In this document: positions 1-64,000 of the stretch, one piece after another
Layout: every line of letters starts with the position of its first letter
Numbering within the stretch: the stretch's first letter is position 1
Assembly (NCBI GenBank): GCA_017513085.1
Contig: JAFWDK010000019.1
Location: 160,001 to 224,000 of the forward strand
DNA from: Clostridiales bacterium
GTDB taxonomy: Bacteria > Bacillota > Clostridia > Saccharofermentanales > Saccharofermentanaceae
Length of the DNA: 64,000 nucleotides
Reading direction: 5' to 3'
The notes under the pieces: generated by a model
What the model was told of the DNA's origin: nothing
Seen by the model: the letters and a program-made list of their open reading frames with translations, nothing else
The model's database searches: none
Program-made: the position numbers and the translations under genes

Positions 1-285
1 GATCGCGCATGTCTTATAGTCAAATCCCAGATCGCTGCCGTCATATCCGATTTCTTTTACTGTATCACGGACGATCGACGGAATATCGACATAGGATGTA
101 GTGGAGATCTCACCCATGACAAATACCATACCTGTCGTACAGGTCGTCTCACAAGCCACGCGTGCCATCGGATCATCCGCGATGATCGCATCAAGCACTG
201 CATCCGAGATCTGATCGCAGATCTTATCCGGATGTCCTTCTGTCACCGACTCAGATGTAAATAACCATTTTCCTGTTCTGTTCAT
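1..285 (-). CDS. metK: S-adenosylmethionine synthetase, N-terminal part (runs off the window edge)
   Basis: Manual translation from ATG at 285: [34 protein letters not shown]...RVACET; GGAGG RBS at 291-295; not in the ORF track because it is truncated. Confidence 0.97.
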
Positions 286-310
286 AAAAACCTCCTGATT
301 CTATAGAAAC

Positions 311-343
311 AAAAAACCTCTCCTGATAAATCAGAGGAAAGGC
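311..343 (-). terminator. Intrinsic terminator, expression platform of the SAM riboswitch
   Basis: Minus strand reads GCCTTTCCTCTGATTTATCAGGAGAGG then TTTTTT, located between the aptamer and the metK RBS. Confidence 0.8.
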
Positions 344-366
344 TTACACATGTCATATAATCAAAT

Positions 367-464
367 CCTCATCTTTCAGGCTATACCTGCTGGACTTGGC
401 ACCGCTGCTCGCCGCGGTTGCCGGACTTCATAGGGCCAGATCCCTCCGTCACTCTTGATAAGAG
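367..464 (-). ncRNA. SAM-I (S-box) riboswitch
   Basis: Minus strand CTCTTATCAAGAG..GGAGGGATCTGGCCCTATGAAGTCCGGCAACC..GGTGCCAAGTCCAGCAG..CTGAAAGATGAGG matches the SAM-I consensus; upstream of metK. Confidence 0.95.
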
Positions 465-493
465 ATGAATTTCATTTCAAATTTTTCGCTCTG

Positions 494-522
494 ATGATAC
501 CACTCATCAGGATGTATTGCAA
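494..522 (-). promoter_or_regulatory. SigA promoter of the riboswitch-metK transcript
   Basis: TTGCAA-17 bp-TATCAT with an extended TG on the minus strand. Confidence 0.7.
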
Positions 523-586
523 CATAAAAATTTTTGTATCGCAGTTTCAGGGAGTTCCGGATAAAAAGTAGTAATCTTCGTTCTTT

Positions 587-603
587 TGTCGAGATTTGTC
601 GAA
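587..603 (+). promoter_or_regulatory. Tandem Spo0A-box-like sites upstream of the Tad locus
   Basis: TGTCGAG (587-593) and TGTCGAA (597-603) at 10-bp periodicity; 0A consensus is TGNCGAA. Confidence 0.4.
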
Positions 604-663
604 ATCATTTTTGTTCGTTCGTGCTTAAATAGACCCACATCGATTTTGGAGGTGACTTCACAC

Positions 664-1608
664 ATGGGCATAACGAAAACCATTTGCATCCTTGACTCTG
701 ATCCTTGTTTTTCTTCGTTACTTATTTCCAGGATCAAGCGTCAACTACCTCAGCATCTGGCCTTTCGCCTGAATAAAGACATTCTTCTGTCCAGATCAGA
801 TCTGCTTCTGGACAACGACTATATTCTTTATAACCAGCATGAGATCAGCGAAAAGGAATTGCTTTCACACTGCAATCCGGCCAAATCCCCTCACTTGATC
901 CCTCTCCTGGCCGAGGAAAAACCATATCCTCCTAAAGATGTTCTCATGCTGGTTCACGAAATCGAATCCCGGCTTGGGCTGGGTATGATCCCCCTTCCGT
1001 TGGAAAGCAATATCCAAACAGCATTAGTGCTTTCCTTCGTTCCCCCGGAAGAACGGGAGATCCATGTTCAAAAACAGATCTCCCGTTCTCTTTCCGATTT
1101 CGCCCACGTAGTACGCCTGGACATCATGCCGGGTATCATTATGCCCTGTGATCCGGAATATCCGGATGCACCTGTTTACCAGCAGGTATCCGGTATCTCT
1201 TCACTTTTGGAACGTCTGTCCAAACGAGGTTTCTCATATAAGGATATACCTATGTTTCTGGAACCGGATCCATACGGCGATCTCCGTTTCGGAAAACCTG
1301 TGCATTCAGATGACGTGATTTCTGCACACACGCGCACACTTCATCTTCTGATCCGTAAGACCGTGGAGTATCTTCGTACATTGGAAGATTCCTCTCTTCT
1401 GATCGCAGTTGCAGACGGCATCAGTTTCAGGCGCATGCAGTCACTCAGTAAAAGTCTTTCACATCTGGAGATTCTGACTCCACTTCACATCGAGAAAGAC
1501 TATATGCTGTGCAACGAAATCGACACGATCGTCAAGCAGCACACCGGAACATCACACATTGATTTTCCCTATCGTATCCAGCTGAAAAAAGAAAGGATAG
1601 CAGTATGA
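664..1608 (+). CDS. Hypothetical protein in the TadZ/CpaE position
   Basis: ATG at 664 after GGAGGTGA RBS; overlaps the start of the pilus ATPase; no Walker A seen. Confidence 0.6.
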   Translation: MGITKTICILDSDPCFSSLLISRIKRQLPQHLAFRLNKDILLSRSDLLLDNDYILYNQHEISEKELLSHCNPAKSPHLIPLLAEEKPYPPKDVLMLVHEIESRLGLGMIPLPLESNIQTALVLSFVPPEEREIHVQKQISRSLSDFAHVVRLDIMPGIIMPCDPEYPDAPVYQQVSGISSLLERLSKRGFSYKDIPMFLEPDPYGDLRFGKPVHSDDVISAHTRTLHLLIRKTVEYLRTLEDSSLLIAVADGISFRRMQSLSKSLSHLEILTPLHIEKDYMLCNEIDTIVKQHTGTSHIDFPYRIQLKKERIAV

Positions 1609-2813
1609 AAACAGAAGAAAAAACTGTCGTGGACATGAGTGAACTGACCACCATGATCCTTCAGGCGATGCATCAGTATGAAGAAGTAGATGACATGACG
1701 TTTAAAGAGATCATTGCCGATATCATCAATCAATCTTCCAAGTATGGAAAGATGCCCCTTGAAGAAAAACGGCAACTGGCTGTCCGTCTGTTTAACAGAA
1801 TGCGCAGGCTGGACATTCTCCAACCTCTCATGGATGACGAGAGCGTAACAGAAATCATGGTGAACGGACCATCTCACATCTTCTATGAGAAGGGAGGTCG
1901 TCTGTTTCCATCCGATCTTAAGTTTGATGACAGCTCGACGTTAGAGCAGTTGATCATGCATTTCTTCTCTACCGCCAATCGTCCACTGAACGAAGCTTTT
2001 CCTATTGCAGATCTACGTCTTCCTGATGGTTCGCGTGCCAACGCCGTTCTCTCTCCTGTTGCACCGGACGGTCCGATCTTTACCATCAGAAAATTCACCG
2101 GTATTCATCAGGATATTCAGACTTTGGTCCGTAGTGGGTTTTTAAGCAAAGATGCAGCTCTTTATCTATCGCATGCCGTCATATCTAAGAAAACGATTTT
2201 TTTGTGTGGTGGTACGGGCTCCGGCAAGACAACATTTCTAAATGTTTTGTCTTCGTTTATTCCGAAAAACGAGAGAGTCGTAACGATCGAAGACTCCGCA
2301 GAACTATCCCTTCAGGGCATCTCCAATCTGGTACGTCTGGAGTCGAGATTACCAGGACCGGATGGCCACGGAAATATAGACATTGGTCTCCTGATACGGA
2401 CGGCCTTACGTATGCGACCGGACCGGATCGTTGTCGGAGAAGTTAGAGGCAGTGAAGCTGCTGATATGCTTCATGCATTGCATACCGGACACCCGGGTTC
2501 ACTTTGTACCGGTCACGCCAACTCATGTTTTGAAATGCTAGAACGATTAGTAACTATGGTCATGGCCGGATCCACTCTGCCATATGATGCCGTGATCCGA
2601 CAAATTGCCATGGGTGTGGATATTCTTATTCACATTACCAGAGGACGGAATGGTCAGCGTTATATTGACGAAATCGTAGAAGTCTGCCCTATCGTCGACA
2701 ATCATTTCCAAACTAAAACTATTTTCAAATACAAGGAGGGACATGGTCTTGAAAAGCTTTACGTTCAAACACCTGCATCCGAAGCTGTCAAATCTGATGA
2801 GCAAAGAAGATGA
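1605..2813 (+). CDS. cpaF: Flp/Tad pilus assembly ATPase (CpaF/TadA)
   Basis: EIMVNG, TIRKF, Walker A GGTGSGKTT, TIEDSAEL, LRMRPDRIVVGEVRG, HTGHPGSLCTGHAN. Confidence 0.93.
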   Translation: MKTEEKTVVDMSELTTMILQAMHQYEEVDDMTFKEIIADIINQSSKYGKMPLEEKRQLAVRLFNRMRRLDILQPLMDDESVTEIMVNGPSHIFYEKGGRLFPSDLKFDDSSTLEQLIMHFFSTANRPLNEAFPIADLRLPDGSRANAVLSPVAPDGPIFTIRKFTGIHQDIQTLVRSGFLSKDAALYLSHAVISKKTIFLCGGTGSGKTTFLNVLSSFIPKNERVVTIEDSAELSLQGISNLVRLESRLPGPDGHGNIDIGLLIRTALRMRPDRIVVGEVRGSEAADMLHALHTGHPGSLCTGHANSCFEMLERLVTMVMAGSTLPYDAVIRQIAMGVDILIHITRGRNGQRYIDEIVEVCPIVDNHFQTKTIFKYKEGHGLEKLYVQTPASEAVKSDEQRR

Positions 2814-4335
2814 AACCGAAATACGAAAACTCAGCCGTAAGACATACCTTGCTTTTATGAGCAAATGTCTACCGATTTATCCGCTTTGCGCCTTTTTGGT
2901 TTTTCTCTTATCAAGTGCTTTTCTGCCACAAGCAAAACTTCGTCTCCTTCTGTCGATTCCACTCGGTATTTTTCCGTTTGTTTCATGTGTACGTGTACTG
3001 TATGGCAAACGAACATCAACATTGCGTGCGCAGAATAAAGTTCTGATGCAATCCCTTTGCACATCCGTCTCAGACGGATACTCGATCGAGCGGGCATTTC
3101 TTTGTGCACGTGTCGATATTGAGAAAGCATTTGGCAAGAGAGCGGCCTTTGCGCATGCGTTGAAAGACATGGAGCATCAAATCAATGCACACGAACCTTT
3201 GGACCGGTGTGTGACCCGCTTCTGCCATAAACTCGATTACTATGAAACACTTCCAGTTCTTCATGCACTCTCATTACAAAAAACCGTCGGGAATCAGATC
3301 ATATCCATACTTCGCAGCAGCTGTCAGATGCTGTCGGAGCTTCATGCAGTCGCATCAGAAGTCGAAGCAAATAATTCAGGCAAAAATACCGAAGCATTGC
3401 TTCTGTCTATGATGCCTTTCGGTATCACTTACATGCTTTCCGTAACCAGTGCTGACTATCTTTCGCAGTCACAGAACACAGGCATAGGAAAATTATTGAT
3501 GATCGCCTCTTTTGTAATAGCTGTTTTTTCCTGTACCTACCTGTTTTCCTTGATTGGTGAACGTCCATCCAAAAACTATTTTTCTTTCTCGAAAACAAAG
3601 AAGCAAGTTCCGCGATTTATTAGGAAATGTACCACTTTTCTGATCCGGAATCTTCCTTCCATGTATACCACGAGGATCTATGAATGGTGCACAGAGATCT
3701 CTTTTTCAACTCATGATGCATTCGAAGCTTTTTTGAATAAGGTCTTGTCGACCATTCTCCTTTGTACACCACTGTTTACACTCATGTGTATTCTTCTTTC
3801 CTTACCCTTGTTTCTGGTTCCGATATCGCTGATCGTAATACTGATCTTATTGCACGTGGACCAGCAGTCGCAAGTCAACAAAAGACGATTGATACTTATG
3901 GAAGATCTTCCACTTTTTATCTCCATGCTCTCCACTCTTTTAGATTCCGGAATTCTTCTTCCTAAAGCTCTACAAACATGCGGATATGCATTCGCCAACC
4001 AAAGCTGTCTGAGCCAGGAATTACAGAACATCGTCATGTCTGTAGAAGGCGGTGTCAGCGCTGCAGATGCGTTAGAAAAATTTTCTCACAGGATCAGTAT
4101 CCCCGAAGCGCAATCAGCTTTACTGCTTGCCGCTCGGTATGAGCGTTCAGGAGGTTCGGAAGTTCTCGGATTGCTTCGCCTGCAAGCCTCCTCATGTTGG
4201 GCACTTTGTCGGAATGCTTCGCGAAAGAAGCGCGAACGTGAAGCATTCACCATGATATTACCAATGATGCTTGATTTCGTATCTGTACTCCTGGTAGCCG
4301 TTGCTCCAGCACTGAACACGTTTCAAACGATATAG
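2743..4335 (+). CDS. Fused TadB-TadC (two T2SS-F-type platform domains)
   Basis: First half TadB-like (MQSLCTSVSDGYSIERAF), second half TadC-like (EDLPLFISMLSTLLDSGILLPKAL..ALEKFS..RSGGSE); AGGAGG RBS; follows cpaF. Confidence 0.75.
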   Translation: MVLKSFTFKHLHPKLSNLMSKEDETEIRKLSRKTYLAFMSKCLPIYPLCAFLVFLLSSAFLPQAKLRLLLSIPLGIFPFVSCVRVLYGKRTSTLRAQNKVLMQSLCTSVSDGYSIERAFLCARVDIEKAFGKRAAFAHALKDMEHQINAHEPLDRCVTRFCHKLDYYETLPVLHALSLQKTVGNQIISILRSSCQMLSELHAVASEVEANNSGKNTEALLLSMMPFGITYMLSVTSADYLSQSQNTGIGKLLMIASFVIAVFSCTYLFSLIGERPSKNYFSFSKTKKQVPRFIRKCTTFLIRNLPSMYTTRIYEWCTEISFSTHDAFEAFLNKVLSTILLCTPLFTLMCILLSLPLFLVPISLIVILILLHVDQQSQVNKRRLILMEDLPLFISMLSTLLDSGILLPKALQTCGYAFANQSCLSQELQNIVMSVEGGVSAADALEKFSHRISIPEAQSALLLAARYERSGGSEVLGLLRLQASSCWALCRNASRKKREREAFTMILPMMLDFVSVLLVAVAPALNTFQTI

Positions 4336-4344
4336 GAGGTACCA

Positions 4345-4527
4345 ATGAAGAAACTGAACAAACATTCATTCATTAATGCAAAAAAAGGTATGGGAACAGT
4401 AGAAGTCGTAATCATTATCGCTATCTTGGTTGCTCTGGCACTGACTTTCAGGAGTGCGCTGACCAAGTATGCAAGCGCCGTTATGGGGCATGTCTTTGAC
4501 GAGGAAAAAGTAATCGGCCAGATCTGA
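4345..4527 (+). CDS. Flp1-like type IVb pilin
   Basis: 60 aa with class III signal KKG|MGTVEVVIIIAILVALAL (Glu at +5); AGGAGG RBS. Confidence 0.85.
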   Translation: MKKLNKHSFINAKKGMGTVEVVIIIAILVALALTFRSALTKYASAVMGHVFDEEKVIGQI

Positions 4528-4567
4528 TCGATAAAAAGATCAGATCTAATCTTTGAAGGAGCAGCAA

Positions 4568-5782
4568 ATGAGTACAGAGAATAATCACTATGAAAAAGGT
4601 CCATTTGGACAACATTATATTATCCATCTGCAAAGCAATGATGAGATCTGTCTGCACGCGCTTTCCATTTTGCAGGCAGACCTCGTCTCCTGCTACCTTC
4701 CCGTATATAAAAACTTCGATGAACAATCCTTATCCGTGAATATCAACGGATGTATTCCGCTCAGAGAACTCAAAGGGAAAGATAAAGCATACGTATATCG
4801 TCATTACCGATCTCTTCTGACGTCGTTTTTCAGTGAGATCGTCCGTTCTTTGAAGTATGCTCTCCCATTAAGCGGAATATGTTGTCTGGAAGAGCACCTG
4901 TATTTCAATCAATTCAGCCAGAGGTTTATGTGTATCTATTTGCCCGTAAAATCCAAGCTGCAAAATCAGAAACCTCTTCTTTCTGCTTTTGATGAGAACG
5001 CCCTGGAAGAATTATTGCGTGTTCCATACGATAAAAAATGGATCACTCCACGAGCCACGGAAGAATTATATCGTCTATTCCGTTCGGATGACGAATGTAC
5101 AGTCTCAGCATTTCTCCAGAAAAGATTCTGGGACTACTGCCGAAAAATACCTGATACACTAATGAAACTCCTTACTCTATGGGGACTGATACTCTTCTCA
5201 TTTATTATATTCTCCGGAAGGATCGAACGTGTACTACATAATCCGATCCTGTCTACATTGCCAAATCTTCTCTTCCTAATCTCCACAGCCATAACAGTCT
5301 ATAGACTCATTCTTTTCAGTCGGCAAAATAACAAACTGAAAAATGCCATAACAGAGAGTAAACAGCAACGAAGAAAAACACGAAATGCACAGATGCTATT
5401 CCCGGCAGAAAACGAATTAGAGCGCGAAGCGAGTCCGGATTCCGATCTTCTACCGGACCCGATTCTTTTTCAAGAGATCACAGCTGCCGGTACTTCTGCA
5501 TATGCCATACATCAATTTACGATCTGGACGGAAGAATTCGTAGTAGGAGAAGATTCGGATTGCTGTGATTATTCGATCGGTCATCATCATCTTTCTCTGA
5601 AACATGCCATGTTCGTGAAAGATCCGACGGGTATCTATGTCCGGGATCTGGATTCCCAAAGCGGAACTTTTGTGAATCGTAGAAGGCTACTCAAAAACGA
5701 GAAAGTTTATCTGGAGGATGGTGATATTCTTGGGCTGGGAGACATGGAATTCCGTACATGCTATGTTCACGGGATCCTCTGA
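4568..5782 (+). CDS. DUF6382-like / two TM / C-terminal FHA domain protein
   Basis: C-terminal FHA signature (CDYSI..SLKHA..DLDSQSGTFVN..LEDGDILGLG); two central TM helices; typical terminal gene of clostridial Tad loci. Confidence 0.75.
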   Translation: MSTENNHYEKGPFGQHYIIHLQSNDEICLHALSILQADLVSCYLPVYKNFDEQSLSVNINGCIPLRELKGKDKAYVYRHYRSLLTSFFSEIVRSLKYALPLSGICCLEEHLYFNQFSQRFMCIYLPVKSKLQNQKPLLSAFDENALEELLRVPYDKKWITPRATEELYRLFRSDDECTVSAFLQKRFWDYCRKIPDTLMKLLTLWGLILFSFIIFSGRIERVLHNPILSTLPNLLFLISTAITVYRLILFSRQNNKLKNAITESKQQRRKTRNAQMLFPAENELEREASPDSDLLPDPILFQEITAAGTSAYAIHQFTIWTEEFVVGEDSDCCDYSIGHHHLSLKHAMFVKDPTGIYVRDLDSQSGTFVNRRRLLKNEKVYLEDGDILGLGDMEFRTCYVHGIL

Positions 5783-5827
5783 ACAGATCGTCTGATGAAG
5801 ACCAGATAAAAATCCTTGAACATAAAA

Positions 5828-5876
5828 GAGGTTGTCTCTTTTACGGTGTGGAAAAAGCCGTTAAGAGACAACCTCC
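5828..5876. terminator. Probable bidirectional terminator between convergent genes
   Basis: GAGGTTGTCTCTT..ACGG / CCGT..AAGAGACAACCTC inverted repeat. Confidence 0.7.
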
Positions 5877-5909
5877 CTATTATGGAGACGGAATCCTTTT
5901 ATCTATCAA

Positions 5910-8900
5910 CTAATCTGCTGTCACGATCGTTGGTGTCTCCTTATAGTTGATCTTCAATCCATACTTCTTGAAATAGTACTCGCTGTGGTTATCATTTGAA
6001 GGTCTTTGTGCTATTACTCCAGTAGATTCATATTTTGCTGTTTTTGCCTTAATGATCGTAAGTCCCGACAGATTAAAATTCTTCGTGCATCGAAGCGGGA
6101 ATTTATACATGCTCGGATCATTAAAGTACTTATCATCAATCGGGATGTACTTTTCATTAGCATCCTTTCTTTTCGGCATAACGGGAGAATATAATGGAAC
6201 ATTGTCCCGTAAGAATACACCATCTTTATCCTTTTGGGCATCGATCGTCAGATTTGAAATATTTATATTTTCCGGAAGCATACTATAGTATGTCATACCA
6301 TCCTCCTTGATCGTGTCATACATATACTGGTAGAGAGGATCATAGCTGGCGTAAATCAATACAGCAGAATAGTACGTTCCAATATCCCATTTCGTATTGG
6401 TGATCGTTATATCTCCGAACCATGCACTTCCAAAATCATTACGGAGTTTCACCAGATACTCTTTGGAGCGGATAAATGAATTATCGATACGCAATTCTCC
6501 GAATCCGACAGCCGCGACGCCCCATGCACCAATTGTTGAATCCTTAACAGTCATGTTATACGTTCCTTGATGCGCATCGATCCTGCTGATGGAACTATGA
6601 TTCTGAACTGTGAGTTCCTTGCAATAATTCGTTCCCGTCGTACCCCATCGGGATTTATCCATGATACCCGTTTCATCAGCAGGTCCCGTCAAATCGTCCT
6701 CAGTCGGCGCGCAGTGGCAATTGTCGATGACCAGATCTACACAATACTCTGCATAGAAATCGTACGGAGCGGTAGAATTTGTATCGTCACCATTGTTATA
6801 TACACGAAGATGATTTGAGAAAACACAATTTTGCAGAGTAACATGTGCGCAGTGATTCAACCGGAAGAATCCCTGATACGGCGCACCGGTTCTCGGGTAG
6901 TAGATCACCGTCTTCTTCTCTCCGGAGACCGGATCGGCCTTCGGTGTAGTATATACAGCTTTTCCTCCTTCATTCAGTTGTCCGTCCTGGCCATATTCTC
7001 CTGCAAGATAATGCTCTACGCCCTTAAGGAGAACATTAGATCTTTGAATGTTGAGTCCACGCGTGACATATGTACGCGTATTCACAATATTCACATTCGT
7101 AATAAACTTTCCGCCTGTGATCTGAAGCAAGGTTTCATCGATTGGACATTTGTCTATGATATAGATTTTATCCCAATCCCACTGGAAAGGACTCATACTG
7201 TCAATACGGCTCTTGCCTGGGTGGTTTTTCGCATCCGTCGAATCGTATTTATTTACGATGACAACCTCCTGCTGTTCCTTGCCTATTGCATCAGACGACA
7301 CCGCTGAGCCGTTTCTCGACCATCTTCTCACAGACTGCGTCTTCAGATAATAAAGTGCTGTTTCCTGGAATTCTCCTTCGAGCAAAGTCGTATCTTTAGA
7401 GAATGTCTTATTTTTGAAGTCTCTCGCTGCTGTAGCACTGGTGCTGGCAGAAAGTCTTGGATCCAATCCGAGATAAACCCCTCCGCTTGGATTCAAATAT
7501 ACATGTTCAAGTGGTTTGCTCGGCTCGACAGTAAACAGATAGCAATGTCCATCATCCATGACAACGACATCCACTTCTATGTATGTATCGTCTTTCTGCT
7601 TCACTTTTTGCTTTTCATAATGCCAATTGATCTTTTTATCATCGATAAAGAATGTCGCTCCGGTCCAGTCCGTGTCCGTCTTGATCAAAGCTCCATTTGG
7701 ATTTTTCGGATCCATATGTCCAATGTAGTAGGTCGCACCCGGATCCGCCTTTACACGAAGATTGTTCTTATTCGCATATTCATGTGTTGCAACGATTGCA
7801 TCATAGTCATCCGTCACGCCATCGCCCTTCGCGCCGCACTCCCGGTATGTGACATATCCGTCTGTATGAATGGCAGTCGGAACCGGTGTTACCGTCACTT
7901 TATTCGTAGGAGTATTTGTCGGTTTCTTTGTCGGAGTCGGAGTATCGGTAGCTTTTTTCGTCGGAGTAGGCGTAGAACCGGATGCACTTCCACTAAAGAA
8001 AGCCTTCGATGAATTACTAAGCGCCAAAGAGTACCTCAGAAGTGCTTTTAATTCATTGGAAGCGCTGGCATACAGATCCTTCATGCAGCTTTCCACACTT
8101 GTTGTATAGGTTCCGCTGATTGAGCCGGAACCACTCTTTACCACAACAGTAAGTGGTGTCTTCAGATCAGCGGGAGCAATTCCGGTAATCGATGCAACAT
8201 AGTATTTCGAGCTGCTATCGTATCGAAAAGCACTTTGTGGAATCGTGATCTTTCTGTTCTGACCGTCTACGGATTTATACGTGACCTCTACCACAGTATT
8301 GGCCGCCGGGGTTCTCGTAAATTTCATGTACGCTTCCACGCGCGCATCGTAACTATTTCCCAAAGCAAAGAAGTCGATCGTACAAGACGCGCCGTTCAGT
8401 GCCCGTACCGAGTTACAGGATGAAAAAGAAGATGGAAGTGCCGAAGCATACCCTTTCTGAGTCGCAGTAAGCTTGGCGTTAGGAAGATTAGAAGTGTTCA
8501 CTCCAAAGAATGTCTGTGCCGCAGCACCATAGTTTAACAGATCCACACACAAAGTACGGATCTTCTTGTCCTTATCAGACGATCCATTCTGATGCGTCGT
8601 GATCAGATCCGTCAGGTACTGCTTCACGGAAAACTCGTCGACCTCACTGATGCATTTTGTTGATCCTTGGTCCGCATATACAGTCGCACGCAGAAGATTG
8701 TTCATCTCCACGGCACTCACTCCACTGAAACAGAAAATGTAGCTGTTGTCCTTGATCATATAATCTGTCAGATCAAAAGATTGCCAGGTAAACGATGTGG
8801 ATGCACCTGAAAAAACCTGCTTCTCAACATGCAACCGGACATTTGAAAAAGAATCGTTCGTATTCATCTTCACACTGTAATACACATCGACTTCACTGGT

Positions 8901-9056
8901 CAGCGAGCACGAATGTGTGATCGAAGCCGCCAGATGGTCTGCCGCATGAAGTGTTCGGACCGGATAATTGATAAAAGGTAAAAGCAGCATCACAAGGGTC
9001 AGTGCCACACATCTTGTCGTTCTTGAAAATCTTTTTCCCAAGGTTCTCTCCTCCAT
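5910..9056 (-). CDS. Secreted modular protein: uncharacterised N-terminal module, PT linker, right-handed beta-helix (pectin-lyase-like) domain
   Basis: Signal peptide; LCVDLLNYGAAAQ module; TPTPT linker; GAKGDGVTDD motif typical of beta-helix enzyme N-termini; start Met uncertain (9056 chosen). Confidence 0.7.
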   Translation of the reverse strand: MEERTLGKRFSRTTRCVALTLVMLLLPFINYPVRTLHAADHLAASITHSCSLTSEVDVYYSVKMNTNDSFSNVRLHVEKQVFSGASTSFTWQSFDLTDYMIKDNSYIFCFSGVSAVEMNNLLRATVYADQGSTKCISEVDEFSVKQYLTDLITTHQNGSSDKDKKIRTLCVDLLNYGAAAQTFFGVNTSNLPNAKLTATQKGYASALPSSFSSCNSVRALNGASCTIDFFALGNSYDARVEAYMKFTRTPAANTVVEVTYKSVDGQNRKITIPQSAFRYDSSSKYYVASITGIAPADLKTPLTVVVKSGSGSISGTYTTSVESCMKDLYASASNELKALLRYSLALSNSSKAFFSGSASGSTPTPTKKATDTPTPTKKPTNTPTNKVTVTPVPTAIHTDGYVTYRECGAKGDGVTDDYDAIVATHEYANKNNLRVKADPGATYYIGHMDPKNPNGALIKTDTDWTGATFFIDDKKINWHYEKQKVKQKDDTYIEVDVVVMDDGHCYLFTVEPSKPLEHVYLNPSGGVYLGLDPRLSASTSATAARDFKNKTFSKDTTLLEGEFQETALYYLKTQSVRRWSRNGSAVSSDAIGKEQQEVVIVNKYDSTDAKNHPGKSRIDSMSPFQWDWDKIYIIDKCPIDETLLQITGGKFITNVNIVNTRTYVTRGLNIQRSNVLLKGVEHYLAGEYGQDGQLNEGGKAVYTTPKADPVSGEKKTVIYYPRTGAPYQGFFRLNHCAHVTLQNCVFSNHLRVYNNGDDTNSTAPYDFYAEYCVDLVIDNCHCAPTEDDLTGPADETGIMDKSRWGTTGTNYCKELTVQNHSSISRIDAHQGTYNMTVKDSTIGAWGVAAVGFGELRIDNSFIRSKEYLVKLRNDFGSAWFGDITITNTKWDIGTYYSAVLIYASYDPLYQYMYDTIKEDGMTYYSMLPENINISNLTIDAQKDKDGVFLRDNVPLYSPVMPKRKDANEKYIPIDDKYFNDPSMYKFPLRCTKNFNLSGLTIIKAKTAKYESTGVIAQRPSNDNHSEYYFKKYGLKINYKETPTIVTAD

Positions 9057-9088
9057 ACTATTGTATTCTCTCTTCTTCTCTATACTCA

Positions 9089-12000
9089 TCAAGTCACAGG
9101 CCACTCTCCCGGATTCTTTGCCATGATCGCATCGGAATCCGGCGGCGTATTACGGAAGATCAGACTGAAAACTTTCGTCCCGAATTTATTTACAATATCC
9201 GAATACAGTTTTCTGTTCTCTGCAATATAAGTAGATGATTTGGAAAACTCCTCCACCTTCAAGCAGGATTTCACGATACGCCAGCTCAAGAGAGTTCTCT
9301 CGGTCGTGTATTGGTGTCTGGCCGTGTCTTTGGAGACGGCGCTCATCGCAAGTTTTGAAAGCTGCTCGCATCTAGCTATATCCGTATCTGTCATACGGTT
9401 ATGGGCATCCATATACTCTGTTGCGGAAACAGCCTGTTCCACGCCATTGATCACGAGATAGGAAACTCCAAAATCGTTGCAGAACGTCTGCATCGGCTTT
9501 GCGTCATAACCCATTATTTTGTCTCTGAAAAGATACGGATTATACTTACAATTCGGACCGCAACCGTGCCTCTTGGCCTGGTTACACAGAATCTGCATAT
9601 ATTCCTTCATATATGGCGCGCTGGCACCATAGAACTGATTCATAAAGAAATCGATTTCTGCATCAACATCTGCATTCGGATTCTTCAAAAGCACATTACC
9701 AAGATAGTTTCTCAAATCACCGAACTCTGTATTGCAATCACCATGACGGTCATTGCTCTGCAGGTATACACCGGTCACTCCGATGGATTTATAGTAAGCA
9801 ATATCATGCGTCAGTGCATCGAAATTCGGATATGGTGCAATAGTCGAAAACCAGTTGGCATTGTAATCCCAGATCCAGAAATTTGCTCCGCCTTCTCGGC
9901 AAAGTCTTGCCCATTCATTCATGAACGTAACGACTTCTTTGTTCTTCACGCATGAAGTGTCATTACAGCGATGAGCATAACAGCGCGAGATCGGCGCAAA
10001 CTGAACGATGACGTGATCGTCGACCGCTACATCCTTGGGTGGTCTATAATTCCACGTATAGGCCATCAATTCAATATATACGTTCTTGTAGCCCGCTTTT
10101 TTCACAGCCTTGGAAACATAATTGCAAAGTTCCAGGTAATGCGCAGATTCGAACATACCACAAGGGTCACCATTGATATCCGGCACGGTGTGGGCCAGAT
10201 TATAGTTATAACAATCTGAGCACTGGCAATAGACTTCGTTATCATCCTGTCCAAGACAGAGGATCTGCATAGGCGCATTCTTATCATACATAGACCCCTT
10301 TAGGATCTTCATAACATGTTCCAGAATATGTTCTTTCACTTCCGGATTACTGAGACACAATTGTTTATACTGTCGTGTGCCTTTCCACTTACTGAACCAC
10401 TCCGGATGCTGTTTCAGATCCGACTCGTAGAAATACTCATTCAGCAAAGTATGTGCCTGGCCTGGACGAAGTCCTGTCGGATAGTGTGCCGTTTCCGGAT
10501 CATAAAGATACCAGTTCTGACTCCCTGCCTGATTCTGCGTCACAAGATTGGCAAAGAATCCATTCAAACCACCGGATATGGTAAACATACGGTTTTCACC
10601 GGATGCAAATTTACCGAAATATACATCAATATCCGAGAATATGAACGGCCGGTTATAATCAATGCTGATATTTGTTTCATACTTAAAATGTGTCTGATTC
10701 GTGATATATCCGTCCTCAAAAGACAACCAGAAATATCCGCCACATGCTGAGAGAAAAGCTGCAGCACCATCGATCGTACCACGCGCGCCAACTCCGAGAA
10801 TAGAGATACCATTCGTGTACGACTTGATAGAATAAGATCCCTCTGTCTTATAAGCCGCGGTACCATGCGGACGATTGGTTCTTCCGACAGAGATCTCGAA
10901 GCCTTTTGATCCCTGACTTGTTGCATCAGTGATAATGCTCGGAGTATAACCATCTTCTCTCGAAATATAAAGTTGCAGCATGTTAGCCGCATATTTCTCT
11001 TCGTCCGTAGCAGCGGAAGGGATCACGATCACGGCGTTAGGCATATTTTTCGTAAACTTACTGTTCTTATAAGTGGACAGCGATGACACGTTCGTCGGAA
11101 CAGGTGTATTCGTGACCGTAGGCGTAGATGTATTTGTCGGCGTGACTGTCGCTTTCTTGGTAGGAGTCGTTGTATTGACGCTCCCTCCGATTCCGAAATA
11201 CACCTTAGCAGATGACGCATATGCCATGAGATTTGTGATAAAATTCCATGCCTCCTCACTACCACCGGATGTGGCGGAAGCGATCAATTGATGAACATAA
11301 CTCTCTACACTGTACGTGTACTTTCCACTGATCTGTGTACTTCCCCTCTTCACTACAAGGCTCAGTTTCGTATAAAACTCCGGTGCCTTGATCTCAGGGA
11401 TCGATACTTTGTAAAGGCGGGTCGACGTATTGTATGAAAAGTCCGAGAAGTTCTTCTTGATGGTCTTCTTCGTACCTGTTACGGAAGTGTAGCTGACCTC
11501 CAGGTAAGTCGAGCTGTCCGGATTCGATGTAAAACGCAACAAAGCATTCAGGCAAAGGCTCGGCACATTGTCCATCTCAAAATGATCGATCGAACATATA
11601 CTTCCGGAAAACGGCGTATACGCATATACATTCGAAAAAGCAGACGGAAGCTTCGAACCAAGTGCTTTTTGCGCAGAAGTTAGTCCGGCATTGGCTAGAC
11701 TCTGCTCGTTGATATGAAAATACTTCTGCGATGCCGCACCGTAATTCAAAAGATCGACTACAAGTGTACAAAGTGCTCTGTCTTTCGTCGCAGTACTTTG
11801 TGAATACTTTTTCAAAAGCGCTTGGAAATAGGTACGCAGAGACATCTCGTCAGTTTCCGATATCAGCGATACATTCCCGCTTTGCGCATATAACGTCGCA
11901 CGGATAAGATTGGGCATCTCCGTAGAGCGAAGTCCATAGTAACGGAAAACATATTCGCCATTTTCCACTGTATAGTTTTTCAAGTCGATCGTTTCCCATG

Positions 12001-12256
12001 TATAGGAACTGCCTGAGCCGGAAAATTTCTGGCGCTGCAAACGAAGATACATATTCGAATAGGATCCGGAGGAATTGAGCTTCACGTTATATTTCAGCCC
12101 GAGATCTCCGTACAGCTCGACACTATGACTGATCGTAGCATCCAGATGATTATCCGCACGTGCAGAAGGCGTGTACGACGGCGCAATAAGAACCATGTTC
12201 AACATGAGTAGCATCGCTAAAACTGTCAGTAAAGATTTTGTTAGGCGCTGCATCAA
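9089..12256 (-). CDS. Secreted modular protein: same N-terminal module, PT linker, DUF4838-like domain
   Basis: Signal peptide; LVVDLLNYGAASQ module; EEKYAANMLQ..I segment, HPEWFS, QLCLSNPEV, CQCSDC, WIWDY motifs as in DUF4838 proteins. Confidence 0.7.
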   Translation of the reverse strand: MMQRLTKSLLTVLAMLLMLNMVLIAPSYTPSARADNHLDATISHSVELYGDLGLKYNVKLNSSGSYSNMYLRLQRQKFSGSGSSYTWETIDLKNYTVENGEYVFRYYGLRSTEMPNLIRATLYAQSGNVSLISETDEMSLRTYFQALLKKYSQSTATKDRALCTLVVDLLNYGAASQKYFHINEQSLANAGLTSAQKALGSKLPSAFSNVYAYTPFSGSICSIDHFEMDNVPSLCLNALLRFTSNPDSSTYLEVSYTSVTGTKKTIKKNFSDFSYNTSTRLYKVSIPEIKAPEFYTKLSLVVKRGSTQISGKYTYSVESYVHQLIASATSGGSEEAWNFITNLMAYASSAKVYFGIGGSVNTTTPTKKATVTPTNTSTPTVTNTPVPTNVSSLSTYKNSKFTKNMPNAVIVIPSAATDEEKYAANMLQLYISREDGYTPSIITDATSQGSKGFEISVGRTNRPHGTAAYKTEGSYSIKSYTNGISILGVGARGTIDGAAAFLSACGGYFWLSFEDGYITNQTHFKYETNISIDYNRPFIFSDIDVYFGKFASGENRMFTISGGLNGFFANLVTQNQAGSQNWYLYDPETAHYPTGLRPGQAHTLLNEYFYESDLKQHPEWFSKWKGTRQYKQLCLSNPEVKEHILEHVMKILKGSMYDKNAPMQILCLGQDDNEVYCQCSDCYNYNLAHTVPDINGDPCGMFESAHYLELCNYVSKAVKKAGYKNVYIELMAYTWNYRPPKDVAVDDHVIVQFAPISRCYAHRCNDTSCVKNKEVVTFMNEWARLCREGGANFWIWDYNANWFSTIAPYPNFDALTHDIAYYKSIGVTGVYLQSNDRHGDCNTEFGDLRNYLGNVLLKNPNADVDAEIDFFMNQFYGASAPYMKEYMQILCNQAKRHGCGPNCKYNPYLFRDKIMGYDAKPMQTFCNDFGVSYLVINGVEQAVSATEYMDAHNRMTDTDIARCEQLSKLAMSAVSKDTARHQYTTERTLLSWRIVKSCLKVEEFSKSSTYIAENRKLYSDIVNKFGTKVFSLIFRNTPPDSDAIMAKNPGEWPVT

Positions 12257-14286
12257 TTATTACCCTCTTCTTTCGGTTCGATCTCACCACGCTCGATACC
12301 ACATGATTTGCAAAGCTTCTCGAATTCTTCCGAAGAAGCGAAGCCCTTCATGACATTCTCCCTCGTCTCGCCCGCAGCAAGTCTTCCTGCCCAGTACTTA
12401 AGTCCTCCTTCATCTGCTTCTCTATCCATAAAAGTCAGATAGAGTCGCTCGATGAATTCTTTATCAGTGGTCTTAAGATTTACAAACTCATCACCGGTAA
12501 AGAACAGCTTCGCAGCGTCATATCCGGTCTGTTCCAGATTTGTAAGTGCCATCGACCAGTACTTCAATCCATCCTCTTCCGGTTCTCTTCCGAGGCAGCA
12601 TGTGTAAAGGCGTGTCGCAAATTCAATCGCCTTCCTCGAAGCAAATTCCGCTTTATGGTAGATTGCTCCGGAACGCACGCTGTATGTCGCGCAAACATTA
12701 CACCATTCTGTAGATTCGATGAAGTCGTTGACCACGGTTTCGCGTGTCGCATCAGTCTTTAACCGTCCAAGCCAGTAAGACATACCGGCAGCATCCGGAT
12801 CACGGTCATAGAACGTATGGTAAAGCACTGTCAGGAATCGTGTGTCGTCGAGTTTACGGTTCATGAATTCCGGTGCTTCCAACAGGAAGAATCTTGCACA
12901 ATCCGCACCGTTATACTCACCGTTTTCTACCTTCTCGACCCAGAAAGCTTTTCCTTCCGGTTCCGAAGCACGATCCAGAGCGACTACATACAATCTTTCC
13001 ACAAAATCTTCGAATGAAGGTTCATTCGGATCAGGTGTAGGAGTCGGAGTACCTGTAACTCCAGGCTTTGGTGCTTGTGTCGGAGTCTTGGTAGGCGTTC
13101 CGGTCGGAGCAACTGTAGGAGACACAACAGGAGATCCGGTAGGCGCTACAGTCGGAGCACTTGTCGGCGCAGCAGTCGGTTCTGCACCGGACTTGGCGAC
13201 ATAAAGTGTCACGGAAATCGAAGTGTCGGTCAGGAAAAGATGTGTGTTCGCTTTCGGATCCTGGTCCTCAACACAGAAATTCTTCGAAGCATCTTCGCAT
13301 GCTACCCACACGATCTCCACTTTAACTGTTTTAAAGCCACCATCTTTTAGTTCTCTGGTAACCAGACTCTTCGCATCGTGATAATTCATACCATGTACAT
13401 CCGGCATGGCAACGAAAGGCACAGACGGAGTCGGTGTCGGAGCACTCGTCGGCTTCTGAGTAGGCACAGGAGTATTCGTCGGCGTTGGCGTCGATGTCGG
13501 TGTAGGCGTCGGCGTAGTTGTGATCGTCGGGAAAGGCGTCAAAGTCGGCACCTTCGTCGGAGACGGGAACGTAGACGGTCTTGGGGTCACCGGAATATCC
13601 GGACCCTTCGTCGGTGTCGGTTTCTTTGTCACAGTCGGCTTCGGTGTTACGACCGTCGGTTTGGGTGTGACTACCGTCGGCTTCGGCGTAACGGTAACCG
13701 GTACCGGGGTCGTCGCAGACGTCTTAGCAAATGTCTTGGTTATACGAACTGCACCACCGGACAGAGTCGTCAACCGCATACTTTCACCATTCAGCGAAGC
13801 AGTGGTTTTGGAATCGAATTTGTAACCGCTCTTAGGTGTGATGTCGATGGTCACCGTATAGATCGTCGATGCTCTGGCAGTCGTATCTGACGGAGACCAT
13901 GTCACCTTATAGGTCGCACCTGTGGATGCGGAGAAAGATATGCTCTTATCGAGCGCCTGTCCTGTAACGGGAGCGGAAAGATCCTTGATCGTTAAAAAGC
14001 GGATCAGGCCGCAATCGTCACAGATCGGATCCGCCGCGGATGAATACTTGTGAACAAGCACAACGTTACCAGTGTCCGGTGGAAGCATAAACTCACCATC
14101 TCCACTTAAATCCTGCAACTGAACCTGACCATCTCTTAAGTCAGAAATTTGATGCTCCTCTACGATCAGCTCCTGGTCATGAAGAGTAAAAAAAAGCGAT
14201 GTTCCCAAAACAACCAAGACGCTCAGGACCATCGTCAGAAAATAAAAAAACGGTCCACAATCGGAACCGGGTCTGCATTTTTTCAT
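12253..14286 (-). CDS. Cell-surface protein with long PT linkers, a PASTA domain and C-terminal DUF4214 repeats
   Basis: N-terminal TM/signal; VAMPDVHGM..VEDQDPKA (PASTA); FVERLY..LDRASEPEGKAFW and FIERLY..DREADEGGLKYW..FASSEEF repeats. Confidence 0.75.
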   Translation of the reverse strand: MKKCRPGSDCGPFFYFLTMVLSVLVVLGTSLFFTLHDQELIVEEHQISDLRDGQVQLQDLSGDGEFMLPPDTGNVVLVHKYSSAADPICDDCGLIRFLTIKDLSAPVTGQALDKSISFSASTGATYKVTWSPSDTTARASTIYTVTIDITPKSGYKFDSKTTASLNGESMRLTTLSGGAVRITKTFAKTSATTPVPVTVTPKPTVVTPKPTVVTPKPTVTKKPTPTKGPDIPVTPRPSTFPSPTKVPTLTPFPTITTTPTPTPTSTPTPTNTPVPTQKPTSAPTPTPSVPFVAMPDVHGMNYHDAKSLVTRELKDGGFKTVKVEIVWVACEDASKNFCVEDQDPKANTHLFLTDTSISVTLYVAKSGAEPTAAPTSAPTVAPTGSPVVSPTVAPTGTPTKTPTQAPKPGVTGTPTPTPDPNEPSFEDFVERLYVVALDRASEPEGKAFWVEKVENGEYNGADCARFFLLEAPEFMNRKLDDTRFLTVLYHTFYDRDPDAAGMSYWLGRLKTDATRETVVNDFIESTEWCNVCATYSVRSGAIYHKAEFASRKAIEFATRLYTCCLGREPEEDGLKYWSMALTNLEQTGYDAAKLFFTGDEFVNLKTTDKEFIERLYLTFMDREADEGGLKYWAGRLAAGETRENVMKGFASSEEFEKLCKSCGIERGEIEPKEEGNN
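13420..13710 (-). repeat. Low-complexity Pro/Thr coding repeats (TPKPTVV-type x3, TPTPT runs)
   Basis: Repeated peptide units with synonymous codon variation. Confidence 0.8.
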
Positions 14287-14384
14287 AAATGAAACCTAGA
14301 ATATCCCTTCGTCAAATTCCCCCCGAATTCTGAATTGTGAACAAACTCAACACCAACAACATAGCACAGGTTCAAAATGATTGT

Positions 14385-14416
14385 AAATAGTCTTTGGAAA
14401 ATATCAAAGACTATTT
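14385..14416 (-). terminator. Hairpin downstream of the atp operon
   Basis: AAATAGTCTTTG-8 nt-CAAAGACTATTT. Confidence 0.65.
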
Positions 14417-14448
14417 TTCTGATTTCGAAACAAGGTTTCGAAACCGGT

Positions 14449-14901
14449 TTACTCCATGAAACGTTTTTTCTTATCTTTGGATGATTCCGCAGCCAGTTTC
14501 AATCTGGCTTTTGCTCTTCGCATAGCATGACGTGCATAAAGCTTCTGTTCATCGTTGTTGACCGGATCGTGAAGTTTTGCTTCCGCGCGCTCGAGCGCAG
14601 ATTTTGCCCGGTTCTCATCGATCTCCTCCGACCATTCCGCCGCGTTACAGACAATGATGACCGCTTGATGTGCAATCTCGGCAAATCCCTCCGAGACAAC
14701 AAACTTCTTTTGTTCTCCTTTTGTTTCAATACTGGCAATGCCAGGTGTCACAGCGACGACCAAAGGAGAATGTCCGGGCATAACACCCAGCTGTCCATCC
14801 TGCGCTGGAAGAACGATCTTCTCGATACGTCCTTCAAAAAAGATCTCGTACGGTGTCACAACTTCCAGCATTATTGTTTTGGGAGAAACCGAATCTGCCA
14901 T
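14449..14901 (-). CDS. atpC: ATP synthase epsilon subunit
   Basis: LEVVTP..GQLGVMPGHSPL..VSEGFAE; C-terminal helical hairpin. Confidence 0.95.
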   Translation of the reverse strand: MADSVSPKTIMLEVVTPYEIFFEGRIEKIVLPAQDGQLGVMPGHSPLVVAVTPGIASIETKGEQKKFVVSEGFAEIAHQAVIIVCNAAEWSEEIDENRAKSALERAEAKLHDPVNNDEQKLYARHAMRRAKARLKLAAESSKDKKKRFME

Positions 14902-14907
14902 GTCTGA

Positions 14908-17245
<2,338 letters not shown>

Positions 17246-17251
17246 CTTCCA

Positions 17252-19159
17252 TTACGCCTCGCGCGACTGATACTCCTTATGTTCTGCTACAAACAACGCA
17301 TGGTACTCGGCTTCGATCTCATCGATCTCTTTCTTCGTATCATCATCCAAAACACGTGTATTGATGATCTTCTTCATGATGTCCGGATGCAGCACCGTCA
17401 TTCTCTGCAGGAATTCCTGGACATATTCTTTCGCATCTTCCTTGTCGAGGAAAGTCAGCTTCTCGTTAGTAGCCAGATACAGCATGACCACCTGCTCATC
17501 CATCTGAAGCGGCGAGAACTGCTCCTGCTTTAAGATCTCATTGAGGATCACACCTCGCTTCAACTGCTTCTGGGTATTCGGATCCAGGTCAGAGCCGAAC
17601 TGGGCAAAAGCAGCCATTTCACGAGCCTGTGCCAGGCTGATACGGAGCGGTCCGGCCACTTTCTTCATCGCCTTGGTCTGTGCAGCACCACCTACACGGG
17701 AGACCGAAAGACCGGCATTGATAGCAGGACGCTGTCCCGCGAAGAACAACTCGGATTCCAGATAGATCTGACCGTCTGTGATGGAAATCACATTGGTCGG
17801 AATATAAGCGGAAATATCTCCGCTCAATGTCTCAATGATCGGAAGCGCCGTCATGGAACCACCGCCAAGATCGTCACTGAGCTTGGCTGCACGTTCAAGC
17901 AAACGGGAGTGCAGATAGAATACATCGCCCGGATATGCTTCACGTCCCGGCGGACGACGCAAAAGCAACGAAATGGCACGATATGCCTGCGCATGTTTGG
18001 AAAGATCATCATAGACGATCAGAACATCCGCATGATCCTCATACATAAACTCCTCAGCGATCGCGCAACCGGCGTATGGAGCAATATACTGCAGCGACGC
18101 AGGCTGAGAAGCACTCGAAGCAACGATGACCGTATACTCCAGAGCATTGTGCTGCTCCAGTGCTTTTGCCACGGAAACGATGTTGGCCATCTTCTGTCCG
18201 ATCGCTACATAGATGCAGATCACGTTCTTTCCACGCTGATTGATAATAGTATCCAGCGCAATGGCTGTCTTTCCTGTCTGACGGTCACCGATGATCAACT
18301 CACGCTGACCACGGCCGATCGGCGTCATCGCGTCGATCGCAGTAATACCGGTCTGCAACGGTTCGCAGATCGGAGAACGGGCAACAATGCTAGGAGCCGG
18401 ATACTCGATGGGACGCCGGCTGGTGGAACGGATAATACCCTTTCCATCGATCGGATTACCAAGCGGATCCACGACTCGTCCGAGAAGGCCGCCGCCAACC
18501 GGTACCGAAACCGCACGGCCGGTACGATGGCACAAAACACCTTCCACGACATCCCGGCATTCACCGAGAAGGACTACGCCCACTTTGTCGGATTCAAGAT
18601 TCATGGCAATTCCGTAGGATGTCTCGGAAAACATGATCAACTCGCTGGCTACACAGTTTTCCAGACCACTGACCATTGCCACGCCGTCGCCTACTGAGAG
18701 GACTTTACCCACCTGCTCCACTTCGGACGCTTTGGCAAAGTCCGTAAGAAGCTGCTCACGCTTCTTTTCCTGGGATTCTTCTTCACCTTCCCACAGTTCA
18801 TCGTCCTCAAAAAGCATCGCCGGGCTTTCCGGAAAATCGGCCAAAGCTTCGGCAAGAGAACTATGGATCAGTGCGGCATCGTCTTTCTTATCCGATACCT
18901 CGATATCGGAACCGCGATCCGTCTTTAAGTGCCGGCCAATACGCGATAACTGGCCGGAAACGCTATAATCGTATTTCGTACCTTGGGCAAAGATCACATA
19001 GCCACCGATCAGACTCTTGTCTGTCTCCTGCTCGATCGTATACCCGGAAATATGCAGATACTCGGCGAAGCGGCGCGCAATGAGAGCAACCTTCTCCGGT
19101 GGCATATCTTCGGAAGCCGTTACGATACGGATGACTTCAAAACCACTTCCATTATTCAC
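17252..19159 (-). CDS. atpA: ATP synthase alpha subunit with an N-terminally fused delta (AtpH/OSCP) C-terminal domain
   Basis: Alpha motifs GDRQTGKT and [23 protein letters not shown]; first ~80 aa contain the delta signature [19 protein letters not shown]. Confidence 0.92.
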
Positions 19160-19760
19160 CGGTCTTCACCTCTGTTGACTGAAGCTCTGCATTAACTTTA
19201 TCACGAAGTTCACTTTCCTTCTTCTCATCACCGACTGTGCCCAGCACGTGACCTGCGATGGAAACTGCGAGATCGGCAACTTCGTCTTTCATCTCTTCCA
19301 GCATCGCTTTGCGGGTACGCTTCGCGTCTTCCTCCGCACGGTCGCGGATCTCCTGTGCTTCTTTCTTGGCGGTCTCGATAATGGTCTGAGACTGCTTTTC
19401 CGCCTGGGATCTTGCATCTGCGATGATCTGGATCGCTTCTTCATGAGAAGCGTCTATACGCTTGGAAGCTTCATCAAGCTTTTCACTAGCTTCTTTTTCC
19501 TGTTTCTCTGCATTTTCAACTTGCGCGGCAATACTCTCCTTACGCTTGTTGATGACCTTGATCAAAGGCTTGAAGAGGACCAGTTTCAATATAAAGTACG
19601 CGATCAGGACATTGACGATCGTAACTATTGCGGTGACGGCATAGTGCGCCATCTGATCCGGTGAAAGGATCGAACTTTCCTTCTCACCCTCCGCTACGAC
19701 ATCCAGTGCTACGATCGCAATCTTATTTATGGTTGCAATAGAGAGCAGATTCATTATCAA
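19152..19760 (-). CDS. atpF: ATP synthase b subunit
   Basis: TM helix, [16 protein letters not shown], long coiled coil, [11 protein letters not shown]. Confidence 0.93.
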
Positions 19761-19772
19761 TCACCTCGGGAA

Positions 19773-20039
19773 TCAGAAAGTAAAGATCAGCAACAAGCTG
19801 ACGACCAGTGCATAGATGGCGATGGACTCCATGAATACGATCGAGATAAGAAGCAATGTCTGCAGTTTACTGTACATTTCCGGCTGACGGGATGAGCCTT
19901 CGAGTGCTCTTCCGGCAGCAAGACCGATACCGATACAGGTACCCAGACCGGCAAGACCGATAGCAAGACCTGCGCCGAATCCGGCCAAACCCTTAGGATC
20001 CATAGCAGCAACATCCAGTAAAACACGTGTAAAATTCAT
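19773..20039 (-). CDS. atpE: ATP synthase c subunit
   Basis: Gly-rich helix, RQPE loop, MESIAIY carboxylate. Confidence 0.96.
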   Translation of the reverse strand: MNFTRVLLDVAAMDPKGLAGFGAGLAIGLAGLGTCIGIGLAAGRALEGSSRQPEMYSKLQTLLLISIVFMESIAIYALVVSLLLIFTF

Positions 20040-20068
20040 TTTTATATCCTCCTAATATTTCCTTCTCA

Positions 20069-20935
20069 TCAGGCAACATTTGCTTCAGTCTTTGCAGCCT
20101 GTTTTTCTTCTATTTCTTTGCGTTTTTCTTCTTTTCTCTCCGCAACGGCATGTGCGCTCTCTACAACCTCACCGATATACGAAGTTGTAAGGTAGCAGAA
20201 TACGACCGCCTGGAGTATACCATCCATCAGGTCAAACCACAGACTGAACACACCCGGTACGATGAACGGGACGATCAGACTTAAGAATTCCATCAGGATA
20301 AAAGCACCGAATACATTACCGAAAAGACGTAATGACAGTGAGATCGGTTTAACAAAGAAATCGATGATCTTAAACGGAAGCATGAATGGTTTCGGATCGA
20401 CAAAGGAACTGCAGAAACCCTTCAGGCCCACAAAACGGATCGACATAAAGATCACGTAAGCGATGGCAAAAAGCGCGAGCGAAAACGTAAACGCTATATT
20501 TTTAGCCGGTGGTGGGAGTTTAAAGATCGAACAGACATTACACGATATCAGAACTATGCCTATCGTACCGACCATAGGCACCACTTTTTCCGCCTGGCTA
20601 TCGTTAAGGCCATAATCTTTGCAGACGCCGAAAAGAAGACCAATGATCGTTTCCATAACAGACTGCTTAGCATCCGGGAATGTCTTGCGGCTTTTACCAA
20701 GCCACCAGAAAAGAAGGATCCCCAGTCCGACAGCGATCCACATCACAATGATCGCATCCGTGATCGGAAGCTTGTCATCGCCTAACTGCAGATAACCCTT
20801 CCACTGCATGATACCATGCCGGATCTCATCTCCGATGTTTTTTCCACCGGTAAAGACACCGAAAAGGTCTTTCAGCTCATCTATGAAAGCATCCCAGAAT
20901 TCTGTCCACCAAGAGGCGGCAAGTAAGAATCTCAT
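20069..20935 (-). CDS. atpB: ATP synthase a subunit
   Basis: KPISLSLRLFGN (essential Arg), GILQAVVF. Confidence 0.95.
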   Translation of the reverse strand: MRFLLAASWWTEFWDAFIDELKDLFGVFTGGKNIGDEIRHGIMQWKGYLQLGDDKLPITDAIIVMWIAVGLGILLFWWLGKSRKTFPDAKQSVMETIIGLLFGVCKDYGLNDSQAEKVVPMVGTIGIVLISCNVCSIFKLPPPAKNIAFTFSLALFAIAYVIFMSIRFVGLKGFCSSFVDPKPFMLPFKIIDFFVKPISLSLRLFGNVFGAFILMEFLSLIVPFIVPGVFSLWFDLMDGILQAVVFCYLTTSYIGEVVESAHAVAERKEEKRKEIEEKQAAKTEANVA

Positions 20936-21039
20936 AATGAATTACACTTTCTGAGGCCGTCGTCCTGCATTGATCCGCAACAGGCCGGGGCTTCCTCTAC
21001 TCAAAAATTCTCACACCGCTTTTACGCGGTGTATCCGGA

Positions 21040-21684
<645 letters not shown>

Positions 21685-21705
21685 TCACTTTCAAATCAGA
21701 TTATT

Positions 21706-22164
21706 TTATTTGAACAGTTCTTTCTCTTGTTCCTTCATATCGTTTACACGAACCTGGTGACGTCCACCGTCAAAAGGCTCATTCATATAGGCATCGACGA
21801 TTCCCAATGCCAAAGAACTTCCGACTACGCGTGCGCCCATCGAAAGAACATTGGCATCGTTGTGCTGACGCGACATTCTGGCCATATATTCATTGGTACA
21901 AAGCGCGCAACGGATACCGGGAAACTTGTTTGCCACCATGGAAATACCGATACCGGTTCCACAGATCACAATACCTCTTTCTGCCTTCTCATCGATCACG
22001 TCCTTAGCCACTTTCTGGCCGGCCAGCACATAGCTGTACGGTACATCCGATGCGGTCGCGCCGCCCTCAAGGATCGTGTGACCCTGCTTGGTGAGATGTT
22101 CCACTACGATCTTCCGAAGTGCAAATCCTGCGTGATCCGATGCAATTGAAATAACCATTTTCAT
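21706..22164 (-). CDS. rpiB: Ribose-5-phosphate isomerase B
   Basis: ASDHAG, ICGTGIG, HNDANVL, FDGGRHQ. Confidence 0.95.
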   Translation of the reverse strand: MKMVISIASDHAGFALRKIVVEHLTKQGHTILEGGATASDVPYSYVLAGQKVAKDVIDEKAERGIVICGTGIGISMVANKFPGIRCALCTNEYMARMSRQHNDANVLSMGARVVGSSLALGIVDAYMNEPFDGGRHQVRVNDMKEQEKELFK

Positions 22165-22173
22165 ACCCTCGCT

Positions 22174-23460
22174 TTATTTGATGTGTTTATGTGTAAATGT
22201 TCTCTTTCCGGAAGCATAATCGGCAACAATATTACCGTTGCCTACGATCTTATACTTATAGGTGACCAGACCTTCCAGACCAACCGGTCCTCTGGCATGA
22301 AGTTTACTTGTACTGATTCCGACTTCGGCGCCAAACCCGTAGCGCAAGCCGTCCGAGAAACGTGTCGAGCAATTCCAGAATGTATTTCCGGAGTCAACCC
22401 TGTTCATGAAAGTTTCTGCAGCTTCTTTATTCTTCGTTACGATAGACTCCGTGTGGCCGGAACCGTTCGTATTGATATGATCGATCGCTTCTTCCAGACC
22501 GGAAACGACCTTGATCGAAACTTCATAGTCGAGATACTCGTGATGCCATTCTTCTACAGGCAGCACATCAGGCAGGATCGCCTTCGTCTTCTCACAACCA
22601 TGAAGGATAACATTCTTTTCTTTCAGGACATCCGCAAGCTTCGGCAGGAATTCCTTCGCGATCGACTCATCGACCAGGATCGTCTCGCAGGCATTGCATA
22701 CCGACACATACTGTGTCTTACTGTCGACAGCCAGCTTTAACGCCATGTCGAAGTCCGCATCCTCGTGAATATACAGATGACATACGCCATCCGCGTGTCC
22801 CATTACCGGGATCGTACTGTGCTGCATGATATACTGGACAAAAGAATTGGATCCGCGCGGTATGATCAGATCGATATATTTATCAAGCTGGAGCATCTCC
22901 GCCACATCGTTTCTGGTCTCCATCAACGTGATCCAGCCCTTCGGGATACCGGCTTCCTCAGAAGCCTTCGCGATCACTTCGAAAAGGATACGATTTGAGT
23001 TGATGGCTTCGCTTCCTCCCTTCAGGCAACAGGAATTACCTGACTTCAAGGCCAAAGAAGCAATCTGTACCAGAGCATCCGGACGGGATTCGAAAATAAT
23101 ACCGAGAACACCGATTGGGCAGGACACGCGTGTCATTACCAAATCATCGTCAAGTTCTGTCTTGAGAAGTTCCCGGCCGACCGGATCCTCAAGCTTCGTC
23201 AGGCTGCGAAGTCCCTCGGTAACATCCGCAAGCTTATGGTCATTAAACACAAGTCTCTTCTGAAGCGGCATGGGGAGATCTGATTCCTGCGCATTCTTCA
23301 CATCGATACTGTTCGCGGCAAAGATGGCATCCTTATTCTCATTCAATGCCTCTGCGATCTTCAGCAACGCCGCATCTTTTACTTCCGTCGGAAGCACGGC
23401 CATGGCATACGACGCCTGCTTGGCTTCCTTCGCGCGAGATTCAAAATCTGTCATACTCAA
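22174..23460 (-). CDS. proA: Glutamate-5-semialdehyde dehydrogenase
   Basis: IFESRP, LKGGSEA, IPRGS, SVCNA, STRFSDG..GAEVGIST.KLHARGPVG. Confidence 0.97.
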   Translation of the reverse strand: MSMTDFESRAKEAKQASYAMAVLPTEVKDAALLKIAEALNENKDAIFAANSIDVKNAQESDLPMPLQKRLVFNDHKLADVTEGLRSLTKLEDPVGRELLKTELDDDLVMTRVSCPIGVLGIIFESRPDALVQIASLALKSGNSCCLKGGSEAINSNRILFEVIAKASEEAGIPKGWITLMETRNDVAEMLQLDKYIDLIIPRGSNSFVQYIMQHSTIPVMGHADGVCHLYIHEDADFDMALKLAVDSKTQYVSVCNACETILVDESIAKEFLPKLADVLKEKNVILHGCEKTKAILPDVLPVEEWHHEYLDYEVSIKVVSGLEEAIDHINTNGSGHTESIVTKNKEAAETFMNRVDSGNTFWNCSTRFSDGLRYGFGAEVGISTSKLHARGPVGLEGLVTYKYKIVGNGNIVADYASGKRTFTHKHIK

Positions 23461-23485
23461 ACCTTCTTTTACATAGATTCAATAT

Positions 23486-23494
23486 ATTATATCA
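23486..23494 (-). promoter_or_regulatory. Extended -10 promoter element of proA-rpiB-upp
   Basis: TGATATAAT on the minus strand about 25 bp upstream of the proA start. Confidence 0.55.
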
Positions 23495-23561
23495 GATTCC
23501 CGCATAGATGACTTTAGAAAACGCAAGATTTTCATAATGAAAAGAATTGAAAGCGAATGAT

Positions 23562-23647
23562 TCTTCCACTCTTTGCAAAAGTTTTCCACTTTTGCAAAGT
23601 GGATAGAGAAAAAAACCTGTGGAAAATGTGGAAAAGTCTGTGGATAA
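23562..23647. promoter_or_regulatory. DnaA-box cluster
   Basis: Perfect TGTGGATAA (23639-47); TGTGGAAAA twice (23618-26, 23627-35); weaker boxes at 23562-70, 23582-90 and 23598-606. Confidence 0.7.
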
Positions 23648-23842
23648 CTCAAAAACAAGGGTTTCTAAAAATCGCCCCCTCTGAAGCCCGAAATTTAGCC
23701 CCCTTTATTTTGTCAAGTACTTTTCGCAAAAACGTCTGAAATACTTTTTTATCTGCAATAGCCTGATATTACTGGCTTTTTACGAAACCGAAACCCAATT
23801 TGATATTTTCCGTGTCCACCGCTCACGGACATCTGTACCATA

Positions 23843-25048
23843 CTAATTCTTCGGTGGCAAACGATAATAGTTTGTCAATTGACATCGAATCGATCCGTTA
23901 TACAATTTTCTTCTTTTATCTGCTTTTCGAATAACCTGGTTTTCAAAAGAATCATCCGGAGTGATGACCGACAAACGTATCCCTTTCCGGCAGAATCCGT
24001 TTTTGTCGAGATACGCGCGAGCGATTCCCCGATAGATGTCCGCCGCCGCTTCCGGAGTCAGCAAACGCCCGCCATAAGGCGGATTGCAGAGGATCAGCTG
24101 CCTGTTCATGCGAGTCCAGGAAGAGAGCTCCTCCGGAGTCTGATTCTTAAAATCTGCGACTTTAAATCGCGTAAAATCAGAAACCCCTGCCGCCATGGCA
24201 TTGCGTCTTGCCGTTTCCACTGCTTTCGGATCGATATCCGATCCATAGAAGTATATGTCATCCATAGGAGAAAGATCCGCCATATCCCGTGCTTCCTCTC
24301 TGGCCCGATCGAAGGGCATTTTCCCAAAATACGGCAGTTTTTCGGCTGCAAAATCACGTTTCAGACCAGGCGCGATATTTAAGGCCATCATGGCTGCCTC
24401 GATCACGATCGTTCCGGAACCACAGAACGGGTCGACCAACGCTTCCTCGCCGAAGAATCGGTATTGTGCCGCACTGACCATACCGGCCGCCAGAGTCTCC
24501 TTGATCGGAGCCTCGTGCATAAGAGGACGGTATCCTCGTTTATGCAGTCCATCGCCGGTAAGATCGATCATTACACGGACGTGGTCTTTGACTATTCCAA
24601 AAGAAATCTTCACAATACCCAGTTTCTCGTCCTCCAGGACATGCGCACCCTCCACAAGATGACGCGCCGAAAGAAGTGCTTTTACCATAGCCTTTTTCGC
24701 CAGACTCTGGCAGGCCGGAATACCGAAAAGTTTGGAATCTCTGGAGTAGCCATTCACATGGAATGCCCAGTCATGCGGGATCCAGTCCTCCCAGCGGATC
24801 TTCTCGAAGCCATCGAAAAACTCTTCAAAAGTCACGGCATCGAACTCCCCGATCGAAATAAGAACACGCTCTCCTCTTCTCACCCACATCAGGATCCTTG
24901 CGCTATCCTCGCGCATTGTTTCAGGCTTGGTGTCAACAAGCAAAAGTCCGTCCGTAACTTCGATCCGGCTCTTATCAAAGCCGATATTCAGAAGGTCCTC
25001 TGCGCAATAATGTTCCAGGCCGAAAAGGCAGGTGATCACGATTTTCAT
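23843..25048 (-). CDS. THUMP-domain class I SAM-dependent RNA methyltransferase (RlmL/YpsC-like)
   Basis: CLFGLE, LHKRGYR..APIKETLAA, DPFCGSGT, CNPPYG; ATG at 25048 with AGGAG RBS. Confidence 0.9.
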   Translation of the reverse strand: MKIVITCLFGLEHYCAEDLLNIGFDKSRIEVTDGLLLVDTKPETMREDSARILMWVRRGERVLISIGEFDAVTFEEFFDGFEKIRWEDWIPHDWAFHVNGYSRDSKLFGIPACQSLAKKAMVKALLSARHLVEGAHVLEDEKLGIVKISFGIVKDHVRVMIDLTGDGLHKRGYRPLMHEAPIKETLAAGMVSAAQYRFFGEEALVDPFCGSGTIVIEAAMMALNIAPGLKRDFAAEKLPYFGKMPFDRAREEARDMADLSPMDDIYFYGSDIDPKAVETARRNAMAAGVSDFTRFKVADFKNQTPEELSSWTRMNRQLILCNPPYGGRLLTPEAAADIYRGIARAYLDKNGFCRKGIRLSVITPDDSFENQVIRKADKRRKLYNGSIRCQLTNYYRLPPKN

Positions 25049-25059
25049 CTTAATTCTCC

Positions 25060-26190
25060 TCACACATTTGAAATCACATCCAGAAGCGGCATCAGGATCA
25101 TCTGTGCCAGAAGGATGTGCAGAACGATAAACGGAATGCCCTGAAGGCATCTCGGGATTTTGCTGAACATAAGCCGGCGGTCAAGTACGTGCAGATAAAA
25201 CAGAACGATGGTAAAAGAAAACCAGACTCCGACGACCAGCGCCACCCACCATACAAAAAACGTTGAAACCGCCATTTCGCTACCGGTCGAAAAGCGGCGG
25301 AGGTAGAACACCAGGGGAAGTGCTACTTTCACGATCGTGATCAAGGGCAGGAACGGACTTTCGTCTATCACATCTTCCAGGTTGAACACACGGATCGCCA
25401 GAGTAAACAATGCAAAAGTCAGAAGTGTCGCATAGAGTACGACATGTCCCGGCTGACGAAGGATCTCCGGTGCATAAAGCACATATCCGATACTGATGCC
25501 GCCGCAGATCACATCCGTAACAAGCATGCACAAGATCAGGAGGAAGAATCCCTTTTCTCCTTTAATGGTAGGCGCCTGATATTTCTTGGTTTCATTACGG
25601 TTCCATCCAAGTACCCAGTTCTTCTCTGTTTCGTTTCTTTTCAACACCAGAAGGAACAGAAGACTGACGATCACCAGAAGCGTGGCGCCGGAAGAGTGAC
25701 TCAGGATCTGGACATTATGTGTCTTAAAGATACCAAGTTTAATTCCGAAGAAAGAATCGAATCCCAAAACTTCACGTATCATGGCAATGACCAGGCCATT
25801 GACCAGGTAGAATGCTCCGCCCTGAAGATATCCCGAATCGGTTCCGGACTCGCCTTCCAGAAGAAGATAATAGAAAAGCGGAGCGGAAAGGAACAGGAAT
25901 GTCGATTCCGGCAAAAGGAAAAACGCGGGCATAGGGACCGGAAGTGCGCAGAATTGGGCAAGAAGCGTTGCGATCTCACCGATCACGGCCGCTCCTAAAG
26001 CAAATACACCCCAGCAGATCCGCCGGTTCTTGATAAAGTGTACCGTAGCGATATTGATCAGATAGAAGAGCACGAACTGTACGACCGAGCTGAGGAAGAT
26101 CTTCAGCGAACCGGTCGTGCACAGCATCATCAAGGCAACGGAAACCATGATGTAGAACTGTTTTTTTGTAATGTACGCTACATCCTGCAT
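25060..26190 (-). CDS. Degenerate RnfE-RnfA fusion membrane protein
   Basis: N-half has RnfE-like IREVLGFDSFFG; C-half has RnfA-like FLPLIT and RRLMFSKIPRCLQGIP; follows the rnfCDG-like genes. Confidence 0.7.
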   Translation of the reverse strand: MQDVAYITKKQFYIMVSVALMMLCTTGSLKIFLSSVVQFVLFYLINIATVHFIKNRRICWGVFALGAAVIGEIATLLAQFCALPVPMPAFFLLPESTFLFLSAPLFYYLLLEGESGTDSGYLQGGAFYLVNGLVIAMIREVLGFDSFFGIKLGIFKTHNVQILSHSSGATLLVIVSLLFLLVLKRNETEKNWVLGWNRNETKKYQAPTIKGEKGFFLLILCMLVTDVICGGISIGYVLYAPEILRQPGHVVLYATLLTFALFTLAIRVFNLEDVIDESPFLPLITIVKVALPLVFYLRRFSTGSEMAVSTFFVWWVALVVGVWFSFTIVLFYLHVLDRRLMFSKIPRCLQGIPFIVLHILLAQMILMPLLDVISNV

Positions 26191-26191
26191 T

Positions 26192-27427
26192 TCAACCCAC
26201 CCAGTTAAGATACTCACGCATAAATTTATAAGCCACATTGATCGTACTCAGCGTAGCCGAGCACTGGGACTTCATTTCCGGAAGTCCCTGAATATATGTA
26301 CGGATCTCCGAGAGCGGAATGCCATCCACACTCTCCGAGAGGATATTACCGGAATCACCCGTGACCACACCATCTTCACCTCCGACAACACCGATCTGAG
26401 ACGGCGCCGAAGTCGGTGTCGGAGCCGGCGTAGCCGTAGCAGTCAGCGTACCGGGAGCAGTCGGATCGGACGTTGTTTCCGTCTGAGTCGTCGTTTCCAC
26501 CGTCTCGGAAGAATTCTCACCCGAATCTTCCCCATCCGGATTCTCTTTCTGTTTCAGATACATCTCTTTCGTCAACGATGCACGTGAATTATCGATACAG
26601 ATATTGACCAGATTGATAAAATCCGAGATATTCATGGTGACCCCGTCAATGATCTGCGTGGTTCCGTCGGACTTCATCGCCAGTTTCATCGGATCCTGAA
26701 CCAGGATCAACCGGTTCTGTACACGGTAAGCCTGTTCCGCCCAGATCTTGCCGCTGATGTTATACTCGCCATCGATTGAATCCCGGGAACGAAGACGTCC
26801 GTTCTTATTCACCGCGTCCCACTCGACACGGACGATACGACCGCCACGCACCTCGATCTCCACGTGATCCTGATAACCATCCTTGGCCGGTCCTTTTGCC
26901 TCCGCATAATAGACACCATCATGAAGACCCAGCAGCGGATCATACTCCACCTGGTACTGCACATCAGCCACGATCTGCTGATCCACAGTCACCGGAATAC
27001 GCGCGCCGCAAAGCTGACTCTTCAATTCCTCCAGTTCTTCCTCACCCAGAGAGATCGCATCCTCTTCTTCGCTCAGAATACGGAAATCCATCAGGTTTTC
27101 ACCGTTATCACTGATACTGAGCTGGGTATGGATCGAACCCTCAGGAAGCTCCATCGCCACATCCAGAATATAACCGATCAGCTTTCCATCCTGGTCATGC
27201 GCGCTAAACACATAGCGAATATCCTGATAGTTGTCCAGAATATCCGTCTTCAGCGGCCGGTACTCTGTCGCCATCAGCAAAGAACCGAACTCCTCCTGAT
27301 ACTGCTGCTGCTCATTCTTCCTCGAACGGCTCGTCGTCTGGTAATAACACGTAAACAGGAAAGCCAACGACAAGATCACAACGATCAGCGCGCGGATCGT
27401 AAAACCTTTATAAAACGAACGGCTCAT
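26192..27427 (-). CDS. RnfG-like membrane-anchored protein with an additional FMN-bind-like domain
   Basis: N-terminal TM; GYILDV..FRILSEEE (RnfG-like); DGVYYAE..VEIEVRGGRIVRVEWD..DGTTQIIDGVT (extracellular FMN_bind-like); Thr/Pro linker. Confidence 0.65.
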   Translation of the reverse strand: MSRSFYKGFTIRALIVVILSLAFLFTCYYQTTSRSRKNEQQQYQEEFGSLLMATEYRPLKTDILDNYQDIRYVFSAHDQDGKLIGYILDVAMELPEGSIHTQLSISDNGENLMDFRILSEEEDAISLGEEELEELKSQLCGARIPVTVDQQIVADVQYQVEYDPLLGLHDGVYYAEAKGPAKDGYQDHVEIEVRGGRIVRVEWDAVNKNGRLRSRDSIDGEYNISGKIWAEQAYRVQNRLILVQDPMKLAMKSDGTTQIIDGVTMNISDFINLVNICIDNSRASLTKEMYLKQKENPDGEDSGENSSETVETTTQTETTSDPTAPGTLTATATPAPTPTSAPSQIGVVGGEDGVVTGDSGNILSESVDGIPLSEIRTYIQGLPEMKSQCSATLSTINVAYKFMREYLNWVG

Positions 27428-28389
27428 TCTTCCACCTCCCTGTACCAGGAAGATTTTGAAAAAGCTCTTGGCCGGAAATAGTAGTCAAAAACCGGTGTCA
27501 GTGCATTCATCATCAGGACCGGATAGACCATGGCATAAGAAGCATTGCCGAAGCGGTACAAGATCAATGTCAAAAGCCCCGCGCCGCCGCCAAAGAGGCA
27601 CTGCGCTCTCTTATCCATCGGGACCGTCGTACAATCATGAAGGGTGAAAACGCCGACAAACAGGATTCCTCCGCGAATGAACCACAGGAAGAAATCCATA
27701 ACGTTCACGCCGGACCAGTTAAAAGGAATATATCCCAGAAGGATCACCGCAAAATAAGAGAACGGTGCATATACCGAAAAGAGTTTCCGTTCAAAAAGTA
27801 TCAGCGCACCGATCACGATCAGTACCAGCGAAGTCGTACCGACCATGCCGCAGATCCTGCCGGAAATCACATCGAGAGTGCCGACCCCGGATGCGGAAAA
27901 AGCACTGGAAGGAACTGCGTTTCCTGTCAGAAGTGAGCCGATTTTCCAGAAGTTTTCCATCGGCTGTTCCGAGGCCACCATCTGTGTCGGGAACGCGATC
28001 TGAAGAAAAGCTCTCGCCGCCAGCGCCGGATTAAAAATATTTCTTCCTGCACCACCGAATGCCTGCTTGACCAGAAGCGCGCTGAATGCCGCTGCCAGTG
28101 CCACCGCCCAGAACGACGCGGATACCGGAACAAGCATGGCCAGGATCACGCCGCTGACCAAAGAACTATAATCTACATGAAGCGGCAATTCCGGATATAG
28201 TTTTTGCGTGCAGAAAAAATCACAAAGAAAAAACACCGCACATGAAACGGCCACAAGGATCAATACTCGGATCCCGTAATAAAACACAGCTCCGATGAGG
28301 ATCGGCAGCAACGCCAGAAGCACATACATATAGCGCTCGGATGCCGGTTGATTGGCATGAATATGAGGAGCCAGTTGTTTTCTCTTCAT
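27424..28389 (-). CDS. rnfD: RnfD-like membrane subunit (degenerate)
   Basis: APHIH, VKQAFGGAGRNIFNPALAARAFL, LMMNALTPVFD. Confidence 0.85.
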   Translation of the reverse strand: MKRKQLAPHIHANQPASERYMYVLLALLPILIGAVFYYGIRVLILVAVSCAVFFLCDFFCTQKLYPELPLHVDYSSLVSGVILAMLVPVSASFWAVALAAAFSALLVKQAFGGAGRNIFNPALAARAFLQIAFPTQMVASEQPMENFWKIGSLLTGNAVPSSAFSASGVGTLDVISGRICGMVGTTSLVLIVIGALILFERKLFSVYAPFSYFAVILLGYIPFNWSGVNVMDFFLWFIRGGILFVGVFTLHDCTTVPMDKRAQCLFGGGAGLLTLILYRFGNASYAMVYPVLMMNALTPVFDYYFRPRAFSKSSWYREVEE

Positions 28390-29726
28390 ACGATGCCTCT
28401 CTTTCTCGCCCGATATGCGGCTTTCGCGATATTAGTGGAAAGCTCGATTCCGGACGGGCATACATAGGAGCAGGCCCCACAGGCGATACACTGTTCCACA
28501 GACTCCGAAACAGCCGCCTCTTCCTGACCGACCTCAATCAAGCGGTTGATCAGATACGGAGAAAGTCCGACCGGACATGCACCCACACAAGCTCCGCAAT
28601 GAATACAATTCATGCGCAAAGGTTCAAACTTACGGATAATGGTAATCGCCGTAGTCGTCTTGATGATCGGAACATTCAGGTCCTTAATGGCCACGCCCGT
28701 CATCGCGCCGCCCCAGGCGATCCTCTGCGCAGTATGCGCACCCGGCACGCGTTCAAGAAGTTCCGATACGCTCGTTCCGATCGGAACCAGAACATTATGG
28801 CCCGTGATCGTATCACCGGAGATCGTCACGATACGCGAGATCAACGGCTGGTTCTTCTCGATCATGTCACAAAACGCCTGACATGTCGACGCATTGAAAA
28901 GCACTGCCTTTACTGTCTCTTCCGGATCCTTGCCGATTGGAAGCTCCACACCGTACAAGGCCTTGATTATCAGTTGTTGATATCCCTGCGGATAACGTGA
29001 TTTAAAAAGCCGGACCTCGATCTTCTTATCCAGATATCGATGACTATATTCGGCGACGGCTTTATGTAAAGCATCGATCTCGTCGATCCAGAGATCTTCA
29101 ATACAAAAGATCACCTTTTTCACACGGCAAATACCGCCCAGAGCCATCGCTCCTTGCAGCACGCGGGCCGCATTCACTCGAAGATGGTGAAGATCGCAGG
29201 CAAGGAATGGCTCGCTCTGGGTCGCATTGACCAAGAGCGTGTCCACACCTGCTTTTTCTGCTTTTTTACACTTGTAAAATGTTGAGATACCTTCGCCGCC
29301 CATCCCGCAAATACCGGATGTCCATAAAAGCTTGCTTAATTCCGCAAGAGAAAGAGGATCCACGTTTTTTCTGGGTTGTATCTTCGAAGAAAACCGACGG
29401 CTCAGGTCATTCTTGATCCAGACGGCCTGGCAGCCGGTCCGGTTCGGTAACCGAATCGAATCGATCTTCGTGACCTCTCCTGAAATACTGGCATGGACCG
29501 GAACTCCATTCATATCAGACGGCGCGCCGATCAGATCGCCTATGGCGACAGTATCTCCCACGGAAACCACCGGATCACAGGCAGTTCCTCTATGCTGAAG
29601 CATGGGAAGCACAACTTCCTTTGGTGAACACACTTCAAGAAGGGCTTCGCGCATGATCTTACGTTGCCGAACGAAGTCCAAACCATCGTTAGGGAGGTTT
29701 CCTCTTTTGAAAGTAGCCTTCTTCAT
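28386..29726 (-). CDS. rnfC: RnfC-like subunit (degenerate flavin site, two 4Fe-4S motifs)
   Basis: PVHASISG, YPQG, CIHCGACVGACP and CIACGACSYVCPS. Confidence 0.88.
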   Translation of the reverse strand: MKKATFKRGNLPNDGLDFVRQRKIMREALLEVCSPKEVVLPMLQHRGTACDPVVSVGDTVAIGDLIGAPSDMNGVPVHASISGEVTKIDSIRLPNRTGCQAVWIKNDLSRRFSSKIQPRKNVDPLSLAELSKLLWTSGICGMGGEGISTFYKCKKAEKAGVDTLLVNATQSEPFLACDLHHLRVNAARVLQGAMALGGICRVKKVIFCIEDLWIDEIDALHKAVAEYSHRYLDKKIEVRLFKSRYPQGYQQLIIKALYGVELPIGKDPEETVKAVLFNASTCQAFCDMIEKNQPLISRIVTISGDTITGHNVLVPIGTSVSELLERVPGAHTAQRIAWGGAMTGVAIKDLNVPIIKTTTAITIIRKFEPLRMNCIHCGACVGACPVGLSPYLINRLIEVGQEEAAVSESVEQCIACGACSYVCPSGIELSTNIAKAAYRARKRGIV

Positions 29727-29753
29727 GTGCCCACCTTTCGCACAAGAAGCATA

Positions 29754-30821
29754 TCAGTCGATATAATCCTTCAATTTCTTGCTGCGGCTCGGATGACGAA
29801 GCTTACGGAGCGCTTTCGCCTCGATCTGACGGATACGCTCACGAGTAACGTTGAATTCACGACCTACTTCTTCCAGAGTGCGCTGACGACCATCATCCAG
29901 GCCGAAGCGCAGGCGGAGAACTTTCTCCTCACGGGCAGTCAGGCTCTTCATCGCATCGAGGAGCTGTTCCTTGAGGAGTGTATAAGCAACCTGATCAGCA
30001 GGAGACATTGCGTCATCATCCGGAATGAAGTCACCCAGATGGCTATCTTCCTCTTCACCGATCGGCTTTTCCAACGATACCGGCTCCTGAGAGATCTTCT
30101 GGATCTCACGAACCTTCTCGACCGGAAGACCCATGCGCTCGGCAATCTCTTCTACGGTAGGCTCACGGCCAAGTTCCTGGATCAAAGCACGCTGCTCACG
30201 AACCAGTCTGTTGATCGTCTCTACCATATGTACCGGAATACGGATCGTTCTGGCCTGATCCGCGATCGCACGAGTGATCGCCTGACGGATCCACCATGTT
30301 GCATATGTACTGAACTTAAATCCTTTTGAATGGTCAAACTTATCTACTGCCTTGATCAGACCCAGATTACCTTCCTGGATGAGATCGAGGAACTGCATAC
30401 CACGACCAAGATAGCGCTTCGCAATAGATACAACAAGACGAAGGTTTGCCTCGATCAGCTGGGCCTTCGCGTCCTCGTCTCCGTCCAGCATACGCTGGGC
30501 CAGATCCTGTTCCTGGTCCGCAGTAAGAAGCGGAACCTTACCGATCTCTTTAAGGTACATACGTACCGGATCGTCCATTCCGGCGCCATCCATAGCACCG
30601 GCATCAAGATTCAGGTCGCGGATCGCATCGTCCTCGATGCTGGTTTCCGCAACGATCGAAATACCTTTAGCCTCCAGCTCATCAAAGAGCTTATCGACCA
30701 TATCCGGATCGCCGTCCTGCTCTTCGATCACGTTCATGACGTCGAGCGAAGAAATGCTGTGGTTGTTAGCATTTGCCAGGTTCTCCAGTTTTTGCAGAAT
30801 GTTTGAAAAATCACTTGCCAT
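29754..30821 (-). CDS. rpoD: Primary RNA polymerase sigma factor
   Basis: [69 protein letters not shown]. Confidence 0.98.
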
Positions 30822-30892
30822 TAACGTTCATCCTCCCAAAAATGACATACACCATAGAGGTGCTCGGGACTCTTCTCATTACTACTTCAACG

Positions 30893-31675
30893 TTACTTCT
30901 CTGTATTTTCTTCCGACTCTTTTTCCGGAACGTAAAATTCAACCAGGTCTTCACTGACCGCGCCATCGTTCCCATCAATCTTAAATCTTCCATTCGGAGC
31001 ATATACAGTAAGGACTACGTCCTTGTAATAATGAGCATCGCCGGATTCGTATCCGTATTCTTCACCACGGATCGCGCAATAAGATTCAAACGTCTTTAAA
31101 ACTTTAGCCTTATCGGTATCACTCGAAGAGACCAAAGAAACTTCGTTATTCTTTGTGCCGCTGATCTTAAACCCTGTCGTATATCCATCAGCAGCCTCAG
31201 TATTGACTGTCAGCTCACCTGCAGCAATACAAGTAGACATCTGCTTGTAGATCTTCTTATAGTGAGAAGAGCGAAGCAAAGTAATCGGCAACGAAATACC
31301 GATGATTAAAGCGATACAGATCGCTGTGGTCGTATATACGATAAGTTTGACCTTCTTAGGTGTCTGGATATCATCCGGAGAGATCTCAAAGAGTTTCTCC
31401 ACCTTCTTGTCTTTGGAAGTGGTAGCCTTATCGACCTTAACAGCCTTCTCCACGGCGTTATCAAAGACCGGTGTAACAGTGTGACGCACCGCCTTGGACT
31501 CACGCTTAGGTTGCGGAAGATTCGGGAATTCTACCCCATCCGGATGGTTAAATATTTCAATTGCTTCTGTCGCCGGGAAAACGCAGTCGCAAAAAACGCA
31601 TTCACATAATTCGTCGTTGCTGTCCACCATAATGAGTGAACCGCAGTTCTTGCATAAACCTTGTTTAGTCGCCAT
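30893..31675 (-). CDS. Hypothetical bitopic membrane protein with an N-terminal zinc ribbon
   Basis: CKNC..CECVFCDC, one TM helix, GAGGA RBS. Confidence 0.7.
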   Translation of the reverse strand: MATKQGLCKNCGSLIMVDSNDELCECVFCDCVFPATEAIEIFNHPDGVEFPNLPQPKRESKAVRHTVTPVFDNAVEKAVKVDKATTSKDKKVEKLFEISPDDIQTPKKVKLIVYTTTAICIALIIGISLPITLLRSSHYKKIYKQMSTCIAAGELTVNTEAADGYTTGFKISGTKNNEVSLVSSSDTDKAKVLKTFESYCAIRGEEYGYESGDAHYYKDVVLTVYAPNGRFKIDGNDGAVSEDLVEFYVPEKESEENTEK

Positions 31676-31738
31676 TTATTCCTCGTCCTTTGCATTATCG
31701 CCTACAAAAGGGTATAATCCCACAAGTAAGCACAGTAT

Positions 31739-31767
31739 ATTATATACACTGGTTTGTGTAAGTGCAA
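31739..31767 (-). promoter_or_regulatory. SigA promoter upstream of the zinc-ribbon gene / rpoD / rnf-like cluster
   Basis: TTGCAC-17 bp-TATAAT on the minus strand. Confidence 0.65.
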
Positions 31768-31838
31768 ATACTTTTTTGCACAAATTTCAGTTTTTTATAT
31801 ATTATAATTTTATGGCAGTTTTTGAAGGAGCGCGCCGG

Positions 31839-32345
31839 ATGCCTGAAAATACAACACTTTCCCAGAATTCCAACCACGAGAAGTTTATGCGCGCTGCCCT
31901 TTCCGAAGCGCAAAAAGCATATGCCCTCGGGGAATCCCCTATCGGGTGTGTGATCGTCAAAGACGGAAAGATCCTCGCAAGAGCCCACAATCTTCGACAG
32001 ACCAAGCAGGATGCCACACTTCATGCTGAAATGTCCTGTATCTCCAAGGCCTGTAGAAAACTTGCCGCCTGGCACATTTTCGACTGTGATCTGTATGTCA
32101 CGCTTGAGCCCTGCTACATGTGCGCCGGAGCCATTATCCAGTCCCATATACGTCATGTGTATTTCGGCGCCTCTGATCCCAAAGGCGGAGCCGTAATCTC
32201 ACAAAACCACCTTTTTGACCTGCCTCACAACCACCATGTGGAGTATACCGGCGGAATCCTGGAAGAAGAATGCAGCAAGCTTCTAAAAGACTTTTTCCGC
32301 GAGCTTAGAGCACAAAAGAAATCCCGTCCCGGATCAGCCAGATAA
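31839..32345 (+). CDS. tadA: tRNA adenosine(34) deaminase
   Basis: HAE and TLEPCYMC motifs, FGASDPKGG; ATG at 31839 after AAGGAG. Confidence 0.93.
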   Translation: MPENTTLSQNSNHEKFMRAALSEAQKAYALGESPIGCVIVKDGKILARAHNLRQTKQDATLHAEMSCISKACRKLAAWHIFDCDLYVTLEPCYMCAGAIIQSHIRHVYFGASDPKGGAVISQNHLFDLPHNHHVEYTGGILEEECSKLLKDFFRELRAQKKSRPGSAR

Positions 32346-35300
32346 TCTTTTCCTTAACTTGCTTTCCGGTCGCGGAAACGATCGCCTTGGCGTACATATC
32401 CAGCTGAAAACCATACCTTTCCTCAAGCACGGCCTGCTTTTCTTCCATCGTTCCCTCGATCCGGTCAGACTTATAGTCGATCAGTACTGCCTGCCCGTCT
32501 GTATCAACAAACCAGCAATCGATCATACCTTGTACAAGCGAGAAATCATCCTGACCATTCGGCACCGCCAAAGCAAACGGGATCTCGCGATAAGGACCAT
32601 GTTCCGGCTCACCTTCCGCCATCACCATTCTGCGGCAGAGCTCACTTTCAAGGAACTGCTGCATACATCCAGTAAACGGACGAAGATGCCGGATCTGTTC
32701 CTCCGTTATCATGTCATGCTCGCAAAGGGTTTTCAAAACCGTCTCCCACTCCACGTTCTGTCCGCTTGAAAGCAGACCGGAAAAATCAATATACTGCCAT
32801 GCACTATGGATCAATGTACCCAGCTGCGTCGCGCTATATCCGCCGTCCGTCCATTTCTGTCCGCTCTCATGAAGACGCATATTGATTGCTCTTACCGTAA
32901 CATCTTCGTCTTCCTTCAGATCCGGATCCTCCTGGGCCGCCAAAGACCTCTTCATCTCACTGACAGTAGTTTTGGCCGGGACCAGCGTCATCTCTGCCCA
33001 TTCGTGGATATCTCGCGAAAGAAGGCCGACACGCTCTTTCTCCTCTTCAGAAAGGCAATCACCCGTATTCTCTTTTCTGGCTGCTTCATAAGCATCCGAA
33101 GCCGAACTGCTGTTCACTTGCGGATATACGCTCAAATTCTTTCCCTTATCCGAGATCAGCGCCATATCTTCACTTTCCGCACTGCGGACAGGGTCAGAAA
33201 AAGCTACATCCCCGTATACGATCGGTTCGGGAGAAGTTGCGGCTTTACCTATCGGGCAGGAAGAATCACGAACCACGCCTGCCAGAAATTTCTTAAGCGG
33301 CGTATTCAGATTTCTCATGAAATAGGTCGGATATTTCTCCGAAGAAATGCGGCACGCATCTTCTAGCATCTTACTCTCCGAAATACTGCCATCCTTGGTG
33401 CGCTTGGCCGTGACCACAATAAAGAGTTTTTTCTCCGCACGCGTCAAGGCAACATACAAAAGACGTATCTTCTCTGCTTCAAGCTCTCTTCTGTTTTCGT
33501 TCTTCAGAACATAGTAGTCATGCGGCTCATAGACCGAACCCCACTGCGGGCAATACCGCTTGGCCGCCATCGTGCCGTTCTCGTTCAGAATTAAAGCCGT
33601 ACTCTCCTCACGGTTTCCGGATTGGATCCCGCAAAGGAAAACAAAAGGAAACTCCAGGCCCTTACTTTTGTGGATCGTCATACAACGCACCACGTTCTCC
33701 AATGGTTCGGAAAGCTCGATCTCCGTAACGGCATTCTTCTGCGAATCGACCTCTTCAATATACTCGACAAAAGCACGCAGTCCGGGCTTTCTTGTAGTAT
33801 CAAACTGTGAAGCCCATGTCACAAGCGTCATCAGCGCGTAGTAACGTGCACTACCGTTTTTCTCTCTCCTCACCCGTTCAGGATACTCCGTGATCGAGTA
33901 AACATGTTCCATCCATTTTGTAACGTTCATCTGCATCGAAAGCGTCCGAAGGTCATTCACAAATGCGAGAAAATCTCTTACCCGGAAGGCAAGCTTGGAT
34001 TCCCCGTACTTCGCCATATACATCACTTTTTCACAGAAAGGGATCTTCGCTTTTCCAGAAGAAGCGGCAAAGAGATGGATATCCAGAAGCTGCTGATCCG
34101 TAAAGCCCGCCTGTCGGATACCGGACTTCATAACAGATGCAAGCGGAATGTCCTGCAAAGAATTATCCACGATCCGCGCAAGATCCAAGATCACACGAAG
34201 ATCCGGGTGTTGAAGCACATTCCCGAGGAAAGGCCCTTGCGCAGGGATCCCGCAGCGATTCAATGTTTCTGCCACATCCATGGCATTCTGGTTCGAAGTG
34301 GTAAGTACCACACACTGTGAATAAGAGAATCCGGGAAGTTCAGACAATTCACGGATTTTACCCGCCACGACCATAGCCTCGCAGGCGATCTTCTCTTCAT
34401 CAGCACTCTCTTCCTGGTTTCCGGAAGGCTCCTTTCCTTCTTCAGACCCCAAAGCATTCTCTGCTCTGTCATCTTCGGAGATGATCAACGTCACACCCGC
34501 GCCTCCGGTCTGCGCATAGTCCAAAAGCAGCGAACCATCGTCGTTCTTCGGAACATTCAGGCAATGGGAATCATCGTATTCGATATCCGCGTAATCACTG
34601 CTCATAATCGCCCGGAAGATTTGGTTAACGACTGCAAGGATCGACGGCACGCTTCGGAAATTACTGTTCAACTCAAACAACGTGCCCTCTTTCCCGTCTT
34701 TATATCTCGCATAGCGATCCAGAAACATCTGCGGTTTCGCATGACGGAAGCGATAGATACTCTGCTTCACATCACCGACAAAGAAAACATTGTCTCTCGC
34801 AAAGCACTGTACGATAGCATCCTGCACGCCACTGTTATCCTGATATTCGTCAATGTAGATCTCATCAAAAAGATCTCTGTAATAACCGGCCACTGCCTCC
34901 ACATTAAGAAGTTTCAGCGCCATTTGCTCCTGATCCTGAAAATCGAGAGCCGATTCCTGTCTCTTCTTCAAAGCATAGATCAGGTCCGCCTGAAGAACGA
35001 GTTCAAAATAGCGGGCAAAAAGAGGTGCCATATCCACACTCTCTTCATTGAGCTCCTGCTCCGTCTTTCCAAAGAAATACCGGCAGGAACGGATCAATTC
35101 ATCTTCAGCGGAAGCATTCTTGCTCACTCCGCAGATCTGATAAACCAGTTCATAAAAAGACGTCAGGTCTTTCGAAAACTCCTGCACATCTTCGTCATTA
35201 CTCTTACGAAGCGAAGGGAGCTCTTCATCCGGATGATGCTTGCCGAGTTCCACGATCTCATCCCAGGAAAGATTCTCATCAGAAAGGATCTTCTCACCGG

Positions 35301-36222
35301 TCTCGATCACATACAGGAACCATCTGGCAAAACAATCTTTCTTTTCCTGATTTTTCTTCTTATCTTTCAAAAATACAAGATCTTCGGCCCGCACGGAAAG
35401 TTCCCGGATCTGATCCAGTCTCTCCCTGATATTCAAGTAAAGAGATTCCCTTGCCTGCGCACAGATCTTTCCCTCCGAAAAATGGCCGGCTTCCTTCTGC
35501 TTATTGAGCACCTGTTTCTCGATCCAGGCTCTGTAGTCCGGAAGGCTTCGCAGATAAGAAAGCTTATTCTCCATATCTTCTTTCAGCATGGTATCATCCC
35601 GGCCACTGCCAAACGCCTCGACCATAGAAAGGAACGAATCACACCATTTCTCTGCCGTCACCGGATCAGAACCTATCGCAGCCGGCCATTCTCCCGAATC
35701 CACTCCCTGCATAACTTCCGAAGGATCGATTCTTCCCTCATTCACATCCATGCAAAAAACATATGCCTGCGAAAACGCGTCATTGAAGGCATCACGAAGC
35801 AGCTTCTTCGCATGCGTCTCGTCCAGGATCGAGCTTCCCGGTTCCAGCAAAGGTTCACCGTCCTCTCCTGCACCTTGTGCGGAAAAACTTGAGATCACCC
35901 GGTTGCAGAAAGCATTGATCGTAGAAATATACGCCATCGGCAATTTCGTGATCTGCTCGCTTATATTCTTTCTCTTAAGCGCATCCTTTTCCAAAGCCAA
36001 ACGTTCCCGGAGCTTTTTCTCAAGTTTTGCACTCATATTTGCCGCCGCAGCATTGGTAAACGTCATGACCAGCACGCGGTCAACCGACAGTTCCCCATCC
36101 AGGATACGGGTCACGATACGTTCTGTCATAACACTGGTTTTACCAGAACCGGCCGCCGCGCTGACCAGTATATTTCCGGAAGGAGCGAGTACTATCTTTT
36201 CCTGTTCTTTAGTAAGTCTCAT
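32305..36222 (-). CDS. addA: ATP-dependent helicase/nuclease subunit A
   Basis: SAAAGSGKT, IDEYQD, VGDVKQSIYRFR, TIHKSKGLEF, YVALTRA, C-terminal GMID..IDYKSD nuclease. Confidence 0.93.
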   Translation of the reverse strand: MRLTKEQEKIVLAPSGNILVSAAAGSGKTSVMTERIVTRILDGELSVDRVLVMTFTNAAAANMSAKLEKKLRERLALEKDALKRKNISEQITKLPMAYISTINAFCNRVISSFSAQGAGEDGEPLLEPGSSILDETHAKKLLRDAFNDAFSQAYVFCMDVNEGRIDPSEVMQGVDSGEWPAAIGSDPVTAEKWCDSFLSMVEAFGSGRDDTMLKEDMENKLSYLRSLPDYRAWIEKQVLNKQKEAGHFSEGKICAQARESLYLNIRERLDQIRELSVRAEDLVFLKDKKKNQEKKDCFARWFLYVIETGEKILSDENLSWDEIVELGKHHPDEELPSLRKSNDEDVQEFSKDLTSFYELVYQICGVSKNASAEDELIRSCRYFFGKTEQELNEESVDMAPLFARYFELVLQADLIYALKKRQESALDFQDQEQMALKLLNVEAVAGYYRDLFDEIYIDEYQDNSGVQDAIVQCFARDNVFFVGDVKQSIYRFRHAKPQMFLDRYARYKDGKEGTLFELNSNFRSVPSILAVVNQIFRAIMSSDYADIEYDDSHCLNVPKNDDGSLLLDYAQTGGAGVTLIISEDDRAENALGSEEGKEPSGNQEESADEEKIACEAMVVAGKIRELSELPGFSYSQCVVLTTSNQNAMDVAETLNRCGIPAQGPFLGNVLQHPDLRVILDLARIVDNSLQDIPLASVMKSGIRQAGFTDQQLLDIHLFAASSGKAKIPFCEKVMYMAKYGESKLAFRVRDFLAFVNDLRTLSMQMNVTKWMEHVYSITEYPERVRREKNGSARYYALMTLVTWASQFDTTRKPGLRAFVEYIEEVDSQKNAVTEIELSEPLENVVRCMTIHKSKGLEFPFVFLCGIQSGNREESTALILNENGTMAAKRYCPQWGSVYEPHDYYVLKNENRRELEAEKIRLLYVALTRAEKKLFIVVTAKRTKDGSISESKMLEDACRISSEKYPTYFMRNLNTPLKKFLAGVVRDSSCPIGKAATSPEPIVYGDVAFSDPVRSAESEDMALISDKGKNLSVYPQVNSSSASDAYEAARKENTGDCLSEEEKERVGLLSRDIHEWAEMTLVPAKTTVSEMKRSLAAQEDPDLKEDEDVTVRAINMRLHESGQKWTDGGYSATQLGTLIHSAWQYIDFSGLLSSGQNVEWETVLKTLCEHDMITEEQIRHLRPFTGCMQQFLESELCRRMVMAEGEPEHGPYREIPFALAVPNGQDDFSLVQGMIDCWFVDTDGQAVLIDYKSDRIEGTMEEKQAVLEERYGFQLDMYAKAIVSATGKQVKEKIIWLIRDGISFVL

Positions 36223-39200
36223 TCTTTTCCCTCCTTTTTCAGTGCCGCAAAGAACGCGCCTTTCTTATTCTTTATGTTCTCATCCTGCGGCTTGGGGATC
36301 GGCGGGAAGAAGCGGTACTTCGGGTTCTCCATATCACCATTGCAGACAAAAGCGAACTTGCACTTCTTGCAGTCTAATTCCGATTTTTTGTTGATCCTCG
36401 ACGGCATAGCCGGAAACTCTCCATGTAAGATCTTCTCGCAATTGTTTTTAATCGTAGAGATCGCGAACTCACCGGCAAGCGCCATCTCCTCCGGCTCAGC
36501 ATGCAAGGAGTAAGATTCTTTAGCAAAAGAACTCTTTATCGCATTGCTCTTAGCAATCTGAACCGCACTTTCACTCGTAGTTTTAGCAAGGATATCCGCT
36601 CTCTCCTTCGGAGCCTGTACACGAATGTATCCGGCGCCTGTAGGCAGCAGTTCAGGATGCAGCTTAAGGAAAACATGAAGATACGCCGGAAGCTGTACAC
36701 TCTCTCCTGCATAAAGGGCATCATAGTTCACTTCCTTGACACCTGTCTTGTAATCAAGGATCTGGAATTCACGTGTCTCCGCGTTAACATCCACACGGTC
36801 GATCACGCCGATAAAGTGGACTTTTCTTCCGTCTTCCAAAACTATGTCCCAAGGTTCTACACCGTCTCTTCCGAACTTCCACTCAAAGTATTCCGGCAAA
36901 TACGAGGTTGGATCCATGGTCTCAAACAAGTAATTCATGGTAGCCGTCGTCGCTGAGATCAGCTTATTGTCCGCTTCCATCTTCAACGCCGGATCATCGC
37001 AATAGGCATAATGCTCGACTGACTGTGCCTGCGGCAGTAACTCCCGCACCCACTCTTCTTTATCACGATGCAAATAGCGGGCAAAGACTTCGGCACGCTT
37101 AGTCTCATCGTCCGATGCCAGATACTCATCCCGAAACTGTTTCAGAGCGACTTCGAAAATACTATGGGCGATCGATCCCATGTGAGTAGGTAAAACCTTC
37201 ATCACATCTCTCTCGGAAAGACGAAGGATCGAATTGCAGAAATAATTGTACGGGCACTTCACATAGGATTCTGTCGAAGAGACACTCATCCACATATCCG
37301 AAGGGAAAAGCTGATCCATACGCTCTTTCGAAATCGTAAGCGAAAGCGGCAGCTCCTCTTCGCAAGAAAGATCCACTCCGTCAAAACATGTTTTCCAGAT
37401 ATAAAGAACTTTCTGTCTCTCTTCCTCGGAAACATCGATCCGCCCGGTCAGCACATCCTGAAGATAGCTGCGCATCTTGTCTCTTGCCAGCGTACGCGGA
37501 TCCGACAAGGACATTACATCTGTTTCGAAGAACTTCACCTGTGGATACGTCTCTTTCATGAAAAGCACGACAGAAGAGGGTTCTTCCGAATTCTGCATGG
37601 TAAAAACGATATTTTCTTTCGGGCAATCCAGCAAAGCATATGCAATAAAAAAGTCTGAATACGTCTGATCCTTGGCGTGATTCGGGAAATCCATAGAAAG
37701 CTTGTCTGCAAGCATCTCACGTTCCCGGTTTTTCAGATAGCCCTCCGACGGAGCAGTGAAAGGAAAATTTTTCCGGTTCGGTCCCACCACGAACATAGTC
37801 CGGCAAGTTCTCCGGTATGCATTCTTCGGCTCCGTGATCGTCACCTGGTCCACAAAAGACGGAATCTTGGACAAACTCTTCGACGAGATCGCCGTAGTTA
37901 CGGCACTGCAGAAATTAGAAAGCGAAATAGGGAAATCTCCGATTTCCTCGGACAAAGCCCGAAGCACGTCATCCGCGGCGTTATAAGAAGCCGCCAGTGC
38001 CAGTGCCGACTCCTGATTCCCGGCACGTGTCCACTCATCCACATAGTACTCCACCATCTTCTGCGATCCCGATGTCATGTCATGAAGCGCTACCGCGCGC
38101 TCCGCGCACGTCTTTGCCTTAAGAAGCGGTTTCATCTCCTCCTCGGCCTTCTGAAGAACAGGCAGCACCTTCTCCACCATCGACTTCTCGGTGTCCGAGT
38201 CGGCAAAATCAGCACAAGAAAGAATACGCTTCTTGTTCTTCAAACCATGTGCCAGACAGAAATTCTCAAATCTCTGGACCAATACCGGATCAAGGGAAAC
38301 AAATCCGGACTTCAGGAAAGCCATCACCGACTGCAACTCCCAGTTATAACAGCCCATCTCCATGATGGCCTGCATATACTGCATCCAGATGGTCCCGATC
38401 AACGGATTCTTCGAATCCAGGAACACATCCAGCCCATACTTGGCAAAAGCCGCATGCAGCCCCGCCCGATACTCGTTCTGATCACAAAGCACCACCGTGA
38501 TATCACGGTAACGGTAGCCCTCAAAAGCCACCATCTCCCTGATCCTGGCTGCCACATATTCCAATTCATCATTTATTCTTTGAAAAACGCGGATTTCTCC
38601 CGGCACAGGAAGATCCTTCCTGACCGAACAGGAACGTTCCGCATAATCAAGCGATACTATATCCAGCGCCGCATCACGCACAGACGCCCCCACTTCTGTA
38701 ACCGAATCAAAAGCAAAACGCGACCGGAAAGATTTCACTACCTGGTTTCCGAAGTGGCAGATCTCCTTCGTATCGGCATCTCCCAGTCCGGATTCCGCGA
38801 TGGTGGTAAAAGTAAGCTTAGACACCACCATTTCAAGCAATGTAACAATGTTCAATTCTTCCGGAGTAAGATTTCGGTTCTCTCCAAACCCCATAATCCA
38901 TACTGAAGCATCCTTCAAAAAACGCAATCGGTTCAACGGCCATGTCCGTGTCGTCGGATCGTCCTTGGAAAAGGCTTCCAGGATCCGGACGAGACGCTTC
39001 ATGGAATCTCTTTCCGGAGCAAATCCCATCTGTTCGGAGATGGCGTCCAGCCTGGTCATAAGAAGTCCGAAATCATGGATCTTATTCTTAGTCAGATCAC
39101 TCTGTCCGGACAGATCCAGATCAAGGAGCATCTGCCCACTGATACCGTAACGGTAAAAATCTCCCAGCACCTCTTCCACATCCGCAACAAAACCGACCCG

Positions 39201-39566
39201 CTCTGAAAAACGGGAAAGAATGGAAAAATCATCTTTCTCCTGCTGAAGGATACGATGGATCAGGATCGTCTTCGTAACAGGCATAAGGAGTTTCTTCTGT
39301 CCGCCACCCACTTCACTTAACAGACGATAGGCAAATCGCGAAAAACTGACGATATCGATCATCATGAATGCCGAATCTGACGAAGCCGCGCCCTTCTTCT
39401 CTTTAAGGATCTCAATATAGCGCCGTTCAACTTCCGCCTTCATCGTCTCCGGCACGATAATATAGCCACGCCTCGTCGGCCAAAGCACTGCTTCTTCGCA
39501 GATCTTCTCAAGGCATGTATCGATAAGAGAACCGGGATGCTCTCCGTAAAGCAAATGAAACGCCAT
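36219..39566 (-). CDS. addB: ATP-dependent helicase/nuclease subunit B
   Basis: IIVPE, SFSRFA, CPYNYF, GVIDRVD..LDYKTG, CKKCKFAFVC (Fe-S staple). Confidence 0.88.
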   Translation of the reverse strand: MAFHLLYGEHPGSLIDTCLEKICEEAVLWPTRRGYIIVPETMKAEVERRYIEILKEKKGAASSDSAFMMIDIVSFSRFAYRLLSEVGGGQKKLLMPVTKTILIHRILQQEKDDFSILSRFSERVGFVADVEEVLGDFYRYGISGQMLLDLDLSGQSDLTKNKIHDFGLLMTRLDAISEQMGFAPERDSMKRLVRILEAFSKDDPTTRTWPLNRLRFLKDASVWIMGFGENRNLTPEELNIVTLLEMVVSKLTFTTIAESGLGDADTKEICHFGNQVVKSFRSRFAFDSVTEVGASVRDAALDIVSLDYAERSCSVRKDLPVPGEIRVFQRINDELEYVAARIREMVAFEGYRYRDITVVLCDQNEYRAGLHAAFAKYGLDVFLDSKNPLIGTIWMQYMQAIMEMGCYNWELQSVMAFLKSGFVSLDPVLVQRFENFCLAHGLKNKKRILSCADFADSDTEKSMVEKVLPVLQKAEEEMKPLLKAKTCAERAVALHDMTSGSQKMVEYYVDEWTRAGNQESALALAASYNAADDVLRALSEEIGDFPISLSNFCSAVTTAISSKSLSKIPSFVDQVTITEPKNAYRRTCRTMFVVGPNRKNFPFTAPSEGYLKNREREMLADKLSMDFPNHAKDQTYSDFFIAYALLDCPKENIVFTMQNSEEPSSVVLFMKETYPQVKFFETDVMSLSDPRTLARDKMRSYLQDVLTGRIDVSEEERQKVLYIWKTCFDGVDLSCEEELPLSLTISKERMDQLFPSDMWMSVSSTESYVKCPYNYFCNSILRLSERDVMKVLPTHMGSIAHSIFEVALKQFRDEYLASDDETKRAEVFARYLHRDKEEWVRELLPQAQSVEHYAYCDDPALKMEADNKLISATTATMNYLFETMDPTSYLPEYFEWKFGRDGVEPWDIVLEDGRKVHFIGVIDRVDVNAETREFQILDYKTGVKEVNYDALYAGESVQLPAYLHVFLKLHPELLPTGAGYIRVQAPKERADILAKTTSESAVQIAKSNAIKSSFAKESYSLHAEPEEMALAGEFAISTIKNNCEKILHGEFPAMPSRINKKSELDCKKCKFAFVCNGDMENPKYRFFPPIPKPQDENIKNKKGAFFAALKKEGKE

Positions 39567-39584
39567 AACTATACCTCCTTAAAC

Positions 39585-41426
39585 TCAGAGGGTATCAAGA
39601 TTCTGTCCGTTCGCCGCCTTCATTGTCGTATTCGCCGCAGTAAGCGAATCTTCAATCGCTTTCTGCTCCATCGGTCGTCTTACCTTCAAGGTCGTAGTCT
39701 TCACCATCTCTGTTTCCGAGAAAACAAAATAGTGGATCGCCTTATAAGACGGCATCTGATGGTTGACTTCTTTCATCTTAGATGACAGATACTCACGCAC
39801 CGCATTATCGCCGGCCGTAGTATCCGGAATCGGAAGATTCTCACCGATCACCTCACGGTCGATCAGTAGTTTGGCGCAGATATCCACTGCACCCTTCTCA
39901 TCCTTAGCACCCCAGACAAAAGCTTCCTTTACGCCGGGGATGTTGTTCAACAGCGACTCCATCTCTTCCGGGAACGCCTTCTTGCCGTTAGTCAAAACGA
40001 TCATCGACTTCACGCGTCCCGTAATATGCAGGCATCCCTTCTTATCGAGATATCCCATATCACCGGTATGGAACCAGCCATTCTCATCAAGCACCTCTGC
40101 CGTGGCTTCCGGATTCTCGTAATACCCTTGCATCACGCAATCACTCTTAGACAATATCTCACCGACTGTCCCGATTTTGGTACTTTCATCGTCGATCATC
40201 ACCTGGACCCCGGTCAAAGGTCTTCCTACACTTCCATAAACGTTATACTTGGACGTAGTAACAGAAATAACCGGCGAGGTCTCCGTCAGGCCATAACCCA
40301 TGAGGAACTCAAAACCCCAGTTATTGAAATCTTCGATATAATTCTTCGCAATGCCCGCTCCGCCGATAACGATAAGACGAAGGTGTCCGCCCAGTTTCTT
40401 AATAATGGAAGAGAAGAACACCCGACGCAGATCGATCTTGAATTTTCTAAGGAAATTCGATACCGGGATCATCACGGAAAGCAAAGACTCTTTACCGGAT
40501 TCCTTGATACCGGCCTTGATCTTGCCATGAATATTTTCAAACAAAAGCGGCACGGAGATACAAGCTTCAACATGCCACTCATTCAGGTTCTTAACAATAT
40601 AACGAAGTCCGTCGGAGAAACAGATGCAGCATCCCCGTACAAGCATGAAATACTCACACGTATTCTCAAAAGTATGATGCAGCGGCAGGATCGAGAAAGT
40701 TCTCTCACCCGGCTCCAGCGTCAGGATCGTGGAGATAGCATACACATTACTCATGATGTTTTTGTTGGAGAGCATGACACCCTTGCTCATCGCCGTCGTA
40801 CCTGAAGTAAAGAGGATGATACGTGTCTGCTCCGGATCGATCACCGCTTCCTTGATCAGACTCGAACCTTTCTCCACCAAAGCTTTTCCTTCAGAAAGCC
40901 ATTCCTTGAAATCCACAAAACGCGCGTCATCTTTCGGCCACTCCAGGTTAGATGGGATATACTCTGTGCACATACAGACAAAGTATTTCACCTTCACGCC
41001 TGTCTCCTCTTGATTCTTCGCAATATCCAGCATCATCTCGTGATGTTTCTGATGATAAAAAAGCACTTCCACCTTGCCACGCAAGAGAAGATTCACCAGT
41101 TCCTGCTCAGGCAAAAGACGGTCCAAAGGAAGACCTACCGATCCACTGGAAAGGATAGCCGTATAAGAGATCATCCACTCATAGGAATTCTCTCCGACCA
41201 CACCCAGATGCTTCCCGTTCACATCGTGAATACGAAGCGCCTCAGCTATATATTCAACATCTGTTCCGAAATCATGATATGTTTTATGAATCTCCGCTTC
41301 CGTAGGTTTTCTTCTGAAAACGAAAGCATCCCGGGAACTGTATTTCTCCCGGACATCTAAAATCAGATCGCGCATCGTGTCATAACGAACGCCCTCATGA
41401 AGTGCTTTTCCGACAATACTCGGCAT
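39585..41426 (-). CDS. Long-chain fatty acid-CoA (or ACP) ligase, AMP-binding family
   Basis: FTSGTTAMSKGVML, GYGLTETSP, WFHTGDMG, GRVKSMIV; ATG at 41426 with GGAGG. Confidence 0.9.
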   Translation of the reverse strand: MPSIVGKALHEGVRYDTMRDLILDVREKYSSRDAFVFRRKPTEAEIHKTYHDFGTDVEYIAEALRIHDVNGKHLGVVGENSYEWMISYTAILSSGSVGLPLDRLLPEQELVNLLLRGKVEVLFYHQKHHEMMLDIAKNQEETGVKVKYFVCMCTEYIPSNLEWPKDDARFVDFKEWLSEGKALVEKGSSLIKEAVIDPEQTRIILFTSGTTAMSKGVMLSNKNIMSNVYAISTILTLEPGERTFSILPLHHTFENTCEYFMLVRGCCICFSDGLRYIVKNLNEWHVEACISVPLLFENIHGKIKAGIKESGKESLLSVMIPVSNFLRKFKIDLRRVFFSSIIKKLGGHLRLIVIGGAGIAKNYIEDFNNWGFEFLMGYGLTETSPVISVTTSKYNVYGSVGRPLTGVQVMIDDESTKIGTVGEILSKSDCVMQGYYENPEATAEVLDENGWFHTGDMGYLDKKGCLHITGRVKSMIVLTNGKKAFPEEMESLLNNIPGVKEAFVWGAKDEKGAVDICAKLLIDREVIGENLPIPDTTAGDNAVREYLSSKMKEVNHQMPSYKAIHYFVFSETEMVKTTTLKVRRPMEQKAIEDSLTAANTTMKAANGQNLDTL

Positions 41427-41553
41427 ATAACCTCCGTTATGGCAAACCACGTTCTATTCCCATCAAACCTTGCCATACATACTATGAAATGATACCACTT
41501 TCTTTTCGTCGCGTCTATTGTCCGAAGAAAAATAGTTTGAAAATCAAAGAAAA

Positions 41554-41584
41554 TCTGCCGGCAAGCTTTTTTCTTGCCGGCAGA
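41554..41584. terminator. Hairpin terminator downstream of the LRR/Ig gene
   Basis: TCTGCCGGCAAG-loop-CTTGCCGGCAGA. Confidence 0.7.
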
Positions 41585-41615
41585 CTGCCGTTTTCTTCGC
41601 TTTATTCCTTACGAT

Positions 41616-44276
41616 TTATGCTACGACCTTGATCAGGCATCTAACCTCGCGCCCATCGCTCGTCCTTGCATAAAGATACGTGTTTGCCACACTTTTACCG
41701 GTTACTGTACCATTTGCATCCACTGTGGCCACGGCTGTGTTGCCCACTCGCCAGGACACTTCCTGTCTCGCTACGTTTTTTGCGGTAAACTGGAAGCTGC
41801 TTCCGACTTTGATCGTCTTCTCGGTATAAGTGATGCTCAGGGCACCGGCAGGAACGATCTTGAGAAGGCATTTGGCCGTACGTCCGTCCTCTGTCCGTAA
41901 ATAAAGATACGTATTTCCTATACTGACTGTTGTTACTGTTCCATTCGCATCAACTTTGGCCACATTCGAATTCCCTACCGACCACATGGCTTTCAGGATA
42001 CCTGTATTCTTGGCCGTAAACGCAAAGCTCTGCCCCATATAGATCGTCTTCTCGGTATAGTTGATACCCAGCGTTCCCGGATCAACGATCTTCAACAAGC
42101 ACTTGGCCACACGACCATCAGCACTCTTGGCATAGAGGTATGTATTGGCTGCGGTCTTTCCGATCACATTACCGTTCTGATCCACAGTTGCCACCGAAGT
42201 ATTTCCTACAGACCAGGTGATCTTCTGACCGGCATCTCCGGTTACCGCAAACCGGAATGCCTGATTAATATGTAATGTTTTCTCGGTATACCTGATCTTG
42301 AGTGCCGGATAAACAACTCTTACCAGACACTTGATCTTTGTGCCATCCGGAAGTCCTACATGCAGGTATGTATTGCCGGCACTTTTTGCGGTAACGAGTC
42401 CGCTTGCATTTACAGTAGCGATAGCCGTATTACCAACAGACCATGTGATACTATTATTGGAAACTCCCTCAACAGAATACTGGAAACTCTTTCCTACCTC
42501 GACTGTTTTTTCAGCCACCGGCGTCGGCGTAGGCGTCGTTTTCGGTTTCACGATCATTTCTTTGCCGTTGAACTTGACCCTTAAATTGTAATCGCAGGCG
42601 AACTTGCAATTCTCCTCACCGTTCCGTCTACCGCTGTAAATCACATAATCGTCCTCATACAGACAATCCTCTTCGAGCGGCAAGTTGATGCATTCGGAAA
42701 GATCCAAGTATTGCAGATCATTGTGGTAGCATAGGAGTTGTCTCAGTTCTTCGCCCTGACAGACTTTTAATGAAGTCATCCCATTATCAGAACACTCTAA
42801 AACTTTAAGCCATATATTCTTACTTACATCCAGTTCTTTTATCTGTGTACGGCTACAGAATAGTTCATCCATTGTTATGAAGTATTCGATACCCTTCAGC
42901 GATGCAGCCGAACTATCACTGACATCAATATAAGAAACCTTAGCCCGTTCGTTCCAGGCAAGTTTTCTATCTCCATTCAAGTCGACACTGTCTAACAAAT
43001 AACTACGGAATACAGCATCCGGGAAATACGTTCCGTTAACAGGGATCACTTGTGCTCCTTCACGATAATAGAACCCTGCATTAGGTACATTGATACTTGC
43101 AATAAAGTCATATGTAAGGCTATTACGGCCATTGTCAAACTCATTGAACTGATGATTCTCCGGATTCCTGTAATCAGAGGTTATAAGCGATACAACATTG
43201 CTATCCGTTGCAAATTTCAGTTCGGCAATGTTATTAAAGTGTGATGTCAAACTCAAAAGATCGTGGCATCCACTCACATCCAGAGAAGTCAGCAAGTTGT
43301 TTTCGCAATATAAATATTTAAGTTTCGGACAATTGCTCAGATTCAGAGATGTGAGTTTATTCTGTGAACACTCTATACTTTCCAACTGTTTATTGTTTCC
43401 CAAAACCAGAGACTTTAAGGAAACAGACGAACATACAAGATTTTTCAATTCAGTATTCTGGCTGACATCTAATTCATTCAGTTCTCCTTTATGTATATTG
43501 AGGATCTGCAAGTTCGGGAAATACTCCACGCCTTTTAACGACTTGACAGTTTTCCGGTCTATTTGTATGCCCGTAACTACTTCCCGTTCATCCAAGGAAA
43601 GAAAGCCATCTTTATCCGTATCGATCGTCGTCCGAATATACTCCACGAATGCCGTATCCGGAAAATTCCCGGAATTAATAGGCATCAGTGTGGGAGACGG
43701 GGATGGTGTCGGATCATCGTTGGGAATGATTGTTACTTGAGCATTCTGAAAAGCATCTGCTTCGTATTGTGTCGTAGAGTATACATAAACATGGAGTCTT
43801 CCGGATGCTGAATAAAAAGCACGAGAACCAACATACTCCAAAGCTTTCGGAAGTCTAACTTCCGTCAAGAATGAATTAGCAAGAAAAGCTTGAGAACCGA
43901 TACGCTTCAATGTTGAAGGAAATGTGATCGAAGTACACTTGGAATTAGCATAGAAAGCCATATTTCCAATTGAAGTCACTCCTTCCGGAATCACAACAGA
44001 ATTAAAGATATTTAAACCTTCGAAAGCGCTATCAGCAATAGATACGACCTGGTGACCACCTAAAGTCTGCGGAATAACAAGATCACGCGGATCAGTACCG
44101 GCAGCTTCACCATTAAAATACATCAGCGTACAAGTACCGTCAGCATTAACCTGATAACTGAATAGTCCATCAAACTCCCATCCAGCTCGTACGATCGGTC
44201 GCACCGCGCTCACAATCAGCAACAGTAGCAAAACAGAGAACACACAACTTAAGCGCTTGCAAAAAGATTTGCTCAT
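41616..44276 (-). CDS. Secreted surface protein: BspA-type LRR, two internalin-like LRR blocks, four Ig-like (Big_2) repeats
   Basis: Signal peptide; VVIPEGVTSIGNMAF repeats; FPDxxF..D(T/L)(D/N)xD caps plus LDVSxN LRRs; four W(S/R)VGN..A.V..NG/SG..NTYL..CL repeats. Confidence 0.85.
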   Translation of the reverse strand: MSKSFCKRLSCVFSVLLLLLIVSAVRPIVRAGWEFDGLFSYQVNADGTCTLMYFNGEAAGTDPRDLVIPQTLGGHQVVSIADSAFEGLNIFNSVVIPEGVTSIGNMAFYANSKCTSITFPSTLKRIGSQAFLANSFLTEVRLPKALEYVGSRAFYSASGRLHVYVYSTTQYEADAFQNAQVTIIPNDDPTPSPSPTLMPINSGNFPDTAFVEYIRTTIDTDKDGFLSLDEREVVTGIQIDRKTVKSLKGVEYFPNLQILNIHKGELNELDVSQNTELKNLVCSSVSLKSLVLGNNKQLESIECSQNKLTSLNLSNCPKLKYLYCENNLLTSLDVSGCHDLLSLTSHFNNIAELKFATDSNVVSLITSDYRNPENHQFNEFDNGRNSLTYDFIASINVPNAGFYYREGAQVIPVNGTYFPDAVFRSYLLDSVDLNGDRKLAWNERAKVSYIDVSDSSAASLKGIEYFITMDELFCSRTQIKELDVSKNIWLKVLECSDNGMTSLKVCQGEELRQLLCYHNDLQYLDLSECINLPLEEDCLYEDDYVIYSGRRNGEENCKFACDYNLRVKFNGKEMIVKPKTTPTPTPVAEKTVEVGKSFQYSVEGVSNNSITWSVGNTAIATVNASGLVTAKSAGNTYLHVGLPDGTKIKCLVRVVYPALKIRYTEKTLHINQAFRFAVTGDAGQKITWSVGNTSVATVDQNGNVIGKTAANTYLYAKSADGRVAKCLLKIVDPGTLGINYTEKTIYMGQSFAFTAKNTGILKAMWSVGNSNVAKVDANGTVTTVSIGNTYLYLRTEDGRTAKCLLKIVPAGALSITYTEKTIKVGSSFQFTAKNVARQEVSWRVGNTAVATVDANGTVTGKSVANTYLYARTSDGREVRCLIKVVA

Positions 44277-44411
44277 AAACAGTCACCCCTTGAAAATATT
44301 ATCCATATAAAATTGTACAATACTCAAGCGACAGAATTCACCGTTATTACCAGATATAAATATAAATCTATGTAAATATTTTGTAACTGTTGACCATCAG
44401 GCAAATCTTAT

Positions 44412-44440
44412 TTGACAATACCCAAAATGTGGTCTAGCAT
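44412..44440 (+). promoter_or_regulatory. SigA promoter of plsC
   Basis: TTGACA-17 bp-TAGCAT. Confidence 0.65.
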
Positions 44441-44473
44441 ATCCTCAGTACAGTTAGTAAGTATTAAGGGGAT

Positions 44474-45208
44474 GTGCAAGTGGCTGATAAAGAGAATGTG
44501 TCCAAAGAGCAGAATATTTCTGCTGAGGACCTGAATAAGAAGTATCCGACACCGCGAGGTTTTTCCGGCTGGTTCTGGTATCACTTTTCGATGCGGGCCA
44601 CTAAGATCCTCGTCAAACTCCGCGCCGATGGCAGGGAAAACATTCCAGCTACGAATCCGTATGTTGTTTGTTCCAATCACCAGACCTATGCCGATGGCAT
44701 GTGGATCATGAGTTTTCTTCCGAGAAAACACAGAAAGTATTTCTGTTCTCTCGCCGCCTCAGATCTCGAGACCAACTACGGCGGACTGGGCCGCGCCATG
44801 ATGCATGTAGGCCGCGGCATCGCCGTGGACCGTTTCGGAAACCCGGTACGAGGTCTTATTAAAGCTAAAAAAGAACTGGAGAAGGGCAACCTGATCCTGG
44901 TTCATCCGGAGGGCACCAGAACTCACGATGGCCGTGTTGCCGAGTTTAAGGACGGCGCCGCATACCTTTCCGTCAAAGCGGATGTTCCTCTTCTCCCCAT
45001 CTATATCGAGGGCGGCTATCAGGCCTGGTCCCGCCACATGAAGAGACCTCAGACCTGGGACAAAGTCCATCACAGAAGGAAGCGCATCACGATCCATTTC
45101 GGCAAGCCTTTCATGCCGGACGATTATGACCGCGATGCTCATAAGATGACCGAAGCCATCTACGCATGGATGAAGGAAATGGAAAAGAAAGACGTGAATC
45201 TCCAGTAA
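44474..45208 (+). CDS. plsC: 1-acyl-sn-glycerol-3-phosphate acyltransferase family protein
   Basis: NHQTYAD (NHx4D), HPEGTRT, FKDGAA. Confidence 0.85.
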   Translation: MQVADKENVSKEQNISAEDLNKKYPTPRGFSGWFWYHFSMRATKILVKLRADGRENIPATNPYVVCSNHQTYADGMWIMSFLPRKHRKYFCSLAASDLETNYGGLGRAMMHVGRGIAVDRFGNPVRGLIKAKKELEKGNLILVHPEGTRTHDGRVAEFKDGAAYLSVKADVPLLPIYIEGGYQAWSRHMKRPQTWDKVHHRRKRITIHFGKPFMPDDYDRDAHKMTEAIYAWMKEMEKKDVNLQ

Positions 45209-45272
45209 TGGAGATTCTTTTTTACACAAAAACAGCCGTGTCACCACGGCCGGAATCATATGGGAAACAGCA

Positions 45273-46238
45273 TCAGAAATTGGCGAAGCGGATCGCTTTC
45301 GGCACGATCTCATAGCGGACCTTATGACCGAAGAAATCCTCACCGTCATAGTTACCCTGAAGCTGGAAATTACTATCCAAAGAGGAAAAGATACCACTGG
45401 TGGAACGATACATGGTAAAACCGGGCTGCCCGACATGATGTCCCTTCTTATACTTCATCAACTGGGAAAAAGCCTTGGTACGGGACATATGGTCGACCAG
45501 GCAAACATCAAGCACGCCATCGTCGATCTCCGCGGACGGAGCCGGGCAAAAACCGCCTCCATAGTATCGTCCGTTGCAGATGCTGACCAGAGAATAACGG
45601 ACATTCTTCTTCTCGATGATATCACCATTATCCAATTCGATGGAATAGTCCATCTTGTAGCGCCAGCCGGTCAGAAGACAAGACACCGCCGCCATGGAAT
45701 ACGCGTGTTTTCTATAGAACATACTCTTCGGATGCTTCGCCACCATAAGTTTCGCTTTGGCCTGTACCAGCGTATCCAGACCCATCGAAGCAATATTAAG
45801 GCAGTAACGGCTCCAGATCGGAAGATGATTGCCCAGTGCGTCATAGCTGTCGATGCGCAAAAGATCGATCGGACGGATATCCGGATTTTCCAAGTGTTTG
45901 AGGATCATCAGAGGCTTCTTGCAAAACTCCGGCGGATACACGGTTCTGGCAAAATCATTACATGTGCCCAACGGAAGCACGCCCATAGGCGAACTACGGA
46001 AAGCAAGCGCATTGGCCACTTCGTGGACCGTGCCGTCTCCGCCGCAGGCAAAAATGATGCATTCCGAGCCGAATTTTTCGGAAAAAGCAACCGCCAGCCG
46101 TTCCGCATGGTTCTCATAGCGTGTATATTTCACGATGATCTTCGAACGGATATCCTTCGGTAAAGCGTAGAGTGCTTTTTCAAAAGACTTCTTCTTCCTC
46201 TTATGTATGTTTGCGTTGACTATAAAAATGTACTGCAA
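45273..46238 (-). CDS. Diacylglycerol kinase (DgkB/YegS) family lipid kinase
   Basis: CGGDGTVHEV, PLGTCNDFAR, NGRYYGGG, DDGVLD, DGE. Confidence 0.88.
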   Translation of the reverse strand: MQYIFIVNANIHKRKKKSFEKALYALPKDIRSKIIVKYTRYENHAERLAVAFSEKFGSECIIFACGGDGTVHEVANALAFRSSPMGVLPLGTCNDFARTVYPPEFCKKPLMILKHLENPDIRPIDLLRIDSYDALGNHLPIWSRYCLNIASMGLDTLVQAKAKLMVAKHPKSMFYRKHAYSMAAVSCLLTGWRYKMDYSIELDNGDIIEKKNVRYSLVSICNGRYYGGGFCPAPSAEIDDGVLDVCLVDHMSRTKAFSQLMKYKKGHHVGQPGFTMYRSTSGIFSSLDSNFQLQGNYDGEDFFGHKVRYEIVPKAIRFANF

Positions 46239-46261
46239 AATATTATCCCCGTATAAAATGC

Positions 46262-46576
46262 TTAATTCTTCGAGTTGCTGATCATCTCGACAACATCGCC
46301 GATGGAACGGACCAGTTCAATGGCCTCATCAGAAATATGGATGTCGTAAAGACTCTCAAGATCGACCACCAGTTCATAAAGCTGCAGGGAATCCAAAGGA
46401 AGGTCTTCAAAAAGCATGGTATCCAAAGAAAAATCTGTCTTTGGCATATCCAAAAGCTTGGAAAGCATGTCCGTAATGGTATCGAAAATGGCTTCCTTGC
46501 CGAAATCAGGTTTCTGTCCGGCAGAAGCGGAGATCAGTTCTCTTCCGTTATTCTCTTTTTTCTTCGAAACCGCCAC
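46262..46576 (-). CDS. acpP: Acyl carrier protein with an N-terminal extension
   Basis: LDSLQLYELVVDLE (DSL phosphopantetheine site); GTG start at 46576 with GGAGGTG RBS. Confidence 0.8.
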   Translation of the reverse strand: MAVSKKKENNGRELISASAGQKPDFGKEAIFDTITDMLSKLLDMPKTDFSLDTMLFEDLPLDSLQLYELVVDLESLYDIHISDEAIELVRSIGDVVEMISNSKN

Positions 46577-46577
46577 A

Positions 46578-47075
46578 TCACACCTCCGTATCATCACGCA
46601 CGATCTTCTTATAATGCTGACCGTTGCTGTACTTCTTGTACTGCTCTTCCACAAATGCATCGATCTCCGCGACGGTCTTGGTCAGGATCGCCTTCTCCTC
46701 CTCGGAGAGAGGGTCCATGATCCTCTTAACCAGCACGCGGTGAAACTTCGAGTGCATGCGGTAAGCAAGTTTTCCCTGTCTGGTGAGGGAGATACGGACA
46801 ATTCTTCTGTCTTTCGTATCGCGCTGGCGCTCCACATACTCTTTCTTGACCAGGCGGTCGATCGCCACCGTCAAAGTACCCACCGTGATACCAAGAATAT
46901 TGGCTGTCTCAGTCATGGTACGCGCCTCATAAGGACCGATGGCATTCAACGTATGCAGTTCTGCAATCGAAAGATCTGAAAAGTACCCTTTAGAGAGTGC
47001 CATACCCTCTGTCAGAAGCACATTATCGAATATACGGAGTAAGCTCTCCGCAAAATCCTTTTCGTTCGAGTCCAT
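46578..47075 (-). CDS. MarR family regulator (FabT-like)
   Basis: DLSIAELHTLNAIG..ITVGTLTVAIDRLVKKEYVER..DRRIVRISLT..G resembles FabT; adjacent to acp. Confidence 0.85.
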   Translation of the reverse strand: MDSNEKDFAESLLRIFDNVLLTEGMALSKGYFSDLSIAELHTLNAIGPYEARTMTETANILGITVGTLTVAIDRLVKKEYVERQRDTKDRRIVRISLTRQGKLAYRMHSKFHRVLVKRIMDPLSEEEKAILTKTVAEIDAFVEEQYKKYSNGQHYKKIVRDDTEV

Positions 47076-47226
47076 CTTTGTTCCCCTTTCGCCCTCACGC
47101 ATAGCAAAATTCTACACGAATCAGATGTAAAAAACAATAAAATTACCTTGCGAAAAGCCGAAAACAGGTATTCATCCGCACTTTTCGGCAAAAATCACAA
47201 TGTATCGAACCGACGTATGCCGGATA

Positions 47227-47973
47227 CTAGGGATTTCTACACACCACTTCCACCTCATCGATGGGAATAATGCGTGGATACGTCCCGGAGAAAAGCCCTG
47301 TCCGGATCACCCTTGTGTTCTCCGCAACCGGCTTACTCATACCACAGTAGGTCTGAAGTGCAGAAAGGATCAGGTCCGGGCGCACGTTTTTCTCGGAACC
47401 GGCCCCGCAGTAAAAATCCACCGCATCCGGATTTCCGTCTGAAGCCTGGGATAGAGAGATCATGAGCGGACGGATATCCGTCTTCTTCAGTTTGCCTTTC
47501 GCCATCTTCTCGACCTCCAAAGACTCCATGGAAAGTGCCCGTTCCATCGCAGCACGGATCCCCGGTGCTTCAAAACGGTATGACGCCGTCGTCACGATCG
47601 ACATGATACTATCCTTCGGTTCCGGGATCGCCTTAGACCTCGCGATCCGGATCCCTTGCGGAAGGTACGTGTTCATCGCGCGGACAAACTCTTCTTCGTC
47701 AAAAGGTCTGTCGAGGGATACGTCGAGATAATCTTTTCTCGTCTCGATCCCGACACCGAGCGGCAGCGCAAAAACCATCTCCGGTCTCGGGTTATAGCCC
47801 TGTGAATACAGGATCGGTAATCCCGCCCGTCTGGCCGCGCGTTCAAAGCAGGTCATCAGGTCGAGGTGTCCGAGAAAGATCGCCGCCCCGTTTCTTTCGA
47901 AGACGCAGCGCTGAACATATGCAGTCTGGTGATCCTGCATCGTCATTTTCTTCTCCAGTTCACTCTGCCGCAT
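47227..47973 (-). CDS. TIGR03936-family radical SAM-linked protein (DUF2344)
   Basis: FLGHLDL..FERAARRAGLP..YSQGYNPRP..FALPLGVG. Confidence 0.88.
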   Translation of the reverse strand: MRQSELEKKMTMQDHQTAYVQRCVFERNGAAIFLGHLDLMTCFERAARRAGLPILYSQGYNPRPEMVFALPLGVGIETRKDYLDVSLDRPFDEEEFVRAMNTYLPQGIRIARSKAIPEPKDSIMSIVTTASYRFEAPGIRAAMERALSMESLEVEKMAKGKLKKTDIRPLMISLSQASDGNPDAVDFYCGAGSEKNVRPDLILSALQTYCGMSKPVAENTRVIRTGLFSGTYPRIIPIDEVEVVCRNP

Positions 47974-49888
47974 AGCTCACGCCTCCCTTCACTTTTTCCT
48001 TGAAGCACTCGCCAACACCGAAACAAGTCACCCCGCAGCCGGAACACTTCTCCCGGCAGGATGGCGTGGTGGTTTCCGCATAGGCCTTATGCCGTTCGGA
48101 AAGCAGGAACTTTTTGGTCACTCCCACGTTGATATGCTCCCAGGGCAAGGTCTCTTCTTCATGATGTTCTCTTGAAAAATCTTCCACGGACAGGCCATGT
48201 CTTTCCAGGATCTCCAGCCATCTCGAAAACTTAAACTGGTCATCCCAGGCATCAAAGATCAGTCCGCTCTTATATCCCTCCAGAAGAACCGGTGCCAGAC
48301 GTCGGTCACCTCTTGCCAGCACGACTTCCCAGACCGAGGAATCAAAGTCATGCCATGCATAGTGGATATTTCGGCTCCGGATATTCTCCTTCAGAAGTTT
48401 CTGTTTACGTATCAATTCTTCTTTCGTATCCTGCTTCTCCCACTGGAAAGGCGTGAACGGTTTCGGAATAAAAAGCGACGTGGAGACCGTGATCTCCAAT
48501 TTTCTCATTCTCTGTCCGGTCCTTCTTCCCACATCGTAATAGAGCTGTTCGATCCGCCGTGCCAGATCCGCAATACCAAGCACATCTTCGTCCGTCTCCG
48601 TCGGAAGTCCCAGCATAAAGTAAAGTTTCACCGTACTCCAGCCTCCTTCAAAAGCCAGTTCCAGCGCCGAGAAGATATTCTCCTCCCGGATATTCTTATT
48701 AATGACATCACGAAGCCGCTGCGTGCCCGCCTCCGGAGCAAACGTCAGGCCGCTTTTTCTCGTGCTCTGCACCTTCTCCATAAGATCCAGAGAGAAAGAA
48801 TCCAGACGCAAAGAAGGAAGCGAAAGACTGGTGTGATGTCCCTCAAATGTCTCCAGGAGATCTGTCGCCAGTTTCGGGAATTCCGTGTAGTCGCTGGTAG
48901 AAAGCGACAACAGCCCCATCTCATCGTAGCCCGTATTTTTCTCCAGCTCCATTCCCTGCCGGCAAAGCACTTCTTCGGATTTTTCTCTTACCGGTCGGTA
49001 AATGAATCCGGCCTGGCAGAAACGGCATCCTCGGATACATCCGCGGAAAACCTCCAGGTACGAGCGGTCATGAACGACACGCATATTCGACACCACAGGA
49101 CTCGTCGGATAAGAAACCGTATCGAGATCTTTTATGATCCGCTTGGTGACCGTTTCCGGGATCCCCTCGCGGTTCGGAGTAACACTCGCGCCATGTTCGC
49201 GCGAATAGGAAACATCGTAAAAACAAGGAACGTAGATGCCTTCGATCTGCGCGCACTGATACAGGAGTTCCTCTTTCGAGATCGGATGGTCTGTTTCTTT
49301 GGAAAGTTTATATTCCCGGATCTTTTCGGAAAGCTCCAGGATCATCTCCTCGCCTTCGCCCATCAGGGCGATATCGAAAAAGTCCGCCATCGGTTCGATG
49401 TTATACGCACACGGACCGCCGCAGCAGATGATCGGATCATCCTCCCCGCGGTCTTTGGCCAGAAGCGGGATCCTGCCAAGATCAAGCATCTGCAGAACAT
49501 TGGTGTAACACATCTCATAGCCGAGCGTAAAACCGAGAATATCGAAGTCGCAAAGCGGCGTCTTCGTCTCCTGCGAGTAAAGCGGAATATTCTTCTCCCT
49601 CAGGATCTTATCCATATCCAGCCACGGGGAAAAAGCGCGCTCGCACGCGACAAAATCACTTTCGTTCAGCACGTGATACAGAATCTGAAGTGCAAGATTA
49701 CTCATGCCTATCTCATAAATATCGGGAAAACAGAACGCGAAGCGGACATAGGAGGTCTTCCCCGTCCTCTCAAGTTCTTCCATCATATCTTCTTTAATGA
49801 CTGCGTTAAATTCACCACCCACATATCTGGCCGGGCTCTCGACCGACATCAGATCTGATTTAGAAAGTGGTACAGGATAATTCTTCAT
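47960..49888 (-). CDS. TIGR03960-family B12-binding radical SAM protein
   Basis: PARYVGGE, FPDIYEIGMSN, RGCIRGCRFCQAG, TFAPEAG, PKPFTPFQW; ATG at 49888. Confidence 0.9.
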   Translation of the reverse strand: MKNYPVPLSKSDLMSVESPARYVGGEFNAVIKEDMMEELERTGKTSYVRFAFCFPDIYEIGMSNLALQILYHVLNESDFVACERAFSPWLDMDKILREKNIPLYSQETKTPLCDFDILGFTLGYEMCYTNVLQMLDLGRIPLLAKDRGEDDPIICCGGPCAYNIEPMADFFDIALMGEGEEMILELSEKIREYKLSKETDHPISKEELLYQCAQIEGIYVPCFYDVSYSREHGASVTPNREGIPETVTKRIIKDLDTVSYPTSPVVSNMRVVHDRSYLEVFRGCIRGCRFCQAGFIYRPVREKSEEVLCRQGMELEKNTGYDEMGLLSLSTSDYTEFPKLATDLLETFEGHHTSLSLPSLRLDSFSLDLMEKVQSTRKSGLTFAPEAGTQRLRDVINKNIREENIFSALELAFEGGWSTVKLYFMLGLPTETDEDVLGIADLARRIEQLYYDVGRRTGQRMRKLEITVSTSLFIPKPFTPFQWEKQDTKEELIRKQKLLKENIRSRNIHYAWHDFDSSVWEVVLARGDRRLAPVLLEGYKSGLIFDAWDDQFKFSRWLEILERHGLSVEDFSREHHEEETLPWEHINVGVTKKFLLSERHKAYAETTTPSCREKCSGCGVTCFGVGECFKEKVKGGVSYAAE

Positions 49889-49999
49889 GTCGGATCTATA
49901 TCTCTCCTTGAAGCGGTTTTCCATTATTTTACAGCAAAAATGGCATCTTGTCCTTACGTCTCCCGCCTGACTTGCCAAGAGCTACCGGGCAAAAATGAA

Positions 50000-50036
50000 A
50001 AAGGAAGCCGCCTCTTTGTTGTCGAGGCAGCTTCCT
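50000..50036 (-). terminator. Intrinsic terminator after pgi
   Basis: AGGAAGCCGCCTC / GAGGCAGCTTCCT stem, followed by a T-run on the minus strand. Confidence 0.75.
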
Positions 50037-50086
50037 TCTCACTCACATCATTTTATTCAGTTTAAAGGAAAGGCGGAAAAGCCGAA

Positions 50087-51433
50087 TCACTTATTCTTCA
50101 GTCTCTTCTCCAAAGCTTTCTTCTCCGCTTCATAACCCGGCTTGCCGAGAAGAGCGAACATGTTCTTCTTGTAAGCTTCTACGCCAGGCTGGTTGAACGG
50201 ATTAACAGCATTCAGATATCCGGAAATGCCGCATGCCTTCTCGAAGAAGTAGATCAGCTGACCGAGCCAGTATTCGTTGAGCTCCGGTACATGGATGATC
50301 ATGTTTGGAACTTTACCGTCAACATGAGCAAGAACCGTACCCTGCATAGCCTTCAGGTTAACATCGTTCATGTCCATGCCTGCCAGGAAGTTCAAGCCAT
50401 CGAGGTTCTCTTTGTCGCTCGGGATAATGAAAGAACGGCGTGCCTTATCGATCTGTACGACAGTCTCGAAAAGCATTCTCTTACCATCCTGGATGTACTG
50501 ACCCATGGAGTGCAGGTCGGTCGTGTTATCTACGCCTGCCGGGAAGATGCCCTTGCCGTCCTTACCTTCGGACTCACCATAGAGCTGCTTCCACCATTCA
50601 GTCATGTAATGGAAAGAAGGCTCGTAGTTTACCATTACTTCTGTGTTGTAACCACGACGAAGCAGGCAGTTTCTGGCGATAGCGTACTTGTAGCACTCAT
50701 TCTCCATGCCGACCTTCTTATAGTCACGGCTTGCATCTCTTGCACCGGTCATGATTTGACGGATGTCGATGCCGGCAACCGCGATCGGGAGAAGACCAAC
50801 AGCTGTCAGTACAGAGAAACGTCCTCCGACGTCATCCGGAACTACGAATGTCTCATAGCCTTCATTCTTAGCAAGAGTCTTCAGGGCTCCGCGCTCCTTA
50901 TCCGTTGTCGCATAGATACGGGCTCTGGCTTCCTCTTTACCGTACTTCTCTTCCATATACGCACGGATGATACGGAAAGCGATCGCCGGCTCAGTAGTCG
51001 TACCGGACTTAGAGATCACGTTTACAGATACTCTCTTGCCCTCAAGAAGATCCATCAAGTCAGCAAGATATGTTGCGCTGATGGAGTTTCCGCAGAAGAT
51101 GATCTGCGGAGCTTTTCTGACTTTCTTATTTGCCATATTTGCAAAAGAATGGGAAAGAAGCTCGATTGCAGCTCTTGCGCCAAGGTAGGATCCGCCGATA
51201 CCGATCACCAGAAGTACATCGGAATCCTTACGGATACGTGTCGCAGCCTGACGGATACGGATGAATTCGTTCTTGTCATACTTGCTCGGCAGTTCCAGCC
51301 AGCCAAGGAAATCACTTCCCGGGCCGTTCTTCTTGTGAAGCATGTTGTGGGCCAACTCCACCTGCGGCAGCATCTTCTCCATCTCATTTTCGTTAATGAA
51401 AGACATCAGATTGGATGTATCAACACTAATCAT
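50087..51433 (-). CDS. pgi: Glucose-6-phosphate isomerase
   Basis: [53 protein letters not shown]. Confidence 0.97.
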
Positions 51434-51673
51434 AAAAAATCTCCTCAATCTGTTTATGAATATTTGGCACGTTAAGCACCGCAATTAGTATACCACGAAT
51501 AATTAAAAAACAATGGATAAGTTCGAATAAAATCCATCAGAATTCATTAAGGATATCATGCACGCAACGTTTTTTGCGACTTTGTCAAAAAAATTGAACG
51601 TTTGAGCCGGTCTTCGAAACCGATGTCGATTCACGTATTTCAGCCTCGGACGCAAAAGCACAGAAAATTTACA

Positions 51674-52225
51674 TTATTTCTCTTCTGAAATCAGTCGGAT
51701 GATCTCCAGATACATTTCGGCCGGCTCACTCTTCCATCTCTTGCACGTGCGTTCTGCCGCCGCTTCTGACGGCGCATTCCAGTGAAGGGAGAATGTTGTT
51801 GCGTCATTTTCCACAAGACGAAGATCCACATCCCATGTTCCTTCCCCGTTCGGCGCATATTCGGCCTGGACACTTTTCTCTTCGGAAGCCTCATGACGCC
51901 AGGACTTGGAGGCCGAACTCAGATAGGCACGGATGCCTGTCGGAACCGATGGAAGCAATCGATTGAGGATCGCTTTGCCCTCCGGCGTAATATCGCAGGA
52001 CAGGATCGGTCTTCCGGACGCATCTTTTCGGGATTCATTCTTTCTCACCGACTCCGTCATGAGACGGGCATCCAGCAGTTCTTTTTTCGCCTGGGAAAAG
52101 AGAAAATAATCTACATAGAGCGACTCCAGCGCACAGTCGGTCAGCTTGGCTGACGGGATACTGTCGACCTTGGAAAGAATAAAAAGAATAATGATCTTCG
52201 CATTTGGCAGATCCGTATTGGCCAT
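51674..52225 (-). CDS. DUF4364 family winged-helix protein
   Basis: KIIILFIL..YVDYF..EL..ITPEG..C.RWK..MY..II pattern. Confidence 0.7.
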   Translation of the reverse strand: MANTDLPNAKIIILFILSKVDSIPSAKLTDCALESLYVDYFLFSQAKKELLDARLMTESVRKNESRKDASGRPILSCDITPEGKAILNRLLPSVPTGIRAYLSSASKSWRHEASEEKSVQAEYAPNGEGTWDVDLRLVENDATTFSLHWNAPSEAAAERTCKRWKSEPAEMYLEIIRLISEEK

Positions 52226-52327
52226 GTGATCGCTCCTTCAAACGTAGTACGGTCTATTATACGACAAGCCGATGCATCTTGAAAGACGCGGTGGACTTAA
52301 GAAAAACGATCCACGCTAACTGTTGCT

Positions 52328-52942
52328 TCATACGATCAACCATCCTTTTTCCACTGCTCGGTCGAGGTTCTTCTCGATCCACGCGTACACTTCCGGCATA
52401 AATTCCTTAATGATATGCGCGCGCTCCTCCACCTGCGATCTGACCGCGCCACCGTCACGCCATGTGTGGCCTTCCGTCAACGTGTTATGCAGAAGCGGCT
52501 GGCATCGGTCCAGGCAAGCTGCATATTTGGAATCGGTCGTTTCCATCGCATCGAATTCTTCCCACAACGCCCGAAGTTCCGCGCCCTGTTCCGGCGGAAG
52601 CTGTGCATAAAGCTTGTCGGCCGCGGCCGCTTCACGAGCTGCTTTACTGGCATTGCCTTCCACATCGTAAGCAAAAGTATCGCCGGCATAGATCTCGATG
52701 AGATCATGTACCACCAGCATCTTGATCGCACGTTCCACATTCGGTTCCTCGACGCAATACTCTTTAAAAAGCAACGCCATGACGGCGATGTGCCAGGAGT
52801 GTTCCGCGTCATTTTCGTGCCGCACGCCGGAGATCAGCATCGTCCTACGGTATATCTCCGTCATCTTATCGATCTCGGCCGTAAACTTCAACTGCTGATC
52901 CAGTCTCTTATTTCCCGAACTCAAAAAATCTTCAATGCCCAT
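52328..52942 (-). CDS. HD-domain hydrolase (HD_3, YfbR/HDDC2-like)
   Basis: ENDAEHSWH, VHDLIEIYAGD, LWEEF, DRCQP. Confidence 0.88.
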   Translation of the reverse strand: MGIEDFLSSGNKRLDQQLKFTAEIDKMTEIYRRTMLISGVRHENDAEHSWHIAVMALLFKEYCVEEPNVERAIKMLVVHDLIEIYAGDTFAYDVEGNASKAAREAAAADKLYAQLPPEQGAELRALWEEFDAMETTDSKYAACLDRCQPLLHNTLTEGHTWRDGGAVRSQVEERAHIIKEFMPEVYAWIEKNLDRAVEKGWLIV

Positions 52943-52951
52943 CTTTCCACC

Positions 52952-54193
52952 TCACACTTTCTTCACCACGATCTCGACCACGAAGCCGCCGCCTTCCCGG
53001 TTTCTCGCTTCGAGTCCGCCGCCCATACGATCCATAAAAAGCGACGCAAGATACAGACCCAGTCCGCTTCCGTCTTTTCCTGCCGCAAGACTTCCCCGAT
53101 AGAACTTCGAAGTCAGAAGGGGGATCTCATCCTCCGGCACGCCCGGCCCTCTGTCCATAAAGAGAACATGGACCTCATCGTCCTTTTCGGAGAACTCGAT
53201 CTCCAGCGGCGTGCCCGCATACTTAAACGAGTTGCCCGCGATGTTATCGACCACCTGTTCCAGACGTAGTTTGTCCACCAGGATCAGGCACTCCGGCACT
53301 TCATTCTTCTGCTCGACCGCACCGTAAAAACGAAGCTCCGACACAAAATCGGAAAGGATCTTCGAACTCTCCTCCGTTGGCTCGACCTTCAATTCTTCGA
53401 GCTCATCGAGTGTTGCCTTAAACATGTTATCGATCAGATGCTCGACCGACGTTGCTTTTGCCTTTATGACCGAGACCTTCTCGAGGATATCCGGATCCTT
53501 ATACTTGACCTCCATGACCTCGCACGTTGCCTTGATCGTCGACACCGGCGTTTTAATATCATGTGAAAGCTCCGCGACCAGTTCTTTTTTACTACGGCTC
53601 GCCTCGATCTCACGTTCTGAAGCGCGCTTGAGTTCCTCACGCATTCTGTCGAACGACTCGGTAAAAGCGCCGAAGTAATTGTGTTTCCGCATCTTAAGCG
53701 GCAGATCCAGGTTACCTTTGGAGACGTGCTCGGCAAACATTTTCAGATCGGAAAACGGACGCACAAACAGATACCACACAACAAAAAGCACGCCGAGCCC
53801 GAGTACCATCGCAATCGCTAATACCGCAAGTATCGTGCTCTTCTCTTCGCTCTCGCGTGTCCGGTATTCTTCCGTCCGTGCCGCAAAAGCGATCTTGCCC
53901 GCGATCTTCCCGTCTTTCACGTAGTCGAATACGGAATAGCCCTCGCGGATATAGTAACTGTTTTCAGATTCATACGTCTCATCGGAAAGGAGCGCGATCG
54001 AACACTTGTAGTTCTTCTCTAGTTCCTCCGGATCATTCCCGTCCCGAAGCCTCTGCGAGATCTCGTTGCTCATCGTGTTCAGCGTCAGCATATCGATCTC
54101 GTACACCTCGCGCACCTTGATGCGCTGGTTAAGATAGAAGCCGGCCAGCAGCAACACCAGTATGTAAATGATCGCGATATAGCGTACCTTCAT
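52952..54193 (-). CDS. HAMP-domain sensor histidine kinase
   Basis: Two TM, HAMP, LSHDIKTP H-box, N-box NSFKY, DRGPG, GSGLGL. Confidence 0.93.
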   Translation of the reverse strand: MKVRYIAIIYILVLLLAGFYLNQRIKVREVYEIDMLTLNTMSNEISQRLRDGNDPEELEKNYKCSIALLSDETYESENSYYIREGYSVFDYVKDGKIAGKIAFAARTEEYRTRESEEKSTILAVLAIAMVLGLGVLFVVWYLFVRPFSDLKMFAEHVSKGNLDLPLKMRKHNYFGAFTESFDRMREELKRASEREIEASRSKKELVAELSHDIKTPVSTIKATCEVMEVKYKDPDILEKVSVIKAKATSVEHLIDNMFKATLDELEELKVEPTEESSKILSDFVSELRFYGAVEQKNEVPECLILVDKLRLEQVVDNIAGNSFKYAGTPLEIEFSEKDDEVHVLFMDRGPGVPEDEIPLLTSKFYRGSLAAGKDGSGLGLYLASLFMDRMGGGLEARNREGGGFVVEIVVKKV

Positions 54194-54930
54194 GAAGGGA
54201 TCTCCAGCATATAGCCCGTGCCCCAGATCGTCTTGATGAACTTCGGCGAATTCGGATCCGCCTCGATCTTCTCACGAAGTCTCCGCACGTGCACATTCAG
54301 CGTACCGTCCGTATAGAACGAATCGCCCCAGACCTCCGAGAACAACTTCTCCTTGGTCACGATCGTATTTTTATTTTCATATAAACAAGAAAGCAGCTGA
54401 AATTCTTTTGCCTTGAGCGGGATGCTCTTTCCTTCCACGACCGCACTCATGGTCGCTTCGTCGATGGCAAAAGCAACGGCGCCTTTCGTCCCTGCGCCAT
54501 CCGCTCCTGCTGCACCCATGGCGCCCGATGCTTCCGCACCCGCATCGGCCATTCTTGCCTTCATGGTTTCCAGACGTTTGAGCTGCACTTTCACTTTGGC
54601 AAGAAGCACACTCAGCGTATATGGTTTTTTAATATAATCGTCCCCGCCGATGTTAAGCGCCACCAGCACGTCGTCATCACTCTGGCGCGCGCTGATAAAC
54701 AGGATCGGCGTATCGTATGTTTCCCGTAGCGTCTTGCAAAGCGCAAACCCGCTTTCATTTCCGAGATTAATATCCAGCAGGAAAACATCTGCCGTGTTCT
54801 CTTTCAGGAACGCCATGCACGACTCTGAATCCGCGACACTCTCACAAGTCACGCCGAACAGTTCAAAGTACTCTTTCGTCATCTTCGTCAGCTCGACTTC
54901 ATCATCGATCAGTAAACAGTTAACGTGCAT
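54190..54930 (-). CDS. OmpR-family response regulator
   Basis: IDDE, LLDINL, FISAR, DDYIKKP, VHVRRLREKIE, TIWGTGY; Ala/Gly-rich linker. Confidence 0.93.
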   Translation of the reverse strand: MHVNCLLIDDEVELTKMTKEYFELFGVTCESVADSESCMAFLKENTADVFLLDINLGNESGFALCKTLRETYDTPILFISARQSDDDVLVALNIGGDDYIKKPYTLSVLLAKVKVQLKRLETMKARMADAGAEASGAMGAAGADGAGTKGAVAFAIDEATMSAVVEGKSIPLKAKEFQLLSCLYENKNTIVTKEKLFSEVWGDSFYTDGTLNVHVRRLREKIEADPNSPKFIKTIWGTGYMLEIPS

Positions 54931-54991
54931 TCTTGAACACTCCTTCACCCGGTCTTTCTAAAGTATAGCACAAGTGCCCGTGAGACGGCGC

Positions 54992-55013
54992 AAGTAAGAA
55001 TTAAGTAAGAATT
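54992..55013. promoter_or_regulatory. Perfect tandem 11-bp direct repeat, putative response-regulator site
   Basis: AAGTAAGAATT x2 in the divergent regulator/ABC intergenic region, followed by degenerate copies. Confidence 0.6.
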
Positions 55014-55159
55014 GCACAAGATTCATGTAAAGCATTCTTTTCCCGGGAGTCGTAAACTGGCATTGTAAGAAACGAGGGAGCCGAGGCGGACGCGCCGGAA
55101 AGCCCACCCCAAGGAAACACAAAACCAAATCAGAAAACCGAAGAAGGAGAACATACAAT

Positions 55160-55987
55160 ATGCCAACGCAAGTCAACACAAAAGACACTACCTCCTCGAT
55201 GCAGAGAAAGGACGTACAGAACATGAACACAAAAGAATCCATTCTCCGTGCCAGAGATCTTTGCAAGACCTTCTCAAACGAAAGCATCCAGCAGCACGTA
55301 CTGAAGAACCTGAATCTGGAAATCAGAAAAGGCGACTTCACGGTCATCATGGGTGACTCCGGCGCAGGTAAATCCACACTGCTTTACGCCCTGTCCGGTA
55401 TGGACCGTCCGAGCCTCGGTTCCGTCGCTTACGGCACCGAAGAGATCTCCAAATACAGCAACGACAAGCTGGCTCTCTTTCGAAGAAAGCACTGCGGCTT
55501 CGTTTTCCAGCAGAACTATCTGAACAACACCATGAGCGTGCTTGACAACATCATCGTCTGCGGACTTCTGAAGAGTAAAAACAGAAAGCAGATCGCAGAG
55601 AAAGCGAAAAGACTTCTCTCGCAGGTCGGTCTTTCCGAAAACAGCTACAACAAGTTCCCGAACCAGCTTTCCGGCGGTGAACAGCAGCGTGTCGCACTGG
55701 TACGCTCCGTCATCAACGAACCGGAGATCCTTTTCGCCGACGAGCCGACAGGCGCACTCAACTCCCAGAACACCAACGCCGTTCTCGACGTTCTCTCCGA
55801 ATTGAACGAGCGCGGTCAGAGCATCGTCATGGTCACCCACACCATCGCTGCTGCCGAACGAGGCAACCGCATCCTGTATCTCCGTGACGGTGTGATCTGC
55901 GATGAGATCGAACTTTCCCGCTACGAAGGCAAAGATCAGGAACGTCACCGCGCACTCCGCGCATTTCTGCAGAACATGGGGTGGTAA
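55160..55987 (+). CDS. ABC transporter ATP-binding protein (LolD/MacB type)
   Basis: [29 protein letters not shown]; alternative start at 55223. Confidence 0.93.
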
Positions 55988-55990
55988 GAT

Positions 55991-58330
55991 ATGTATTCAC
56001 TTTTTTTCATTGCAAGAAATAATATCAAGAAACACAAGGGCGAGGTCGCGATCCTTTTTATCCTGATCTTCCTGGCTGCATTCCTTCTCTTTACGAGTCT
56101 CTCCCTGATGCTCTCCGGCCAGAGCACCATCGATACATGCACTGAGAAGTATCACACATCCGACATTGTCATCTTCCAGCCTACGGGACTTACTGCGGAA
56201 GAAACCTGCGACATCGTCAAATCGATCCCGGGCTCCGATCTTGTCGAATCCGCTCCGGTCATCAACTGGAATGCAAACTATTACTACGGAAACAAAAGCG
56301 CCGACGAATCGACGGCCTACATGTTTTTCCTGACCGATGCATCCAGGCCGACGTATCTTAATTCGCTTCCCGAGATCTGCAACGATCTGAAAGATGACGA
56401 GATCGTGATCCCCTACAATCAGATCGCCTCTGTAGGGATCGGTGACAAGATGCACATCATCGGAAACGGCATGGATCTTGAATTTACGGTCAAAGGCTAT
56501 CTGGAAAATATGTACTTTGCCACGTCCATGAATATCTCCGGTTTCTTCTGTGCCGTCAGCCACAACACGTACGAAAAGATCTCCGACAATCTGCACCCCT
56601 CCTACACAGGAAGCTTCGTATACAGCCGCCTGAAAGACGGTGTAGACGAAGATGCATACGACAAAGCCGTAACAGGTGCTTTTGACGTAGCACACAAGCC
56701 AAACACCGTAGTAAGATCTGTCGTCCTCGCGGGCACAAGCATGCTCTCGAACATTGCTTCCTCGATCGTTCTGACATTCACTGTCATACTTGTCGGCCTT
56801 GCATTGATCATCATGCACTTCTCCATCAAGAACTTCATCGAGATGAACATTCAAAACATCGGGCTCCTTCAGGCCAGCGGATACAGCAGCCGTGCTCTCC
56901 GTTTCGCCTGCGTGCTCGAAGAAATGATCATCTGCGTGCTGGCCACCGTGGCCGCCGTCGGTGTCGGTCTTTTGATCACCTCCCCGCTCAACTCCCTGCA
57001 GGGCATCCTGAAGGGTCTGTCCGGCTTCAAAGGCATCTGCATCCCGGCACTTTTCGTCACCTTGATCTTTGTCCCGGTCGCCGTTTTCCTGGGCACACTT
57101 CTCGCGTCAAGAAGCTACAAGAAACTCACCGTTCTGGAGTCTCTCCGAAGCGGCATCTCCAGCCACAACTTCAAGAAGAATTACTGCCCGCTCGAAAAGA
57201 GCAAGCTCCCGTTGAACCTGGCTCTTTCTTTCAAGCAGATCCTCGGCAGCAAGAAAAAGAACTTGTTCATCGCCTTGATCATGGCATGCCTGACTGTATC
57301 CACCTGCCTCGGCTTCTCACTCTACGAGAATTTCGGTCTGGATCAGAAGCCTCTTCTGGAGCTGGTCGGCTTTGAGACCGGTGACCTCCAGACAGTGATC
57401 ACAGACGATCCGACGGTCATGGATACTCTTCGTGCCGATGACCGTGTCGATCACCTTCTCAAAAACGGTTCACTCGCGAGCATCGATGTCATGCTCATGG
57501 ACAACTTCACCACTCTGACCGTCGATACCTACGACGATCTGTCCAAGCTGGAATACGAATCCATTCTGGAAGGTCATACTCCGGGCAAAGCGGACGAGAT
57601 CATCCTGACTTGTGTCGAGGCTGACAAGCTCCACGCGAAGATCGGCGATATCGTGAATGTCAAAGGTCAGACCGGCGATTCCATCCCGTTCACGGTCTGC
57701 GGCATCGACCAGAAGATCAACAACCTCGGAAATAAAGCCATGGTAACGGAAGCAGGCGCTATGCGCATCAACCCTGAATTCGAGATGACGAATGTCATCA
57801 TTTACCTCAAAGACGGTATTTCCCCAAGAGACTTCAGTAAAGAGCTTACTATGAAGCACCCCAAGAGCACCACGCTTCTGGTACAGGATCTCATCGGCAA
57901 CACCATCGACTCTCTTTGTGGTGCCATGAATACCATCTGCGTGATCTTCGTCATCATGACCTGCTTCGTCGTCATCCTGACCGAGATCCTCCTTACAAGA
58001 TCCCAGATCATCCGTGAAAGATCCGAACTGGGCGTCAGCAAAGCGATCGGTTACACCTCCGGCGAACTCGTCCGACGCACGATCCTCAGCACCCTGCCGA
58101 CTGTCATCTTCGGTATTTGCCTCGGCTACCTCCTGCACATCACGATCGCAAACAAGGTGATGTACATCGGTCTGGCTTCCTTCGGAATCAAGCAGCCGAA
58201 CCTGACCTCCAACCCGATCTGGTTCCTGGTCACCATGGTCATCATCGTCAGCTGCGCCGTACTCACGAGCTACCTCAACAGCAGAAGCATCAGCAAGCTC
58301 GAGCCGGTACGCATCCTGAAGGAAGACTGA
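55991..58330 (+). CDS. FtsX-like ABC permease (duplicated MacB/FtsX architecture)
   Basis: IGLLQASGYS and LGVSKAIGYT motifs, eight TM helices, two extracellular domains. Confidence 0.9.
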   Translation: MYSLFFIARNNIKKHKGEVAILFILIFLAAFLLFTSLSLMLSGQSTIDTCTEKYHTSDIVIFQPTGLTAEETCDIVKSIPGSDLVESAPVINWNANYYYGNKSADESTAYMFFLTDASRPTYLNSLPEICNDLKDDEIVIPYNQIASVGIGDKMHIIGNGMDLEFTVKGYLENMYFATSMNISGFFCAVSHNTYEKISDNLHPSYTGSFVYSRLKDGVDEDAYDKAVTGAFDVAHKPNTVVRSVVLAGTSMLSNIASSIVLTFTVILVGLALIIMHFSIKNFIEMNIQNIGLLQASGYSSRALRFACVLEEMIICVLATVAAVGVGLLITSPLNSLQGILKGLSGFKGICIPALFVTLIFVPVAVFLGTLLASRSYKKLTVLESLRSGISSHNFKKNYCPLEKSKLPLNLALSFKQILGSKKKNLFIALIMACLTVSTCLGFSLYENFGLDQKPLLELVGFETGDLQTVITDDPTVMDTLRADDRVDHLLKNGSLASIDVMLMDNFTTLTVDTYDDLSKLEYESILEGHTPGKADEIILTCVEADKLHAKIGDIVNVKGQTGDSIPFTVCGIDQKINNLGNKAMVTEAGAMRINPEFEMTNVIIYLKDGISPRDFSKELTMKHPKSTTLLVQDLIGNTIDSLCGAMNTICVIFVIMTCFVVILTEILLTRSQIIRERSELGVSKAIGYTSGELVRRTILSTLPTVIFGICLGYLLHITIANKVMYIGLASFGIKQPNLTSNPIWFLVTMVIIVSCAVLTSYLNSRSISKLEPVRILKED

Positions 58331-58380
58331 TCCTGATCCGCCGATCCTTCAGCAAAAGCACTGAGGCACAAAAACAACAG

Positions 58381-58439
58381 AAAAGCCGCTGTTCCTTTCG
58401 CCCGGGTTTCCCCGAAGCGAGAAGAGCAGCGGCTCTTTT
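58381..58439. terminator. Probable bidirectional terminator
   Basis: AAAAGCCGCTGTTC..GAGCAGCGGCTCTTTT stem-loop between convergent genes. Confidence 0.7.
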
Positions 58440-58475
58440 CACTGATGCTATATTTTCTCCGTTCCTATCTCACGC

Positions 58476-60146
58476 TTATTTGGAAACCACTCTGAAGAGT
58501 TGCAGTCCTTCGATCGTATCTACCACTTCACTCTTCACATCCCCATAGTGTTCTTTAAGATAGGTCACGATCCGGGCACGATACGCCGAATTGGCAAGAA
58601 CATACACCTTTGGATTATCCACCATATCCCGGAACGGATTGGAGATACCATACTTTTTAAGACTCATATTAGAGATCGGCGAACGAGTCATCCATCCTCC
58701 CAAAAGGTAAGTATTTTCGTAAAATCCCATCGGGTACTCATCCGTAAAATGGTAGATCGAAACAGTCATATCTCCGTATGTCTGCGACAGATACAGATGA
58801 TCCTGATCCGCAAAGAACCGCTCATACATGGCAAGGTAGTTTTTTCTCTCCGGCGTCATATCACGTGCCGTGCTTGTGACATTCTGCGCCATGGTTCCGA
58901 TATTCAGCGCCAATGCTCCCAACGCCAGATATACGAAAAACGATTTCTTGATCGTTGCTTTTTCTTCCTTTTTCGGGAAGATAAACAGACTCAACATCAC
59001 AAAAACCGATACGGCTACGACCAGATCCACCCGTCTCATCAGAAATCGCTGGACGATCGCGAAATACAGATTAAAGAATCCCACCACAACGCCAGCCGGA
59101 ATAAGCGCCAGCAAGGCTTTCTTTTCCCAGTACCCGACAAGTACCGCAAGCACCAGCACAGCAATACTGAACCGGTATTGAAGGAATCCCGGCACGATCT
59201 GCTTGCAAAAAGAAGACAAAACGGTCTTCGCATCCGCGTTTTTCTTGATGGAATTCACTTCTTTCATAAGCTCTGTCGTCACAAACTCCGGATCATCGAA
59301 AGTCCAGTGTGAAAACAGGTAGTAGTCATTTGCCGAAATACCTAGAGAATGATAAAACTCTTCATTCTGATCGTAATCCGCCCAAGGCCTATCCGTAAAT
59401 ACTCCGCGCACTTCGTTATACTCCCGGAACGCATTCCATTCCGGATCGTTTTTGTAAGCGGCCGCGTCGTAAAGCCGGGCAGCATACCCGATGCCCAGGA
59501 CAGCCAGCACGACCGAACCGATCACGGCGATACGCTTCAGGCCCGGCTTGGTCAGCAGGATATACAGCAAGAAGAAAACGCCAGCAGCAAACAACGCAAT
59601 CAGAAAAGAATAGAAACGGATCATGGAACCGGTAAAAGCAAGTAAACCTCCCAGCACGATCTGAAACCAGGACAGTTTCCTGGCGGAAGTATTCAGAAGG
59701 ATGACCGCAAGTCCACAGATCGAAGCAAAACCTGCCGTTTTTGTGAATGTGACATTCACATAGCACTCATAAAGCAGGAAAACATAAAAAAGCGCCACAC
59801 ATACATATGCACGCTTGTCACCTCGCTTCTTGTCCAGCAGGGTATATGAAAATGCCATGGAAGAAACAAACAAAGTGGACATATGGAAGATCACGTACCA
59901 GTTCACACTATGACACGCTGTATAAAGCAGAACCAGCACCCGACCGATCAGAATATTCGAATACACCATATGCGGATCACACTTGCCGTAAAGGCCGGAG
60001 ACGATCCCCATCATGGCAAAATCATCGTTGATCTCATAATGCGTATGGCAAAAAAGCAGACAGAAAGCCATAAAAGCTCCGTTGACCGCAAGCAGAACAA
60101 GCAAGCGGATGATTCTTGACTTGTCCGGTTTCCATTTTCTTTCCAT
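58476..60146 (-). CDS. Polytopic membrane protein (possible GT-C-fold)
   Basis: About 12 hydrophobic segments, NDD after TM1, large loop and C-terminal soluble domain. Confidence 0.6.
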   Translation of the reverse strand: MERKWKPDKSRIIRLLVLLAVNGAFMAFCLLFCHTHYEINDDFAMMGIVSGLYGKCDPHMVYSNILIGRVLVLLYTACHSVNWYVIFHMSTLFVSSMAFSYTLLDKKRGDKRAYVCVALFYVFLLYECYVNVTFTKTAGFASICGLAVILLNTSARKLSWFQIVLGGLLAFTGSMIRFYSFLIALFAAGVFFLLYILLTKPGLKRIAVIGSVVLAVLGIGYAARLYDAAAYKNDPEWNAFREYNEVRGVFTDRPWADYDQNEEFYHSLGISANDYYLFSHWTFDDPEFVTTELMKEVNSIKKNADAKTVLSSFCKQIVPGFLQYRFSIAVLVLAVLVGYWEKKALLALIPAGVVVGFFNLYFAIVQRFLMRRVDLVVAVSVFVMLSLFIFPKKEEKATIKKSFFVYLALGALALNIGTMAQNVTSTARDMTPERKNYLAMYERFFADQDHLYLSQTYGDMTVSIYHFTDEYPMGFYENTYLLGGWMTRSPISNMSLKKYGISNPFRDMVDNPKVYVLANSAYRARIVTYLKEHYGDVKSEVVDTIEGLQLFRVVSK

Positions 60147-60189
60147 CGGCTTTTCCCCCTATCACAAAAAAGATTCGGCAACCACGTTC

Positions 60190-61374
60190 TTACTTCTTCA
60201 CCACAACATCCATGATCTTATTTCCACAATACTTGCAGACATAGTTCTCGTCCACCGCGCCATTGATCGGCGAAGCACAACTCGGACAGTGATCTTTGAC
60301 GATTTTCTTAGCAAGCGCGATCTTCAGGACCGAATCGTGCACCTCAAGCGTACAATGATTCAGATAACCTTGACGGATGGATCCACGCACTTTGCTGATC
60401 TTTCCGGACTTTGACGAATCCATGCTCTGAAGCTCCTCAGCCTTAATGAAAGGCTTATCAAACTTAGCAAAAAATGCCGCAAAAGCACCGGACGATCTTA
60501 TGCAGCGGGCGCTTTTGACACGGCGGATGAACAGGATGACCATGATCACTGTGAAGAACACGCCGAACAATGCCGTCGACAGCAGATCCGCTTTGATCGC
60601 CGAGAACGAACGCACCTTCGTTTCCGGAGCAAGGATCGCCTTTCGCAGATAATCCTGGTCGTTATACTTGCCAAGCATATCGAAAGACATAATCGTCAGG
60701 ATCGTCGCTGCAGCAATCGAGATAATGATCAGAATGATGGAAGCCGCATACTTCGACGCAAGTCCCCGTCCTTCATAATAGGAAGGGCGGTTGACACCCT
60801 GCTTGATCTCATTGGAAATACTGTAGAAACGATCGCCGGAAAGTACTTTGGCAAAGATATCCGGGCTACCGCAGTATGGGCATTGTCCGGTAAAGTACAG
60901 TTTCTTCTCGATGCCCGCGCCGCAATTCTTGCACTCGCAGAGGATCTTTTTGCTGAAGAGCTCTACCTGCTCAACACCGTCAATCGTCTTGATGCTGAAT
61001 TTCTTCATGTAAAGAATGCGGAAAAGACGAAGCTCAAGTCTCACCCGAAGTTGGGAATGACCGGTCACTTCAGCAAGCGCGCTGATCGGGATCGTGCCGG
61101 AAAGATCTCCTTCAAAATAACTGGAGTAGAATCTGGCATCGCCGATCAGCTTGCGTGAAATACACACGATCAGAAGCACGATCGCGCCAACAATGATGCC
61201 ACGGATACTTCCCGGCATAGACTTTGCATTCAGAGCTGTGTCAATGTCGTCCCGATAGTAGATCAAAAGATCAACTGCAAGATAAGCGAGAACGGCAATT
61301 TGAAACACGCTTAGTATGAACAGAATAATGTTTTTGATCTTGAAAGCAACTAGTGCCTTATTCTTCAGATACAT
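60190..61374 (-). CDS. Membrane protein with two tandem (2TM + zinc ribbon) modules
   Basis: CKNC..CPYC and CPSC..CKYC, each following a TM pair; ATG at 61374 with AGGAG. Confidence 0.7.
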   Translation of the reverse strand: MYLKNKALVAFKIKNIILFILSVFQIAVLAYLAVDLLIYYRDDIDTALNAKSMPGSIRGIIVGAIVLLIVCISRKLIGDARFYSSYFEGDLSGTIPISALAEVTGHSQLRVRLELRLFRILYMKKFSIKTIDGVEQVELFSKKILCECKNCGAGIEKKLYFTGQCPYCGSPDIFAKVLSGDRFYSISNEIKQGVNRPSYYEGRGLASKYAASIILIIISIAAATILTIMSFDMLGKYNDQDYLRKAILAPETKVRSFSAIKADLLSTALFGVFFTVIMVILFIRRVKSARCIRSSGAFAAFFAKFDKPFIKAEELQSMDSSKSGKISKVRGSIRQGYLNHCTLEVHDSVLKIALAKKIVKDHCPSCASPINGAVDENYVCKYCGNKIMDVVVKK

Positions 61375-61401
61375 TCCGGAGTCTCCTTTTCTCTGGCTCA
61401 A

Positions 61402-63171
61402 TCATCCGATTTGATCCGGTAACATGTCCTTGCTAAAGAACAGTTCGATTACTTTATTTAATTCTTCGTTATCTTCTCCGGCCAGTTCATACACTACAGA
61501 GAAGAAATCCACCTGATCCGCGTTTTGGAAAGCATATCGCTGGATGTACTCACGAAGGATGCCGTAGAAGTCCTCTTCGCCTATAGCTTCGCCCATCCAG
61601 ATGAGCGCCTGTTTTCCATAGTTGTAAGCAGCCAAAATATACTGGATCTCTTGATCGAACTCGAAATAGGAGCGGTTGATCGGGCTGATACCATTCTGTT
61701 GTAATACCTGTTTCGACTGGTCCCAGGCACTTGCAGTCTTCGGGATAGACTGACTGTCATTATAGACACCGTAAAGTGTTTTGCCATAAATATATTCCGT
61801 ATAAGAAGTGATCGACTCATCGAGCCATGGCTGTGTGCCGGAATTACTGCCCACGATACCCATGAACCACTGGTGACCGATCTCATGAGAAACAACCGTG
61901 TCAGCGGTAGTCTTAATAATTTCCTTCACAAAATCCGAATTGGCGCCCATGCTTGAAGGGATATCATCTTTTGTGATGATGATCAGGTTCGGATACTCCA
62001 TTCCACCTGCATCGATCGGAGCAAGAATCACTTCCAGATCTTTGTACGGGTATTTACCCAGTTTTTCACCGAAAATACGGAGCGAGTCGATCGATGCACG
62101 CAAGCTCTCGTCAGCAAGCAGCTTATCGACATCCTGGTTTTCCTCAACATAAGCTACACGGATGTGCACATCCTCAAAATCGCCTTCGACAAGTTGGAAG
62201 TCTTTGCTTGTGCTGAAAACAAAATCTCTTACACAGTCCGCATGGAAACTCTGTGTCTTCTTGTCGCCGTCAGTAGTATCCCCGTTTTCAAGACCCGTCG
62301 TAAGAAGGATCATATCCTTCGGAAGAGTGATATTGACGTCGTAATCAGAAATCTCGGAGTAGAAGCACTCACCGCAGTTGTAGAATTTTTCGTGTGACCA
62401 TCCGTCCTTGGTGTATTCGGCAAGGATCGGGTAGAAATTAGTAACATTATACACGCCATCCTGTACGCCGTAGCGGTCCGCCACAGTCGGGATCTTCGCT
62501 TCAAAATCATACGACAGTGTCATTTTCTCGCCCGGAGCCAGCTCCGACTCAAGCGGGAGCCATACAACGGAAACATCATCGTCACGCTGCATCTTGATTT
62601 TCTTATTGTTTCTTCCATCTGTAATGTTTTCAATTTTGGTGGTGTCACCATGCGTCTCGATCGCACCATCGTAGCCGGCAGTCTTCGCATCAATAAAAAG
62701 ACTGGAGTAATCACGCAGACAAAGCTTGTCCCAATCCTCTTCGCTGTCGTTAAAGAACACAAACTCGACATGTCCGCCGATCGTGTTGTTCTCCGGATCC
62801 AATGTCAGATCCATCGTGTAGTGGTAGCGGTCCTCCTGCTTCTTAAGATCGATCTCGCAGTTTTTCTCCGGAACACTTCCCTTAAGCTTACTCTCCGTCT
62901 CTTGCGAACTCTCTTCCGACTCGGTTGTTTCGGACGTTTCCTCTGTCGTTTCCTCTGTCGTTTCTTCTGTCTCCTCAGTCGTCTCTTTAGTCGGCTTTTC
63001 GGTAGTCTCTTCCGGTTCGGAGTCATTCTCTTCCGTCGTAGATTCCTCCTCGGCCTCAGTCGTTTGCTTCTCTTTCTTCGAGGTTTCTCTTGCCAGCATT
63101 CTGCAAGCTGCAGCCGGCAAAACCATGGAAGCTGTCAGAAACAGCGCGATCAATTTCACTGATTTTTTCAT
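61402..63171 (-). CDS. M1-family zinc aminopeptidase lipoprotein
   Basis: Lipobox-like PAAAC, Glu/Thr-rich linker, GGMEYP, HEIGHQWF..WLDES. Confidence 0.88.
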   Translation of the reverse strand: MKKSVKLIALFLTASMVLPAAACRMLARETSKKEKQTTEAEEESTTEENDSEPEETTEKPTKETTEETEETTEETTEETSETTESEESSQETESKLKGSVPEKNCEIDLKKQEDRYHYTMDLTLDPENNTIGGHVEFVFFNDSEEDWDKLCLRDYSSLFIDAKTAGYDGAIETHGDTTKIENITDGRNNKKIKMQRDDDVSVVWLPLESELAPGEKMTLSYDFEAKIPTVADRYGVQDGVYNVTNFYPILAEYTKDGWSHEKFYNCGECFYSEISDYDVNITLPKDMILLTTGLENGDTTDGDKKTQSFHADCVRDFVFSTSKDFQLVEGDFEDVHIRVAYVEENQDVDKLLADESLRASIDSLRIFGEKLGKYPYKDLEVILAPIDAGGMEYPNLIIITKDDIPSSMGANSDFVKEIIKTTADTVVSHEIGHQWFMGIVGSNSGTQPWLDESITSYTEYIYGKTLYGVYNDSQSIPKTASAWDQSKQVLQQNGISPINRSYFEFDQEIQYILAAYNYGKQALIWMGEAIGEEDFYGILREYIQRYAFQNADQVDFFSVVYELAGEDNEELNKVIELFFSKDMLPDQIG

Positions 63172-63356
63172 TTTTCCTATTCTCCTTTTTCCGATGATAC
63201 ACATCGATAGTAGTATACAACATTCTAAATACTTTATTATGGCTTTTTCGCAAATTTAGATCCGATCAGGCTAAGTCACACTTTTTCTGACCGGCAAGTG
63301 ACAGAATACTCACCTTAACGTCATTTCACAGTCATCGTAAGATGCGACAATAAACT

Positions 63357-63573
63357 TGTCAGAGGGCGATGGCACAGCCGAACACCAAGTAACCCAATTT
63401 CCCGAACCCTCTGGCAGGGGCTTCCCCCTCCATAATATCTTCTATTTTATTTCATATCGTGGAGGCGGATCGGAAAGATCCGCTTCCACCCCCCTCCTTA
63501 CAATTACCCCTCCATGCTAACCATAGTTCGTAGGAAAAAGCACTTTTCAGTACTTTTTCCTACGATTTTTTCT
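63357..63573 (+). ncRNA. Candidate structured small RNA
   Basis: Three stem-loops, with G-U pairs favouring the + strand; last stem followed by a T-run; three CCCCTCC motifs between the stems. Confidence 0.4.
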
Positions 63574-63683
63574 TCAAGAGCTCTGCAAAATACGGTGACA
63601 AAACACTCACTCAATTTTTTTATACAAAAGCTACAATAGGGGCAAAACCAACCAAAAACAGAATTGACAATAGGAGGTCGACA

Positions 63684-64000
63684 ATGAAGAAAGTGATAAA
63701 GAGTTTACTGGCTGCGGCTGTTGTGACAGGAATGGTCATTCCGTTTACGGCTTGCAGTTCCAAAGAAAAGGGAAGCAACGCCGGTTCTTCCGGAAGCAAT
63801 AGCGGAAATACGAACACAAGCATCGCAGGCGCAATCAAACCGAAGGCCGGAAAGGCCCGCATTGTCAGTGATACCGACCCGTACTTCAACGTAACCGAAG
63901 CGGAACTGAAAGTTAAGGTGCCGGAAGGCAAAGAGATCCTCTACACAGAATTCACCAATACCTACGCTGTCGGAGACAGGATCCTGGCCAATGTACACAT
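63684..64000 (+). CDS. Lipoprotein, N-terminal part (possibly solute-binding; runs off the window edge)
   Basis: AGGAGG RBS; MKKVIKSLLAAAVVTGMVIPFTAC lipobox; frame stays open to the window end. Confidence 0.8.
   Translation, partial: MKKVIKSLLAAAVVTGMVIPFTACSSKEKGSNAGSSGSNSGNTNTSIAGAIKPKAGKARIVSDTDPYFNVTEAELKVKVPEGKEILYTEFTNTYAVGDRILANVH

Follow-up and report, generated by a model that had tools for sequence, protein, structure and literature searches.

According to published accounts, Na+-NQR is proposed to have arisen from a duplicate of the Rnf operon that lost rnfB (PMC4014512), the Rsx complex of E. coli (RsxABCDGE) is an Rnf-type complex that keeps the transcription factor SoxR reduced and does not serve energy conservation (PMC12174285), and Meheust et al. 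2021 describe ‘NQR/RNF-like’ systems together with multi-flavinylated RnfG variants (PMC8238504). For the Rnf complex of A. woodii, changes to the AE1 Cys, RnfG T185A, RnfD N123A and RnfD D249A are reported to abolish activity, and where the AE1 Cys or RnfG T185 is lost, growth is reported to be abolished as well as activity (PMC11889175). Here we describe an Rnf-like gene set from a Clostridiales bacterium, of which we found no description in the literature that we searched.

A four-gene set behind rpoD

The window analysed here is a stretch of 64,000 nucleotides, in which four coupled genes on the minus strand (to which all coordinates below refer), termed C2, D2, G2 and EA2, begin 27 nt past rpoD. 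An earlier note on this DNA had described intact, tightly coupled rnf-like genes that start at this distance from rpoD, lack rnfB and run up to an RNA methyltransferase gene, and both the coordinates and the junctions agree with that description. The rpoD gene (29754..30821; housekeeping sigma-70; NF006666 RpoD, 574.8 bits against a cut-off of 572) lies directly upstream of C2, as it does in all loci whose contig extends far enough. Its stop codon occupies 29754-29756 and the C2 ATG 29724-29726, and the spacer between them (29727..29753, read directly) holds the C2 ribosome-binding site AAAGGTGG at 29731-29738 and no terminator-like hairpin. Further downstream, C2 and D2, like D2 and G2, overlap by 4 nt, G2 and EA2 are separated by 1 nt, and 11 nt lie between EA2 and the methyltransferase gene. 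Neither rnfB nor an NqrF-like gene is present at the locus. Contigs from RNA libraries cover portions of C2, D2 and G2 and run across three junctions, namely rpoD/C2 (X17 and X20, runs from two studies), C2/D2 (X19) and D2/G2 (X17); such contigs can include DNA, and bridging does not prove a single transcript. Overall, rpoD and the C2 set probably belong to one transcription unit.

The methyltransferase (23843..25048; THUMP/UPF0020 family, RlmL/Trm14-like; PF01170, 148 bits), the start of which has been corrected from the one first read to MKIVIT, is a neighbour that lies outside the C2-D2-G2-EA2 system. It is found 3' of EA2 in the genus of the window and in the genera g5 (L039), g6 (L037) and g8 (L042), and was detected by tblastn in none of three loci (L073-L075) of g2, the largest genus of the family.

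Subunits and their cofactor sites

C2 (28386..29726, 446 aa) is a cytoplasmic subunit of the RnfC family (TIGR01945 rnfC, 310.6 bits against a cut-off of 245.95) that consists of an RnfC_N barrel, a NuoF-like domain and a C-terminal 2x[4Fe-4S] ferredoxin domain (PF01512, PF13375 and Fer4 families). It is 31% identical to the canonical RnfC of the same genome, and its top PDB matches are the RnfC chains 9eri_C, 7zc6_C and 8ahx_C (E 5e-58 to 2e-55). The earlier note had held that both 4Fe-4S motifs of RnfC are kept and that its flavin/NADH motifs have changed, and each part is borne out. Two CxxCxxCxxxCP motifs are present, CIHCGACVGACP at aa 374-385 (28572..28607; C374, C377, C380, C384 and P385 invariant) and CIACGACSYVCP at aa 413-424 (28455..28490; C413, C416, C419, C423 and P424 invariant), while the Gly-rich loop GMGGEGIST (aa 141-149; 29280..29306) replaces canonical GMGGAAFPT and NATQSEP (aa 167-173; 29208..29228) replaces canonical N[GA][AS]ECEP. 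In the loop, G141, M142, G143 and G146 are invariant across 20 sequences, and the family pattern is GMG[GR][EDN]G.[PS][TSA], with an acidic residue or Asn at position 5 and the canonical Phe-Pro altered; in the second motif, N167, Q170, S171, E172 and P173 are invariant. Since the 30 best-scoring canonical RnfC loci of Clostridia all carry both canonical motifs (G[ML]GG..FP., also ..GG[AG].FP., and N[GA][AS]ECEP, each 30/30), the differences in the C2 pocket are real and not normal variation, and the altered motifs are themselves invariant in six genera. Judged by its sequence, C2 retains both [4Fe-4S] motifs together with a remodelled, invariant putative flavin/nucleotide pocket.

D2 (27424..28389, 321 aa) is a membrane subunit of the RnfD/NqrB family (PF03116, 224 bits) that scores under the TIGR01946 cut-off (174 vs 207), is 30% identical to canonical RnfD and matches 7zc6_D and 9eri_D in the PDB (E 3e-35). 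Its N-terminal arm is conserved (A7, P8 and I10 invariant), and the corresponding arm of RnfD is described as inserting into RnfC in solved complexes (PMC9588780). The canonical flavinylated Thr (VxxATPL) would lie in a loop at aa ~150-170 (27880..27942), placed by aligning D2 to canonical RnfD and to 9eri_D (T156 in TTAT(156)PL); in D2 this loop is variable and the motif is gone. As the earlier note had claimed, D2 has GTTS and lacks the flavinylation site: [ST]GA[ST] is absent from 21 of 22 D2 sequences, and the one other (L037) has TGAT at the former site. Two further residues, Asn120 (28030..28032) and Asp252 (27634..27636), are invariant and correspond in a phmmer alignment to 9eri_D to N123 and D249 of A. 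woodii RnfD, which are reported to be riboflavin ligands (PMC11889175). In a comparison of 133 RnfD-like sequences, nearly all had this Asn and Asp, and from these two residues D2 would be expected to bind riboflavin.

G2 (26192-27427) had been labelled merely ‘RnfG-like’. This label understates the relationship, since the G2 family aligns with 31 canonical RnfG sequences at an hhalign probability of 98.2% (E 2.7e-14; G2 1-167 to RnfG 1-165), which makes it a true RnfG homologue, albeit one with an insertion of ~200 aa. Residues 1-167 (26927..27427) form an N-terminal TM helix and an RnfG-type domain that ends before the flavinylation loop and matches RnfG chains 7zc6_G and 9eri_G by Foldseek (E ~1e-4). 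The inserted 2KZX/3O6U-type domain follows (aa 168-292; 26552..26926), a small extracytoplasmic FMN-binding-like domain for which the G2 alignment retrieves 2kzx_A (E 2.5e-26) and 3o6u_A (E 5e-5) from the PDB by hmmsearch, with a Foldseek E of 3.6e-8; stand-alone copies of it occur in other Clostridia. At the SGAT position of 2KZX this domain has [DE]GV[TS]; other genera replace the Thr by K, R, V or Y. A Pro/Thr/Glu-rich low-complexity linker (aa ~293-364; 26336..26551), variable in length in the alignment and with pLDDT <50 across aa 298-364, leads to a conserved C-terminal piece (aa 365-411; 26195..26335) made of a hairpin and a long helix (pLDDT 80-91; D368, G369, E374, N397, A399 and Y400 invariant). 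This piece aligns weakly with RnfG 159-189 (hhalign probability 10.7%, E 0.003) and is probably what is left of the RnfG C-terminus once the SGAT loop is gone; in L077, a relative from a different family, the C-terminal end of G retains IDAVSGATVTS. The absence of SGAT/TGAT first noticed in the window extends to all 22 G2 sequences, none of which contains [ST]GA[ST].

EA2 (25060-26190) starts at the second Met and not where it was first read, which gives 376 aa and matches the 375-377 aa of its relatives. Its N-terminal half (aa 1-195; 25606..26190) has six predicted TM helices and is RnfE/NqrD-like; its C-terminal half (aa 196-376; 25063..25605) has five, resembles RnfA minus the first helix and ends in a conserved RRLxF(x7)G[IL]PF motif. 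The AF2 model (pLDDT 81.4, pTM 0.81) likewise contains 11 long helices, arranged 6 + 5. By hhalign the N-terminal half aligns with RnfE (probability 77%, E 2e-5) and aa 242-375 with RnfA 71-194 (21%, E 1e-3), compared with 1.8-2.5% for the crossed pairs, and local blastp pairs the expected halves with RnfE (E 4e-4) and RnfA (E 1e-3) of the same genome. Foldseek gave no match at E ≤ 0.001, the sole high-probability matches being RnfE 9eri_E (0.97) and NqrD chains (0.89-0.95). PF02508 clusters in a protein atlas scored 0.77-0.78 and serve as leads only. EA2 also follows G in the operon, as in rnfCDGEA. No family in Pfam or NCBIfam matches EA2, and its profile search of the PDB returned no Rnf/Nqr chain. 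The E/A fusion proposed in the earlier note therefore stands on likeness by blastp, hhalign and Foldseek and not on a family match, and we hold it, on several weak-to-moderate lines, less firmly than the other assignments. The reported lack of paired Cys motifs is clear, as an alignment of 24 EA2 sequences shows not one conserved Cys. Since the loops rich in K/R (aa 53-57, 189-208 and 340-347) lie on one side, the two halves would stay antiparallel, as in RnfE/RnfA (PMC12174285).

A predicted complex of D2 and EA2, with the interface at EA2 aa 328-376, scored 0.73 vs 0.00 for the best control. Of 80 solved complexes, 58 attained this mark, as did 2 of 110 mismatched pairs. Three runs agreed in at least 91% of contacts, with a partner pLDDT of at least 75. 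The prediction used purpose-made alignments and a related complex has already been solved; the pass may reflect only likeness to solved Rnf/Nqr complexes.

Retention of the set and its possible function

Elsewhere in the same genome, the second canonical rnf operon, rnfB and apbE that the earlier note had proposed looking for were all found, the operon being an rnfCDGEAB that includes rnfB (L009). The host family is one of rumen Clostridia. Within it, 139 of 141 genomes were matched by a G2 profile, and 399 Clostridia showed full-length G2 nowhere outside this family; the EA2 profile matched 30 of 60 relatives, including 23 of 23 within the genus, with no stops. C2-D2-G2-EA2 is intact in every locus examined: gene lengths are conserved, and none of the copies found contains a stop or frameshift. 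The synteny proposed for checking holds in 15 loci from the genus itself, in 6 from four other genera and in 3 from g2, tblastn having detected no methyltransferase in these last. dN/dS values were 0.02-0.08 for C2, the most constrained subunit, 0.07-0.10 for D2, 0.07-0.20 for G2 and 0.08-0.28 for EA2, compared with 0.00-0.18 for flanking genes. All four genes are thus under purifying selection, in keeping with the earlier remark that all frames stay open. In g2, canonical RnfE was found in none of 14 genomes and ApbE in one of 54; the RnfB model matched 8 of 54, always on its generic ferredoxin part (positions 93-178), and its RnfB-specific N-terminal part matched none. Because the set sits behind rpoD and stays where canonical Rnf has been lost, a constitutive housekeeping role is suggested.

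On sequence grounds, D and G have lost the residues that bind FMN covalently, and A/E the four Cys that ligate the membrane [2Fe-2S] centre; no alignment recovered them. The U-shaped electron route from RnfB through A/E, G and D to C would then no longer be possible, and the set would therefore not be a ferredoxin:NAD+ ion pump. We consider pump activity of the normal kind very unlikely, in agreement with the earlier note and with the retention of the set in g2, and the function probably differs from that implied by the database name; the earlier note had suggested a possible redox sensor/transducer or transporter. The description ‘cofactor-stripped’ fits the missing FMN-Thr in D and G and the missing A/E Cys, but not the C2 clusters, the invariant pocket or D2 N120/D252. 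On the NAD(H) side the arm seems to be intact, whereas the trans-membrane electron loop appears to be gone; the C-to-D arm is probably still cofactor-bearing, and the sole redox-competent remainder would be this cytoplasm-side arm, comprising the C2 nucleotide/flavin site, two [4Fe-4S] clusters and D2 riboflavin.

The explanation that we favour, with a little less than even confidence in it as a whole, is that C2-D2-G2-EA2 is a vertically inherited, family-wide Rnf offshoot that works without RnfB and ApbE and in which the redox arm gates EA2. A cytoplasmic reductant would load the C2-D2 arm, the redox state of which would cause a conformational change in the Cys-less EA2 module, with G2 outside. 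EA2 would retain the inverted-repeat, alternating-access build of RnfA/E, and the complex would gate or drive the movement of ions or small solutes instead of moving electrons across the membrane. This mechanism is put forward with low confidence, by analogy with alternating access in RnfA/E, where the trigger is the [2Fe-2S] cluster that is missing here.

The retained portion is exactly the Rnf output arm, and C2 is the most constrained subunit (dN/dS 0.02-0.08). Both observations would also suit an oxidoreductase in which C2 oxidises or reduces a cytoplasmic nucleotide and electrons pass through the two [4Fe-4S] clusters to D2 riboflavin and on to a membrane-bound or D2-bound acceptor, with G2 and EA2 as scaffold only; in NQR, the NqrB riboflavin is described as the exit to quinone (PMC12174285). 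However, no acceptor was seen (the genome, 99.4% complete, yielded neither menA nor cytochrome bd), D2 lacks extra N-terminal helices like those of the NqrB quinone site, and a scaffold role leaves purifying selection on intact G2 and EA2 in 139/141 genomes unexplained, which makes this reading a serious but unlikely one. Rather less credible is a non-redox membrane device with a transport, channel or structural role, in which C2 would be an NqrA-like cytoplasmic cap with merely structural Fe-S clusters. NqrA offers a precedent as an RnfC homologue without a redox role, RnfD has a urea/ammonium-transporter fold and RnfA/E an alternating-access fold (all PMC12174285), and the extra domain and long linker of extracellular G2 would fit, but C2, unlike NqrA, has an invariant pocket and lacks none of its eight cluster Cys, both riboflavin ligands persist in D2, and conservation of this kind in six genera would be difficult to account for if no cofactors were bound.

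A ferredoxin:NAD+ (or similar) redox pump with non-covalent flavins, which borrows RnfB and ApbE from the canonical operon, appears highly improbable: the genome does encode both and C2 does exceed the rnfC family cut-off, but g2 keeps the set with no RnfE or RnfB-type matches and ApbE in a single genome, EA2 has no conserved Cys, and the corresponding losses in A. woodii are, as cited above, not tolerated. A decaying, functionless rnf duplicate, to which the lost ligands and the fast evolution of EA2 (33-73% identity within the genus) might point, is refuted by the lack of stops and frameshifts and by dN/dS well below 1 for all four genes, and it is at odds with conserved gene lengths and with a set that persists in 139/141 genomes, even where the canonical operon is gone.

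Comparison with known systems

The favoured Rnf offshoot is close to Rnf itself (RnfABCDGE; 7ZC6, 9ERI, 8AHX), with which it shares the C-D-G-E-A gene order, clear homologues in C2, D2 and G2, the 2x[4Fe-4S] of C2, the putative riboflavin ligands and RnfC-binding arm of D2, and the anchor helix and RnfG domain of G2. It differs in that RnfB is absent, D and G carry no flavinylated Thr and ApbE is not needed, in the fusion of E and A into 11 helices minus the four [2Fe-2S] Cys, in the ~200-aa insertion in G and in the C2 pocket (A to E/D/N, FP lost, ECEP to QSEP). A variant Rnf in the genus g48 of a sister family (L077) also combines a G with motif-less internal 2KZX-like domains, a D without the Thr and a C with both Fe-S motifs; however, it is adjoined by its own ApbE, its G retains the C-terminal motif given above, its E and A are separate, its C lacks the Gly loop altogether, and it is not beside rpoD. 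The systems of Meheust et al. are, as described there, likewise partial or elaborated Rnf/Nqr derivatives, including RnfG with extra FMN-binding domains, but are defined by flavinylation motifs and association with ApbE, whereas the G2 domains lack the motif; their NQR/RNF-like type is RnfD fused to an NqrF NAD-binding domain, of which D2 has none. E. coli Rsx is similarly used outside energy conservation, although it is complete and canonical, with RsxB and all cofactor sites, and the link to a regulator here is adjacency to rpoD only. Na+-NQR (NqrABCDEF) is, like this set, an offshoot in which one class of subunit lost its cofactors, and the loss of rnfB from an Rnf-operon duplicate, proposed as its origin, is a further point in common. 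Whereas NQR gained NqrF as its input and stripped NqrA, with its covalent FMNs and [2Fe-2S] centre left in place, the reverse is seen here: the clusters of C are kept and the membrane and outer cofactors are lost.

The gene set behind rpoD and its retention

The rpoD gene (29754-30821, minus) is followed on the same strand by C2 (RnfC-like; 28386-29726, minus; 446 aa), D2 (RnfD-like; 27424-28389, minus; 321 aa), G2 (an RnfG homologue with an insertion; 26192-27427, minus; 411 aa), EA2 (an RnfE/RnfA-like fusion; 25060-26190, minus; 376 aa, counted from its second Met in agreement with relatives at 375-377 aa) and a THUMP RNA methyltransferase gene (MT; 23843-25048, minus). The 27-nt spacer between rpoD and C2 carries a AAAGGTGG site and no terminator-like hairpin; C2/D2 and D2/G2 overlap by 4 nt, and gaps of 1 nt and 11 nt follow at G2/EA2 and EA2/MT, respectively. 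Neither RnfB nor a sixth gene for an NqrF-type input is encoded at the locus, and the gene coordinates and tight junctions thus bear out the observation in the earlier note of an Rnf-like set behind rpoD that has no rnfB. Contigs of at least 95% similarity from RNA libraries cover C2, D2 and G2 in part and bridge the rpoD/C2 junction in two studies (run X17, 29437-29841, and run X20, 29580-29879), the C2/D2 junction in run X19 and the D2/G2 junction in X17; no contig in the three runs lies over EA2 (25060-26190), and since such contigs may include DNA, a single transcript is not thereby proved. Further downstream, two ORFs (19773-20935, minus) resemble, on reading of their sequence, the c and a subunits of F-type ATP synthase.

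Within the genus, 15 public loci have the order ZnR-rpoD-C2-D2-G2-EA2-MT-proA-rpiB-upp wherever the contig allows (contig ends truncate three of the genus loci, and thirteen are complete), and ZnR-rpoD-C2-D2-G2 followed by an EA2-type ORF (358-398 aa) is kept in six loci from four other genera and in three loci from g2, the largest genus of the family Saccharofermentanaceae. The synteny with rpoD raised in the earlier note therefore holds across all of these genera for rpoD-C2-D2-G2-EA2. In g2 it does not extend to the methyltransferase at its end, a tblastn search of all three loci there being negative, and we reject the methyltransferase as part of the system. ZnR (30893-31675, minus) is a 260-aa protein, always just upstream of rpoD, with a Cys-rich zinc-ribbon-like N-terminus, one TM helix and an outer domain; it matches no Pfam or NCBIfam family, and a promoter-like site is present at 31739-31768. 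We considered ZnR as a new input subunit and rejected it. All four families of the order have it (12/12, 2/2, 1/1 and 1/1 for f1 to f4), with a total of 17/398 Clostridia genomes, all of this order; being spread more widely than the Rnf-like set, it is not specifically linked to it. No stop codon interrupts any copy found of the four genes. Pairwise dN/dS (7 pairs, with dS saturated in two cells) was 0.02-0.08 for C2, 0.07-0.10 for D2, 0.07-0.20 for G2 and 0.08-0.28 for EA2, with 0.00-0.18 for neighbouring genes.

The same genome (99.4% complete) encodes apbE and, on contig C16 (L009, 3491-8713, minus), a canonical rnfC-D-G-E-A-B operon with all textbook motifs, which served as our internal reference; the second rnf operon, rnfB and apbE that the earlier note proposed looking for are therefore present elsewhere in the genome. 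A G2 profile detects the gene in 139/141 genomes of the family, including 98/100 in g2, and among 399 Clostridia full-length G2 is confined to this family, with the inserted domain alone found elsewhere. The other seven genera of the family have canonical RnfE, ApbE and RnfB along with G2. In g2, canonical RnfE is found in 0/14 genomes and ApbE in 1/54, and the RnfB model matches in 8/54, all on its generic ferredoxin part, with the RnfB-specific N-terminus in 0/54. Most species of the lineage are thus probably without an Rnf pump. Since g2 retains the set without RnfE or any RnfB-specific match, and nearly without ApbE, the set is independent of the canonical pump: this offshoot outlives it and can do without both RnfB and the flavin transferase. 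A FastTree phylogeny of 133 RnfD-like sequences (150 matches minus 25 outside 250-420 aa, plus eight of our own) places all D2-type sequences together on one side, including that of g2 locus L073 and clusters publicly labelled Clostridiales or Ruminococcaceae; it gives no rooted sister group for this clade.

Subunits and cofactor sites

C2 scores above the cut-off of the rnfC model (310.6 against 245.95 bits) and is 31% identical to the canonical RnfC of the same genome. Both of its CxxCxxCxxxCP ([4Fe-4S]) motifs, as in Rnf, are invariant (20-21 sequences). At the FMN/NADH pocket, canonical RnfC has G[ML]GG[AG].FP. and N..ECEP, where C2 has GMGGEGIST and NATQSEP. The earlier note had described the C2 motifs as drifted, and they do differ from the canonical forms, since G[ML]GG[AG].FP. 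and N[GA][AS]ECEP are present in 30/30 sampled canonical clostridial RnfC; they are not drifting, however, as all six genera compared share the fixed forms GMG[GR][EDN]G.[PS]. and N..QSEP. NuoF likewise has the SEP form and tolerates replacement of E by Q at the corresponding position. With the altered motifs constant across these genera, the pocket has more likely changed in its properties than lost its ligand.

D2 matches PF03116 (224 bits), falls under the rnfD cut-off and is 30% identical to the canonical RnfD of the same genome. In place of the Thr that carries covalent FMN in RnfD (..ATPL; T156 in TTATPL of A. woodii), D2 has a variable loop without the motif; TGAT stands at the old flavinylation position in 1/22 D2 sequences (aa 155-158 at L037, a locus of another genus), where it is probably a relic. 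The riboflavin ligands are retained: N123 and D249 of A. woodii RnfD, which bind riboflavin and whose mutation abolishes activity according to passages of PMC11889175, map to N120 and D252 of D2, both invariant. The N-terminal arm of D2 is also conserved; that of RnfD plugs into RnfC, as described in part of PMC9588780.

G2 matches no Pfam family, even at E up to 10, but aligns as an RnfG homologue against 31 canonical RnfG sequences (hhalign 98.2%, E 2.7e-14, residues 1-167), and Foldseek matches it to RnfG and NqrC chains. The SGAT motif whose Thr carries covalent FMN in RnfG is missing, [ST]GA[ST] being present in 0/22 G2 sequences. The protein is built as RnfG with an inserted domain of ~125 aa of the 2KZX/3O6U type and a Pro/Thr-rich linker, placed directly before the flavinylation loop. 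The inserted domain (26552-26926, minus) matches 2KZX with E 2.5e-26. Both 2KZX and 3O6U, labelled 'uncharacterized', carry SGAT/TGAT; in G2 the SGAT of 2KZX is replaced by [DE]GV[TS], and in other genera the Thr position is K, R, V or Y. In many other Clostridia this domain is found alone or in tandem, in proteins of about 150-340 aa. The conserved last 47 residues of G2 look like a remnant of the RnfG C-terminus, for which two registers place the lost SGAT at DGIPLSE (by reading) or IQGLPEM (by hhalign), with the motif in neither.

The link of EA2 to RnfE and RnfA is fainter and comes from several comparisons. EA2 matches no Pfam or NCBIfam family, and its profile found no Rnf/Nqr chain among PDB sequences. 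In local blastp, the first half matches RnfE (E 4e-4) and the final stretch matches RnfA (E 1e-3); hhalign pairs the N-half with RnfE (77%) and the C-half with RnfA (21%), against 1.8-2.5% for the crossed pairs. Foldseek returned no match at E<=0.001, its sole high-probability matches being RnfE (9eri_E) and NqrD chains (target-normalised TM-score 0.45-0.54), and a protein atlas gave weak leads to Rnf-Nqr clusters. The gene stands after G, as in rnfCDGEA. Canonical RnfA and RnfE are separate proteins that each supply two of the four Cys of the membrane [2Fe-2S] centre (PMC12174285), whereas EA2 is a single fused protein without a conserved Cys column (24 sequences). Its model (pLDDT 81.4, pTM 0.81) has 6 + 5 long helices, and placing the K/R-rich loops on one side would have the C-half begin on the side where the N-half ends; loss of the first helix of RnfA would let such a fusion stay antiparallel. 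An SGAT tetrapeptide within a predicted TM helix of EA2 (25678-25689, minus; aa 168-171) occurs in 2/19 sequences and is probably a chance match.

When co-folded, D2 and EA2 scored 0.73 (best control, 0.00), with contact agreement of at least 91% between runs and partner pLDDT of at least 75; the mark used is reached by 58/80 solved complexes and 2/110 mismatched pairs. The predicted interface joins the last two helices of EA2 (aa 328-376) to the conserved KQxFGGxGxNxxNPA region and the C-terminal helices of D2. As solved Rnf/Nqr complexes exist, this result shows likeness and not binding.

Candidate functions of the retained complex

Overall, the results show a four-subunit Rnf-derived set under selection in which the route RnfB -> [2Fe-2S] -> FMN(G) -> FMN(D) has been dismantled. 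One arm, pocket(C)-[4Fe-4S]2-RBF(D), looks intact as judged from conserved residues. We infer that the U-shaped electron path cannot run in C2-D2-G2-EA2 and hence that the set is not an Fd:NAD+ pump. The interpretation in the earlier note, a cofactor-stripped and repurposed complex, accordingly stands in that the set is neither a normal pump nor a product of decay, and needs correction in that the clusters and pocket motifs of C2 and the riboflavin ligands of D2 are conserved.

The mechanism we tentatively favour, its secure part included, is that a cytoplasmic reductant would load the C2-D2 arm, that the redox state of this arm would act through conformational coupling on the Cys-less EA2/G2 module, and that this module would gate or drive the movement of an ion or solute. 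A wider and rather doubtful reading is that a respiratory pump has here been converted into a redox-read, conformationally coupled ion/solute gate or signalling device, an Rnf/Nqr complex that keeps the four core subunits but no longer moves electrons across the membrane. On this reading the set would be co-expressed with the housekeeping sigma factor, and its hosts would depend on it more than on the real Rnf; it would then be a second, independent rnfB-less rnf duplicate that took another route than NQR.

A half-Rnf oxidoreductase, in which the set would pass electrons to some acceptor, is possible but improbable; no quinone pathway was found in the genome, with searches for menA and cytochrome bd both negative, and a quinone reductase is rejected on the same result. 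It is unlikelier still that the set is a non-redox device in which C2 would be structural, and there is very little chance that it still works as a canonical pump. Decay is scarcely credible, with dN/dS at or below 0.28 for all four genes and no stops. A flavin importer was also considered and rejected: the genome already has an ECF RibU-type riboflavin S component (93 bits, L086), so there is no call for a new importer. Lumazine synthase (PF00885) was not found genome-wide, and the organism is probably a riboflavin auxotroph.

Relation to Rnf, Na+-NQR and their relatives

The set belongs to the Rnf/Nqr superfamily. With the Rnf complex it shares the two [4Fe-4S] motifs of RnfC and the riboflavin ligands of RnfD, but it lacks five defining features, namely the pocket motifs, the FMN-Thr of D, the FMN-Thr of G, separate Cys-bearing A and E, and RnfB. 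It may thus be regarded as a natural cofactor knockout of Rnf, kept under selection, in which the capabilities of the RnfD/RnfG/RnfA-E core without the electron loop, and of the riboflavin-to-RnfC arm alone, can be examined. Public D2-type records (P0096, P0139, P0043 and P0012) are named 'RnfABCDGE type electron transport complex subunit D' or 'RNF, RnfD subunit', and with such names, and a C2 above the rnfC cut-off, an Rnf pump will be attributed to this abundant rumen lineage in metabolic reconstructions. In the literature on Rnf variants we found no description of this set, though the cluster tables of PMC8238504 may list such loci.

Among known variants, an NQR/RNF-like system described in part of PMC8238504 joins an NqrF-type NAD-binding domain (PF00175) to the C-terminus of an RnfD/NqrB domain, within a cluster associated with flavinylation; in contrast, the 321-aa D2 is PF03116 only, and its cluster has no flavinylation motif or ApbE. 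The multi-flavinylated RnfG systems in passages of the same source are centred on flavinylation, unlike this set. In g48, a genus of a sister family, a related variant is reduced to a lesser degree: it comes with an ApbE of its own, E and A are encoded separately, and G still bears SGAT at the C-terminus. This variant is found in 5/5 g48 genomes (L077, 6985-13052, minus, and also L076). Its RnfC is without the Gly loop and its RnfD without the Thr, its 456-aa RnfG has two internal motif-less domains before a C-terminal IDAVSGATVTS, and its separate RnfE-like and RnfA-like genes scarcely match PF02508.

As far as the locus and the genome searches for menA and cytochrome bd show, the set also lacks the defining features of Na+-NQR (input through NqrF, a FAD/[2Fe-2S] NADH dehydrogenase, a cofactor-less NqrA and a quinone acceptor). 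NqrA lacks Fe-S motifs whereas C2 keeps its own, so that the set has been stripped of the opposite cofactors, and no NqrF has been recruited at the locus. The ancestor of NQR has been proposed, in the part of PMC4014512 that treats its origin, to be an rnfB-less rnf duplicate. The set parallels this rnfB-less duplicate state, and offers a living parallel to the proposed intermediate toward NQR.
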